A stretch of DNA of 57,466 bases, counting the filler, from Diploschistes diacapsis (taxonomy: Eukaryota): NCBI GenBank assembly GCA_023645945.1. It is 5 parts of 5 records of this genome, joined end to end, with 100 filler letters (N's around TTAATTAATTAA, not from the genome) between each part and the next. Parts side by side here need not be neighbours in the genome. Positions count along the whole stretch, not along the records: positions 34,568 to 45,977 come from JALAIB010000836.1; 4 more parts are not named here. The stretch is one strand, 5' to 3'. The notes under the pieces were generated by a model that searched no databases, had not been told where the DNA came from, and saw only the letters and a program-made list of their open reading frames with translations. Positions 1 through 57,466 of the stretch are shown one piece after another. Made by a program: the position numbers and the translations under genes. Numbering within the stretch: position 1 is the stretch's first letter; each line of letters starts with the position of its first letter.

Positions 1-972
1 CTCATCTACACTCCCCCACCACACCCCCTCCAACAGCCCAAAGAAGGCGAAAAGGAGAGCCGCGCACACAAACTCCAGCGCAAGTGGCAGAACGAAGTCC
101 GCGCCGCCAAACAATCGACCGCCAAAACCGCCAGCTGGCACGGCGTCAAAAGCAAAGCCACCAAAGGCATCGTCTGGGCCATGAACCAGGTTAAATCCGC
201 GGATCTCGAGTTCCTCAATCGCGTGCCCGCTTCCATCAGCAGCAAATCGCCGCGCTCCTCCACGGACTCAGCCCACGACGAGCTCGCCGACGACTCTCAT
301 GCCGAGGGCGCGGAGACGCATCGGACGGTCGGGCTAGAGGAAATGGTGCTCGTGTACCCGTCGTCCTTCCCGGCCAGCCCGGCACAGGTGCGGGAGGAGT
401 TCGTGAGCAGCATGATGCGGACGAAGAGCAAGGCGCAGCGCGACGCGATTCTTGCGACGGGCCTGCTGCCTGTCTCCGCGGCCATCGACGTCCTGGCGAC
501 CGTTGTGTGGCCGTTTGGCGGGCTGCTGGAAGTGGATGGCGTGTGGGCGTATGCGAGTCTGAGGGGTGCGAAGACTGCGAGGAGTGTGACGAAGAGGTTG
601 ACGTCTAGTAATGCTGAAGCTTCTGCCGGGGCGGCCAGAGGTGGAGGCAGTGGGAATGATGCCCAGTTACAGCTCTCTTTTGTGCCGTCTCCGAGGATGG
701 AGATACTCAAGGCGTATCTGGCAGCTAAGTGTTCGGAGCGGGATCCGAAGCTGTTTAGAACCGTGGAAGGCGGGATGAGGCCGACGGAGAGCGAAGTGTT
801 GGAGGCGATAGGATGGAGTCCTGGAGCAGAGACCAAGAACTGGGAGGATGAGCAGTGGGAGATAGAGGAGGTGAAGGAGGATTTGAAGGTGACGTTGGGC
901 AAAGGAGCTAAGGCCTGGGATAAATGGTGCAAGGGCTATGAGAAGAACCCCGGGAAGGCTTTGAAGAAGTAG
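1..972 (+). CDS. Fungal hypothetical protein, 5'-truncated
   Basis: Frame 1 is open from base 1 (LIYTPPPHPLQQPKEG...) through ORF 181-972. GC-rich coding-like composition and a hydrophobic segment (LLPVSAAIDVLATVVWPFGGLLEVDGVWAY). Confidence 0.7.
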   Translation, partial: LIYTPPPHPLQQPKEGEKESRAHKLQRKWQNEVRAAKQSTAKTASWHGVKSKATKGIVWAMNQVKSADLEFLNRVPASISSKSPRSSTDSAHDELADDSHAEGAETHRTVGLEEMVLVYPSSFPASPAQVREEFVSSMMRTKSKAQRDAILATGLLPVSAAIDVLATVVWPFGGLLEVDGVWAYASLRGAKTARSVTKRLTSSNAEASAGAARGGGSGNDAQLQLSFVPSPRMEILKAYLAAKCSERDPKLFRTVEGGMRPTESEVLEAIGWSPGAETKNWEDEQWEIEEVKEDLKVTLGKGAKAWDKWCKGYEKNPGKALKK

Positions 973-1379
973 ATAGACGTCACGGATGGAAATGATGGGG
1001 CATCATGGCGTTGGCAGGGACATCTTAAGGCATAATTGAAGGCCTGAAAAGCTGCTGGATGGGCAGGAAGCATAAATTACAGTACTCGTTTAGATTATCC
1101 AGTTTCCCATGAATTTGTATGCTGAGCTGCATTGCATATGTTCTTTGAGGTGCCGATAATACAGCCAAGGTCAGCCATTGCGCCTCATAAACTTACTAGA
1201 GCTTCCAGATTCTTGTTTCATGAAATCATTCCCCAGTCCCATGCTCTGAAATGAGATTCCAGATACCTTACCGAAAGCATCCATCGGATACTAACGCCTT
1301 TATCACTCCAACATAACTAATATAAGGAGATAAACTCAGTCTTGCATACCCTTAGAGCCAAGCTTTCAACTGCTGAGCA

Positions 1380-2577
1380 CTAGGTTAAATCAGCTCGAGC
1401 GAGCGCATCTACCACATCATCAAACGTACCAGCGCACGCTTCACAACGGCACGATTTTGTGTGCTGCACCTGCTTTCGGCCCCCACCATAATTATAGCCC
1501 AAATCATTCGGCCCCCTCCTCCCCATCTCTGATCCCCACTGATAAGAAACCGGATCCTTCTCCCTGCAATCCGGCTTCATGGCCCTCTTCACGAGATCCT
1601 CGTGACTCTCATCGTCGGGTTGGATCCAGGGGTTATACTCCTTTCTCTTCGCCCTGGCCTCCTCCCTCTTGTCCTCTACGTACCCTTGCAAGAAAATTTT
1701 CTCCTCGATGCTGATGGGAAGTTGCGCCTCGCAATCTTCTTTTGAGCTGTAGTCCAACCTGGGTCCAGGCCTTGTCGGAGTAACAGCGGAGGGCCCTGGC
1801 AGATCTTCGTTCTCCTCGAAGTATGCCTTATGAGTCTGGTTCAGGTCGAACATGTTCTCGGCATCGAGCTTGTTGTGGAGCACCACAGACTGTTTCCAGT
1901 AGAGCTTGCGGTCGTCCAAGTGCATGTGGATCTCCGGGTTCCAGGCTTTCTCGTCGAAGCGCGGCCACTCGCGCACGCCCATTGATGCAAAACGCTTCCA
2001 GTCTGCAAGTAGCTCGAACCTGCTGGACTCCTGAATGCTCAAGCCTTTCAAGGCCATTACGACCGGCTCGTAGCAGTAGTGTATGAATGGAAGCACGGTG
2101 CGTGAACGTGGGTAGTTGTTCATCCAGCGAGCGTAGGCATTCTGGAATTGGGGATGTCCGAGAGCGAGGCTGCTGCCGGTGATGAGGATGACTGCACATT
2201 CTCGTGCCAGAGCCCAGTTGTCGAGGTTGGGAAGGCGGCGGAACATGTCCGCGTCGAATTCTCGGATGCGATCCTCGAGCTCGTTGCGTTGTCTGGTGTT
2301 GGGAATTCGACGCCATTCGGTTTCTTGAGCGACTCTGGATAGGGTACTTAGCTCGTCACTCGGATACCCGTTTATAAACAACCGGGATCTGGCGATGGTA
2401 AGAGAGGTTAGTTAGCAGTTTGTGGAAAGCTCACGGTTCAGTCACATTCCACAAACGTTCGTTATTGACATATCGAGCGCCAGGCGGTGGCCAGAAAGCT
2501 GGCGGCTTCAAAGCGTTCACGTACTGGCCAGCCCCAAGATAAGGTTGAGGGTAAGAAGGTGAAAGCTGCTCTTCCAT
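1380..2577 (-). CDS. Hypothetical protein, two exons
   Basis: 333-aa ORF 1380-2381. An upstream exon from ATG 2577 (MEEQLSPSYPQPY...) joins in frame through a GTGAGC...CTAAC...CAG intron at about 2389-2434. Confidence 0.6.
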
Positions 2578-3199
2578 GTCGTGAATGATGTAGTGACTTA
2601 TGTCGTGAAAGTCACGTCGCTAACGCCACGAGGAAATACATGAGTCGTGAATAAATGGGATATTCATGATATCTGGATACAGAGAGCCCACGTAGTGGTG
2701 GAGAGGGAGTTATGGCTTGTTTAAAGCGGCGATAGTATCTGAGATGTCAAGGCGCGGATAGGAGAAAGAGCAAGATAGGTGACAAATTCGTCAACAAATA
2801 GCGCAATTGTTACGCAACTGGTGAAGGAGGCTCTCCGATGGTCGACCGTTGAATAAAAAAAGGGTTTGAAGAGAAATACTGCTTTCTGACGCTGGTGATT
2901 TAGGAAATTTACAAGACATCTGGCACAAGTTTCGACCTAAAAACCTTTTGATCAACACGAAAAGAGGAGATGATAGTGTTGAGGGAGACTCGATGTAGTT
3001 CTGCTAGACATACTGAACAAGTCATGATGTGGGCTTGAGGAATTGATTAACACTTATAACAAATCAAAGAGTTCAACAAGCCTAAGATTGAGATTGAAGC
3101 TTCCGGGTTGGACTGGACCTAAGCAATCAAGCATTCAGAATTGCGGCTCGTGAAACCGCCGCTATATCGGTCATCCGAGTGACTGTCCCAACCGCTTTT

Positions 3200-4260
3200 T
3201 GAGCTTGTTCCATAGGCTTCTTATGATGAAAGGAACAGCCACATAGTCAAGCTTCGGCAATTGTTGCGGGCATCTTCTCGCGAGTGTCTTTGCCAGTTAT
3301 ACGGGCGAGAAGAAGAGGTCATGATGAATTGCCAGAGTGTTGCAGGTTCCCCATTTGTATGCAGGCGAAGACAATACCCACGGATGACCGAAGCCAGACA
3401 CTCTCTACAAAGGTAAACCAACATGGAAACTGTTCCATTTGAGAAATTGGGAAAGCCCGAAATGCGTTCTCCCTAGAAATACCCCCATGGTCAATTAGAC
3501 TCGATTCCAAAGTCATAGGGCCGAAACTCCTGATGTTCCACGAGTGACTCGGGTCGAATCGGTGTAGTATTGTATATCTAGGACTTCATGTTGCCCATGC
3601 CCTATGATGGTTGACATGAACTATCTGGTTCGCTGGAGCCATGCCATATGCTCTTCGAGGGTGAGATCCCAACAGGATTTATCCATTTAATCAGTTCCTC
3701 TTTGTCTATCGCCAAAAAAATTTCCTTTCCACTATGGTGGACTCTTACTCGCATCACAACTTTTGGATTGAGGTTGATCGGATATAAGATCTTTAAAGCC
3801 GACGACAGTGATGACTAAACACAAAAGTGATACGATTCAACTTCTTGGGATAAACAGCCTCAAAGCTTATCGTGAAAGCCTATTTATTGCAAGACCGATG
3901 AAGGTTGACAGCTCTGTGATGCTCATTATATCTTCTACTGCCCTCAAGGTTCTGTCCAACGCGCTTTCGGTTTATCCAAATACTTTCTTTGTCTTCTTTG
4001 TATCCACTCGCAAGAATAGCTGCCATTACGGCCGCCATGTTAACCTTGGGTATCTCTCGTCCTTTTAACAGAATGGGAACCTTAGTGACCGCCTAAGACC
4101 CTCCTGTGGGTTTATATACATGGGCTTGGCAGCCCGTCGATCAGGCTATTCCACACAGTCTGGTATGGCGTTGTTTCCATTTCGCTCGCCTACCGGGCTC
4201 TAAAGAGGTATCTCTACCCTGGTATCCAATTCACTTGCCAAAGGGTACGACTACGGCCCA
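3200..4260 (-). pseudogene. Heavily decayed NB-ARC/STAND (NLR-like) gene remnant
   Basis: Manual minus-strand reading gives motif remnants in the expected order across broken frames: VVPFGK*IGYQGRD (cf. VPFxRNxxFxGR), GLGG-like (P-loop), IWIN (cf. VFWINA), ATLWQFIM (cf. xTTWxISF), LTMWLFLSS (cf. LLxLLAFL). Many stops and frameshifts. Confidence 0.3.
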
Positions 4261-6923
4261 TCAATTCTGAAACCAGTGCCCGCGCTCGCTGAATGTCACT
4301 ATTGAGAAGGACAGTGCAACATTGATAAATTTATTCCTGAAGTTGGGGTCAATTCAAGGTAAAGCTCTGCTTTCTTCCACTACTAGGCCCTCATTCCGTC
4401 GAGGATACTGGCTAGCTGAAGTCTAAAATCGACGAGAAACGAACATTTTTGCTCCATGTGTGCCCCAAAGAAAGAAAAGGTAATAAAGCGCTATTGCGTG
4501 GCCCGGCCACTGGGAATGCTGTCTATATGCTGCACCAAGGGAATCAGTGTTCGATACAATGATTGTGATGGGGAGCGTTGCAAGCAGTATACAGAGAGAA
4601 ACCTCTATGCTGTGATTGTCCTATTCTGTCCTGACTCTTAATACTCTTCTTTCGGAGAGACTGCCTTTCCAAAGGCATCCTCACAAGGCCTTATTGGGCT
4701 ATTGAGGACTCTTTTGCACATTGTCCACTCACGCCGGTAGCCCTCATGATCAAGAGCCTGTTCTGGAAGGCTCAGGCATGGCAAGGAATGCAATTTAGCC
4801 TGATCCACTAACACGGATGTCATGACATGACTGGCGCATCAAATTAACTCCTCCCTGCTAAAAACAAATTCTATGAGGGTGTAGAAGGCAGATCTTAGCT
4901 TGGAAAGGCAGGAGTTTCGAAGGGGGAGTCGCGAGGATAGTAGGGGTTTGGCAAATGTGTTCGATACATATGTCAGTAGTGCCAACCTTGGAGTAGACGG
5001 CGATGCCTTTATCGTGTGTCCGCTTACGACCCCTATGTAAGACTTTGAGGTATGCTTGCCAACATACTCAGCTGCTGTTCCCTATTAACGCGTTCTAGGT
5101 ATATATTATATAGAGGTTAGAGCGGCTTTTCACTGAGGGCGGAAGCAACAGGACGGTCATCTATCTTGAAAATTACAGTATCGCTAAATTCCGGTGCTTA
5201 TTAAGACAAGATCTTTTCTATTGTAAGTATAGTCCTCATTGTTATACAAATCATAGTTCTAAGTTCTCGTTGTATCACTTGCCGCAAACGTCTTAATCTT
5301 GAGAATTCCAATGGCTATGGTTCGTTTCTAGTGAGAATTCTCATCAGTAACCCCAAGCTAAATTAACCTTGGCGTCTAGGCAATACTGCACAATAGTAGC
5401 TTCAAAGACTCATACCCACGAGGGCTTGCACTTTGGTCTTGGCGAAGTTCCTTCTCGTGACCAAGTGAACACGCACACGTCTACGCCTATGCTCGCTCAT
5501 CTCCGCCTATTCTTCCTGAACTTGGCTTAAGATTCGTATCAACAGAAGTCAACCATAGCTGGTTCGAAGTGTGATTGTTCTCACGAGTTCTAGTTACAGG
5601 ACCACTATAAAGTACTACCTGGCATGAGATCAAGATCTTTCCGCAGAGATGACAATGACTCCAAGATACAACGAGCGACCATAGCCCGAGCAGCGGCCAC
5701 CTCGCCCAGTATTGATAGTAGGGCAGGGGCCGACCGGAGTAGAGTGAATTGGAACGGGCGGACATCGACACCTTGTACACCGTCCGACGGCGAATGCTCC
5801 CCGAGAACCGGTCGATTCACAACGCCGGAGCATCGAACATCTGTGTCGCCTAAAACCCGAATGGAGGAGCGGAAGTTAAGCCTGGCTGGGGCCATTGAAT
5901 TAGCCCGCCTATCTCCTCTAGATTATAGGAGGCAACGCAGGTCAAGACTCCATTCCTAGGGCTACGTCAAACCGCATGTTGATTTTATAGTGAGAGACGA
6001 AACAACGATCACCGAACAACTATGCCACTCACTAAATGCTGCCCTTGCAGTTGTCTTGGCAGTCCTGCTCGTCAGCTATCGACTTCCAGCGCAGGATTCT
6101 AAAGCTTAAGGATATGGTCTTCAACCCCTTCCAGTGATGCTGCCGTGAGCTCGGACTTCTATCTGGAAACACTAAGTTGTCAAGCCTACATTAGATCCTA
6201 AGTGTGTTGTGGCATTGTTCTTGGTCTCTTCACTTTCGTTTTGCTAATTTAGATAAAATGTCCTGGACGATCTATGGGTCATTTCATAATGAGCACACCC
6301 CAAGCTTCTTGATGAAGTTGTTCTACATACACAACGTATCTTTCCTTATCTACGTACATGCTATTTATGGCGTTTGGCTTCCTACATATCTCAAGGAAGT
6401 GTTTTCTGCCATTAACCAAGACTCATCCATTGTTCTATTTTTGACTCCATATCATAGAATCCTGCTGTTTGCGGCTATTCTTGGCATTTACTCCTATTGT
6501 CGTGGTTCTTGAAAAACTACTTGTGACATTGATATAGGTTCATTCTCTTTCATTATGAGTCCTTGGCACTTTTTGAAACACATCGCAATGTAATGTTTTG
6601 CGTTCTATCTGTGCTTCTTTGGCCTATACTCTAGAGAATTTGATCACCACGAAGCACACCCACCCCCTTAGAATATGAGTTTCTAAATACATCTCGATGC
6701 TTTGATTCCTTGTCCCATCAGCCTCCGACTATGTCTTTGAATACTATTTGACGCGCCGGTCACAAAGATCAAAGGACCATAGCTCGCTCTGGTAGGGTTT
6801 TAACCTCTGCTATCTGTGCATCTTGCTTTTCATAAACCATCTGACTCAAAACCAGACCACTCTGCTTGGAGCTGCTTGCGTCTGGATACCCGTAATCATA
6901 GTCAAAGCTGTCAATTCGAAAAA

Positions 6924-9157
6924 ATGGTGCTTACCAGGGCTGCTCGTGCCCGTAACCATGAGAGACTATTGCCTCTTACCGATGATCTTCCTAGTTGTGT
7001 CCCACGACGGAGACCGAGACGGAACCAGGCCACTCAACAAGCAACCACCGCTGCGCCGGCGCAGCAAAGTTCAACCGCGAAGTCGCGGAAAGTAAGAAAA
7101 GGGAAGGCGGCGGCCAGAAAGAAAAATGCGAGACCAAAAGCCAGTTCCATACTGGGAACGCCAAAGCCATCAGAAGCCCAACAGTCAGAGCTCGCGGCCG
7201 CTGAGGTAGCTGCAATAGTACCACAGAATGAAAAGACGAATCAGGCTGTTGTCCTAGACGATGCCTTACCGATACACAATGAAGCGGCCACTATAGCCAC
7301 TGCTCAAGAAGTTTCGGTTCCATTACAATCCGAGGAAAAACTGGAAGGAATGCCAATGCAAACGAGTTCAGCAGATGACCAGGCTCCTTCGCCAGAAGAA
7401 GCTGTTGTGGAGAGCATCCTGCTGCCAACACAACCTAGAGGAGTGGATCAAGTAGCTACTCAAACGCAAAGAGTCGCATTCATGACCCAAACTGAAAGGA
7501 CAACTGAGGTGGTTGAACCACAAGTTTCATCGCGGACACAGCCCGAGAATATGCATCAAACTACGCAGGGCCATTTCCTTAACTCTTCACGAAGCGATCG
7601 ACAAAATCCTGTCATTCATGAGGAAACGGTTCTGGAGAGCATTGAGCAAACGGAACACCTTCGGGAAGGTCTTTCAGCGGGAGAATATGGATCGGAAGAC
7701 ACTACTGTGTCAATGCATAGTGAACGAACAGGTAAGCAAAAGCCTTTTCCTTCTCTCTTGCCCTCTGATTTGCATTTTGCCCTTCCTCAAAGTCCAACTG
7801 CCGACCTCGGAAAAGCTCTCCCTCGATCATCTGGTAAGTGAAGCATTCGGTTATGCTCTTGAACCTATTCGCCTACGGCGAGATACCGCCAGAGTAGCTT
7901 TACTGATTGCTTAAAGCAGGTCACATTTATCAACTAGCTGCCGAACGTCGTGAGGCAGGTGCACCGCCTCCCTCTTCAAAGGCAATTCCTTCATCACAAC
8001 AAGTATCAGGAGCAGTCTTGGAGGCCCTGCCCTCTTCTTCGCAACAACCGCAGGCTCCAGCATTTAGGGCCCTATCTTCTCCCCTCAATGTCACCCCACG
8101 ATCAGTTCACTGGCCTGGAGACAGTCATTATGCGGCTGAAGATGGCCAAGAGAGGCTTGCTCATAATGGTTCGGGAGACTCCACATTAGATACTGAGACT
8201 GTTGAAGGAGGAAGAGTTATCCACTGCATTTGTGAATCACGAGTCAACGACGGCAAATTGGTGCATTGCGACACGTGCGATACGTGGCAACACATAGTCT
8301 GCTATTATAAAAAGGGCGAGCGACCAAACAAGAACGACACTCATATATGCATAGACTGTGAGCCCAATCAGAGGCTCGACGTGAAGAAGGCAAAGCATAT
8401 TCAATACAGAAAGTGGAAAAACTGGACCAAAACCTGCGCGGCAATAAATGCGACCCACAAATGGGTGAAGCAATACACAGAACTGCTCTCTCAAGGTGAA
8501 AGCTTTGAATCAGCTGTCGGATCGCCAGAGTGGGATCCATCAAATGAAAATCAGATCAGCTGTATTTGCGACAACGAATCTTTCGATGGCGATATAATAT
8601 GTTGCGACAAGTGCGATCACTGGCAGCACGTCGATTGTTACTATCGAGGGCAGAGTATCCCAGGGGACTATGGACCCAGACTCTACCAAGGGCATATATG
8701 CGTCAAGTGCAATCCAAGACATATTAATCATCAGGCTGCTCAAGAACTTCAGCAGCGCAAGAAAAGTCTGCCTCTAGCGACCAGCGAAGAAAGGGAAAGT
8801 AAGAAGATACCTATTTTCAACCCTTCCAGGAAGATTCTTAGGTTGAGGACCTTCGCCCGCAGACAAGAACCCCGGCGGCAGTCACTCTTCCTACGCGCTC
8901 AGTCGATCCCACGCATGTCGCCCCCAACTCCTGGTCTACAGCCTTCTTCCACTCCGGATCCCCTGCTTAGGGTGCAAAGGGGTAGAGAAGATGTAGATCA
9001 TGGACCTTGTTCCTACGAAGAGGGCCCTCAACTACCGATTCCTCGGCGTAGACGCCGTGCACATAGTGATTACTATGGTTCAATTGAGGAGATAGATGAG
9101 GATGATGAGGAAGACGCTGAGCATGAGCGCTCCTTCAAGCGTCCTCGTACTCTTTAG
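6924..9157 (+). CDS. Protein with two PHD fingers and a long low-complexity N-terminus (spliced)
   Basis: ATG 6924 (MVLTRAARAR). Probable intron about 7834-7919 (GTAAGT...CTGAT...CAG). Two C4HC3 motifs: IHCICES...HCDTCDTWQHIVCY...CIDC and ISCICDN...CCDKCDHWQHVDCY...CVKC. Confidence 0.75.
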
Positions 9158-9284
9158 CAAGCCCACCAAGCTCTGGCCCGCCACTGACATTGTCATTCTG
9201 TACCATAATTACTTTCACCTTCCTTTTTGCATATTTCAGCAAGCGAGCGGTGTTTTTGAGTATTTCTTACTATGAGACTAACCA

Positions 9285-11437
9285 ATGCATACAGGAACCT
9301 TGAGGGACCAAAGAACTTCGGTAGTGCTAGCTCGTCCTTCGGACCTTGCACGCACGATCTCCCTCGATACTACTTCACATATAGCACCTTTGCAAGGAGA
9401 CTTATCCGTAACAACCGCACCTGTTACTACTACAATACCCAAACCACATATTCGCAATGTCCAACATCCTACATTCGGGCAACCTGGCTTCAGAGACTTG
9501 GACTCACATATTTTGCCACCCACGTCCTTGCACGCAAATCCTCCTAGGCCTGTTGAGCCACAATTCTCCTCGTTTGCAAACACAGAGGCACTCTCCACGC
9601 CCAGCCAATTGCATACCTTCGGCGCACCCCTCATAGCCCCCAGACCCCAAAGACCAAATGTATCCGCATTCGCATATCCGCGCGAACCCGATATCTTCCT
9701 GGGCGACCTAGACATCTCACCTCCAGCCAGTCCAGAGCCCGGCCAAACGTCAACGCCGCCGCACAGAACCATGTCTCCCACCACCCAGGCCTGGCACGGC
9801 AACAAGCGAGCCGATCCCGGCGCATATAGGCCTACCCCTGCGCAGTCAACAATCGCCGCTGCTACAAGTGATTTCATGCAACCATGGGTACGGAGATGGT
9901 CACAAACTGCAGGCGCTTTACAGCCTTCAAGCCAGATAGAAAGCCAGGTGACAAAAAAGCAAAGGGAGAGTATCGCGGAGAACCTGTACGAATCCGATGA
10001 GGTGCAAGCTATATTGGGGAAGATGAGAGAATCGGACTCGAGGCCGCGTAAAAGGCCTGGGGAAAGGCCGTCCGAAGCTCAAGTGCTTCCTGGATCATTA
10101 GCTCTGGATGAGGATCGTCCGCGGAAGAGACCTAGGTCTGAATGTTCAGGACCGTCTCAGCTAGTGACAGGGATCGAGGGGATTCAGGCCAAGGAACCAC
10201 TTGAGTATCATGGAGGCGATTCTGTGCCATCTATCGAAGAGGAAACAGCTCAGCCTAGTAAAGAAAGCAGCGTTCAGGCCATGGTGTCAACTGCCTTCAG
10301 ACTTGACCCTACCAACAGCGTCCAGCCTTTCGGTTCTTTGGGAAGGCAATCGCGTACATTTGGCTGGTCTCCATCAATGCTCACCGTCTCCGGCTTGGGC
10401 GCGTTACCGGCAAACACACGTGAGATAGGGCCATTGGGCTCAATACCAGATAGCCTACTCGGCAACCGACGAAAGAAACAACCCTTCAAACCAGAGTCCG
10501 GGCCACCACCTAAAGTGCCTCCATTACCACCCAGAGAGCCTCAACAACAAGCAAGCGCTTTGTCTGGAGTTCAGGAACAGCAGCCCCTCCAATCCAGGCA
10601 GCAACAACTTGAGCAAATGGTCAGAGAAGTCGACTCTTCGGCTTCGGTGGGACGCAGTGATAGCTCTGTTAGTCTACTTCAAGACCGGAAGCGCCGCCAA
10701 TCCGGTGTAGAAGGGTTTATGGCAGCAGGGGGAAGAGTTTTTCAGTCCTTCAGCCAGCCGTCAGGGACGGGCATCTTTGCACCTGCCAGGCTCTCACTCA
10801 TCCCCGAGGAAATATCAACTCACGACGATAATCAGGATGAAGGCAATGCAGAGCCCACAAAAGATTTTCCGGCGTCCAGGGTATCAGCAGCTCGGCCATC
10901 CAGAAAACTATCAGAGGCACCATCTCGAGATCCAACCCCTTTCTCCGAGCAGACCACAGAACCCTATCCTCAAAGGCAAAGCCCAGGCTTCGGGCAGACC
11001 TTGGCGTCCCCGTCGATAGCATCTACAGAAATAGCTACTCCACCACCGCTTGGCTCCGATGAAAGTCTATTCTCTCCGCCTTCCTCGCCAGCAGTCGAAG
11101 GCGACGAAAACGTACCACCTAGCTCCGGCCACGCACTCGGCACGCCACGGGCTCCATTGCACCTACAGCCCGCCGCGCTCATGTTCGCTAATAGACCCCC
11201 GCCTTCACCCGAGAACTCCCCTCCCGCTTCTCCCGCCAGCGAGCCCGACTCACCCTCCTCTTCATCCTCTTCAACAGCAGGCCGTGCTACCCCACCCCAA
11301 CCGTATCCGCAGCCACAACCCATCTCGGCCTCAGCGCCCAGGCATCGGTCTCCCTACCCCACGCTACCGCGCGAGCTGCCCCCAAGCACACCACTCTCCC
11401 CCTCCCCGCACTCGACCTCCTCCCTACAACCATATCC
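9285..11437 (+). CDS. Long Pro/Ser-rich disordered coding region, 3'-truncated; possibly a further exon of the PHD gene
   Basis: More than 700 codons open up to the contig end. CTAAC branch site at about 9278 and CAG at about 9293 suggest it is entered by splicing. Confidence 0.6.
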
Positions 11438-11537
11438 NNNNNNNNNNNNNNNNNNNNNNNNNNNNNNNNNNNNNNNNNNNNTTAATTAATTAANNNNNNN
11501 NNNNNNNNNNNNNNNNNNNNNNNNNNNNNNNNNNNNN
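11438..11537. other. Artificial contig-joining spacer
   Basis: 44 N + TTAATTAATTAA (stops in all six frames) + 44 N. Confidence 0.98.
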
Positions 11538-11969
11538 CCCCCTTTCCCCCCGCATACTAGATACATGTATCCTCGCTATATCTTCGCTTTTCTGTCATCC
11601 CAAGCGAGTACCTTGTGACTTCTAGCCCCCCTTAAATAAAGTCTTCGCTATAACTAGCATGAACACCACGCGTAATCAATCCATCCCCTTTGTTAGAGGT
11701 GATGATAGACTACTTCTTCGGCTTTGGGATTTCAAACCCAATCAATTCCTTGTGATAGAACTTAGCTAGGAGGCTGAGAACAGAATACAGATTAAATGGA
11801 TGCCCGGATAGCTCTCGAACGCTTCCCTAAGGCCGTGCCACCTGTGCCCAACCATCCCGTTCCTGTGACTAGGCATACCGTACTTTCTCTACGGCCTTCC
11901 GAGCCATCAATCTGCATCCGCCGCTAAAACCGGACCCTCCTGACCTCCTCGCCTCTCCCAAAGATCCAC

Positions 11970-13082
11970 TTACCAGACCACTGGCAGCGTCATACCTCGG
12001 AGGTACTCTGGGGGAATTTCACTGCAAGGCGAGAGCACAGTAGGCTCCATCGCATGCCTAAATGCTTCGGCTTCGGCTTCCAACTCTTCCTTCGTCCTGA
12101 TCCTCAGTGACTTGACCTTGTTCCGCAGCACCTTTTCCGCCTTCCGTGCCATTATCACCGGCATCGCTTCTGCGTTGAACCTCGCTGTGAATGGGTACAT
12201 TGCCGCCATACCAACAACGAATCTGTGCACCTCTGCTTCCAACGTCATTCTCAAACCGAGTCTCTGAGGCATTCCCTCGCTTCGCAAGACCTTTCCTGCT
12301 TTTTGTAATAAGAGGGACGGCATTAGACCAACATTTTTCAAGGCATGTGGGTATTCCTCCACCATGAGATTGACAAATCGGTGAACGTCTGGTTTCAGTT
12401 CAGATCTCTCGTAGTCCTGCTCCTGCTCCGGGGTCCATACGGCAGGTCGCCACGTTCCGGCGGCCGTCGTCCCGTAAACCTCTGATGGACTGGGCGAGGG
12501 TGCCAACGAACGGTCCAGAAAGGCAGGCAAGGAAGGCTCATAACCCATGCAACCGGTTTCGCTCGGAGCACGGAAATAGCCAAATGATTCACCTTCGTCT
12601 TGGAAGTTGTCCATATGGATGGATTGCTGTACGCTGACATTGGGTAATTCAGTCGCTCCGAACAACGGATCGCCCGATGATTGCCCACGAATGTTGAGAT
12701 TCTTGACCAGCCATCTGTCCACAGCTTGCATCCTGTCGTTCATGTCGCACACGGCGTCAAGCTCCCTCTTGCGCTTATCAAACGTTTCGAGGGCTTCTTG
12801 CAACTTTCCGGCTTCCTCTGCGGTCACTTGGCGGGTTGGCTTGGATATCGTAAAGTTTAAACCAAGCGGATTCTCCTTGGTCCGAGGAATCACCCGGTTT
12901 GGAGCCGCTGCTTGGTCTTGCTGCTGTCGCTTGTAAGCTGGATTATTCCATGGATCCCATTTTACTTTGCGCTTGCGGCCTGATCGCTGCTTAATGGGAC
13001 TGCCAAATTCTGTTTCCGTTGCTCCTCCCCAATTAGGCCCGGTCGCCCTCACCATCCCATTAGCTGAGACACGTGCGGGCAT
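11970..13082 (-). CDS. Hypothetical protein (370 aa)
   Basis: Uninterrupted ATG-to-stop ORF with an internal repeat (DVHRFVNLMVEEYP / EVHRFVVGMAAMYP). No family recognised. Confidence 0.6.
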   Translation of the reverse strand: MPARVSANGMVRATGPNWGGATETEFGSPIKQRSGRKRKVKWDPWNNPAYKRQQQDQAAAPNRVIPRTKENPLGLNFTISKPTRQVTAEEAGKLQEALETFDKRKRELDAVCDMNDRMQAVDRWLVKNLNIRGQSSGDPLFGATELPNVSVQQSIHMDNFQDEGESFGYFRAPSETGCMGYEPSLPAFLDRSLAPSPSPSEVYGTTAAGTWRPAVWTPEQEQDYERSELKPDVHRFVNLMVEEYPHALKNVGLMPSLLLQKAGKVLRSEGMPQRLGLRMTLEAEVHRFVVGMAAMYPFTARFNAEAMPVIMARKAEKVLRNKVKSLRIRTKEELEAEAEAFRHAMEPTVLSPCSEIPPEYLRGMTLPVVW

Positions 13083-13493
13083 GCTGAAGGGACTATCTCT
13101 GAATGGTAGAAATTGGAAGCAGTATGTGTGTGGACAACGGTCAAAGCTATCAGTGGATGGAGTAATTCAAGTGTAGATGAAAGATTGCAGCCTTATAGAA
13201 ATCTTCTCTCACTCGGATGCAATGACTTGACGATTTTGAAAGCCAGTGAATGTTAGCGTTTGTGTGCTATTGCACCGTCAACAATAGACATGCAGCCCCG
13301 AAGGCCAATCTGAGTTAAGGAGGAACACCCGTTCTTACGACAGAACGAACGGTCTACTTCGGAAGCCCTTCAATCATAGTGTTTCTCAACATAGGCTAGG
13401 AAAATGACAAAATTATTCAACATTACTATAATGTGCGCATTCTTTGCCCAGATCCCAACGCACACGTACCATGGCATCTGGTTATTTTGATGC

Positions 13494-13875
13494 TCATGCC
13501 TTCTTCTTCCCGGCAGCGATGGCCTTTGCCTTCGCAGCTTTCTTCCGATTGCTCTTGATCATCACAACACTCAAAAAGCTTCCCACAACCGCCGAGCCAA
13601 GCAACAACAGGATGACCGGTATGCGGATGGCCCACACTCTGGGCGGAAAGAGATCGTGAAGCGGATGGCCCGGGTCCACAAAGGGCTAGTGGCAGTGTGT
13701 CATGAGCTTTATGCAGAGGCCGCGGTGAGACCGACTTACCATCAGCAACGTCCAGGTGGTGTAATAAAGGAAGATAGCAGTGGCAGCGATCAGCATAGCC
13801 AGGCCGAGAAGCTTGTCGAGCTGCCTCTCCCGTTAATATCTTCAAGCCAAATTCGTCCATATCGGGTTATACCAT
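13494..13875 (-). CDS. DPM2: Dolichol-phosphate-mannose synthase regulatory subunit 2
   Basis: Spliced product M|LDKLLGLAMLIAATAIFLYYTTWTLLM|PFVDPGHPLHDLFPPRVWAIRIPVILLLLGSAVVGSFLSVVMIKSNRKK. Carries the FxYYTxW and PFVD...FPPR.WA..IP signatures. Two GT-AG introns, the first directly after the ATG. Confidence 0.92.
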
Positions 13876-14582
13876 TATTGAACTTGATTTTTATAAGAAA
13901 CAGACCTCAGAGGCTTGCATGTACTAAAGAGCGACTGGAAGTGAAGAGTACAGCCAGAGTGAGTAGGACTCTCCTGGAACGCCAGTAATGGTCGACAGAG
14001 GCGTATGGTTGCTTTGCTGCTTGCCCAAGAAATTTAAGCTCAGCTATGGATAAAAAAATGCCCCGACTTCACCCCTCCTCTTACGGACTAGAGGACCGGC
14101 CGCCTTACGGTCACCCGAGCGGGCTGATTTTCGTGCAGCTGAACAAGGCTGAGCGTTGAAGCATGCACCAAAGCTCTCGAGGATTCACCAATGCTATATT
14201 TAGCACGACATTCTACGTCAGTATTTACCACCAGGAGTATCTCAAATAGACGTTGGGCTAAATTTTGTCCTCACGAAAAGAAATTAAAATTGGAAGTCAT
14301 AAGGTATACTAGCACTATGGAAGAAGCAGGTAGTAAAGTAGAACAGATACTGAACCTAGACATACGATGTTTCCTCTCTTGTTACAGTGCTCATCCAAAT
14401 TCCCTGGATCCTGGCGCTTTGGTATCAATAAATGCTATTCAAGTCTAGTTGGAACAACCGCTGGTCACGGGATGGATAGAGCGAGGGACTGAAAAGAATC
14501 TAGGCACCCGTATGCTTTTGCCTAGGTCACGAGTTTTTGGGAACCAAGGCGTAAAGACCCTCAAGTAGCTTCTCCCGATCCT

Positions 14583-17500
14583 CTATCGACTCAAGAGTGT
14601 CCACTTCTTTTCAGTTGTGGTATCCATACCTATGACATTCGATAAATCTGCCGAACCCTTTACAACCAACATTCGACACAGAGCAAGATTGCCCTGACGA
14701 GCGGCAATGCACAGAGGTGTATTGCCATAGTCATCTTCCAATCCAGTAGCATCTACCATACCGGCGACTATCAGCTGTCTGACAGTCTCGAGCGTCTTCT
14801 TTTCGCCAGCGGCGCGATTGAAGATGAGCTCGTTAAGAGGAGTTTCACCTTGGTGGTCGCGAAGATTGATTCCTTTTGGCCATCTGTCGTAGAGGATGGA
14901 GAAGATTTCAAAGCTGCCTGTTCTCGCTGCTTGGTGAAATACTGTTCTCCCGTGGCTGTTGACGTACTGGAGGTGCGGCTCGATCCCGCGTTGTTCGCAT
15001 AAAAAGCGAACGGTACGAGTGTGACCTCCGTGAACTGCTTCGCCTACTGATTGGTGCGCGGGAATCGTTTCTTTCCAATCATTTTGCCTCCAATGACTCT
15101 TCCCTAGGATTGCTTCCCGAAGAGTTTCATCAGAGCTAGCTGCTTCAAAAAGCTTCCTAACAAGCACCAAGCAACCGTGGTGTGCTGCTTCACAAAGGAT
15201 TCTGTTGCCGCTCCGCACGACTTCACTGCATAGCTTCCGAATGAGGAAATCGAAAATATCCTCCCATTCGTTAAAAATCGACTGTAAGCGATCCGGCTCA
15301 CGCCAGCATAAAGCGACCTGATAGAAGAAATCTGTTTGGCAAAGTGTGACTCCGAGACCACTGTCCATGACGAGCTGCTTATTGGTTAATATCATATCTC
15401 GCTTCATCAAGTGCTCGACGGCAACCCATAGAGAGTCGGGCAGGAACTGCTCAGCCTGGTCACTGCACTTCAACATGTCGGTAACCGAAGCAGGTGGTCC
15501 AAACATGGCGGTCACTACAAGAGGATCCAATCGGGACATGGCTTCAGGGAAGGGGTACTCGACAAAGAGAACAACTAGGGCGTCGCCACTGTTCCGTCCA
15601 GTTGTTCAGGCGCCGAGATGCCTTGCTACATATTACACTCAAGTCCGCTGGGCTAGGCCTCAGCTCTGCCGCTATTTCTGAGAAATGTTGTGTCCAGTAC
15701 GAGGAGGCATAGCTGAAAAATAAGCCAAGCCCACGGTTTGCCGGGTCGAAGTCTCGGCACAATCTTGCGGTTGCTGTATTCGCAGAAGACGAACTATCAT
15801 TCAAGTCATCAAAGACAGGTCCGTGTTGAGGAGTTCCTGTTCCTCAGTCCCATTTTCAGGGTCTGGGAAAAGGTCGCTAGCTCCTCATTCTTCTAAAAGG
15901 AGATACCTAGGACACCGCTAGAGCAAGTGCGCGTTTAGCTCCGCTTTGCGTGGAGATGTCCGAGCCTTTGACCATGAAGTGCTGAGGCACTCCGACCAAC
16001 TGGCGTCACTTGCAATATTAGTTCTCTAAGAGATCGGTGAAGAAGCCGCACGCGTGATCGATGGTTACTTTGTTCACCAGTGGTGCTAACAAAAGGACGG
16101 ATCAGGTCCATCAACCGCACAGAGCGGGAGAGATCGTCTAACTGACTTATTGTAGTCCTTCATTATCTTTAAATCAATGTGGACTGCATAACTGAGCTCT
16201 CCTGTCGTCAAAGGTCGCCAGGCTACCGCGAGCGTCTCCAGCGCTCGTTGCAGTATTTCTTCGTTCTTGGGCGGACCCAAGCAGCTCTTTTTGAAGAGCT
16301 TGCCGTAGAGCTCAGCAATTTCCTTAGATGAAGGCAGGCTCCGTGGTGCCTTTTCAACGCCTTGTAGATTCTGAATGCGCAGCTTGCCAATGTATTTTAA
16401 TAGCTAATCTTAACCAAAGTGCTGAGCCTTGTGCCATTTGGACAAGCTTGTTTGCAACTTCTTCGTGGATCGCCGCCGGAAGGTCTACTTGACTGGCGAT
16501 TTATTTTGCAATGATACAATCTCTCTCTTTGGATTGATTCATTTTTACCTGGAGAGCTATCGAATGTAGGAATCTTTCAATGCCATCATGATAGCCAGAG
16601 GAGATAAAGACTTTGAGCAGAGCTCTCCGCTTGAAAAGATCGTTCAAGAGATGCAAAAGCTCTTTCCGGGAGGAGGCCTTGCACTCATCGAGACCGTCAA
16701 GGACCAGGAAAATCCATTGCTTAGACGGGGAGATACAATCGAGTATGAGTTTGCATAAAAGGCTTTCAGAATACGTGTGATCTATTTTGCTGCGTGGCTT
16801 GGTCCTTTCATACCACTCTCGAAAGAAGGTCTTGAAATCTGACTTTTGCATAAGTAGTTGCCTTCTGAGACTGCGGTATATGGTCCCCAACTTTATTATT
16901 TCTTGATCATCTTTGCAATAGTATACGCAGACCGGTGCTCTTTAGGTAAGTGGTCAACCAAGTAAGCGGTCTTCGTCGTCTTTCCTAATGCCATGTTTCC
17001 AAACATTGTCAAAATTTTCGGGCCTGATGAGTTCAAGCTCCATTCAGGATAGGCAATATCGGATGTGATCCAACATGCATCGTCAGCATGCTTCTGTAGC
17101 TCGTTTTAACAATCACTTCCTGCTCTCGATCGCGATCAAGGGTGTCACGGACTGGCAGTTCGTTAGTTTTGTTCAGCCGAATTTTCTCTTCGAAATGGGG
17201 CTGACTTAGTCTTTCAGCTTGTTCATCTTAGACTTCTTGAAGCGTCACGAATGTCTCAACCTCGAGAAATTTAGATAAGTTGTCCGTATGTCCATTAAAG
17301 GCGGAGACGATGCGAGGGGGGAAGTTCAGACCTTAAAGCATTCAATGCAAGTCGGAGTACGAAGTTAGATCCTTCAAATACTTCGATGGCTTTCAGAAAG
17401 AATCGCAAGAGGCCATTGTAAACCTTCGCAAGAATCTTTTCCACTCAATTAGCTATGCTCATGCCTGCAGAGGAGGAAAAACAACTTCAAGAACGGCCTT

Positions 17501-17760
17501 CAGTCTCCCGTTCTTGAACGCATTCCGATCATAGAACCTTGCGATGAGGCGATCAAGGAAGCTTTGAATACTGTTTGTAGGATCATCGACGGCACTGTAG
17601 ATTGCAATGGCAATGGTGACAACGCCCTTGACAAGCCCAAGGGCCGTCGCTGCCGTGGGCTCAACGCTGGCAAAAGAGCCGACCAAATCGATAGTGATAC
17701 GCAGCTTCTCTACGTGTGGGCCGCCTTCACTAAACCCTTCACCAAAAGTGATCTTTCATG
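14583..17760 (-). pseudogene. NACHT-ankyrin NLR-like gene, disrupted
   Basis: Fragments in order: N-terminal helical region (17459-17686), P-loop FGNMALGKTT (about 16975-17005), Walker B IFLVLDGLDEC, KVFISSG, LAVAWRPLTTGEL, RLLHRSLRE, FSYASSYWTQH, then ankyrin repeats (GRTVFHQAA, GETPL, GNTPLCIAARQGN). Split by multiple stops and frameshifts. Confidence 0.85.
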
Positions 17761-17953
17761 ATGTTGCTTGTCATTTTGGTTCAGCTAGACAAAGAGCTCA
17801 CTTATATTCTGTGCTCCCGCTAATTTTTTATTTTAGCCCTCTTCAAGAGAAGAAACAGCGCTCTGATATGCGGATTCGGAAGGCGACCCACAGTAAGCAG
17901 CACGAAGGTCTGGGCCAATGAACTGCATCCTATCGTTAACCGTTATTCTCAAA

Positions 17954-17992
17954 CAAAAAGAAAAGAAAAGAAAAGAAAAGAAAAGAAAGAAA
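17954..17992 (+). repeat. (AAAAG)n microsatellite
   Basis: Directly visible tandem AAAAG units. Confidence 0.9.
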
Positions 17993-18496
17993 GGAGCAGA
18001 GGCAGATGTGACCATGTCAGACGGAGAGGATAAAAGGACGCATTGAGTTACTGACATCGAGCGCTTTACGACTTGCCTCTCTGCTCATGCTAGAGGATAC
18101 CGAACGTTTCTTGCTTAACCGCTGCTAGCTGCTAGCGCAACGCAGTTGGGCGGACTTACCAGTGATGGGAGAACTTTTTATTTAATCATTGTTGCCATGC
18201 TTATGACCTGCGTTATGGTGAATTACCAAGGTTCAAGAGCCAGTCAAATGAATATTATTTCCCCTCCTCCCCGCCATATTGGAGATGGAGGAATATTCAG
18301 TCGCTTGTTCATGAGTATTGTTGAATGCTAACATGAGCGGTTTATTGAAACTTCGAGTTCATATGTTTTCATCCAAGCCTAACTCGATAAATATAAACCC
18401 ATTCAGTTCTTGGAGATATTGAGACAGACATATTAGACACTGGATTTGACAACATTCCTGCTCGTTCTAAGTGAACGAAACATTCAAAAAGCTTGA

Positions 18497-19272
18497 TTAG
18501 TTTGCCGCGAGAGGCACTGAACGCTTTTTGATAATGAAGCCATAGTAACCCAAAGACGCCTCGTCGCCCAGTGCCTTCATGTCTAGATCCCACAACCCTT
18601 TGGGGTTCAGTAATGGCTTCATGAAATGGGGTTATCGAAAGGTAACGTAGATGAAGACGCCCTCATCCTTCAACACTCGATGGATCTCAAATCCCGTTTT
18701 AGAGAACAGTGACTCTGTACACCGGTGCGGTACTCACCTCCTTTAAATACCGGCTCGTATTCTCTATGACTTCGTCTGGCGGACTCCATGGGCTTCCGTA
18801 AATCATGGAGTCTAGCGTGCCCTTGTCGAACGCCATATCGAAGGACCGATTCAAGATGCCATCCATCTCACGTACATCCATATGCTTCCAGTCTATTCCA
18901 TCGACGTCCCGATGCTGCTTGATCATCGACTCGACAACAACAGCCGAGAAATCGATGCAGAGCTGGCGCCGGTATCCTCGGGCTGCAAACTCGATCGGAA
19001 CATGCTGCGAACAAGAATAGCACGTCAGCCAGGACATCAACGGAGACCTACACAAAGAAAAACTATGTACGAAGGCTGTCTCCAGAGCCGAGGTGAAGGA
19101 TAGCAGGGTTATCATCCGCAGTCAACCCGACAGCGCAAAAGAGATGGTCCTGGAAAAAGGGCTCGAGGTTAGCGAAGGAGCGGAACCACTCGTGCGTCTG
19201 CGTGTCACTGGACAAGTAGCGGTTATCCCAATATTGCGATAGAGAGATGGCGCGATTCTCTTCAATCGTCAT
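18497..19272 (-). pseudogene. EEF1AKMT4/ECE2-type SAM-dependent methyltransferase, apparently inactivated
   Basis: Motifs YWDNRY, HEWFRSF, ILHLGSGDS, CIDFS, MDVREM, FDKGTLD, IHRVLK. In-frame TAA at 18632-18634 in TFR*PHF (the family normally has RQPHF). The in-phase first intron donor reads CTTCGT rather than GT at about 19074. Confidence 0.75.
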
Positions 19273-19812
19273 TGAAGGATCTATTGATATGTTAAGGATG
19301 GACAGAGATAAAGTGAGGTTCTTAGGCGCCGCACTAAGCGAGTATCCTTCTGCAGTCCTTCTATGCTGGTGATGGACAGCCAAGCCTCTGGTTTTATTAT
19401 GCAGCAAGAGACTATGCAAAGCACCAAAGTGGACAGCATTACCTCATATATGCCTTTTAGAAGTGCTATCTTGCCTCTCTCTTTGCCGCTTCTCTCCAGC
19501 AAAGCAGAGAGCAGCTTCGTTGTAATCGTTTTCGTTTCCACCGGATATGGCTAGCCAAAGCTTCGTACGATAGAGTAGTAGTAGCGTCGCCGTCGGCCCA
19601 ATATAGTTTAGTCTTGACCTGAACGAGTAAATTTCCTGACTAAATTATAGCTCACTCTCTGTTTTTGATTAGATAAGCCAAGGAATAGGTTTCATAGTTT
19701 GGCGTTACGGAGGTTTGTTATGCCGTATGCTAGCCGCAAATTTAGTCTACTCGGAGTTCTTTTGAACCTCACCTTTTTTCCTAATTTTTTGAAACTACTT
19801 CGTCAACGAAAA

Positions 19813-22406
19813 ATGGAGGATCCTTTGGTGGTACAGTCTGCCGTCCGCTTGCCGACGCCTCCTCCCCAAGATGCCCTTCCTCAAAGCTCAAATGGCAAGC
19901 GCAAGCGCTCCCCTCCTTCCAGGTCGCCATCGCCTCGGCCCCGTCGACCACCAGGCTTCAGTAATAACCCCAATCAGGAAAATACCAATGGAGGTATTGT
20001 TGGTAGAAAGCGGACATTTCCAGAACGATCACGTCCCTTGATTCGAGAAAAGGTTACAACTAAACCGCCCACCGAAGACGAGAAGCAAGCGGCAGCAAAG
20101 GCCGAATATGACAAGCTCATCAATGCAAGATCCGGTGGTGTCTACGTACCACCAGCGAGGTTGCGAGCTCTCCAAGCACAGATTACCGACAAGACGAGTA
20201 AGGAGTGGCAACGTATGGCATGGGAGGCGTTGAAAAAATCGATAAACGGCCTGATCAATAAGGTCAATCATTCTAACATTAAGCACAGTGAGTAAACCAA
20301 AGACTCACCGCGGGAATGCTTGCTAATTCTTGTTCAGTTGTACCTGAACTCTTCGGAGAAAACCTGATTCGGGGACGCGGTTTGTTTTGTAGGAGCATTA
20401 TGAAAGCCCAGGCTGCCAGCTTGCCTTTTACGCCCATCTATGCCGCCACTTGCGCCATAGTTAACTCGAAGCTTCCTCAAGTCGGCGAGCTGTTGATAAC
20501 CCGACTAGTCGTTCAATTCAAGAAGGCTTTCAAGCGGAACGACAAAGCAGTTTGTCTTTCCTCTACCCATTTTCTCGCACATCTTGTGAATGTGCAGATT
20601 GTCCACGAGACACTGATCGCCAAAATTCTGGTTCTTCTCCTCGAACGGCCTACTGATGATAGTGTCGAGATTGCCATAGGACTCATGAGGGAGGTGGGAC
20701 AGCACCTAGAAGAAATGAACGCACCCATAGCACTGCTAGTGTTCGATAGATTTCGCAATATTCTACATGAATCGGATCTGGATAAACGAGTCCAATACAT
20801 GGTGGAGGTTTTATTTCACGTGCGCAAGGATAAATTCAAGGATAACCCTGCCATCAAGGAAGAACTCGATCTTGTGGAAGAGGAAGATCAAATTACGCAT
20901 CAAATCGATCTCGAGGACGGACTACAAACGCAGGACACGCTCAATATATTCAAGTTTGACGAGGAATGGGAAGAGCATGAGGAGGCGTATCGGAAAATCA
21001 AAGCCGAGATTTTAGGCGAAGCAAGCGGTAGTGAAGGCGATACTGAAAGCGGAGAAAGCTCGGATGAAGAGGAAGAGGAGAAAGTAAAGGAGATGGAAAT
21101 CAAAGATCAGACGAACGCGGACTTGGTGAACCTGCGGAGAACCATCTATTTAACTATCATGTCCAGCATCGATTTTGAAGAGTGCACCCACAAACTTATG
21201 AAATTAAAGCTACCTCTGGGTCTGGAGCCGGAGTTACCTTCAATGATCATCGAATGTTGCTCACAGGAGCGGACGTACTCAAAATTCTATGGCTTAATGG
21301 GGGAACGCTTCGCTAAACTTAATCGTCTTTGGACGGAATTGTATGAAGCTTCGTTCCAGAAATACTACGAAACCATTCATCGTTTTGAGTCCTCTCGCCT
21401 TCGGAATATTGCCAGGTTTTTCTCCGCATTACTAAGCTCCGATGCTATCGGCTGGCATGTCTTGTCTATCATTCATCTCAACGAAAATGAGACAACGTCC
21501 AGCAGCCGTATCTTCATCAAGATTCTCTTCCAAGATCTTTCAGAAAGTCTGGGAATGCCCAAGCTGCGGGCCCGTTTCCAAGACCCAGCGCTGAGCCCAA
21601 GTTTCGGAGGCATCTTTCCCAAAGACGATCCCCGCAACATACGGTTCTCCATTAACTACTTTACGAGCATTGGAATGGGGGCAGTTACAGAGGAGATGCG
21701 CGAATACCTCAAAAGCATGCCCAAGCCCGCTGTACCAGCTCTACCCGCAGCAAGAGCACGATCCGCAAGTGGTTCAGAGAGTGTCTCGAGCTACTCATCC
21801 TACACAGGCTCGTCACGCTCGTACTCACGATCACGCTCGCCGTCTCGAACTCGAGGCCGTTCTCGTAGCTACTCTCGTACACCACCAAAAGGCGCAGCTC
21901 GACGCCGGAGTTACACACCATCTGCATCTCGCTCTCCATCCCCAGCTCCACGCCGGCGCAACCGTTCCTACTCTTATTCCTCTCGATCTGCGTCTAGCTC
22001 GACCTCCCCCCTAAGGGGTCGCAAAGAAAATCCACGAGGAAAACGGAACGCAAGTCGCTCGCTAACTCCGCCTTCACGTAGGGCTGCACCGCGTCGCAGA
22101 TCGTCCTATACGCCCTCACCATCACGCTCACCATCTCCTCCACGTAGAAGAGGGCCCGCAGGACGCCGCAGCCATTCTCCTTCAAGATCGCCCTCCCCAT
22201 ACCGCAGGGAGCAGGGCAAGGATAGAGACGCATACCGTGCGCGCTCGTCTTCGCCACCACCCAAAAGGGCCAGGAGAAACACGTCGAGCCCAGAGAGCAG
22301 GGAGCGCAGGAGGAGTCCGGTCTACGATGCGCCTAAGAGCGGTGGTGCTGGTGCGGCCGCCAGAGGCGCCAGGGAAGGAAGGAGGAGGGCGGAGGATTAC
22401 CTTTGA
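19813..22406 (+). CDS. CWC22: Pre-mRNA splicing factor CWC22 (MIF4G + MA3 domains, RS-rich tail)
   Basis: [81 protein letters not shown]. Intron 20288-20337. Confidence 0.97.
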
Positions 22407-22876
22407 TCGGGTAGTGATTAGGCGAGGATGCTTGCTTGGTTGATACGCTGCTATTGTGAGATACCAAATTTTGGAATATTTTGCTTGCCTCGTGTCGAGA
22501 CATCGTGAATTCATGCAGCCTATTGAGGTGAGACCTTCCTTTTGCTGCGCCTTCAGATGTCCATGATGCCAGCCTACGTACAGCTCCATTATTTTGAAAT
22601 AGGAATGCGGCTTTGCACTGAGTGGTAATACCTATAGTTGCTCGAATCTTATCTAAAGGCGAGTTGAGGTGCCAGGGGCAATGCCGTTCAACAGTACAAC
22701 CCAAGAGCCAACCCCAATACATAACATTTTCTAGAAGAGAACAAATAACTTTTGGGAATCTGAGATCAGAAGTCATTGGAATTGCGGGCTCGGACCTCTA
22801 GCGATCGAATGCACGTCCCGGTCGCGGCCGGCATTTTCTCCCAGGGCCAGCTTCTTCCTAGCCTAACTTCCCACTC

Positions 22877-22878
<2 letters not shown>

Positions 22879-22957
<79 letters not shown>
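22879..22957 (+). repeat. (CT)n microsatellite at the contig end
   Basis: About 39 CT units running into the spacer. Confidence 0.97.
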
Positions 22958-23057
22958 NNNNNNNNNNNNNNNNNNNNNNNNNNNNNNNNNNNNNNNNNNN
23001 NTTAATTAATTAANNNNNNNNNNNNNNNNNNNNNNNNNNNNNNNNNNNNNNNNNNNN
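22958..23057. other. Artificial contig-joining spacer
   Basis: 44 N + TTAATTAATTAA + 44 N. Confidence 0.98.
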
Positions 23058-25050
23058 CATCTCCCGCCCTCCCCTTCTGCACCTCCTCCTGCCTCAACCT
23101 CTCGTTCGCTGTAATCGCCCTACTCCGCGCGAACAGCCTGTGCACTGCCATCTCGTGTGGATTCATCAATCTCCTTTTGCTATTCGCGCTGCTCGCACCC
23201 GGCGAACTCGCTCCGATCTCCGCGACCTCCATCATATCCGCGTCCGCATCCGTATCCTCCTCGTCGTCATCCTCCTCCGCCATTGGCGACGGCAACCAGT
23301 CCGCGACTGAGGGCCGCGAGGCACGCAGGAGCTGTGGGTCGGGCTCCATCGGCACTGTGCTGGGGGAAGGGCTCAGGGAAGGGTGGGCGGCGGCGGCTCG
23401 GGAGGCAGGGTCAGACGTGGAGCGAGCGTGGGGATTGAATAGGGTAGAGAAGCGGTTGGGGAAGGACGACCGGGTCGAGGCGCTCCGGGTTATGTCCGTG
23501 CGTGGCCGGGGCTGCGGCGAGGAGGTGTCGAGGGGCTGGGCGGTGGTGGCGCAAATCGTGTTCGGGCGGATTTGTGGATATTGGGGTTCTGGTTCGGCTG
23601 AAGATGTCGGACGCGAAGGGCCCTGATAGGTGGGTGGCGGTAGAGGGGGAAGGGAGGCAAGATCGAGGGGAGAGGGAAAGGAATGAGATTGCGGAGGGCT
23701 AGGCGAGGGCGAGAGTCTGCCACCAGGGGAGTTTGGAGCGGCATCATCGTCCTCGGAAGGCGTAAGGCTATCCGAGTTTCGGGTACTGCGGGTGGCATTG
23801 TAGTCGATGGTGCTGAATTGAGTTTGGGTCTGGCGGACGGAGGCCTGCCGCGACGATTCGGGGGATTCGATGGTGAAGAGGGGATCGAGGGGATCACGGG
23901 GTCGCCGCCGCCGTCCCGAAGGGAAAAAGGCGGCTGGGTTGTTGTATACATTGGACACCGAGCCGTTGCGCTCGCGCTCCTCGGTCGCGGCTGCCGCAGA
24001 GTTGAGGACAGATTCTAAAGTTCGAGGATCATCGGGGATATTTCCAAAACCTGTGATTGAAAAACTGCGTTTTGACGGGACATTGTGTGATAGCTGCGGC
24101 TCGAGGGCATGGAACCCGCTCGGAACTTCAATGCTCGGTCCAGAAAGTTGGGTTTCAATGGTAGAATGCTCCACATCAGGTACGACACTTCTTTTTGGTG
24201 GCAATATGCGCCTCAGGCGTCCGAGTGGGTTGGTTTTCTGTTTCTTTCCCCAAGCTTGTTCTTCATCGTATCTCAGTTTCGCTGGATCTATGCCGGTGTG
24301 CGCGAGTCGCATTAGCTGAGTGAGCACGGCGAACTCGAGTTTCAACTTTATGCTGTAGACCACTCCCTTCATTGGAGCCTCCAGTTCGTATACCCCTTGA
24401 TACTCTTCGGCCAGCAATGCTGCGTCCATGAGGATAATGACCAAATTGACCCATATTAGCTGCATCATCACCGATCGGGTTTTGCCTCGGTAGATGGGCC
24501 TCAATAAACGCCTCGTAGCCCACAAGTAGATACCAGATATTATAAGCTCTTGTAGCGAAAAAATAGTCATCTGCAACGGCTCCATGACATTGAAGCCGTG
24601 GAGGAAAGCGGTCGAATCCGTAACACCCGAGCCATATGTCAAGATGGTGGTTGATGGATGTAGCGTGACGGCGTTCCAAAGTATCATATACAATACCCCC
24701 TTCAGAATCCACTGTTCCTTGACCACAAGATGCAACCTCGAGTAGAGTACGAGCGCTTGGCCGGTGACCATGGGCCACCATCCGATAGTGATTATCGTGC
24801 ATGAAAGGTAGTTGTTCGTTGTAAGCTGCCAGAGCTTGAGCAAAAAGCCCAATTCATGGAAGAAAACGCCCCAAATAGAGACAAACAGGGACCAAAAGTA
24901 TAGACCCCTGCGCCGTTTGAAGGTCATAAAGATGGAGATGTTTAGCTCCAGTACATTGTACCAGGCTATGGCGAGGAAGGCAGATATTGCCATCCATTCC
25001 GGTAGGTCGTATTTTATTGCCCGCCCAGTTTGGCCATCTATTCTGTCCAT
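23058..25050 (-). CDS. Fungal multi-pass (about 7 TM) membrane protein with long disordered C-tail, 3'-truncated
   Basis: About 250-aa hydrophobic N-terminal domain (GLYFWSL, IGWWPMVTGQALVLYSRLHLV, FSLQELIISGIY, YSIKLKLEFAVL) followed by an S/P-rich tail. Confidence 0.8.
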
Positions 25051-26489
25051 CGCTATCTTGCCAGATCAAGTGTTGAAAAGGTCACCAAGGAAAACGTTGT
25101 GCTAATTCGCCACTCATCTAACAAGCAAATATACGGTGGGCTGCAACTCGCTGGAGACAGTCAACGTTGGTGAAATGACAGGCAAATTCTAATATAGGAG
25201 GCACTGGAAACTTGAACTATCTCCTCTTTTCACCGCGTCCAAAGGCCATATTAGTTGGTACAGAAGGCTGCACTCCGGCCACTGCTGCAAGTAACAGCAC
25301 GCGCCGGACACGCAGATTACAGTCAGCAGCGGCGGAATGACAGTTGTTGAGACGTGCAGTGGCGCGGTAAGGGGGTCAAGGTTTGGATTATATGAGCGGA
25401 TGAATAACGATAAATGTCAAAAGTAGATGAAATGCTATTGAAACAAGAAGAAATCGGATCTGGGGAATAGCGTAGAAAGCAAAGTACTCTGTACCAGTTA
25501 AAGGAGGTGGAGTCGTCCCCATTCTTGCAAAGCGTCGATCATGGATCATGGCGCAGCCAACCTGACTTTGACAGATGCGGTGGCCGCTGCATTGCACCTA
25601 CTGTCTGCGCACAATTCATACCTCCAAATCTGCCGATGCTGCCAAGCCACTACTGGAAATGGATCCATCACCAACTCCATGGTTTAGGAAGGCCACCGGC
25701 ACCAGAGGCCTCGATGGCGAGAACTATCCCTCTGTGACTTGAAGGCCGGAGTAGACAAAGTATATTCGATCGATTGTTGCTTGGTACCAAAGAGTAAGAG
25801 GTGGTCATTCATTTGCAATTATCAAGGTCATGTTCTTTTGCGCAAAGGTAGCAACCTTGAGATAATCAGGTCACCAATGGAGATTCCGCTATTGTCCAGC
25901 AGCCACACTAAGAAGGCCGGCGTATCGTCCTAGAGACGCATAGACTTTAGCGAGGCACCCCTGAGCGCGCACCTCTACTCTGTATGTGCGTGCTTTTGTA
26001 CTTCCGTACGCAAAAAGTACGCCAAATGCGTCTTCAGTCATTGCACGGCAATAAACTGTGGTCGAGTCACTGTTGCTTGGGTTCGCAGGACATACTTTGT
26101 ACTTGGTCCAAACACTTTGCTCCCCCTCTCCTTAACATTGCAGTAAGAGCGAGGTGTCGAAGGAATGGTCTGGTTCACGTAACCCCCCCGTACGGAGTGC
26201 GTCATATTATGTGCTATCATCCGCATTTATTTGCGCTCCAATCACAAGAGTGCGTGGAGTGGTTCCATGCGACCCGTTGCTAGCCCTAACCTTTCCCAGA
26301 GCGGGACAGGGTATCTGGGAGGATTGAGAGGATGTAGATGGCGGATAGCTACTCTCCGGTTTCTGTTGCTCTCATGCTTGGCAAATCGGTAGTGCAAAGA
26401 TGTCTGGCCATTTTGAGTTTCATGCTTCAGCCAAGAACAGAACCACTAGCGATTGTTGATTGCCTTCTCGGTTCTATAGGGTGTGGACA

Positions 26490-27129
26490 TCATTCTTCAG
26501 CCTTTCCCCCTCTTTGTTTCCATTCTTTCCAGCTGCCCGGATACTCTCCAACTTTCTCCCAGCCAGCCATGCGTGCCAATTCTGCTGCACTCCGACTTCT
26601 CACGCCAGCCTTGCAATAGAATATGATCTCGTCGCTAGCTCTGGGCTTGGGAAATCCAAACTTATCTTCAAAATCCTCTCCTGGTAGGAAAAGCCCATCA
26701 GGCGAGCTATTAATGGGTAGGTTCTGTGCGCCGGGTATTCTGCCGGTAGATTTAAGTTCGAAAGGTTCGCGCACGTCGATTAAGATTCGATTTGCGGATG
26801 GCGATGCTGTCAAGGATTGAACCTGCATGTCATGACGGACCAGGTCAGTACCGAAGTCTTGTGCTATAGAAACAGGAAGCAAAGGCAGAGTATTATAGCA
26901 GGTGCAACTGTACTTCCTCAAAAGTGTAGATCTTATTTGGGCCATCATGCGAATTGGCAGTGGATGATTTGAAACGCGTCTGCGTAACAATGGGCTGGCG
27001 TAAGCATCGAAAGTTGCACCTGGTAGGCTGAGGTGTCGGCCGCTTCCTGCAAGCTAGTTTCAAACCATTATTGACAACAGAATGCAAAGCACGAGTTGAA
27101 AAGGGAGTGAGAATGGCATTAGACGCCAT
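26490..27129 (-). CDS. Mitochondrial single-domain rhodanese / thiosulfate sulfurtransferase (RDL2-like)
   Basis: Basic presequence exon (MASNAILTPFSTRALHS...KIYTFEE), intron about 26823-26913, then LIDVREPFE...GRIPGA, FYCKAGVRS and YPGSWKEW. Confidence 0.9.
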
Positions 27130-27579
27130 GGGTGGATTCCTTCTCGATGATAGTTGATGGAGGAGGAGGTTCTGCTATTGAAAAGCGTCACAAAGAGCTT
27201 CTGCCGATGACGTAGGGTTTAGTAGCCTTATTGTATCGCACGTCCGATTAGTTTCTGAGTCAATATCTTTCAATAGTGTATGCTCGATTTTCATGCGTTC
27301 TCTTATCGCCTCTTGTTTCACTTCATGATTGGATAACTTATGGAAACCTTCAACCTTTCGAGCTAAAACTGCTGGCTACATGAAAGTGCCGATATCCCAT
27401 GCTAGACATGCGGGCATCTGCTCCTACTCCAAGTAGTGCAATGCAGTAAATTATCCTCCCCCAGGCTATCATTAGTTTTTTACCTGCTCATCTGTCATGC
27501 CCTTGCTGTAATCATATCCGTCATTGACAATTTTCACTTTGAGGTTAGCTAATCTTGCAGTAACTCTCAAACGGGATCA

Positions 27580-29290
27580 ATATGGACAATGGAGTCGGCT
27601 TTCCAAAACCTGGCAAAAACTGAAGGATGGAGTTGTTAAGAACTCACCATCTACCCACTTTCCTAGGCTACATTATCACCTAAGCATTTGTGGAAACCAC
27701 TACCAAGGGTCCAGAAAACTCTGTTCTGCCGCACCTGCTCTGGTCTACCTGGAAGCCATTCGCGGATTTACCGATGGCGGGTTCCTCACCAGCGAAAAAG
27801 GCTCCATGAACCCCGTGCTCAACAACGACAGTGACTCGAGCTCTTCCAATGATGAGGACGGCGGACTGCCCAGCTTCAGGCTTCACAATGCAGGCGAAAC
27901 CTATGAAGCTTTAGCAACCGGATCTAGAAGTGGCTCTTGTCAAATGCAGTAACCGAGTCGTTCTTCGCTTCGGCATTTCGCACCAAGTCAATGCAATTAG
28001 ATGGCTCGAGTATTCAAACAGTGACAAAATCCAGAACAAAAACATATAGCAGTGATAACAGATCCACATCCATTGCGGTAGATTCAGCTAGGAAAAGCAG
28101 CAAACGTTTGAAGAACAGGATGTCGGGCTATTTTCGAACATGGAGCCGTCATTGTATGCTAGACTTGTGATAGACGTTCGCGCTTTCGGTAAGTACCATG
28201 GTTCTTCCTGTTGTAGCAGATGTGTTTGGACATCTTCTTGAGCCAGTCTTTGTTCTTCTCATGCAGTTTTTCAGAGAACTGCTAGCTTACCCATAGTTCT
28301 CCCACTATATGTACCGGTCGCTCTTCGCGAAGTTTCCTTTGAGAAACGCTTTGTTTCCTCTGTCGATGTCATTGACGCCGATCTCCTCGGACCCAAGCGG
28401 ACGAGACGACCGACCCTTGATTTTGAAATGCTCGTTGAATGGCTCCCAACTCTGTATGGTGCCATCGGTGCCATTGAATGAAAAGCAAATGAAAAGCGGG
28501 CCGATAGATGATTAGAAGGAATATGCCCAGAGGTGAGAAGAAGGCGGAAGGCAGGACACATGCGGTCGTCAAAGATGCCCCCAGCCAAGCACACTTTGGG
28601 ACAAGCATAGTCACCAGTGCATGAACAGGAGCTATTGACCTGCAGTTCGAGAAGCAAATGAACTACGAGTGTTCTCCGAGGTCCCTTAAGTGTACGGAAG
28701 ACGGCGACGGTTTCACCGGGCGTGAAAAGTTCATGTGCGAGGCCCCAACCTTTTGGTATAACGCGGCAGTCAGTTCATGACCTACACGGCTGAAGTGTGC
28801 ATATAGTTCAAGCTATGATTGGACTTCCTAGTCATACATCTACCATACGTCTAGGTACGGGTACTAAAAACCAAGCTGCAGGGCAGTAGTTGCTCAGGAC
28901 ACTTTCCGGCGTCACTCAAGGATTCGGATGCTGAATTGCTGATATCCCCCAGTTGCGGTACCAGCTTTTCCCGGATCCAAGCCGTTGGCCGCAGAAATTC
29001 TGACTTGGCTCATCTGCTATGGGATCCTATTCAGCGGGCTCGGACGGGGCGCTATTCCTCATATGAAGATCTTCTCTTGCTACTTTCGGAGGACTTGAAG
29101 TTCAAGCTCTTGGTCTACGACTCTACACTTCATGAATTATCTCGCGTGCCCACGGATCAGCATGGTATCTGGAGTACCCCGTTCAAGGAACCCACGAGGA
29201 AAACCCCTATACGTCCGAGCTATGCGGCTGAGATTCTCCTACGTACTCCTTATCTAGGGTGTGTTTGTGGAGGCACTATCAGCCGCTGAA
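27580..29290 (+). pseudogene. Degenerate gene remnant, possibly a protein kinase
   Basis: Short broken ORFs. Weak kinase-like remnants in order: HFGTS (cf. DFG, about 28592) and PTFWYNAA (cf. GTxxYxAPE, about 28745). Confidence 0.25.
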
Positions 29291-29992
29291 ATAACAAACA
29301 TACATGCACACCGAATACTGTTATACACAAGGCGCCGACAGGTTAGGGAATAATTTTGAAACGATTTTGGAATTGACCTAGGACCATATTACCTAAACGA
29401 GCATTCTTAGGGAGGATTTATCTGCAAGCCTCGGCCTCTCCCAGGCTCTGCTTTGAAGCTTTAGGTTTCTTCTCCATTGAATAATAATCAGACTCGCTCC
29501 GTTGAAGCCAACACTGAAAGTCGTAGCTTACGGATGGCCCAATGCTTGTCGCTCGGCCACCAACTTTCCCTTCGACGGACGACACACAATTCAGACCACA
29601 ACGTAAAATCGCATCAAAATTTTCCAGTCACGGCGTAGAAACCACTGCCTTGGAGCCAGCAATTGGGAATCACAGCGCCAAGTCAATAGTGGAATAACCG
29701 TCTCGAAACCAGCTCCAAAAAACACCGTCTTGATGGCCAGCCCCAGAATTAACCCCCTTGATCATGATGATAGAAAAGTCACGAACAGCTCTCCACTGCA
29801 GCGGGGGAGAAAATTTATAAGAAGCCATCGCATCCTCCCACCTATCCTCCCCATCAGCAGCCCATCATTTTTCATAACCGTGAGAGAGGCCCATCCACCT
29901 CAAGCACTCTCGTCTTCCATACCCGTCAAAAGGACCATCCATATCCTTCAAGCCCTCAAAAAACACAAACCAAACCCCGTCACCCATGGACC

Positions 29993-30339
29993 GTGTATCT
30001 CCCCAACCCCCTTCCTCGCCAGCATCCTCGCCCTCGCCGCCCTGCTCGCCGCCGGCCAAGCCCGTTCCGACGGGCACGACCTCTACGTACGAGAGGCCGA
30101 CCCGGACAACACCCCTCGACGCGCGCCCCCGACCACTTCCTCCTGGCTTGCGGGGCCGCCGAGCAGGGCTTCCCCACTTCTCCGGCATCGCGAAGCGCGA
30201 CGAACAGGTCGGAGCCCCGGCGAAACGGTACTTTCGGTGCAGCATGTGCGGCTCCACGGATTGTCGTGGATACCACTGTGACCCTTGTGGAGGGATGGGC
30301 ACGGCGACTTGTACACCGGCTAGTCGGAAGGGGGGGTAG
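29993..30339 (+). pseudogene. Small secreted Cys-rich peptide precursor with frameshifts
   Basis: Pieced across frames: (G/A)TG-YLPNP|FLASILALAALLAAGQA signal peptide, propeptide DLYVREADPD...IAKRDEQVGAPAKR, then YFRCSMCGSTDCRGYHCDPCGGMGTATCTPASRKGG* with 6 Cys. Confidence 0.55.
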
Positions 30340-31066
30340 GACGCGAGCTTGAAAGTTAGAGAGAGTGAGGTGGGGTAGAGTAAGGTGTTTGCAGTTCGGA
30401 CAAGTCGGCGGATAATGTAAGATATGGTGTAGGGCGAACGATGTGATAGGGTTAGAAGCTTATGAACAAAGCTTCCTGTGTTTTTCGGACTTGCCTGAAA
30501 GTGCTTTGTTTATGTCCCTGTTTCCAGGAGAAGGGTCGAGCGGGGCCCTTTTCAGGTCGCTAATAACCGAGTGATAAGAGGAATTGAGATAGCACGAGCG
30601 AGGACTGTGCCGGAATCATTGCGTAGCAATGAGTTTGACAGTGCTCGGGCCTTACTCGGAGCGTCCTTATGTTTGCTGTCAAGGAGCCGTAAGCACGGCG
30701 AATCGTTAGTGCTTGGTAGAACTCCGATTCAATACTTGATCCTCGTCAATGCCAGCGTACTCGGTCGAACCAAGAATGAAGCTGTTGATGAATACCCAAA
30801 ATGCCGCCTGATTGGGCTATGAAAGTCTTCCTGAGCTTTCCAACCCGCTAGCGGTACAAAAGTTGCGTGGGTGAAGCACCCCCCAGCCATTTCAGCTAGC
30901 AACCCTTTCCCCTTCTTTAGGCTTTTTAGCCGTTCAAAGTCCCGCCAAGCTCCCCCGATCTTCATATATTGACCTGATCGTGATCACCCGATAGCCTCGG
31001 TGCAGCAAGCCAACAGATATACCCTCAATATGGGGGCGATCCTCGTTTGGCCTTACAGCAGCAACC

Positions 31067-32702
31067 TCACTCGTACACGAAGTTCAGCTCTCGTATCTTT
31101 CTCTCGCGTTCCACGCCATAGCTTGGATACTTGAGCCCTGCGCGAGTACAAATGTCTTTTGCATGTAGCCAGCAGTCTCGCCGTGGGGTAACGAAAATCA
31201 CAATCTTGAGGTGAGGCAGGCGCGCTGCGCGCTGCATGACCAGCCGGAAGAAAATCCACCGTACAGTTTCTAGGTTCGCTTCCCCATCAGTATCGACAAG
31301 CTTGAGCGATTCAATTGAGCGTGGGAGGGTGTCGACAAGAGGGGGGTGATGGATTTTTTTGGGTGGTGCTCCGGTAGGAGCAGCTGGAATGCTCGTTAAT
31401 GCAACCGCAGCAGCAGAGGTAGGTGCGAGCGGGTTGGACGGGGGAGGTAGCGGGGCTGGGACAGTGAAGTTGGAGCTTTTGAAAGACGAGAGAGTTGTTG
31501 GAGCTGCAGCCGAAGACGAAGAAGGCCGTGGCGGCGGCTCGTGATGTACCAAGCACCTCCAGTCAAGGTCCACCTTCTTCAACTGCTCAAAAGCCCGGTA
31601 CTTCCACGCCTCGGACCGTGTTTCAATATGGCTGTGGCGTAGATATAGCCGCATAAGGGATCTGGCTGCGTAGCGTTTGAGGTCCTCAACGATAGGTGTG
31701 AGACGGAAGTCCTTGGCCTGTGCGCTGGTAGTTGCTGGTGTATAGTGGAAGGACTCGAGCGCCCTGATACCCGCGAAGAGGCTATGCAAAGCTTCGGGCG
31801 CCACATGGCAATTGACAAGCCGGATCGATCGTAAGCCGGAAAAGCCTGTGAAGGTCTGGTCAAGGTTGTATTTGCGACTGACAAGTGAGATGCCGTTGAG
31901 GTGCTGCAGAGAGGGCAAAGAGGAGAAGCAAGCAAAGCGTGCAAAATCACCGAGCCGATGGCGAGGATGTGTATCGGAGGCAGAGACAGCTGGATCGATA
32001 ATGACACGCTCAAGCCTAGATAAGCCCGGCGGCGAATGGTACGAGTCCAAGGCAAGAGGCTCCGGAGGGCTGAGAAGGAAGTCGGCGAAGGAAGAAGAAT
32101 CGCAGGTTATGCTTTCAACAATCGAAGACTTTAGACGGCCGATAACCACAGAGGTCATAGGTATCAGGATGGGACGTTGGATGCGTAGCTCGCGAAGGTT
32201 GTGGAGGTAGCAGAGAAGAAGGGCAAAGAGGGCATCGACATTTCCACCCGAGATTCTCTTGTGCCACATACCAATCTCATGGTCCGGAATCCAAGGCAGT
32301 TCTAGTTTATATCGTATTAGTGAGCTTCGAAGTTTACGCAGAGCCATGTATCGTACCATTGAGCTGCCCCCGAAACCCGCCATGCTTAGCTATCAAAGCC
32401 CCGACTCGCTCAGAGTTTGAGTTTCTTCCAGGACGAAATGTCAGAGAAAGCGCCTTAACATAACACGCGATTCTTGGATTTTCAATTATAGCACTGAGAA
32501 TGTCCACTGGGTGCAATAGCCTCTTGGATGAATAGTTGATATTGTATCCATACTGAGATTTCAACCTGAAATGTTCTTTCAAACACGGCGCCGCAAGGGT
32601 ACGCAACAGCCGACAAGTCGCAGAGAAACTTTCGATGTCATCGCTTGACACTTGCCGTATTATCTGCTCGAGAACCTCGTTTGGACAGGTAAACAAAGAC
32701 AT
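31067..32702 (-). pseudogene. F-box protein with LRR-like C-terminus, frameshift near 32340-32390
   Basis: MSLFTCPNEVLEQIIRQVSSDDIESFSATCRLLR is F-box-like and lies in ORF 32334-32840. The rest lies in another frame (31067-32383: LLLCYLHNLRELRI, LPSLQHL, LVDTLPRSIESLKL). No phase-correcting intron is obvious. Confidence 0.65.
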
Positions 32703-33314
32703 GGCTTTACGTGACAGTAGATTGGCACCTTGGCGACATGCCGATGCTATAAATCTGGGAAAACAAGTGGACTCTCCAGCGCGCACTAAGCGCCCAATCG
32801 AGGCCGTTGAAGCAAACGCAGAGCAGTCGAACTTGGTCAAGTAAACCGGCTAGAGTGTTTACAATCATTTCTGACATGTAGTAAGACACCGCAGACGCGT
32901 TCAAATCGCGAAAAGAATGGCACAGAGGGTACAATAATGGCAGCCTAGAGAGGATGAAGTAGGACTTGGCAGCAAAAGAGCACTTCCCGACCTGGAATTG
33001 GAAAAGATAGCTCGATAGGATGTTTCCTCCTTGCTAAAGGCGCGCATGGATGTCCAGGCCAGGTACATTTACTCGAGAGCGACTCATCTTGCCCATGTAG
33101 TGATATGAAGAATAAAGTTTGGCGTGCTTGATTCCTTTTATAGCATTTAATTGCGCTTAACCACTAGCACATGAATATAGGCAGGGGATCAAAGCATTGC
33201 AGAGAGCATAGAGGTTAAGATTCGAACCATGCCTGGGGCTGCACCTAGGATGCGATATATTGTCCAGTACCCCACCAGAGCTTCCTCCAGATGCATCCCT
33301 ATCAGCAATTCAAA

Positions 33315-33961
33315 ATGGTAGTTATCTACGCTTCATTTACCACGCCAGTCAATCCGCCAGGTGCGATGCCGATGCTTTCGCACGCACAACTATGGCAGCG
33401 CAAAGTGCGTTATCCTCAGGAATTCTTGCCCGTGGTGGCTTCCTGCGACGTCCAGTCCGAAGCCGTTGACCCAGATAACGAGGGAGTCTTGGTTGTGAAC
33501 CGCACAATCGTCATCAAAGAAGGCCAAGGTCCACCAGGCCGCCAGGGCGGGACCATGAAGGAGATGATCAGAAGCTACGAGCCGACCAAGGTGGACTTCC
33601 ATTAAGAAGATGGAGCGGTGGTTCAGAATCTGATCACGACCGGAACTGATGTTGATGGAGAAGAAGGGATGTATCTGACATTCGTATTGATATCCGGCGG
33701 TCTCAAAAGGAGGCCAAGAACATAAGGAGAAGGAGATTTCGTTGAAGGAAAGATCGTGGCTTTCTCGATTCGCAGTCTCCGATCGCCATGCCCGCAGGTT
33801 GTCAAGGTGATAGGAGTACGCCCAGTGCTGCTTTATAAACCATTGTGTTCCTCGCAGTAACTTCAAATGGGGGCTGACAGTACGGTCTTCAGTTAGCTCG
33901 CGATGCCGTGACAGGCTCTTTGAATACCAGTCGCCAGCTCGTTAAGGAGGGAAAGCTCTGA
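33315..33961 (+). pseudogene. DUF1857/AtaL-like (SRPBCC fold) protein, disrupted
   Basis: FTTPVNPPGA..LSHAQLWQRKVRYPQEFLPVVASC...PTKVDFH*EDGAVVQNLIT...MYLTF and a terminal VKEGKL*. In-frame TAA at 33603-33605. Confidence 0.7.
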
Positions 33962-34467
33962 TTCGCTTGCTAACCAGACATCTTCAAGATCTCGGTGCAG
34001 CGTCTTGGAGCGTTGATTAATAACAAGGGAACCTTCGTAGCGACGCCGAAGAGGTGATCTTCAAAGTAGGAAGGAAGAAGGTACTAGGTTGGGATAATGT
34101 CAAAGTTCGTAGGATAACTTAATATCCGGAGATGCCGGACTTAATGGATATGGCAAATCAGGAGTGCTCCACTCATTAAATCAGAGGGGATCCGTGATCA
34201 CTGATGGGTACTTCTAGAATAATGAGTTATCATATTCTCGGAAGTCTTATGTAACAAACAGTCTCGGTGAACAGATCAATAATCATATTAATCCTACCTT
34301 AATGTAAAATAGTTGCATAGTGGTACCCCCTGCAAAGTCGACACGACCCAAAACAGGAAAAAATGCGGCCACCTAACCCCCTTTACCGGACCGTACCAAC
34401 ACTCGGTCGCCGACGCTTCTCCTCCACCCCCGACCGTAAAGCAGATTTCACACACGTGGTACTCTTC

Positions 34468-34567
34468 NNNNNNNNNNNNNNNNNNNNNNNNNNNNNNNNN
34501 NNNNNNNNNNNTTAATTAATTAANNNNNNNNNNNNNNNNNNNNNNNNNNNNNNNNNNNNNNNNNNNN
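34468..34567. other. Artificial contig-joining spacer
   Basis: 44 N + TTAATTAATTAA + 44 N. Confidence 0.98.
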
Positions 34568-34704
34568 AGCGGGAATTATTATTTATAATAAGTCGGCGGA
34601 TAATATTTTTAAATTCGGTTATCATAAATTTACTCGAATATTTAGTTCGATTGACGTTTTAAATTCTCGTCACGAATGCGAAGGTAAAATGAATTTTTCG
34701 AATA

Positions 34705-35038
34705 TAAAACGCTAGCGTAAGAATGGGATATTTTATTATCGGGAGTTGGGCCTGATCCGGAAGGATTACGTGTAGCTAGGTATTTGTAAATAAAAGATTT
34801 CGATTTAAAAAGCTGAAAAAAAAATTATTTAAATGGAAGGAAGGTATCGTTAAGTAGTATAGATATTAAACCTACCGGGGTTTAAGGATTACCCGTCTAT
34901 ATAACCATCTCCTGACCCTGCCGTGTCTTGGCAAGCACCTGGGCATTAACCCTACCGTGTCTTGGCAGGGACCTGGGCATTGACCCTGCCGTGGCTTGGC
35001 AGGCCCAGCTTGGCAGGCCCCTGGGCTGGGCTGTCTCA
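34705..35038. mobile_element. Probable solo LTR, RIP-mutated; related copy at 56106-56390
   Basis: 33-bp identity 34747-34779 = 56148-56180 within about 200 bp of alignable sequence. Termini T(G>A)AAAC...GTCTCA. Internal TATATAA and 34-bp tandem repeats. Confidence 0.55.
34914..35002 (+). repeat. 34-bp tandem repeat, about 2.6 copies
   Basis: GACCCTGCCGTGTCTTGGCAAGCACCTGGGCATT / AACCCTACCGTGTCTTGGCAGGGACCTGGGCATT / GACCCTGCCGTGGCTTGGCAG. Confidence 0.85.
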
Positions 35039-35366
35039 CGACCCGTAAATAATTTTAATAAATAATATTTCAGGCCGAGGTCTCGGTGGCGAGAGAAAAA
35101 CAAGGAAGAATAATAATAAAAAAAAACGTATTATAAACATCCGAACGGAGTTAAATACAATAATAAATTAAATAAAAGATTTATAATATCGTTTATTAAT
35201 CTTATTATCGTCGTCGCCGCCGATAACATCCCGTAGCTCTTAATATAAGTTTCTATTTTTTCTTTCTTTTTAATTTTTTCTTTCTCTTTTTCTTTTTTTT
35301 CCTCTTTTACCCTCCCCTAATTTTCTATTATCTTATTTTTTCTTCCGTAATTAAATTATTTAGGGC

Positions 35367-36019
35367 ATCTTTATTCTTTTTTTTAACGACGACGACGCAA
35401 CGCCCTCGTTTATAAAATTAGCGTTAACGACGAGACGCGCACGATAACCGAGCCGAAAAAACGCGTCGCAATTATAAAAAACGAGTTTTATCACGGTAGG
35501 TAAGCGACGGAAACGAGAAATTATCAAAGTTAAAATAAAAGAAAAGACGGCAGCGATAATAACGATAACGATAACAAGAAATTAAAAAACGATAATAAAG
35601 AACGCGACGAAAAAGACGACGGCGATAAGATTTATAAAGATATTAATATAAAAATAAAAAATAAAAAATAAAAAATAAGCAAAACAATAAAAAAAATAAA
35701 CGAAAAATAAGAAAAGAAGAATAAAATATAAGACGCGTAGGGTTAATTAATAGTTAATAATGTCGTAAAAAGGCTATTTAAATATTAATTATTTAAATAA
35801 TTTAAGAAATAATATATTAAGTTCTAAAAAAGAACTCTAAATATATAAAGAAAAAGGAATTTTAATAATAAGAAATGTTATCACGTGATATAAATATTAA
35901 AGGAAATACATATACAAATTTATATAGGACTTAATTTAGCGTGTATGCAGATTAATTGTCAGCCCTACGAGGTTTGTATGGACGGGGTGGGGAGCAGGTG
36001 GTGTTCCCGAATCGCCCTG
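35367..36019 (+). mobile_element. Terminal part of a transposable element, RIP-degraded copy
   Basis: Aligns to the reverse complement of 45341-45977, mostly by C>T and G>A changes. Homology ends sharply at ...GAATCGCCCTG (36019). AT-rich sequence continues leftward to about 35040. Confidence 0.85.
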
Positions 36020-36204
36020 AAAGTATTGCACCTCCGCATCATCATGACCTTGCCCTGTGCAGTGTTCTGAATGGCTCGGATCAAAGAATGCTTGGATTTG
36101 AATGCTCTTTCGTCTTTCTTGACAAGTCTTGGCATACTTTGCAATAAGCATTTCACGCACTTACATATGTAATGGTGATAACAGTCTAGATATGCAAAAC
36201 ATTC

Positions 36205-36705
36205 CCTGCACTTCGAGTAGCTAGCCAGTAACTAACAACATCTTAGAGGGCAATATCTTACACATCTCCAACAGCAAGCCAGCAAGCAGCAATATCTAAG
36301 CATGCCAAATAGCCGACCAGCATCTCCGCTAGCCAGCAGGACACCGAGTACCCAGCAGCATTTCGAGCAGCCAATAGAATCTGAAGCACCCCAAGCAGCT
36401 AGCAGCACCTGAAGAATCCGAGATATCTCAAGCCATTCTAGCTGTTCCAGACAATGCTAGCTGGCTGCTTGGTGTGCGGCTGGTTAGTGGAGGTGCTGGC
36501 TGGTGAAGGTGCTGCCAGGAAGCGGAAATGCTGCCGGCCAGCCATTCGGGGTACTCAAGATGCTACTGGCGTCTGCTGGCTGCCCGAAGTGCTGCATACT
36601 GGCTAGTCAAAGTGCTGCGTAACTGGCTAGTCAGAGTGCTGCTGCATAAACTGGCTGCTCGAGGTGCTGCATGCTGGCTACTCAATGCATGGAGTCAGCT
36701 AGTAG
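36205..36705. repeat. Degenerate foldback: CAGC-rich left arm and GCTG-rich right arm
   Basis: For example GCAGCATTTCGAGCAGCCA (about 36354) pairs with TGGCTGCTCGAGGTGCTGC (about 36652). The right arm repeats ACTGGCTAGTCA(A/G)AGTGCTGC. Strand bias switches near 36445. Confidence 0.6.
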
Positions 36706-36983
36706 GAGCTCTAGCACCGCTACGCCCCTTCTTTCCGCATCTTGGACTGAAGTGTACTCGAACTATTCATCTTCGTACCACGGCTTTCTGTGTGCAAGCT
36801 TTATCACAGTACAGGATTACACCATAAGCGGTAGCTGATGGTCCAATGCGCTGCAACGCAAGGCGGCACAAAATCTGAATCTACTAGTGCAGAATCATCT
36901 CTGTACACAGGTTTGCGTTTCGTTTTGTGACTTGCCTTGATGAAGAGCCTGTGGAAATATGCGGTGAGCATCATGGTCTTGGC

Positions 36984-36990
36984 TATATAA
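36984..36990 (+). promoter_or_regulatory. TATA box of the repeat-peptide precursor gene
   Basis: TATATAA 177 bp upstream of ATG 37161, followed by a candidate 5'UTR intron 37044-37138 (GTAAGT...TTGAC...AAG). Confidence 0.55.
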
Positions 36991-37160
36991 GCCTACCATC
37001 GTGCCCACGGTGAGGATAAGTTGAGCTTTCCACCACTATTCAAGTAAGTCCTATCATTATCTTCGTCTTTGTCTTTATTTACCTTTTCAAAAGAAAGGAA
37101 TCGGCAACGTCTCAACTTCTGTACCATTGACTATCAAGCTTTATCCCACTTTCGACAAAG

Positions 37161-37648
37161 ATGAAGGCTTCTCTGTGCCTGCCCGTCTTGGCTGTTATGC
37201 AAAGTGCTTGGGCCTTGCCGACCAATGTCCGTGAAGGTATTTGCTATTTCGAAACGCAGATTTAATTGCTACTAATGCCAACCCAGGAGAGGTAGCCAAG
37301 CGTGACGAAGACTCCTCTGACTACATCTATGCCTACCGCCCAAAAGAGGTAGCCAAGCGCGAGGAAGACTCCTCTGACTACATCTATGCCTACCGCCCAA
37401 AGGAGGTAGCCAAGCGTGACGAAGACTCCTCTGACTACATCTATGCCTACCGCCCAAAGGAGGTAGCCAAGCGCGAGGAAGACTCCTCTGACTACATCTA
37501 TGCCTACCGCCCAAAGGAGGTAGCCAAGCGTGACGAAGACTCCTCCAACTACATCTATGCCTACCGCCCAAAAGAGGTAGCTAAGCGCGAGGAGGATTCT
37601 TCTGACTACATCTATGCCTACCGCCCAAAGGATACTGAACATGCATAG
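37161..37648 (+). CDS. Kex2-processed repeat protein (KEP), candidate dikaritin-type RiPP precursor, 145 aa
   Basis: Exon 1 37161-37236 encodes the signal peptide MKASLCLPVLAVMQSAWA then LPTNVRE. Intron 37237-37286 (GTATTT...ACTAAT...CAG). Exon 2 encodes six copies of EVAKR(D/E)EDSS(D/N)YIYAYRPK then DTEHA*. Confidence 0.92.
37289..37630 (+). repeat. Six tandem 57-bp coding repeats
   Basis: GAGGTAGCCAAGCG(T/C)GA(C/G)GAAGACTCCTCTGACTACATCTATGCCTACCGCCCAAA(A/G), six times with minor variants. Confidence 0.98.
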
Positions 37649-38078
37649 AAACAATCACTACATCCTCCTCCATACAGGACATTGAGACTCAGATAGATAC
37701 TCGAGCAAGGTAAAGCCTCAATCAGCCGGCTGTGCGGGAGCATAAATCAACTTGAATGGTGAAGCAGGCCATGGTAGCTTTGGTTGTGGCTGTTGCTGTT
37801 GGCCGTGGGTCCTCGTCGAGGTCATGGTCTACAGTAGATTCGTAGTTTATGTCTATGCATCAGTCTACAGTCCCCTTCATGTTTTCTATTGTGATCAAGC
37901 CCTCTTTACGATCAACGCAATATAGACGTGTAGCCAGGAGAATGGATAACAGCCGAGATTTAAGGAAAATATCGCTCACACCAATATTGCGTATATTGCC
38001 AACGATCCTGGACTTGGTACGACCAGGACGAAAGAACCAGTAAGGATTCATATTCCTATCCTTATTTAATTATTTTAT

Positions 38079-39490
38079 CTAGCCCGTTCTTCTCTTGCTT
38101 GCCGAGACAAAGATATCGCATGACGCTGTGTATCTAGCTAAGTTATTTTCAGGAGTTTCACCTTCCTCGGAATTATAGTACGTGGCTTCTTTATCAGATT
38201 CTAACAGACTGCCTCCACGATGTGCAAGCGGTGCTTCGCGGATTCTTCTCTTAAATGCACCTTCCTCATCTTCTACGGACGGTATGTTCATTTTCAAGCC
38301 TGGTTCGCCTGACGGGCCATTAGATCCACTAAACCGTAACCTTTGGCGAGGTCGTGGGTTCTCGGGCGACTGCGTACCACGGCTTCTTTTCACGATGCCA
38401 AGGGCGAAGCTGATGCATTGGGCGACCTGGAAGGCATCGAAGAGGAGCTGCGGCTTCTTCGAAATTTTCTACTTGCCGCTCTCCATTTCTCGAACCCTTC
38501 CGCCTGTAAATCAACCGGCGGCGGCAGGGCCCAATCGGTCCCAATTGAGATGGGCATAAGGACCTTGGCCCAGGTAAACAAGCGGTGGATGGAGAACAGG
38601 AGATGCGACGGTTCTTGTCGAGAGTTTATAGTATCGGCTCGATACTCAAAGGTATGGTTGTTGTGGATCTTCTTCCCATCTTTTGTCGCGAAGGCTGTAA
38701 AACGATATTGGAGGAGCCGGAACCTCTAATCTCAGGGTTAGGCTCTGGTTCTGTTCATCATAGGCAATCGGATCGAATGTGATATAGCCGCTGTCATAGA
38801 ACTTGTGCAGCTCGCTAGATAAGGTAATGACATTTGCTAGGTAGTTGGAAAGAGGTCCGCCACACAATTGCCAAACTTGTAGGTAATCGTCCGCCGGTAA
38901 AATCATGGCCAGAATGAACCAAAACCATATTCCTTTTTCGGAAAGTGCAACAGTATCCGCTGGTATGATATGGGCCATTTGAGAATATGGAAGGTCGATC
39001 AATGAACAGAAGGAACCGGAATTGTCGTCACGTCGGCTTCCATTATCCCTTTTCTGAGATCATCCACGGGCTGAGCCCTCGTGAGTCTGCTTGGGCAGGT
39101 CTTCGGCCATATAATCCGAGATCAATTTGACATCGAGTAAGTTGATAATGAACTGCTCTATCTCGCTAAAGCGAGTCGTTGCCATCGTTTGATCAGTAGC
39201 GGAAGGTTTGGTGGTCTTTCTATGGACCGCTCCAACCGCGAATTTGATACAAAAAAAGCAGTCCTTGGTTCATATTGGAGACCTTCGGCGCTTTCCTGGT
39301 GCCTGCGACTAAGTGCCGTGAAAAGCTGATTGGTACGTTCCCGGTCGACTTGGACATTGAGTAGAAAGTCCAGATACGAAACGCAGACCTTCGTCCCCAA
39401 ACAATGCGCAATTTGCATCACGAATTAATGCTTCTCTCTTTCATCGTGATAGAAAGTTTCGACTGCGACAAGGACTGTGGTGTGGCCATT
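38079..39490 (-). pseudogene. Fungal HNH endonuclease (HNH_2-type) gene, disrupted
   Basis: RRDDNSGSFCSLIDLPYSQMAHIIP...NVITLSSELHKFYDSGYITFDP matches the RD..C...AHIIP...N.I.L...H..FD.G pattern. Flanking parts are broken by stops and frameshifts. Confidence 0.75.
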
Positions 39491-41149
39491 ATCGCTGTAC
39501 TTTTGAAAAAGGATTGCCAGGTAGGAGGGTTGATGATTAAAGTTATATGGCTATAAGCCTGGATATATAACTCATCGCTCAACGTCCTCTTCTGGATTTT
39601 GATCCGAACTTGTTATAAGGGTGAATCATTTCTTTCCTGATTCCATTAATAGTTCGCTCTTCCCACTCGTTTGTTCCCTTCGTAGAATTATGAAGGTTAC
39701 TCCTTTTTGCTTGCCTCGTGCGTAGTAAGTCGCAACAAGAGCCACAACTTTGCTGTCCTGGCCGATTCTTAAGAGACACATTCGGATTCCGTCGGTTGTA
39801 TGATAGGTTGGGCACTCACAAAAATCATGATCCAAAGCTTTCAAGAACGACCCTAGATTTATCACCATATAAGGCGCTGACAAAGAATGGCGTACTGTTA
39901 TAGATGCTTCTACAACGTGGCTGGGGACTTTTATGCGTTACAAACATTGAATATGTAGCGATTCATCGCACAAAAGCCGAGAACTGAGGTTACTCCTTGA
40001 GATCTGCTTTACACATGGTTTCAGGAGGGTGGATGAGGAATCCCCAAAACGGTAAAGAAGGCATTCTGCTAATAGATAAAGCGTTAGGGCTTGTAGAGGT
40101 TTCCAGAGGAGAAGACCAGCCATGTACAAGGTTGCATACCAGCATGATAGTCAGTAGCAAGAACAGGAAGTAAAACACATTTAGTCCAAAGTCTTTATAA
40201 ATGTTTCTTCGCGTGCTGTTCCAGCTGCTATTCCACATACTATTTCAGATGCTGTTCTAGATTCTAATTCTATTGAAAAGAGATGAAATGTACGTCTATT
40301 CTATAAATAAAACTTATAAGGCTTTTAATATAGACTATATACACGCCATATTGGATTTCGTATAGAAAAGTTTTTAATAAAATTTATGGAAATATATGGT
40401 AGCAAACGTGATAAAGATAGGTATAATATTTCCATGTTTATCTATATATTGCCCGATTATATCAAACCGATAATTATGGACAACTTTGCTGATCCCTATC
40501 ATTGTAATCTCGTATATAAAACTTCTGTCGCCGTGAGCTGGAAAGGAAAGCAACATTGGGGTCTAATAAGGAAATGCAGAATCATACTTCCAGTTTTCTC
40601 TGCCAAACCACAAGGTATTCCGAAACCAAGTCCACGGCTCTGCCGGCGGCAGGCGTGGCGGTTGCGGATGTTATGCCCGATGCAGGGCGTTTCCTGAGCG
40701 CCGAGCAGGTGAAAGATTTGATCCGTCACGTTAGGGGATACGCCTCGAGAAAAAGGCTCGGGATCTGGCAGCGGAAAATGGGTGCTTGACAGAAGGATTT
40801 GGAGAGTCACGACAAATTACCCAGGATGCTACAAAGGACCTGCAGGAAGGTCAATTGCCATCCAAGGTTGATACTAACCTCTGAAGATTGGGAGAATTGG
40901 CGCAGGCGTATGGGGACAAGTAACGAGCGATTGACGAACAGTTTAGAGATTTCATGATCTAGACAACTATCACGTTACCGAGAAGAAAGATCACAAAGCC
41001 ACCGTAAATTCTAATGTCTTTTGTTCTGATATTTGGTGCTATATGTATGACCACTGTTCTACGGATCTATCATCTGGTTATTTCAATCCCTTTTCTCCTC
41101 CGAAGTCATGGCCTCGATCTAGACCATTGACATATCCACCTGATGCTCG

Positions 41150-43223
41150 TCCTTTGCCAACAATCCCGTAGCCTTCCTTTCTTCCAGTCAGCCATTACTT
41201 CCGCCCGTTATACGAGACGTGACAAGAAATTTGATACTGAACCTTGTTCATCTCCCTTTTCATGTCTCGCAATCGCTGCTCGAGGTGCCGGACTTTGGCC
41301 TCCAGGCCGTAATATGCTTAATACTGGTTTCCGTTCCTAGCCATTCCTTTTCTCGGTCCTTCATTGCCTCGTTCAGGTCATCGTCGATCTATTTGATATC
41401 GATATTGAGCTGCCGAAAGGTCGAAGCCTTGGCGCTAATGGAAGAATTGATGTTTCCTGGTGCTACCCTTGTTTCACCGAGCGTTCCCGGGTGGTGGGAC
41501 CCGTAGCTGGCAACGGCACCGTGATGGCGGAACCGGTCAGGCGTACGAGGTAGAGGCATCCTAACCCTATCCTCGTCGTATTTCAAAGCTTCTTCGAGGA
41601 TAAGCTGTGGAGGGTGGATCATAGTATTTTCCTCCTCGCTGCGCATAGTCTCTACGGACGAAGGGTTTGCCACCTTGCGAAGCGCCCTCATTACTAAACG
41701 ACTGATGGTATCCATGGCACAAGCCCCCGCGCTAGCCTAGGAAGTCGTTACCATTTCTGGGGAGCGCTCCTGAAGCACTATAGCTCCTTGGACGATGGTC
41801 TCGCGCATCTGCTGCGTCGTAGTAAGACTGAGGGTGGAAACTCCCAGCAGTTGGATCAAGCCTCCTTTGTCTTTTGTTTCGTGGCCCGCCTTCATCTGCC
41901 GGCCTGATGGGCCAATCCCTACACCATAGTTTCCTTTTGGCAGACGACATGGACTGCCTACTTTTACGTCGTGCCACCCAGTCAACTTCCCAATTGATTT
42001 CCTTCAAGGCCTTGATAACGTCCGCGGGGACGTCTGGCCGCCATAGGTTTCCCGGGCGATGGTAGCTCTTTTTATGGTTGCAAAAAGCGAAGACGGGCTT
42101 CCACGAGAGCTTTCTCTACTCCCACGGTGTGTAGCTGGTACCCACGGAAAACTTTCAAAAAGGAGACCTGAAGATGGTACTTTGGGCTTGAGATCTTCAA
42201 GGTGTTCTTAATAATACGATCTCGGATGAAAACCCTGGCTTTGTCGAAGCACTTGGATTGCTCCTGGATAGTACGAAGTTCTCGTTCTCTGGAAGTACCT
42301 TCCTGACTGCGCGTTGCTAATTCCTTGGGTGTTTCGATAGAATACTGCGGGGTATCTGCAACATCATCCTCTGCGCTATCCTCAGGATCGCTTTCTTCTT
42401 CCTCCTCTTCTTCTTCCGATCCGTCCGCCTCCTCGTGTACTGGGCCCAATGGATTTTGGAGTATAGAACTCCTTACGAAGCCGTGCCTGGATGCGACGAG
42501 CGCCCCTCCCTTTGGATCCAGTGACACTCTGGCCGTGTTCCTCTCGAAAGCAGCGATGGACGCCGCTTTCCTTTCGGTGTAGTCTTCCAAAGCCAACGAG
42601 TGCTTCCGCTTCGTGTTTCTCTCGAAAGCAGCAACACTCGCCCGAACGATTTGCCTATCGGCTTCTTTCAGCAACAAGGGCCGTCGCGGCTCATTTCTTT
42701 CGAGATTTGCAACACGCTCCTCCTGGGTGCGCTCGGGAGGCGATAGCGTGCGAGGGCTTAGGGTCTGCATGGGCAGTGGCGACTCAGAAATAAGCCTTTC
42801 TACAGCCGGCGCTGTGGCAGCAATAGCCACATGGCGTTGCCGAGAGCTTGTTTAGGGTTTTACAGCCGCCTTGGTGGGAGCTAACAGAGGTTGCTTTCCT
42901 TGAATGGTCTTTTCTCCAGACCCGCCTTCGCTCTTCCTTTTCCCTTGCGCAGCAGTCGACTCTCCTCACGTGTCTGCTGTCATTAAAAGTGTTGTAAATC
43001 TCGGCTGTGAACCTTCCCAACCGGCCATTCCTGGAGTTTCAATAGGAAGCCTGATCTTGGCTTTGGCAACATACGAGACTTTGGTATGCTCGGCACCGGC
43101 AGCGAGGGCGGAGGAAGCCGAAGGGGTGTCGATCTTTTCTAACTCTGCATCTACTTCTTGAACTCCCCTCGCATTCGAATCATGCACCTCAGATATTTCA
43201 ATTTTTGTTGCTATGTAGAGCAC
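41150..43223 (-). pseudogene. Decayed gene of unknown function (about 2 kb)
   Basis: ORFs 42966-43223 and 42072-42830 share a frame and are separated by stops. 41732-42007 and 41389-41715 follow in shifted frames. Internal AAFERNT duplication and an acidic tract. Confidence 0.5.
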
Positions 43224-43824
43224 GCGAGGCCTTGCTGCTCTTTGTCATCGCGAAATGGAGACCCGTTAGAAGTTATCAATAAAAACTTAAGAGACGGACA
43301 GGGATCGAAAATTATGTATATTTCAGATAATTTGGGCCAATTACACGGGCAAACAAGGGCGAAAAAGAGATGCTCACGTGCAAACATATAGTTTCTTGAG
43401 TTTGTGTCTGAAGAGGTCTCTAGTTTAATGGCATGAACTAATGATAAACCCTCATTTCACTGGAAATCCCACTTTTCTTTCCTTTTCTTTTCCCCATTGA
43501 CCTTGCGATTCAATCTCTCTACTTCCATTTGTGGTGCTGCAAGATCACGATGAATATGCAGAACGAGCAAGAAAGTGGGCTGAGATTCAGAGAGATAGAA
43601 GCTCAAATGCTTGACAGATACGAAAACAACGAGTCTCTGCGGCCGCATGGCATCAGAACAAAGTCTTAGCCGCAGCTGGTGCGTCTATACGACATTTTTG
43701 GGATCTCGATATGACCGACAGAAAAGGCAAGGCCAGCGTCTTTCTTGCCACCGATTAAGATTTTGTTAATTTCGAAACACTCAAATTTCTTAGCAAGAGG
43801 GCAAGGAAGATAGACAAGGCACAA

Positions 43825-44905
43825 GTGCCGGCCATTCTGCGCGATTGGGAAGAAAGGAAAACTCGCAAGTGCGGCTGGGCAACTCAGAGCAGAAAGATTA
43901 CCAAGGCCGATTTGCTTACCTGGCAGGCCGATCAGACGGATTGGCCAGAAGGAAACATTACTGTTCCACACAAGCTAGTCAGATACGGAGGCCCAGCAAA
44001 AGAACAGCCTCCAAGCAAACGAAGAGCGCCACGCAAGCGTCAATTGTCGAATAAATACGGAGAAAGCAGCCCGGGTAAGAGAAGCAAGCAGACAAACAAG
44101 GAGCTGCGGGAATATGTCAGAGCTCTGCGAGCCGAGATCGCATGGCTGAAGAGGGGACGGAAGGCGAATGGCAAGCACGATGAGGAAGATACAACGGCCA
44201 AGGCTGCGTCCTCTTTCAGTCACAAGGACCATAGCGTCCGAAGAGAGGGTTTGGTTGCTGATCCAATCAAGCATCATAAAGCATTCCTTTACACCTCAGG
44301 GGAAGAGGACGAGTCACGCAGCGCCTTTCAGGTAAGGGACGACTTGGCCATCAACGACGAGATACCAGATCAAGAAGTACAGCGGTTTGGGAACGAAACA
44401 CGGATGACGGAGGAACACGAAGCAACAGCTCTTGAACTCGATTTAACAAAGCTTCAATCCAACAGCCCATGGAGCCGTGATTCTCGATATGACCCGGAAG
44501 ATAGGTCTTTATCCCATGCACAAGTCAATAGAAGGACATTTGACTGGAAGGAAGAAGACGCAGGCAGGATCCGGACCTTACGAAACTTCCAGATGAAATA
44601 AGATAGTCGAGAAAAGGACAGAGAATATAGGAACCTGAGGGATGGAGCTTTAGAGTCTTCGGATGGTTCGCAACACCAGCCATCAAGCGAGGTCGATCGT
44701 GAAAGACTTCACTGGCCAAGACGAAGAGGATCTTATGTTTATAGCAGACCAGAACAGTCGGTGTCTGGCAGCGGCAATGCGCCAAGGAAGAATAGTCCAA
44801 CACCGTCTTCCCGTAGAAGCGGCGGCGGCGGCGGAAGCGGAGACGGCAATCGGCTTATTCGCGCAAGCACTGCTAAATCACCGGAAGCTTCTGAGTTCGA
44901 CGTGA
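43825..44905 (+). pseudogene. Hypothetical basic/charged protein, probably disrupted
   Basis: 258-aa ORF without an ATG start, followed after a stop and frame change by coding-like ORF 44663-44905. Confidence 0.4.
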
Positions 44906-45340
44906 TGGGCTATATGTCTTCCTTATGCTGGAATGGTAAGAAGCGACCACCCTGTCTTCTGGATAATCATTTCCGGCTTGAAGATTATGTGCGCTCGCTC
45001 CCATAGCTACGACCGGCCGCTGATGCCTAACGCATCAAACCCCTCGAGGTAATTCCTCTGCCAATTAACCAGAGAATAATGGCACTCGCGCGGGGAGCGT
45101 GGCGCAGCCCAGTGATCGTGGCGCCAAGTTGGCCGCTGCAAATTCGACGCAGTCAGACACGTGCCAACCCGGTGGGAGGAGCAATTCAAAAGCTGGTATT
45201 GAGCGCCGGAAGCAAGAGGAAGATGATAGAAGGAAGACCGATAACTCGGTCCGCGAGGAGGAGGCTGAGGCTGGTAAAGAGGCTGGGCAGCAGAGAAATG
45301 GTTAGGAAAACGAACCCCAGGATGATAGGACAGATAAACA

Positions 45341-45977
45341 CAGGGCGATTCGGGAGCACCACCTGCTCCCCACCCCGTCCATACAAACTCCGTAGGGCTG
45401 ACAATTAATCTGCATACACGTTAAGTTAGGTCCCATATAAATTTGTATGTGCATTTCCTCAAGTCATGTAATATTCATGTCACGTGATAACATTTCTTAT
45501 TATTAAAACTCCCTTTTCTCCATACATTTTAGAGCTCTTTTTCAGAGCTTAATATATCGCTTATTAGGCCATCTAGATGATCAATATCTAGATAGCCTTC
45601 TTGCGACATTGTTAGCTGCTGGCCAGCCCTGCGCGTCTTATGTTTTGCCCTTCTTTTGCTCCTCTCTCGTCTGCTCTTTTTGCTGTTTTGCTTGCTTTCT
45701 CTCCTCTTTCTTCTGTTCTTGTGCTAACACCTTTGCAGATCTTGTCGCCGCCGTCTCCTGGTCCCTCACCGCCGTTGCCGCTACCATCGCTGCCGCCCTC
45801 TCCTCTGCCTTGGCCCTGGCAGCCTCTCGCTTCCGTCGCTTACCTGCCGTGGTGAGACTCGTCTCCCACGGTTGCGACGCGTTCTTTCGGCTCGGTTGTC
45901 GTGCGCGCTTCGTCGCTGGCGCTGGTTCTGTGGACGGGGGCGCTGCGTCGTCGCCGTTGGAAGAGGAGGATGGGGAT
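45341..45977 (-). mobile_element. Terminal part of the same transposable element as 35367-36019; little-mutated copy, truncated by the contig end
   Basis: Terminus CAGGGCGATTCGGGAGCACCACCTGCTCCC on the + strand. The minus strand carries the end of an ORF (...PATKRARQPSRKNASQPWETSLTTAGKRRKREAARAKAEERAAA...EEQKKGKT*). Confidence 0.85.
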
Positions 45978-46077
45978 NNNNNNNNNNNNNNNNNNNNNNN
46001 NNNNNNNNNNNNNNNNNNNNNTTAATTAATTAANNNNNNNNNNNNNNNNNNNNNNNNNNNNNNNNNNNNNNNNNNNN
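45978..46077. other. Artificial contig-joining spacer
   Basis: 44 N + TTAATTAATTAA + 44 N. Confidence 0.98.
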
Positions 46078-46690
46078 GGTCGTCAGGGCGATGGCGAAGG
46101 CGGAGGTGTGGTGTGGTTTCGAGCATCGGGATTTGCATTTGGGGAATGTTTGTGCTAGGGATACGAGGCGTGGTGATGATGGGGATGGAGAAGACTTGGG
46201 GCTGGTGGGCGAGGAGGAGGTGGTGGAGCTAGGACTGAATAGGACGGGGGTGGAGGTGACGATTATCGACTATAGTCTTTCGCGGGCGGCGCCGGCCGGC
46301 GGAACGGAGGAGGTGCTGTTTTACGATTTCGTAAAGGACAAGCAGTTGTTGCAGGGCGAGGGGGATCTGCAGTATGATGTATATCGATACATGGCTGCTG
46401 CGGTTGGACAGACGCCGGCTAGCGATTTCGTGCCGGGAACAAATGTGTTGTGGTTGTGGTTCGTATTAAGAAAGCTACTAGACGCAACGATAATATTGTC
46501 GAAGGAGGCTAGAGGCAAGAGAGAAAAGAAGGTCACTGTGGTTGCTAGGACTTTGGAAGTCCTTCAGGATACGCTGGAGCTAATAAACCCAGGGGAGATG
46601 ACTGGCTGGCAGATTCGGTCAGCGGGAGAACTTCTGGATCTAGGAGTCGAGAAACGGTGGTTTAAGGCTGAGGAAGTCCTACTTGCTTGA
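46078..46690 (+). CDS. Haspin-family protein kinase, C-terminal part (5'-truncated)
   Basis: FEHRDLHLGNVC, VTIIDYSLSR, DLQYDVYRYM and PGTNVLWL are haspin hallmarks. Confidence 0.92.
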
Positions 46691-46821
46691 CGTAGGGATG
46701 TTTGCATCTGGGATTATTGATTAGGCAATGGAACATAGGGTTAGGCGCTCTTTTGGTGACTCTTAACCTCAATGTTTCACTCGTTTCTCTATAAAATATT
46801 ACATGAATATCGGACGCCTCG

Positions 46822-48232
46822 CTATGCCACAACAAAACTAAGTAAGCTTCCAACAGTGAGTCCAGCGACGAGAACCAAACCCATGAAGCCGCCTGCAGCC
46901 TCTCTCTCGTCCTTGTCAACCCATGCCGGTGCTGCCATCATACATGTAGATCCTATCCATCCACTGGTCAACCCGAAGAAAAACTGGACGGCAACCAAGT
47001 AGAAAAAATCCGAGTTGATTACAGCGCCACGTCCTTTGATATTGCAGAGTAGATAGAGCGGAATAAAAGCAAAGCGAGCAATGGACCACGCAAGGGTTGC
47101 TTTTGGCGCCTGAACCAGATTAAAGACGGGCAGTAGCGGCATATATCGCCCTGCCAGATCACCTGCATTCCATAGAAGTAGGGCCAGTGGAATAAAAGTT
47201 GCAGGCTGTAATATCCGGGGTGCTGCGTCCGCGGGTTGAACGCTCACAATTTGTTGGGTGAACACTGGAAACAGCATCGAAACACCGAAGGCCAGGAATA
47301 TGCTGGTAGCAAACCATTTGAGTTTCCAGAATAGTGTCATGAGTCCGACTTGCTTGTTTTCAGCCTGAGCAGTAATTTCAGCGCTCTGAACATCCTCGAC
47401 GATACGCTTAGCGTGACTAAGTTGCCTATGATGGCGCAGTAGGTAGCTGAAAGCAAGGAGGGAAATTGCGGAGATAGCAGCTGCCGTCAGGAAATACGCA
47501 AATGCTGACTTTGAAGGGTCCCCGAGTTGGCCATGCTCTGCATTACGTTGTGAGACCGAAAGGACGGATACGATCTGAACAATGCAAGGTGCCACACCAG
47601 CGACTCCTTGTCCGGCCATAATAGCCTGTGTATATTCTTCCCGACCGAAGCCCGATGAGAGCGCAAAGAGCCCGTTCTGAGCCAAGGCCGCTGCCATAGC
47701 CGACACACAGACGAGGAGCAACACGATAGCGAAATATACATTGGGATCAATGTCCAAGAAGGTGACAGCGAAGAGCGTCAGAAGCAGAAAGGCCACAATA
47801 TTCAGTATGAGAAATGCAACAATGCGCCAAGGGTATGAAACGTTCCTCTGCAGCCGAGCAAGCACGATCATTCCTACCAGATTGACTACCGTGGAAGAGA
47901 CGATGATAGAAGGTTGGAAGTTTTGAAGAACCCACGGTGACGAAGCAAAACGACGTTGGAAATAAGGCGCTGCAGCAAGAAACATGTTCCTACAGGCGTG
48001 ATCAGCGAATTCATGACTCTCAAGTCTCAAGGGGGGATTCAGCATACCACGCCCACAGCATAGCAACACCTAGCAGTAGGAAAATAGAGTATGTCATCCA
48101 AGAAAAGTGTGCTCTTGGCTCTCCCTCATCGTCGGAAGGGCCAAATGTGTCGATACCATCATTCCGGATAGGCTCATACTCTGCTTCAACGGATCGCTGC
48201 GTCTTCCAGAGCCGCTTAACTCTCTCCATCAT
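46822..48232 (-). CDS. Equilibrative nucleoside transporter (Fun26/ENT family)
   Basis: FLLLGVAMLWAW|NMFLAAAPYF across intron 47990-48047. TQAIMAGQGVAG, WNAGDLAGR, FGLTSGWIGS, EREAAGGFMGL. About 11 TM segments. Confidence 0.93.
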
Positions 48233-48489
48233 GGTGGTCTATTTTGCGTACTTGCTTCGAGGAGCGCCATCTGTGAGAGAAGGAATAGAAGGGTTATAGG
48301 AGGTAAAGAGTGTGGTAGTCTTCTGATTCAGAACATCAGTCACGCAGCCAGCCGGCCGTCAGTCACATAAAGGTGAATCGATGATGTCTTGGTAAGGTGA
48401 CAAAATGTTCCGTTCCGTAAATTAGATGCGCGACACAACCGGCTTTGCCTTACTAGGTAACAGTCTTTGTAACTTCTCAGGCATCCGAG

Positions 48490-49301
48490 ATGAACGTAAT
48501 TATCGAGGAACCATCTCTGTTCAATGCAACCACCATCGCTGCTCTGTCTGTGCTTTCTCTGATCATTCTCGTGGCATATTATGCTTCGCTTCAGTTGCTC
48601 CCAGAAAACACCACCTCAAAGCTCCGGACGTTCTATATTTGGCATGTCGCTGATGCCCTTGTGCATATGATCCTCGAAGCCTCTTTTCTTTACAATTGCT
48701 TCTTCACCTATGTGGAACTGCCTGTTCCAACCTCTGATTATCCTCATCCGGCCTCGTTGACCTCGAACCTTGTCTACTTCCTAAGCAGATCAGACAGAAG
48801 CTATGGCTCCAATTTTGGGACTAATGTCTTTGCTAAGCTGTGGCAAGAGTACGCAAAAGCGGATAAGAGATGGGGAGGCGCGGATCTTGGGATCATCAGC
48901 CTGGAAATGCTGACCGTCTTCATTGGGGGACCCCTCGCACTTTACGTTAGTGACCTTATACGTAGAGGTGGAGGATCCCCCAACGGTGGAGCTACAAGTG
49001 CAAAAATGTGGTTCTGGGGAAGTTTGCTTGCTACAGGAGAACTATACGGCGGGTTCATGACTTTCGCCCCTGAATGGCTAAGTGGGAATGTTAATCTCGA
49101 TACTGCAAGCTTTATCAAGCTATGGATTTATTGTGCGTATTAACAACAGCACTGGTATAGCTCTTGCTAACCTATTTAGTGGTTCTTTTCAATATGGTTT
49201 GGGTGTTATTGCCCCTCTGGTTCCTCTATGAGGCCTATCAGAATATCAAAGGCTCCTTCGTCTGCTCATCTAAGGCGTCGCAGGGCAAAAAGGCTGCTTG
49301 A
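48490..49301 (+). CDS. Emopamil-binding protein (EBP/EXPERA) family membrane protein
   Basis: WHVADALVHMILEASF, LWQEYAKADKRW, LEMLTV, ELYGGFMTFAPEWL. Intron 49133-49179 restores WIYLVLFNMVWVLLP. Stop at 49299-49301. Confidence 0.92.
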
Positions 49302-50215
49302 GCCCTCGTCTCTTCAGCGACACCTACATACTAACTGCGTAACAATAGCGTTGTCAGGGACTCCAAGAAAGAACGCTTGGAGATTCATGTCTCAAGAGTA
49401 CTGGTTTTAGCAGAGAGTCTTAGCATGTCACGCCTCACTACGATCTTACGTTGGATGATTTATCATGGTGTACCACCCCCTCGGAGATGGCATCATGTTA
49501 TATTTTCTTGCATGAGAAAAGTGGAATGGATATGGACTGGTTGAGGAGCGCTTCGAAATCTCCGAACAAGATTCTTATCCAAGGTCTTCCAACAATGCCC
49601 ATCTAGATTCAACCATACACACTATGAGTTTAGTTTAGGCGATAGTTCTGGAATATCATCGCCCATCTTTTTAGAGACCTTTCGAAATGTGCGGTGTTCC
49701 TACACTGACAGCACTTGCTCCTGCCTGGAAAGAGGGAGAAGGACCGATGAGTTTACCCCCAGTTCTAAGGACTACAATTTGTGCTCGATCCAGAAATCGC
49801 GGTGACGCATCGCGTTCATTGCGATGGGAACTTGTGCCTTATATTTCGAAACGTAAGGGTAGCGTATAATCGCGTTTTGCGTGCTCTACATAACTTTCTA
49901 CTCTGTACATACTGAAATATCCGAAGATACTGCTACATCTGTAGTAGTATGGAGGGCTTGGAGGAGAAGTTGGTCGCGTGCCGATTCGCTTTCGGATAAT
50001 CATTTATCCAACTTGTAGTATACTATTTGTAGTAGTCGATTGGGATGGCGAAAAGCGACAAGCTATGTTTCTATTGAACAGCGAGCAGAGGAAGACGGTG
50101 ACAATTCGTACTTTACGCCAGCTCCATGGCGCTCGACTCTTCGAAAAGGCAATATGTTCGTTCTGCCCACAGGCTGCATTGAGACCTCTGCGAGCCTTAT
50201 AGTAGGGGAGGTACA

Positions 50216-52912
50216 ATGGCGGAGTCAGCAAGCGGCCATCTCGACCTTGAGAAAGAGTTGGCCTGCTCGATATGCACCGAAGTTCTCTATCAACCCCTGA
50301 CCTTGCTGGACTGTCTTCATACATTCTGTGGGTCTTGCTTGAAGTTCTGGTTCCAATGGCAGGCATCCCAGAACAGGGATCCTCGGAAGAACCCCTACAC
50401 TTGCCCGTCATGTCGCGCTTCGGTGAGAGCGACAAGCTCGGATGCGAAGATTAACACTCTGCTGGAGATGTTCTTGCTCGCAAATCCTGGAAAAGGGAAG
50501 ACAGAAGAAGAGAAGAAAGAGATTGATGGCAAATACACTCGAGGCGAGAATGTCATGCCCCGACCGGAAGCTGTGCGGGATGAGCTAGGCGAGGCTGATC
50601 GGAGGATGGTCGAAGAGGTTAGGGTGATGAGCTTGAGGAATTTGGATGGAAGGGGGCACCAGCATGGCTATGAAAGAGGCGTTCGACATCGACACCGCAG
50701 TCGGGAAAGAAGGCAAGCTAGTAGCGGTGGAGCCACGGAGAGAGCCAGCAGTTCAGTCGATTCAAGATCGCAAGCGCGGCACATCGAGCACCAATCAAGC
50801 CTGCGCTCTTTGATCAGCGCTGATGAAGTTAGCGCTGCTGAGATGGAAGAAGAGATATTACGGCAAATTGCCGAGGAGGGTCTTCTCGATGGAATCGATC
50901 TCCACAACATGACTGCTTCTCAAGAGGATGAACTCAGTGAAAGGATCGCCGATGCATATCGGCGTCGTCATCACCGAGGCCCACATTCGCCGCGGAATTA
51001 CAACGTCAATTCAGCTAGAGTAATTCTATCACCGCCAGATAGTGCTGCTAGAGCAGCTGCATCATCATCTAGTCGACGACATGCGATGTCCACAAGCGCA
51101 AGTGAGGAAGCTGGCCGCCTGAATCCTCCGGTATCGCGTCCTCATCTACTTGACACGGACATTTCGAGTCAAGGACAAAGAAGAAGAGTGTCTAGCGAGA
51201 GGCGGCACCAAACCTCTCCAGTGCCAAGAGCACCTCCAGTCTCCCAGCAAGCGGCCCGATCTGCCACCGATCTGTCGACCGGCCAGAGGAGTACTACAAA
51301 TCGAGACCGACGGCCCGTCGAGCTAAGCTCACATGATAGGAGGAGCTCAGAGCCACGCACGCGCGTTCGCCGGTCAAGTGACGGAGCAGAGAGGCGGAGG
51401 AGAGACGGTCCTTTGATTCCTCCTTCAGCTATTTCACCTGGAGATGCTCAATCCAGGCAAAACGAAGTGGCACAAGAAGTCGACAACCGGAGACCTAGTG
51501 CATCAGCTCCAGAGGTCGTTGATGGAGAGCCCACGATCTCAGAAGCGGCACGTCAATCCAGCGCACTTCAGCCACGGCCACTACCGTCTGCAGCTCAAGA
51601 GACCTCGATACCTGTGTCAGCTTCTGGTACAAATGCGAGAAGCAAACCGCCGGCGTATCCCGAGCCAATCGTCAAGTGCGACAGATGCGAAAAGAACAAT
51701 TTGCAATACGAGCAACATGCACATTGTGCAATCTGCAACAACGGCACCTACAATTTGTGTAATCGCTGCTACAGGGAGGGCAAAGGCTGTTTGAATTGGT
51801 ACGGATTCGGCAACCTTGCCTGGCATCGCTTCCAGAGAGGCATATCTCACCAGGATCCTCCACACGCCCTAATAGGCCGGCAATACCTGAAACCGCACCC
51901 AGCTAGCGTCCAAACCTCTTCAAACGCAGATGACCCATTAATGACGACTGAAGACCCCTCCAAGCGTCTCCTCTCCGGCGCCTTCTGCTGCAACTGCTCC
52001 GCCTACGCCTCCGACTGCTTCTGGCACTGCAATTTTTGCAACGACGGTGAATTCGGCTTCTGTAACACGTGTGTCGACACGGGCCAATGCTGCACTCATC
52101 CCCTCCTCCCTATTGCCCAAATATCCGCTGCCAAATCCCAGACCTCCTTCCCCTCTACCCACACAGAAGCCACCTTCGCCCCCATCACTTCCCCCTCCAT
52201 GATGCACACCTACCCTCCCTCCAACATCGCCGCTTCGGGCCAGTATCGGCCACTAACCTTCAGCAACCCCTGCGATATCTGCCACTATCCAATCCAGCCC
52301 AGCTCGAGCCGGTACCATTGCTACACGTGCAACGCAGGCAACTACAACATCTGCACGCTCTGCTACTCCAAGCTCGTCAGCTCAGGCCGCATCTCAAGCG
52401 AGGACGGCGACAAGGGCTGGCGCCGTTGCCCCAAGGCGCACCGGATGATCAAGTTCTTCTTCGAGGATACGCCGCACGGCCAGCGGCGCATCATCGTTAA
52501 CGACCTCGTGGGCGGCCTCTTTCTCGAGGACCGCCAGGGCCAGGGCCAGGGCGAGTGGAGCTGGACCGAGACCAACGGCCAGCGCCGCACCAAGAGTCTC
52601 TCTCGCAGGCTGTTCGAGGACTCGCCCGGGCCGGGAGGCGCCGCCTCGTCGTCAACGGCTGCGGCTACGGCGGGCAGTACGATGATGACGATACAAAAGC
52701 TTCCGCCGGACGGTGGCGTCGGGATGCATGCCGTGGCGCTGTATGCGAGGGTCCCGGCGGAGGGTGCGCGGGACGAGCTGGGGTTTCCGCGGGGCGCGGA
52801 GGTCAGAGAGGCGGTGGAGGTGTCGCCGGAATGGTACCAGGGGGCGTATGCGGGCCAGAAGGGCCTCTTTCCGATCAACCACGTCAAGGTGATTAGGGTT
52901 GTGAATATGTGA
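50216..52912 (+). CDS. RING finger protein with ZZ-like zinc fingers and C-terminal SH3 (putative E3 ligase)
   Basis: N-terminal C3HC4 RING (CSIC...CLHTFCGSC...CPSCR), three Cys clusters (e.g. CDIC...RYHCYTC...YNICTLC), and SH3 (AVALY...DELGF...WYQG...GLFPINHV). Confidence 0.9.
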   Translation: MAESASGHLDLEKELACSICTEVLYQPLTLLDCLHTFCGSCLKFWFQWQASQNRDPRKNPYTCPSCRASVRATSSDAKINTLLEMFLLANPGKGKTEEEKKEIDGKYTRGENVMPRPEAVRDELGEADRRMVEEVRVMSLRNLDGRGHQHGYERGVRHRHRSRERRQASSGGATERASSSVDSRSQARHIEHQSSLRSLISADEVSAAEMEEEILRQIAEEGLLDGIDLHNMTASQEDELSERIADAYRRRHHRGPHSPRNYNVNSARVILSPPDSAARAAASSSSRRHAMSTSASEEAGRLNPPVSRPHLLDTDISSQGQRRRVSSERRHQTSPVPRAPPVSQQAARSATDLSTGQRSTTNRDRRPVELSSHDRRSSEPRTRVRRSSDGAERRRRDGPLIPPSAISPGDAQSRQNEVAQEVDNRRPSASAPEVVDGEPTISEAARQSSALQPRPLPSAAQETSIPVSASGTNARSKPPAYPEPIVKCDRCEKNNLQYEQHAHCAICNNGTYNLCNRCYREGKGCLNWYGFGNLAWHRFQRGISHQDPPHALIGRQYLKPHPASVQTSSNADDPLMTTEDPSKRLLSGAFCCNCSAYASDCFWHCNFCNDGEFGFCNTCVDTGQCCTHPLLPIAQISAAKSQTSFPSTHTEATFAPITSPSMMHTYPPSNIAASGQYRPLTFSNPCDICHYPIQPSSSRYHCYTCNAGNYNICTLCYSKLVSSGRISSEDGDKGWRRCPKAHRMIKFFFEDTPHGQRRIIVNDLVGGLFLEDRQGQGQGEWSWTETNGQRRTKSLSRRLFEDSPGPGGAASSSTAAATAGSTMMTIQKLPPDGGVGMHAVALYARVPAEGARDELGFPRGAEVREAVEVSPEWYQGAYAGQKGLFPINHVKVIRVVNM

Positions 52913-53203
52913 AAGAGATGGTTACGAGGACGATATATGTGGGATGGCTTATGAGTTATGTTTTAACGGTGGTGATGTAGTGGATGGGACGCGATGTTTT
53001 GGGTATGTTTTGTTCAAAGGTTATCATTCGTATGGCTGAGCACGCACAGATGCTTTGATATGCCACATCATTCTTCCCCAGATATAACAAAAGAATGTTT
53101 TCCCACCCAACTCCTTGACTTTACCCGCTTTTCTAGAAACCCCGTTTTCTACGAACCCATGACATCTATCTTAACGTTCCCCAACCGCGGAAGTCATCCC
53201 AGC

Positions 53204-55690
53204 CTACGACCTCCTCTTCGCCAAAAGATTCAACGCACTCCCCGCCAGTATGAACCCCGCCTGGTCCTTGGAAATATTGTGCCTCGTCCTAATCTCCCTC
53301 GCGCTTCCATCCCTCTTCTTCGCCACCAGTACCACGTCACCCCTGGCCCCGTTCCGCAGCATATGATACAGCCCCACCGTCTCCACCTCGTCGCAGGCGC
53401 CGATCAGCGCATAATCATCTCTGTCCGCAAACGTCAGCGGCACAACGCCCTGCTTCTTCAGGTTCGTCTCGTGGATCCGCGCGAAGCTCTTTGCGAGGAT
53501 GATGCGCCCGCCCAGGTAGCGCGGCTGGAGCGCCGCATGCTCGCGCGCGCTGCCCTCGCCGTAGTTGTCCTCGGCCACGACGAGCCACTCTTTGCCCTGC
53601 GCCTTCCACTTCGCAGCCAGGTCGGGGATGCTGCTTCGGGGCGACAGCGGGTCGAAGTGGTCGTAGGCGACGTTCGTTTCGCCCGTCTCGGCGTTGACGG
53701 CGCCGATCAGGGTGTTGGCGCTGATGTTCGGGAGGTGGCCCTTGTATTTGAGCCAGGGGCCCGCAGCGGAGATGGTGTCTGTTGTGCATTGGCCTTGGAC
53801 TTTGTAGAGGACGCGCAGCCCGGTGAGTTCACGGGAGGGGAAGGGGGGGAAGGGCTTAAGGGCGGCGAGGCGGGAGGAGGCGGCTGAGATGTTGATGGGT
53901 TGGCTTGAGTCGGGCTTTGCGGCTGTGGGCATCAATGTTTCGTTGCCTCGAGCGAAGCCGGCGGGCGGTAGTTCGACGCCTTGCGGAGGGGCGAACTGGA
54001 AGGTTTGGCCGTCTGCAGTCTTAAGGGAGTCGGTCATTGGGTTGAAGGTCGTGCTGCCTGCGTACGACATGGCGGTAACGATTTCTGGCGAGGCCAGGAA
54101 GTTCATGGTGGCTGGGTTGCCGTCGTTGCGGCCTTTGAAGTTGCGGTTGTATGAGGAGAGGATGGCATTGGTCTCGCCTTTCGAGACGCCGTCCGTTCTT
54201 TTCCATTGACCTATGCATGGCCCGCAAGCATTCGCGAGCACAACTGCACCGGCATCCGAGAATGTTTTCAAAGTCGAATCTCGAGAGAGCGTTGCGCGAA
54301 TCTGCTCGCTTCCTGGAGTGACGAAGAAGTCTGCTTTCGGCTTCAGACCAGCGGCAGATGCTTGCTTGACCAAGTCCTCTGCTCGCGTCATGTCCTGATA
54401 AGAGCTGTTTGTACACGATCCAATAAGGCCAGCGCCGAAGGTCTCCGGCCATCTGTTCGCTTGTACAGCAGTTTTGAATTCCGAGAGGGGGTTACAGAGG
54501 TCGGGCGTGAATGGTCCGTTGATATGAGGCTCTAGATCTGAGAGGTTTATTGTTATATGCTGGTCATACTCCGTGTGTGGATCTGCAGTGATTAGGTTGT
54601 GAGTTGATGGACTTTGAGCAATTTTTAGCGCCTGTCTAGCTACGGATTCCCGATGGGTCGACGACAGGTACGACTGCATGCTTTCTGTGAAGGGGAAAAG
54701 GGACGTGGTGGCGCCTACTTCTGCGCCCATGTTGCAAATAGTAGCCATGCCCGTACAGCTCAAGCTTGAAACCCCTGCTCCAAAATACTCTATCACAAAG
54801 CCAGTCCCACCTCGTGCAGTGAGGAGTCCAGCTAATTTGAGGATAACATCCTTGGGTGAAGCCCATCCATTCAATTCTCCGACGAGCTCGACACCAAGGA
54901 TTCTCGGAGCTTTGAGTTCCCATGGTGCATCCACAAGTGCGTCGACCGCGTCTGCTCCCCCCACCCCAATGGCTATACTGCCTAGGCCTCCTGCATTGGG
55001 GGTATGGCTGTCGGTTCCGAGCATCATTAACCCTGGAGCAGCGTAGTTCTCGAGCACAGTCTGATGTATAATGCCAGCACCGGGGGGCCAGAATTCAATC
55101 CCATATCTCTTCGACGCAGACTCCAGAAAGTCGAAGACCTCTTTATTGCCGCTGATGGAGGAGGATAGGTCGACATCGGCACCGCGTTCCCCAACTATCA
55201 TATGATCGCAATGTATGCTCGCCGGGACTGCAGTTGACAGTAGACCGCAGGACATGAACTGCAGTAAGGCCATCTGCGCAGACGCATCCTGCATCGCAAC
55301 CCGGTCGGGCTTGAGCTTGAGGTTCGCACTGCCTCGTATGTCCTTGCCATTTTGCGTGTTCGACAGTAGCGAGTCCTCGGGGTTGTCGATATGGGAATAC
55401 AGTATCTTCTCCGCCAGACTTAATGGTCTTTCGGAGCCAAGTATCCTTCTCACCGCCGCTAGGCGTCTCAGTATGTGTGGGTAGGGAGGTGTTCTCGATG
55501 TCACATCGCTTTGCGTTGGCGAAGTCGAGCTAGCCTCGCTCGCAAAGTACCGCGCAAGGTGGGCACTGCAGAGGTAATGGGATTTCGCACGCTTTCAATG
55601 TCAGTTGGCTTTGATTGGGAATAGGCCAAGTGTATGTTCTACCTTTGGTAAACAGGCTTGAAGAATTCCAAGGCCAGAGCGACCCCTCAT
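53204..55690 (-). CDS. ACO2: Mitochondrial aconitase-family protein, ACO2 type (putative homocitrate dehydratase)
   Basis: PDRVAMQDASAQMA, IHCDH, GIIHQ, GTDSHT, IGSCTNSSY, NACGPCIGQW, CTTDTISAAG, NYGEGSAREHAA. QDASAQ, TTDTIS and GEGSARE resemble ACO2 rather than ACO1. Upstream exon from ATG 55690 via an intron at about 55592-55642. Confidence 0.9.
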
Positions 55691-55914
55691 GGCGCACCTC
55701 GAGCTCTTGTGGCGCGGATCGTGCAGCTTAATCTCTGGATTCTGCCCCTATCCCGTACTTATATCTTCAATATCTATAGTCTTCAGTGCAGTCCATTACG
55801 ATTGAAGCCGACTGCAAGTTATGTCGCTATATACGAATAGCATCTATCGCGAGTGAGGGAAAAATAATATCATGGGTCGGCAAGGAGCCTCCAATTTCCT
55901 AAGCGAAGCAGTGA

Positions 55915-57466
55915 GTATTAAGTAAAAAATCTACTTTTAAAAAAGGCTATTAAAGAAAAAAAAAACGATTAATTTAAGCTAGTTCAGTTTAGTTTAATAT
56001 AATTAATAAATCATTTTAGATTTTTAATAATTAATTAATTAATAATTTTGAGCGTCACTTTAGGAGTTAACTTCTTATTTACGGGTTTTTTCTACGCCCA
56101 TTGTTTGAAACGCCAGCGCAGGAATGGGATACTACACTACCGGGGGCTGGGCCTGATCCGGAAGGATTACGTGTAGCTAGACATCTGTAGGTAAAAGGTC
56201 TCGATTCGAAAAGCTAGAGAAGAAATTATCTAAATAGGAAGATGGTAGGAATAAATAGTGTGTAAATACTAGCTTTATAAGGTTCGGGTCTTACCTACCT
56301 ATATAATCGTCTTTTAATATTCTTGGCACGATTAATATTTATTATATGATCTTGCCGTTATATGATCCCGGTGGTTTAATAGGCGTTTAAATTAATTTAT
56401 TTTATTATTCTTTTTTTTAAATCTTTATATTTCTTATAAATACTATGTTTTTTTAAGATAATTTATATCTCGATTTCTTTTTTATTACTATATTTGTTTA
56501 AAAGGATATCCGTTGTTCTTTCGTAATTAATGTTTCATTTTTTTTAAACTTTTTTCAGCGTTGTTTTTAATCAAATACGTTTTTAGATTTTATAGGAAAG
56601 CGCGGTCGTCGTAATAATCGATATCCTTTTATCTTAAAGGTTCGCTCCCGTTTATAGTCTTTATTAACGTCGGCTCACTGTCCTTAAGTACTATTAATTA
56701 CGGAGGTTTTACTTTTTCGGGGTTTACTTAATTGTAATAAGGACGAGGCTTGGTGGATGAATTGTATTGATAAAAGAGGATGGGCCCTTCTAAAAGACTA
56801 TAGCCTCTTAGCCCAAGCAACGCCAAGCCTATCTAATCCTATCAAGACCACATGCCGGTCCCGTGATAATGCCCCTTTCTTAAAAGGTTATTGCTTCAAT
56901 AACTTCTATATCTTTACTTTCTAAAAGTATATCTATAATTATAGGCAATCTAGAAAGCAACTCGATAGTAACTTTCAGGCCAACGCGCCATATTTGTAAT
57001 TCCGAAAAAACTAAAAGCCTATATAAACTTTTAATTATAAAAGCTTAAAAGCTAACGTTCAAAATATGCTTAATAAGTCTTTTATAACAATTCTCGAAGC
57101 TGTTTTATGTTTCAGCTTTATATTAATTAACTTTAAAGCTGCCTGTTGCCGCTAAACATAGATTTCTATTTACCTGACATTTTAAAATCTTATCTTCTAT
57201 CTTCCTATAATAATTCCTTCGTAGAACCTTTAGGTCTTTTTTAAATATCTGTTTACTATAGAGCCTACTGCTATTCCTACCTTTATATGCGCTCGTAAGT
57301 GTCGATAAGTTCTATAATATATCCCAGTTTTTTAATATTGATTTATATATTATGCTTAAATGAATATTCTAGCCATTTAATTAAATATTCCGTAATATAA
57401 CTTCTATCTCTTTTATACCTTTTCTTTACTAATAACTTTTCGATCTCGAAATGTTCCTCTTACTTA
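55915..57466. mobile_element. AT-rich RIP-degraded repeat region including an LTR-like copy at 56106-56390
   Basis: Abrupt fall in GC, TpA excess and no ORF of 60 aa or more. 56106 TGAAACGCC and 56382 GGCGTTTAA form an 8/9 inverted terminal match. Shares sequence with 34705-34910. Confidence 0.7.

Follow-up and report, generated by a model that had tools for sequence, protein, structure and literature searches.

Secreted repeat-peptide precursors of the KEP class are recognized by a signal peptide (SignalP-4.1) together with at least three tandem repeats of at least 8 amino acids lying between KR, KK, RK or RR sites, none of them longer than 100 amino acids (Umemura 2020, PMC7329392). In the same catalogue, a DUF3328 gene within 15 genes is lacking for 78% of the 7878 KEPs and for 70% of those from Ascomycota, 30% of Ascomycota KEPs being DUF3328-linked, and 2560 KEPs are stand-alone without homologues (PMC7329392). 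DUF3328 genes lie at a mean distance of 3.09 genes from their KEP, tyrosine occurs in the repeats of 65.6% of the linked KEPs versus 38.2% of the unlinked ones, and none of the 12 KEPs catalogued for Umbilicaria pustulata and Endocarpon pusillum is flagged as DUF3328-linked (PMC7329392). What defines the dikaritins as a class is the association of a DUF3328/UstYa gene with the precursor (PMC12048977). UstA, from which ustiloxin is made in Aspergillus flavus, carries a signal peptide ahead of 16 repeats of 13-14 amino acids with the core YAIG, and its gene is clustered with those for UstYa/UstYb (DUF3328), for the tyrosinase UstQ and for a methyltransferase; AprA, the precursor of asperipin-2a (core FYYTGY), belongs to a four-gene cluster with aprY; and GigA, the epichloecyclin precursor of the mutualistic symbiont Epichloe, is a KEP with a Tyr-containing core whose gene is host-induced and clustered with gigB, gigC and kexB (PMC10540207). 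The KEP architecture extends to the yeast MF-alpha1 and Pezizomycotina Ppg1 pheromone precursors, which have no DUF3328 neighbors, and the phytosulfokine (PSK) homologues reported from Ascomycota also have a KEP-like layout, with a single signal peptide ahead of repeated units that carry an exact YIYTQ (PMC8618561, citing Yuan et al. 2021).

The locus analyzed here is a previously unannotated KEP gene of the lichen-forming ascomycete Diploschistes diacapsis, and the analysis confirmed that it is a real gene. It shares with the stand-alone KEPs (PMC7329392; Le Marquer et al. 2019, PMC6339444) a signal peptide, dibasic-bounded tandem repeats, a small secreted precursor and the absence of homologues, and we lean slightly towards reading it as a stand-alone KEP that releases linear peptides, a multi-copy extracellular signal or effector in the thallus. 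The first-pass annotation had put forward a dikaritin-type precursor and named a linear signaling peptide as its alternative; the latter is at least as likely. The signal peptide, repeats, acidic stretch and Tyr core that it described were all found where it had placed them, and its proposal that removal of one short intron gives a 145-amino-acid protein holds, the spliced coding sequence being 438 nt, or 145 codons and a stop. The features of the locus are collected in Table 1, with positions counted along the window, the whole stretch of 57,466 nt that was analyzed.

Table 1. Features of the KEP gene and of the contig that carries it
Feature	Position	Strand	Description
Gene-bearing contig	34568..45977	.	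11,410 nt; 100-nt artificial spacer at each end
AT-rich, RIP-mutated inverted copy of 45341-45958	35385..36019	.	ends 1.1 kb upstream of gene
TATA box	36984..36990	+	TATATA at 36984; ~170 nt before start codon
Exon 1	37161..37236	+	76 nt; start codon, 18-residue signal peptide, first pro-piece residues
Intron (inferred)	37237..37286	+	50 nt, GTATTT...CTAAT...CAG; CTAAT branch motif ~12 nt before acceptor
Exon 2	37287..37648	+	rest of pro-piece, six 19-aa repeats, 5-residue tail, stop codon 37646-37648
Tandem array, 6 x 57 nt	37289..37630	+	three 114-nt dimers; unit EVAKR[D/E]EDSS[D/N]YIYAYRPK

An intron is needed in this gene, since no ORF in the repeat frame starts with ATG, in line with the earlier remark that the ORF track misses exon 1, and since exon 1 reads through to a stop after 34 amino acids when the intron is kept, the frame being restored when it is removed. 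Fifty GT-AG pairs keep the frame open, so that more than one choice of exact splice sites is possible, and all short pairs (50-59 nt) yield the same protein architecture. The only ATGs between 36960 and 37163 are at 36973 and 37161, with none between the TATA box and 37161. The predicted signal peptide (37161-37214), recognized by inspection and of the kind that the KEP class calls for, carries a Lys as its second residue and an 11-residue hydrophobic core of mean Kyte-Doolittle hydropathy 2.31, and closes with A-W-A (positions -3 to -1). The locus is also carried by a relative, X2, whose DNA is roughly 96% identical; the X2 piece matching 37604-37884 has 11 differences, and all ten of those listed lie after the stop codon, while a substitution at 37244 falls inside the putative intron. 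A variant from a rock metagenome, X3, departs from the sequence behind the first unit. Three runs compared with the locus all consist of DNA contigs and show no splice joints.

The repeat array was detected by Tandem Repeats Finder both as 6.0 copies of period 57 (92% matches, score 579) and as 3.0 copies of period 114 (96% matches), and its 23-nt core occurs six times in the window, always within the gene, and in none of 100 shuffles. The six 19-amino-acid repeats and six KR sites described in the first-pass annotation are present, as are the acidic stretch [D/E]EDSS[D/N] and the Tyr core YIYAYRPK in every unit, with YIYAY starting at residues 38, 57, 76, 95, 114 and 133; the claim that each unit has its KR does not extend to the last, which ends in DTEHA without one. 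In the register of Kex2 cleavage, which corrects the one first given, the unit is [D/E]EDSS[D/N]YIYAYRPKEVA followed by KR, so that the array consists of five 19-residue units ending in KR and a sixth, terminal 19-residue unit.

Purifying selection acts on the array in the frame of the gene. Nine repeat columns vary among the six copies, and seven of these changes are synonymous and two conservative (D/E and D/N), where random change would be expected to be 79% non-synonymous (binomial P=4.4e-4 for the synonymous excess); the two alternative frames would make one of them synonymous and eight non-synonymous. No copy differs from another in the 21 nt that encode YIYAYRP (P about 0.007-0.01 under even spread), and peptide-level selection alone is insufficient to explain the lack of any synonymous variation in these seven core codons. 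It is very unlikely that the array is non-coding, a 57-nt minisatellite left open in one frame by chance. Such a reading is consistent with the lack of homologues in the searches described below and with the position of the gene beside a RIP-degraded repeat, which aligns with its inverted copy at 464 of 645 columns with G>A or C>T accounting for 136 of the 144 substitutions; the frame-specific synonymous excess speaks against it, as do the TATA box, the signal peptide and an intron that keeps the frame.

In the reading that we favor, the signal peptide would direct the 145-residue precursor into the ER, a Kex2-type protease of the late Golgi would cleave behind each of the six V-A-K-R sites, and a Kex1-type carboxypeptidase would trim off the trailing K-R. 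The predicted secreted products are a 13-residue pro-piece, five 17-residue peptides ([D/E]EDSS[D/N]YIYAYRPKEVA) and one 19-residue C-terminal variant. These peptides, predicted to be acidic (pI about 4.1-4.3), Cys-free and Tyr-rich, would most likely be linear and at most lightly trimmed, and may act outside the cell in the lichen thallus as a multi-copy signal or effector. The mature chain could instead remain whole as a 127-residue Tyr-rich matrix or surface protein, cross-linked at its tyrosines by laccase or peroxidase or stacked through YIYAY strands, and its 14% Tyr content, the strand-like alternation of Y-I-Y-A-Y and the 12 short strands drawn by AlphaFold2 are in keeping with this. 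The AlphaFold2 model, however, supports no fold (mean pLDDT 50.3, pTM 0.29, no residue reaching 70), which fits a propeptide and not a folded protein, and the chain lacks Cys, a GPI-type tail and any N-glycosylation sequon. V-A-K-R followed by an acidic residue, a favorable Kex2 context, recurs in every unit, and KR is invariant at the protein level even though the Arg codon varies synonymously (CGT/CGC). Taken with these observations, an unprocessed repeat protein is improbable.

Relatives of the precursor were sought in protein collections, where none of 6660 candidates matched the exon-2 translation at E<=0.01, and by phmmer over 1.8 billion representative proteins, which returned ten matches at E<=1e-3. 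Seven of the ten were inspected, the other three being P0003, P0005 and P0009, which are 559-2270 residues long with E from 5.7e-7 to 7.3e-4, and only one of the seven, P0004, was kept as a weak match; P0001, P0002, P0006, P0007, P0008 (from Cymbomonas) and P0010 are compositional or repeat matches, the last of these, on a contig of 1.2 kb, having EDSNDYMYSYCPQ repeats that lack KR. P0004 is an unnamed 136-residue JGI protein and the best candidate relative, with a signal peptide and four repeats of the form KR-DVEESDYTYIVF-KR-DEGMA-KR. It is 39-42% identical to the array (pairwise BLASTP E=4e-12; phmmer E=1.5e-6 library-wide) and has in common with it the pattern acidic-S-D-Y-x-Y...A-K-R, but its core is SDYTY and a second KR stands directly behind that core. 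Homology to P0004 is uncertain because repeats inflate the score, and a family search with P0004 returned P0004 itself as sole member. Among the other hits, the best ESM Atlas match (0.77, a bacterial cluster with recognition 872) was uninformative, and L001, the one locus retrieved with the precursor itself, matches 'EVAKRDED' out of frame and by chance, lying in GC-rich DNA with a long opposite-strand ORF that resembles a bacterial membrane protein. The earlier statement that YIYAY corresponds to no characterized product stands, in that a literature search across 8.4 million papers gave no peptide match for it and these searches gave no sequence relatives. Compared with the catalogued KEPs, the repeat sequence is new as judged from protein collections, the catalogue supplements giving accessions without sequences.

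The layout of the precursor is that of UstA, with a signal peptide, many repeats, an acidic residue preceding a Tyr-first core, and KR, and the dikaritin-type pattern S-D/N-Y-I-Y-A-Y ... A-K-R is present in six of six units, although the gene has six repeats of 19 residues with the core YIYAY where UstA has more and shorter ones. In the dikaritin reading, one or more UstYa/DUF3328 oxidases encoded off the contig or elsewhere in the genome would, after Kex2 cleavage, cross-link the Tyr side chains of Y-I-Y-A-Y to beta-carbons, and peptidases would trim the flanks to a mono- or bicyclic peptide. Like AprA and GigA, the gene product is a KEP with tyrosine in its core, in the case of GigA likewise one of a symbiont, and the two Tyr-ether rings that a single DUF3328 enzyme forms in the Tyr-rich hexapeptide of asperipin-2a are what YIYAY could in principle undergo. 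The enrichment of tyrosine among DUF3328-linked KEPs points the same way, although the residue is also found in 38% of the unlinked ones. UstY genes, with their HXXHC motif, are widespread in lichen-forming fungi including Lecanoromycetes, and the two conserved lichen clusters contain no recognizable repeat precursor, which according to the authors may sit outside the cluster (PMC12048977). This leaves room for precursors encoded elsewhere, and the present gene is conceivably, though not probably, such a 'missing' unlinked precursor for lichen UstY oxidases, which would give a new Tyr-cross-linked peptide.

The surroundings of the gene bear on this reading and have to be delimited, as the window consists of five size-sorted contigs (11437, 11420, 11410, 11410 and 11389 nt) joined by spacers. 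Those flanking the contig of the gene, at 34468-34567 and 45978-46077, are N-runs with a TTAATTAATTAA linker, and the DNA physically linked to the gene extends for no more than 2.6 kb on its upstream side and 8.3 kb on its downstream side. Since the contigs strung together in the window are unrelated, apparent neighbors more than a few kilobases from the gene are not neighbors. AtaL (33249-33602) is placed on another contig by the spacers and was ruled out as a neighbor, as were the F-box/LRR gene, DUF7703 and rhodanese; the fifth piece of the window encodes an aconitase.

ORFs of at least 40 amino acids on the contig of the gene (E<=1 at 32.9-41.2 kb; E<=0.1 at 41.0-46.0 kb) and of at least 75 amino acids on the other four, 241 + 114 + 50 ORFs over all scans, gave no PF11807/DUF3328, tyrosinase, P450, methyltransferase, S41/S8 peptidase or transporter, the scan being blind in the RIP-degraded 2.6-kb upstream flank. 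On the 11.4-kb contig of the gene the sole Pfam match was HNH_2; the HxxHC motif occurred ten times in the six-frame translation and was never paired within one ORF. In this the gene differs from UstA, none of whose cluster partners has a counterpart on the contig of the present gene, and from AprA, no aprY-like gene having been seen on the contigs of the window. The linkage test is weak, because so little DNA is linked to the gene, and with the contig ending 2.6 kb upstream half of the neighborhood is unseen. Against a dikaritin are also that the 12 catalogued KEPs of the two lichen fungi are all unflagged for DUF3328 linkage and that six residues (RPKEVA) stand between core and KR, where known cores have zero to two. 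On balance a dikaritin-type product appears unlikely.

Two hormone-like readings of the gene were considered as well. A variant in which the gene encodes an alpha-type mating pheromone precursor, which we consider as doubtful as the minisatellite, would account for a KEP without DUF3328 neighbors, pheromone precursors being of just this kind. The precursor has no MF_alpha or MF_alpha_N Pfam match at E<=1, and the residues behind KR are D/E-E-D and not the X-Ala/X-Pro dipeptides of a Ste13-type substrate. Trp and Gly-Gln-Pro are hallmarks of ascomycete alpha-pheromones, and the peptide has neither; it is acidic and Tyr-rich, whereas the MF-alpha1 and Ppg1 pheromones are rich in Trp and Pro.

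The second is a PSK-like hormone mimic, a multi-copy D-YIY peptide of the sulfated-tyrosine type aimed at the photosynthetic partner. The D-Y-I-Y of the units combines an Asp-Tyr sulfation signal with the Y-I-Y start of PSK-alpha (DYIYTQ), and it stands behind an acidic stretch in the units, as it does in PSK precursors and the homologues reported from Ascomycota. In nematode mimics positions 5 and 6 can differ (DYIYDN, DYVYDN, DYIYTE), and the source organism is a lichen fungus. The match to PSK is nonetheless limited to four residues, and given a core of the form acidic-Y-x-Y an Ile at x is not rare. The motif runs on as A-Y-R-P-K-E-V-A and not as D-Y-[IV]-Y-[TD]-[QNE], Ala-Tyr replacing Thr-Gln and RPKEVA following without a cleavage site, while PSK precursors carry the motif at the C-terminus or release it as a pentapeptide, and the Pfam PSK family (PF06404) gave no match at E<=1. 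To our knowledge no fungal tyrosylprotein sulfotransferase has been described, and the PSK receptors that we know of are LRR kinases of land plants, none being known to us from chlorophyte algae. None of the 12 papers listed for phytosulfokine in a lichen or algal context mentions it, and the literature searched gave no relevant paper on phytosulfokine with Kex2; Hua et al. 2025 deals with a different effector, SCP8, and was set aside as a PSK-related source. A PSK mimic is the reading to which we give least credence; if true, it would carry peptide-hormone mimicry beyond plant pathogens and nematodes into the lichen symbiosis.

One more stand-alone KEP is in itself unsurprising, given that KEPs number in the thousands and that a third are without relatives. 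No KEP-derived lichen peptide is described in the literature searched, and the gene offers a way to cross-linking or sulfation of such peptides and to the response of the algal partner, each of which becomes testable through it. The predicted linear peptides have monoisotopic masses of 2019.906, 2033.922, 2018.922 and 2287.987 Da, and these four exact values, with a short synthetic target, make lichen peptide secretion itself testable.

The gene model that the first-pass annotation had proposed for a putatively secreted, repeat-containing peptide precursor, with a first exon missed by the open-reading-frame track, was confirmed in the sequence: the ATG, the GT..AG intron borders and the TAG all lie where that model had placed them, and translation of the joined exons (438 nt) gives a protein of 145 aa. 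When the intervening 37237-37286 is kept in, a stop follows after 34 aa, and inspection of the open reading frames found no ATG in the repeat frame itself, so the repeats can be translated only via this splice. Fifty GT-AG pairs leave the frame open and every short one (50-59 nt) yields the same product architecture; the conclusion is therefore independent of the exact splice sites. A TATA box is present at 36984, with no ATG between it and the start codon. Residues 1-18 include one Lys and a hydrophobic stretch of 11 residues whose hydropathy averages 2.31, with Ala-x-Ala ahead of the predicted cut, and were judged from these features to be a putative signal peptide.

Coordinates of the gene and of associated features, counted along the whole stretch
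Feature	Position	Strand	Description
Exon 1	starts at ATG 37161	+	76 nt
Candidate intron	37237-37286	+	50 nt, GT..AG, CTAAT branch motif ~12 nt before acceptor
Exon 2	to TAG at 37646-37648	+	
HNH_2-domain gene	38649-39059	-	downstream of the gene, Pfam
Inverted duplicate pair	35385-36019 and 45341-45958		on the gene's contig; GC 0.30 and 0.51
(CT)39.5 microsatellite	22879-22957		flush with the end of contig 2
Spacers	11438-11537, 22958-23057, 34468-34567, 45978-46077		artificial, 100 nt each: 44 N + TTAATTAATTAA + 44 N

Tandem Repeats Finder resolved the array as 6.0 copies of a 57-nt unit (92% matches), in agreement with the six repeats claimed, or equally as 3.0 copies of a 114-nt dimer (96% matches). 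A 23-nt core occurs six times, always within the gene, and was found in none of 100 shuffles. Selection acts on the repeat reading frame: among the nine columns that vary between the six DNA copies, seven carry synonymous changes, and the other two are conservative (D/E, D/N) and lie in the acidic flank. This is an excess of synonymous changes over random expectation, which is 79% non-synonymous (binomial P = 4.4e-4), and the same changes read in either other frame give one synonymous and eight non-synonymous. All copies share the same 21 nt for YIYAYRP, third positions included (P about 0.01 and 0.007), a uniformity that peptide-level selection fails to explain. As units 1-4 are near-identical while units 5 and 6 hold most changes, this invariance probably reflects a recent dimer duplication and homogenisation via unequal crossing-over.

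The product carries six V-A-K-R sites, each ahead of acidic residues, and their aliphatic P4 and acidic P1' residues resemble those of alpha-factor sites. Kex2 cutting at these sites would release a 13-residue pro-piece, five 19-residue units (17 residues once K-R is removed) and a last 19-residue unit without KR. The predicted peptides are acidic (pI 4.1-4.3), with monoisotopic masses of 2018.9-2033.9 and 2288.0 Da. AlphaFold2 gave no confident fold (pLDDT 50.3), as expected of a propeptide. The product shows the features by which Umemura 2020 (PMC7329392) defines Kex2-processed repeat proteins (KEPs), and by these sequence criteria the gene is a KEP gene. By that paper's figures, a DUF3328 gene lies within 15 genes of 22% of 7878 KEPs (30% in Ascomycota), on average 3.09 genes away, Tyr is present in 65.6% of DUF3328-linked versus 38.2% of unlinked repeats, and 2560 KEPs are without homologues; its Table S2 flags DUF3328 linkage in none of seven Umbilicaria pustulata and none of five Endocarpon pusillum rows. 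Because of these base rates, a linear secreted peptide is ranked first, and we consider it somewhat probable that this is what the gene encodes.

The first-pass annotation had gone further and proposed a dikaritin-type RiPP precursor, for which the KEP assignment stands while the dikaritin step appears rather unlikely, being disfavoured by the base rates (30% of Ascomycota KEPs DUF3328-linked; 0/12 KEP rows of these two lichen fungi) and supported by none of the tests run in this analysis. The layout does resemble UstA, with repeats, an acidic residue followed by a Tyr-first core, and KR, and the Tyr-rich core recalls asperipin-2a, in which such a core is doubly cross-linked by a single DUF3328 enzyme. 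Pasinato and Singh 2025 (PMC12048977) describe UstY/HXXHC genes across Lecanoromycetes and two conserved clusters where no repeat precursor turned up; the authors suggest that it may be encoded elsewhere. Since Lecanoromycete precursors may sit outside UstY clusters, the dikaritin reading is kept alive; half of the gene's neighbourhood also lies beyond the contig end, the linked sequence (34568-45977) extending 2.6 kb upstream and 8.3 kb downstream. Searches for DUF3328, tyrosinase, P450, methyltransferase, peptidase and phytosulfokine (PSK) domains gave no match among ORFs of at least 40 aa on this contig, where RIP-degraded genes are invisible to an ORF scan, nor among ORFs of at least 75 aa on the other four. 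The six-frame translation contains 10 HxxHC motifs, and no ORF holds more than one of them. The gene gains a little interest from its lichen setting, from the question of RiPP precursors in lichens and from peptide predictions precise enough to be tested.

The window is a chain of size-sorted contigs of a fragmented assembly and not one locus. Its pieces descend in size (11437, 11420, 11410, 11410 and 11389 nt), piece 2 terminates in a (CT)n microsatellite, and piece 5 opens partway through a haspin-kinase domain whose N-lobe is missing ahead of the spacer. For the aconitase on piece 5, the self-match in the database likewise gives exactly 11389 nt as the longest contig. As the pieces are separate contigs, gene order across spacers is meaningless. 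An AtaL-family ORF (PF08982; 33249-33602, +; E=1.3e-17) resembles a secondary-metabolism neighbour of the gene but sits on contig 3; this ORF, an F-box/LRR gene and all else beyond the spacers were rejected as neighbours. The microsatellite likely caused the assembly break of contig 2, which also holds ORFs with NPHP3_N/NACHT and ankyrin repeats (14586-16941, -) resembling a fungal NLR-type gene. On the gene's own contig, upstream 34568-35960 is AT-rich (GC 0.19-0.45; RIP indices TpA/ApT 1.08 and (CpA+TpG)/(ApC+GpT) 0.59). The copies of the inverted pair differ by 144 substitutions, 136 of them G>A or C>T, a one-sided RIP signature, and the GC-rich copy stops 19 nt short of where the contig ends. 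Several other downstream ORFs are low-complexity and without Pfam matches. A dispersed 140-nt repeat is common to contig 4 (34707-34846, AT-degraded) and contig 5 (56108-56247) at 80% identity.

Beyond the readings of the first-pass annotation, D-Y-I-Y in the gene product combines the sulfation signal with the opening Y-I-Y of plant PSK (DYIYTQ). A review (PMC8618561, citing Yuan et al.) reports multi-repeat PSK homologues in Ascomycota, and nematode PSK mimics tolerate variation at positions 5 and 6, according to a preprint (PMC13081851). We nevertheless give a PSK-like peptide very little credence, as the match spans four residues only, the motif is not C-terminal and is followed by no cleavage site, and PF06404 did not match the gene. 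Also against it, tyrosine sulfation is not known from fungi, nor are PSK receptors known from chlorophyte algae.

A word-indexed protein search with the gene product returned no relatives, and exhaustive phmmer against 1.84 billion representative proteins gave ten matches with E values of 1e-3 or lower. There was no self-match among them, so the gene is absent from the public protein sets searched. Seven of the ten were reviewed (P0001, P0002, P0004, P0006, P0007, P0008 and P0010), and six of these were repeat or composition matches rather than relatives. The match P0004 is a small KEP with repeats KR-DVEESDYTYIVF-KR-DEGMA-KR, 39-42% identical to the repeat array of the gene product, with the common pattern acidic-S-D-Y-x-Y...A-K-R, and a singleton in its own family search; shared ancestry with the gene is possible. 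No convincing relative emerged from these searches, and P0004 is kept as a weak lead.

The locus was recovered with zero differences in one lichen-metagenome run, probably the sample from which the sequence derives, and at ~96% identity in a run from a related organism (X2). A low-depth rock-metagenome contig (X3) covers 37214-37348, from the last bases of exon 1 through the intron to the first repeat, and differs there at seven positions; past 37348 it continues in unrelated sequence that is open in frame, a hint that some relative carries another second unit. On contig 5, the aconitase shares 76-79% identity with its counterparts in Xylographa, Hypocenomyce, Candelaria, Gyalolechia, Xanthoria and other lichen-forming ascomycetes, and 85-86% with further database entries. 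The organism is accordingly taken to be a lichen-forming ascomycete, provided that all contigs come from a single genome. A promoter-proximal minisatellite (36479-36685; periods 16 and 23-24 nt) lies ~480-680 nt ahead of the start codon, and here the X2 relative is without 16 nt at 36479 and 24 nt at 36598, which are whole repeat units.
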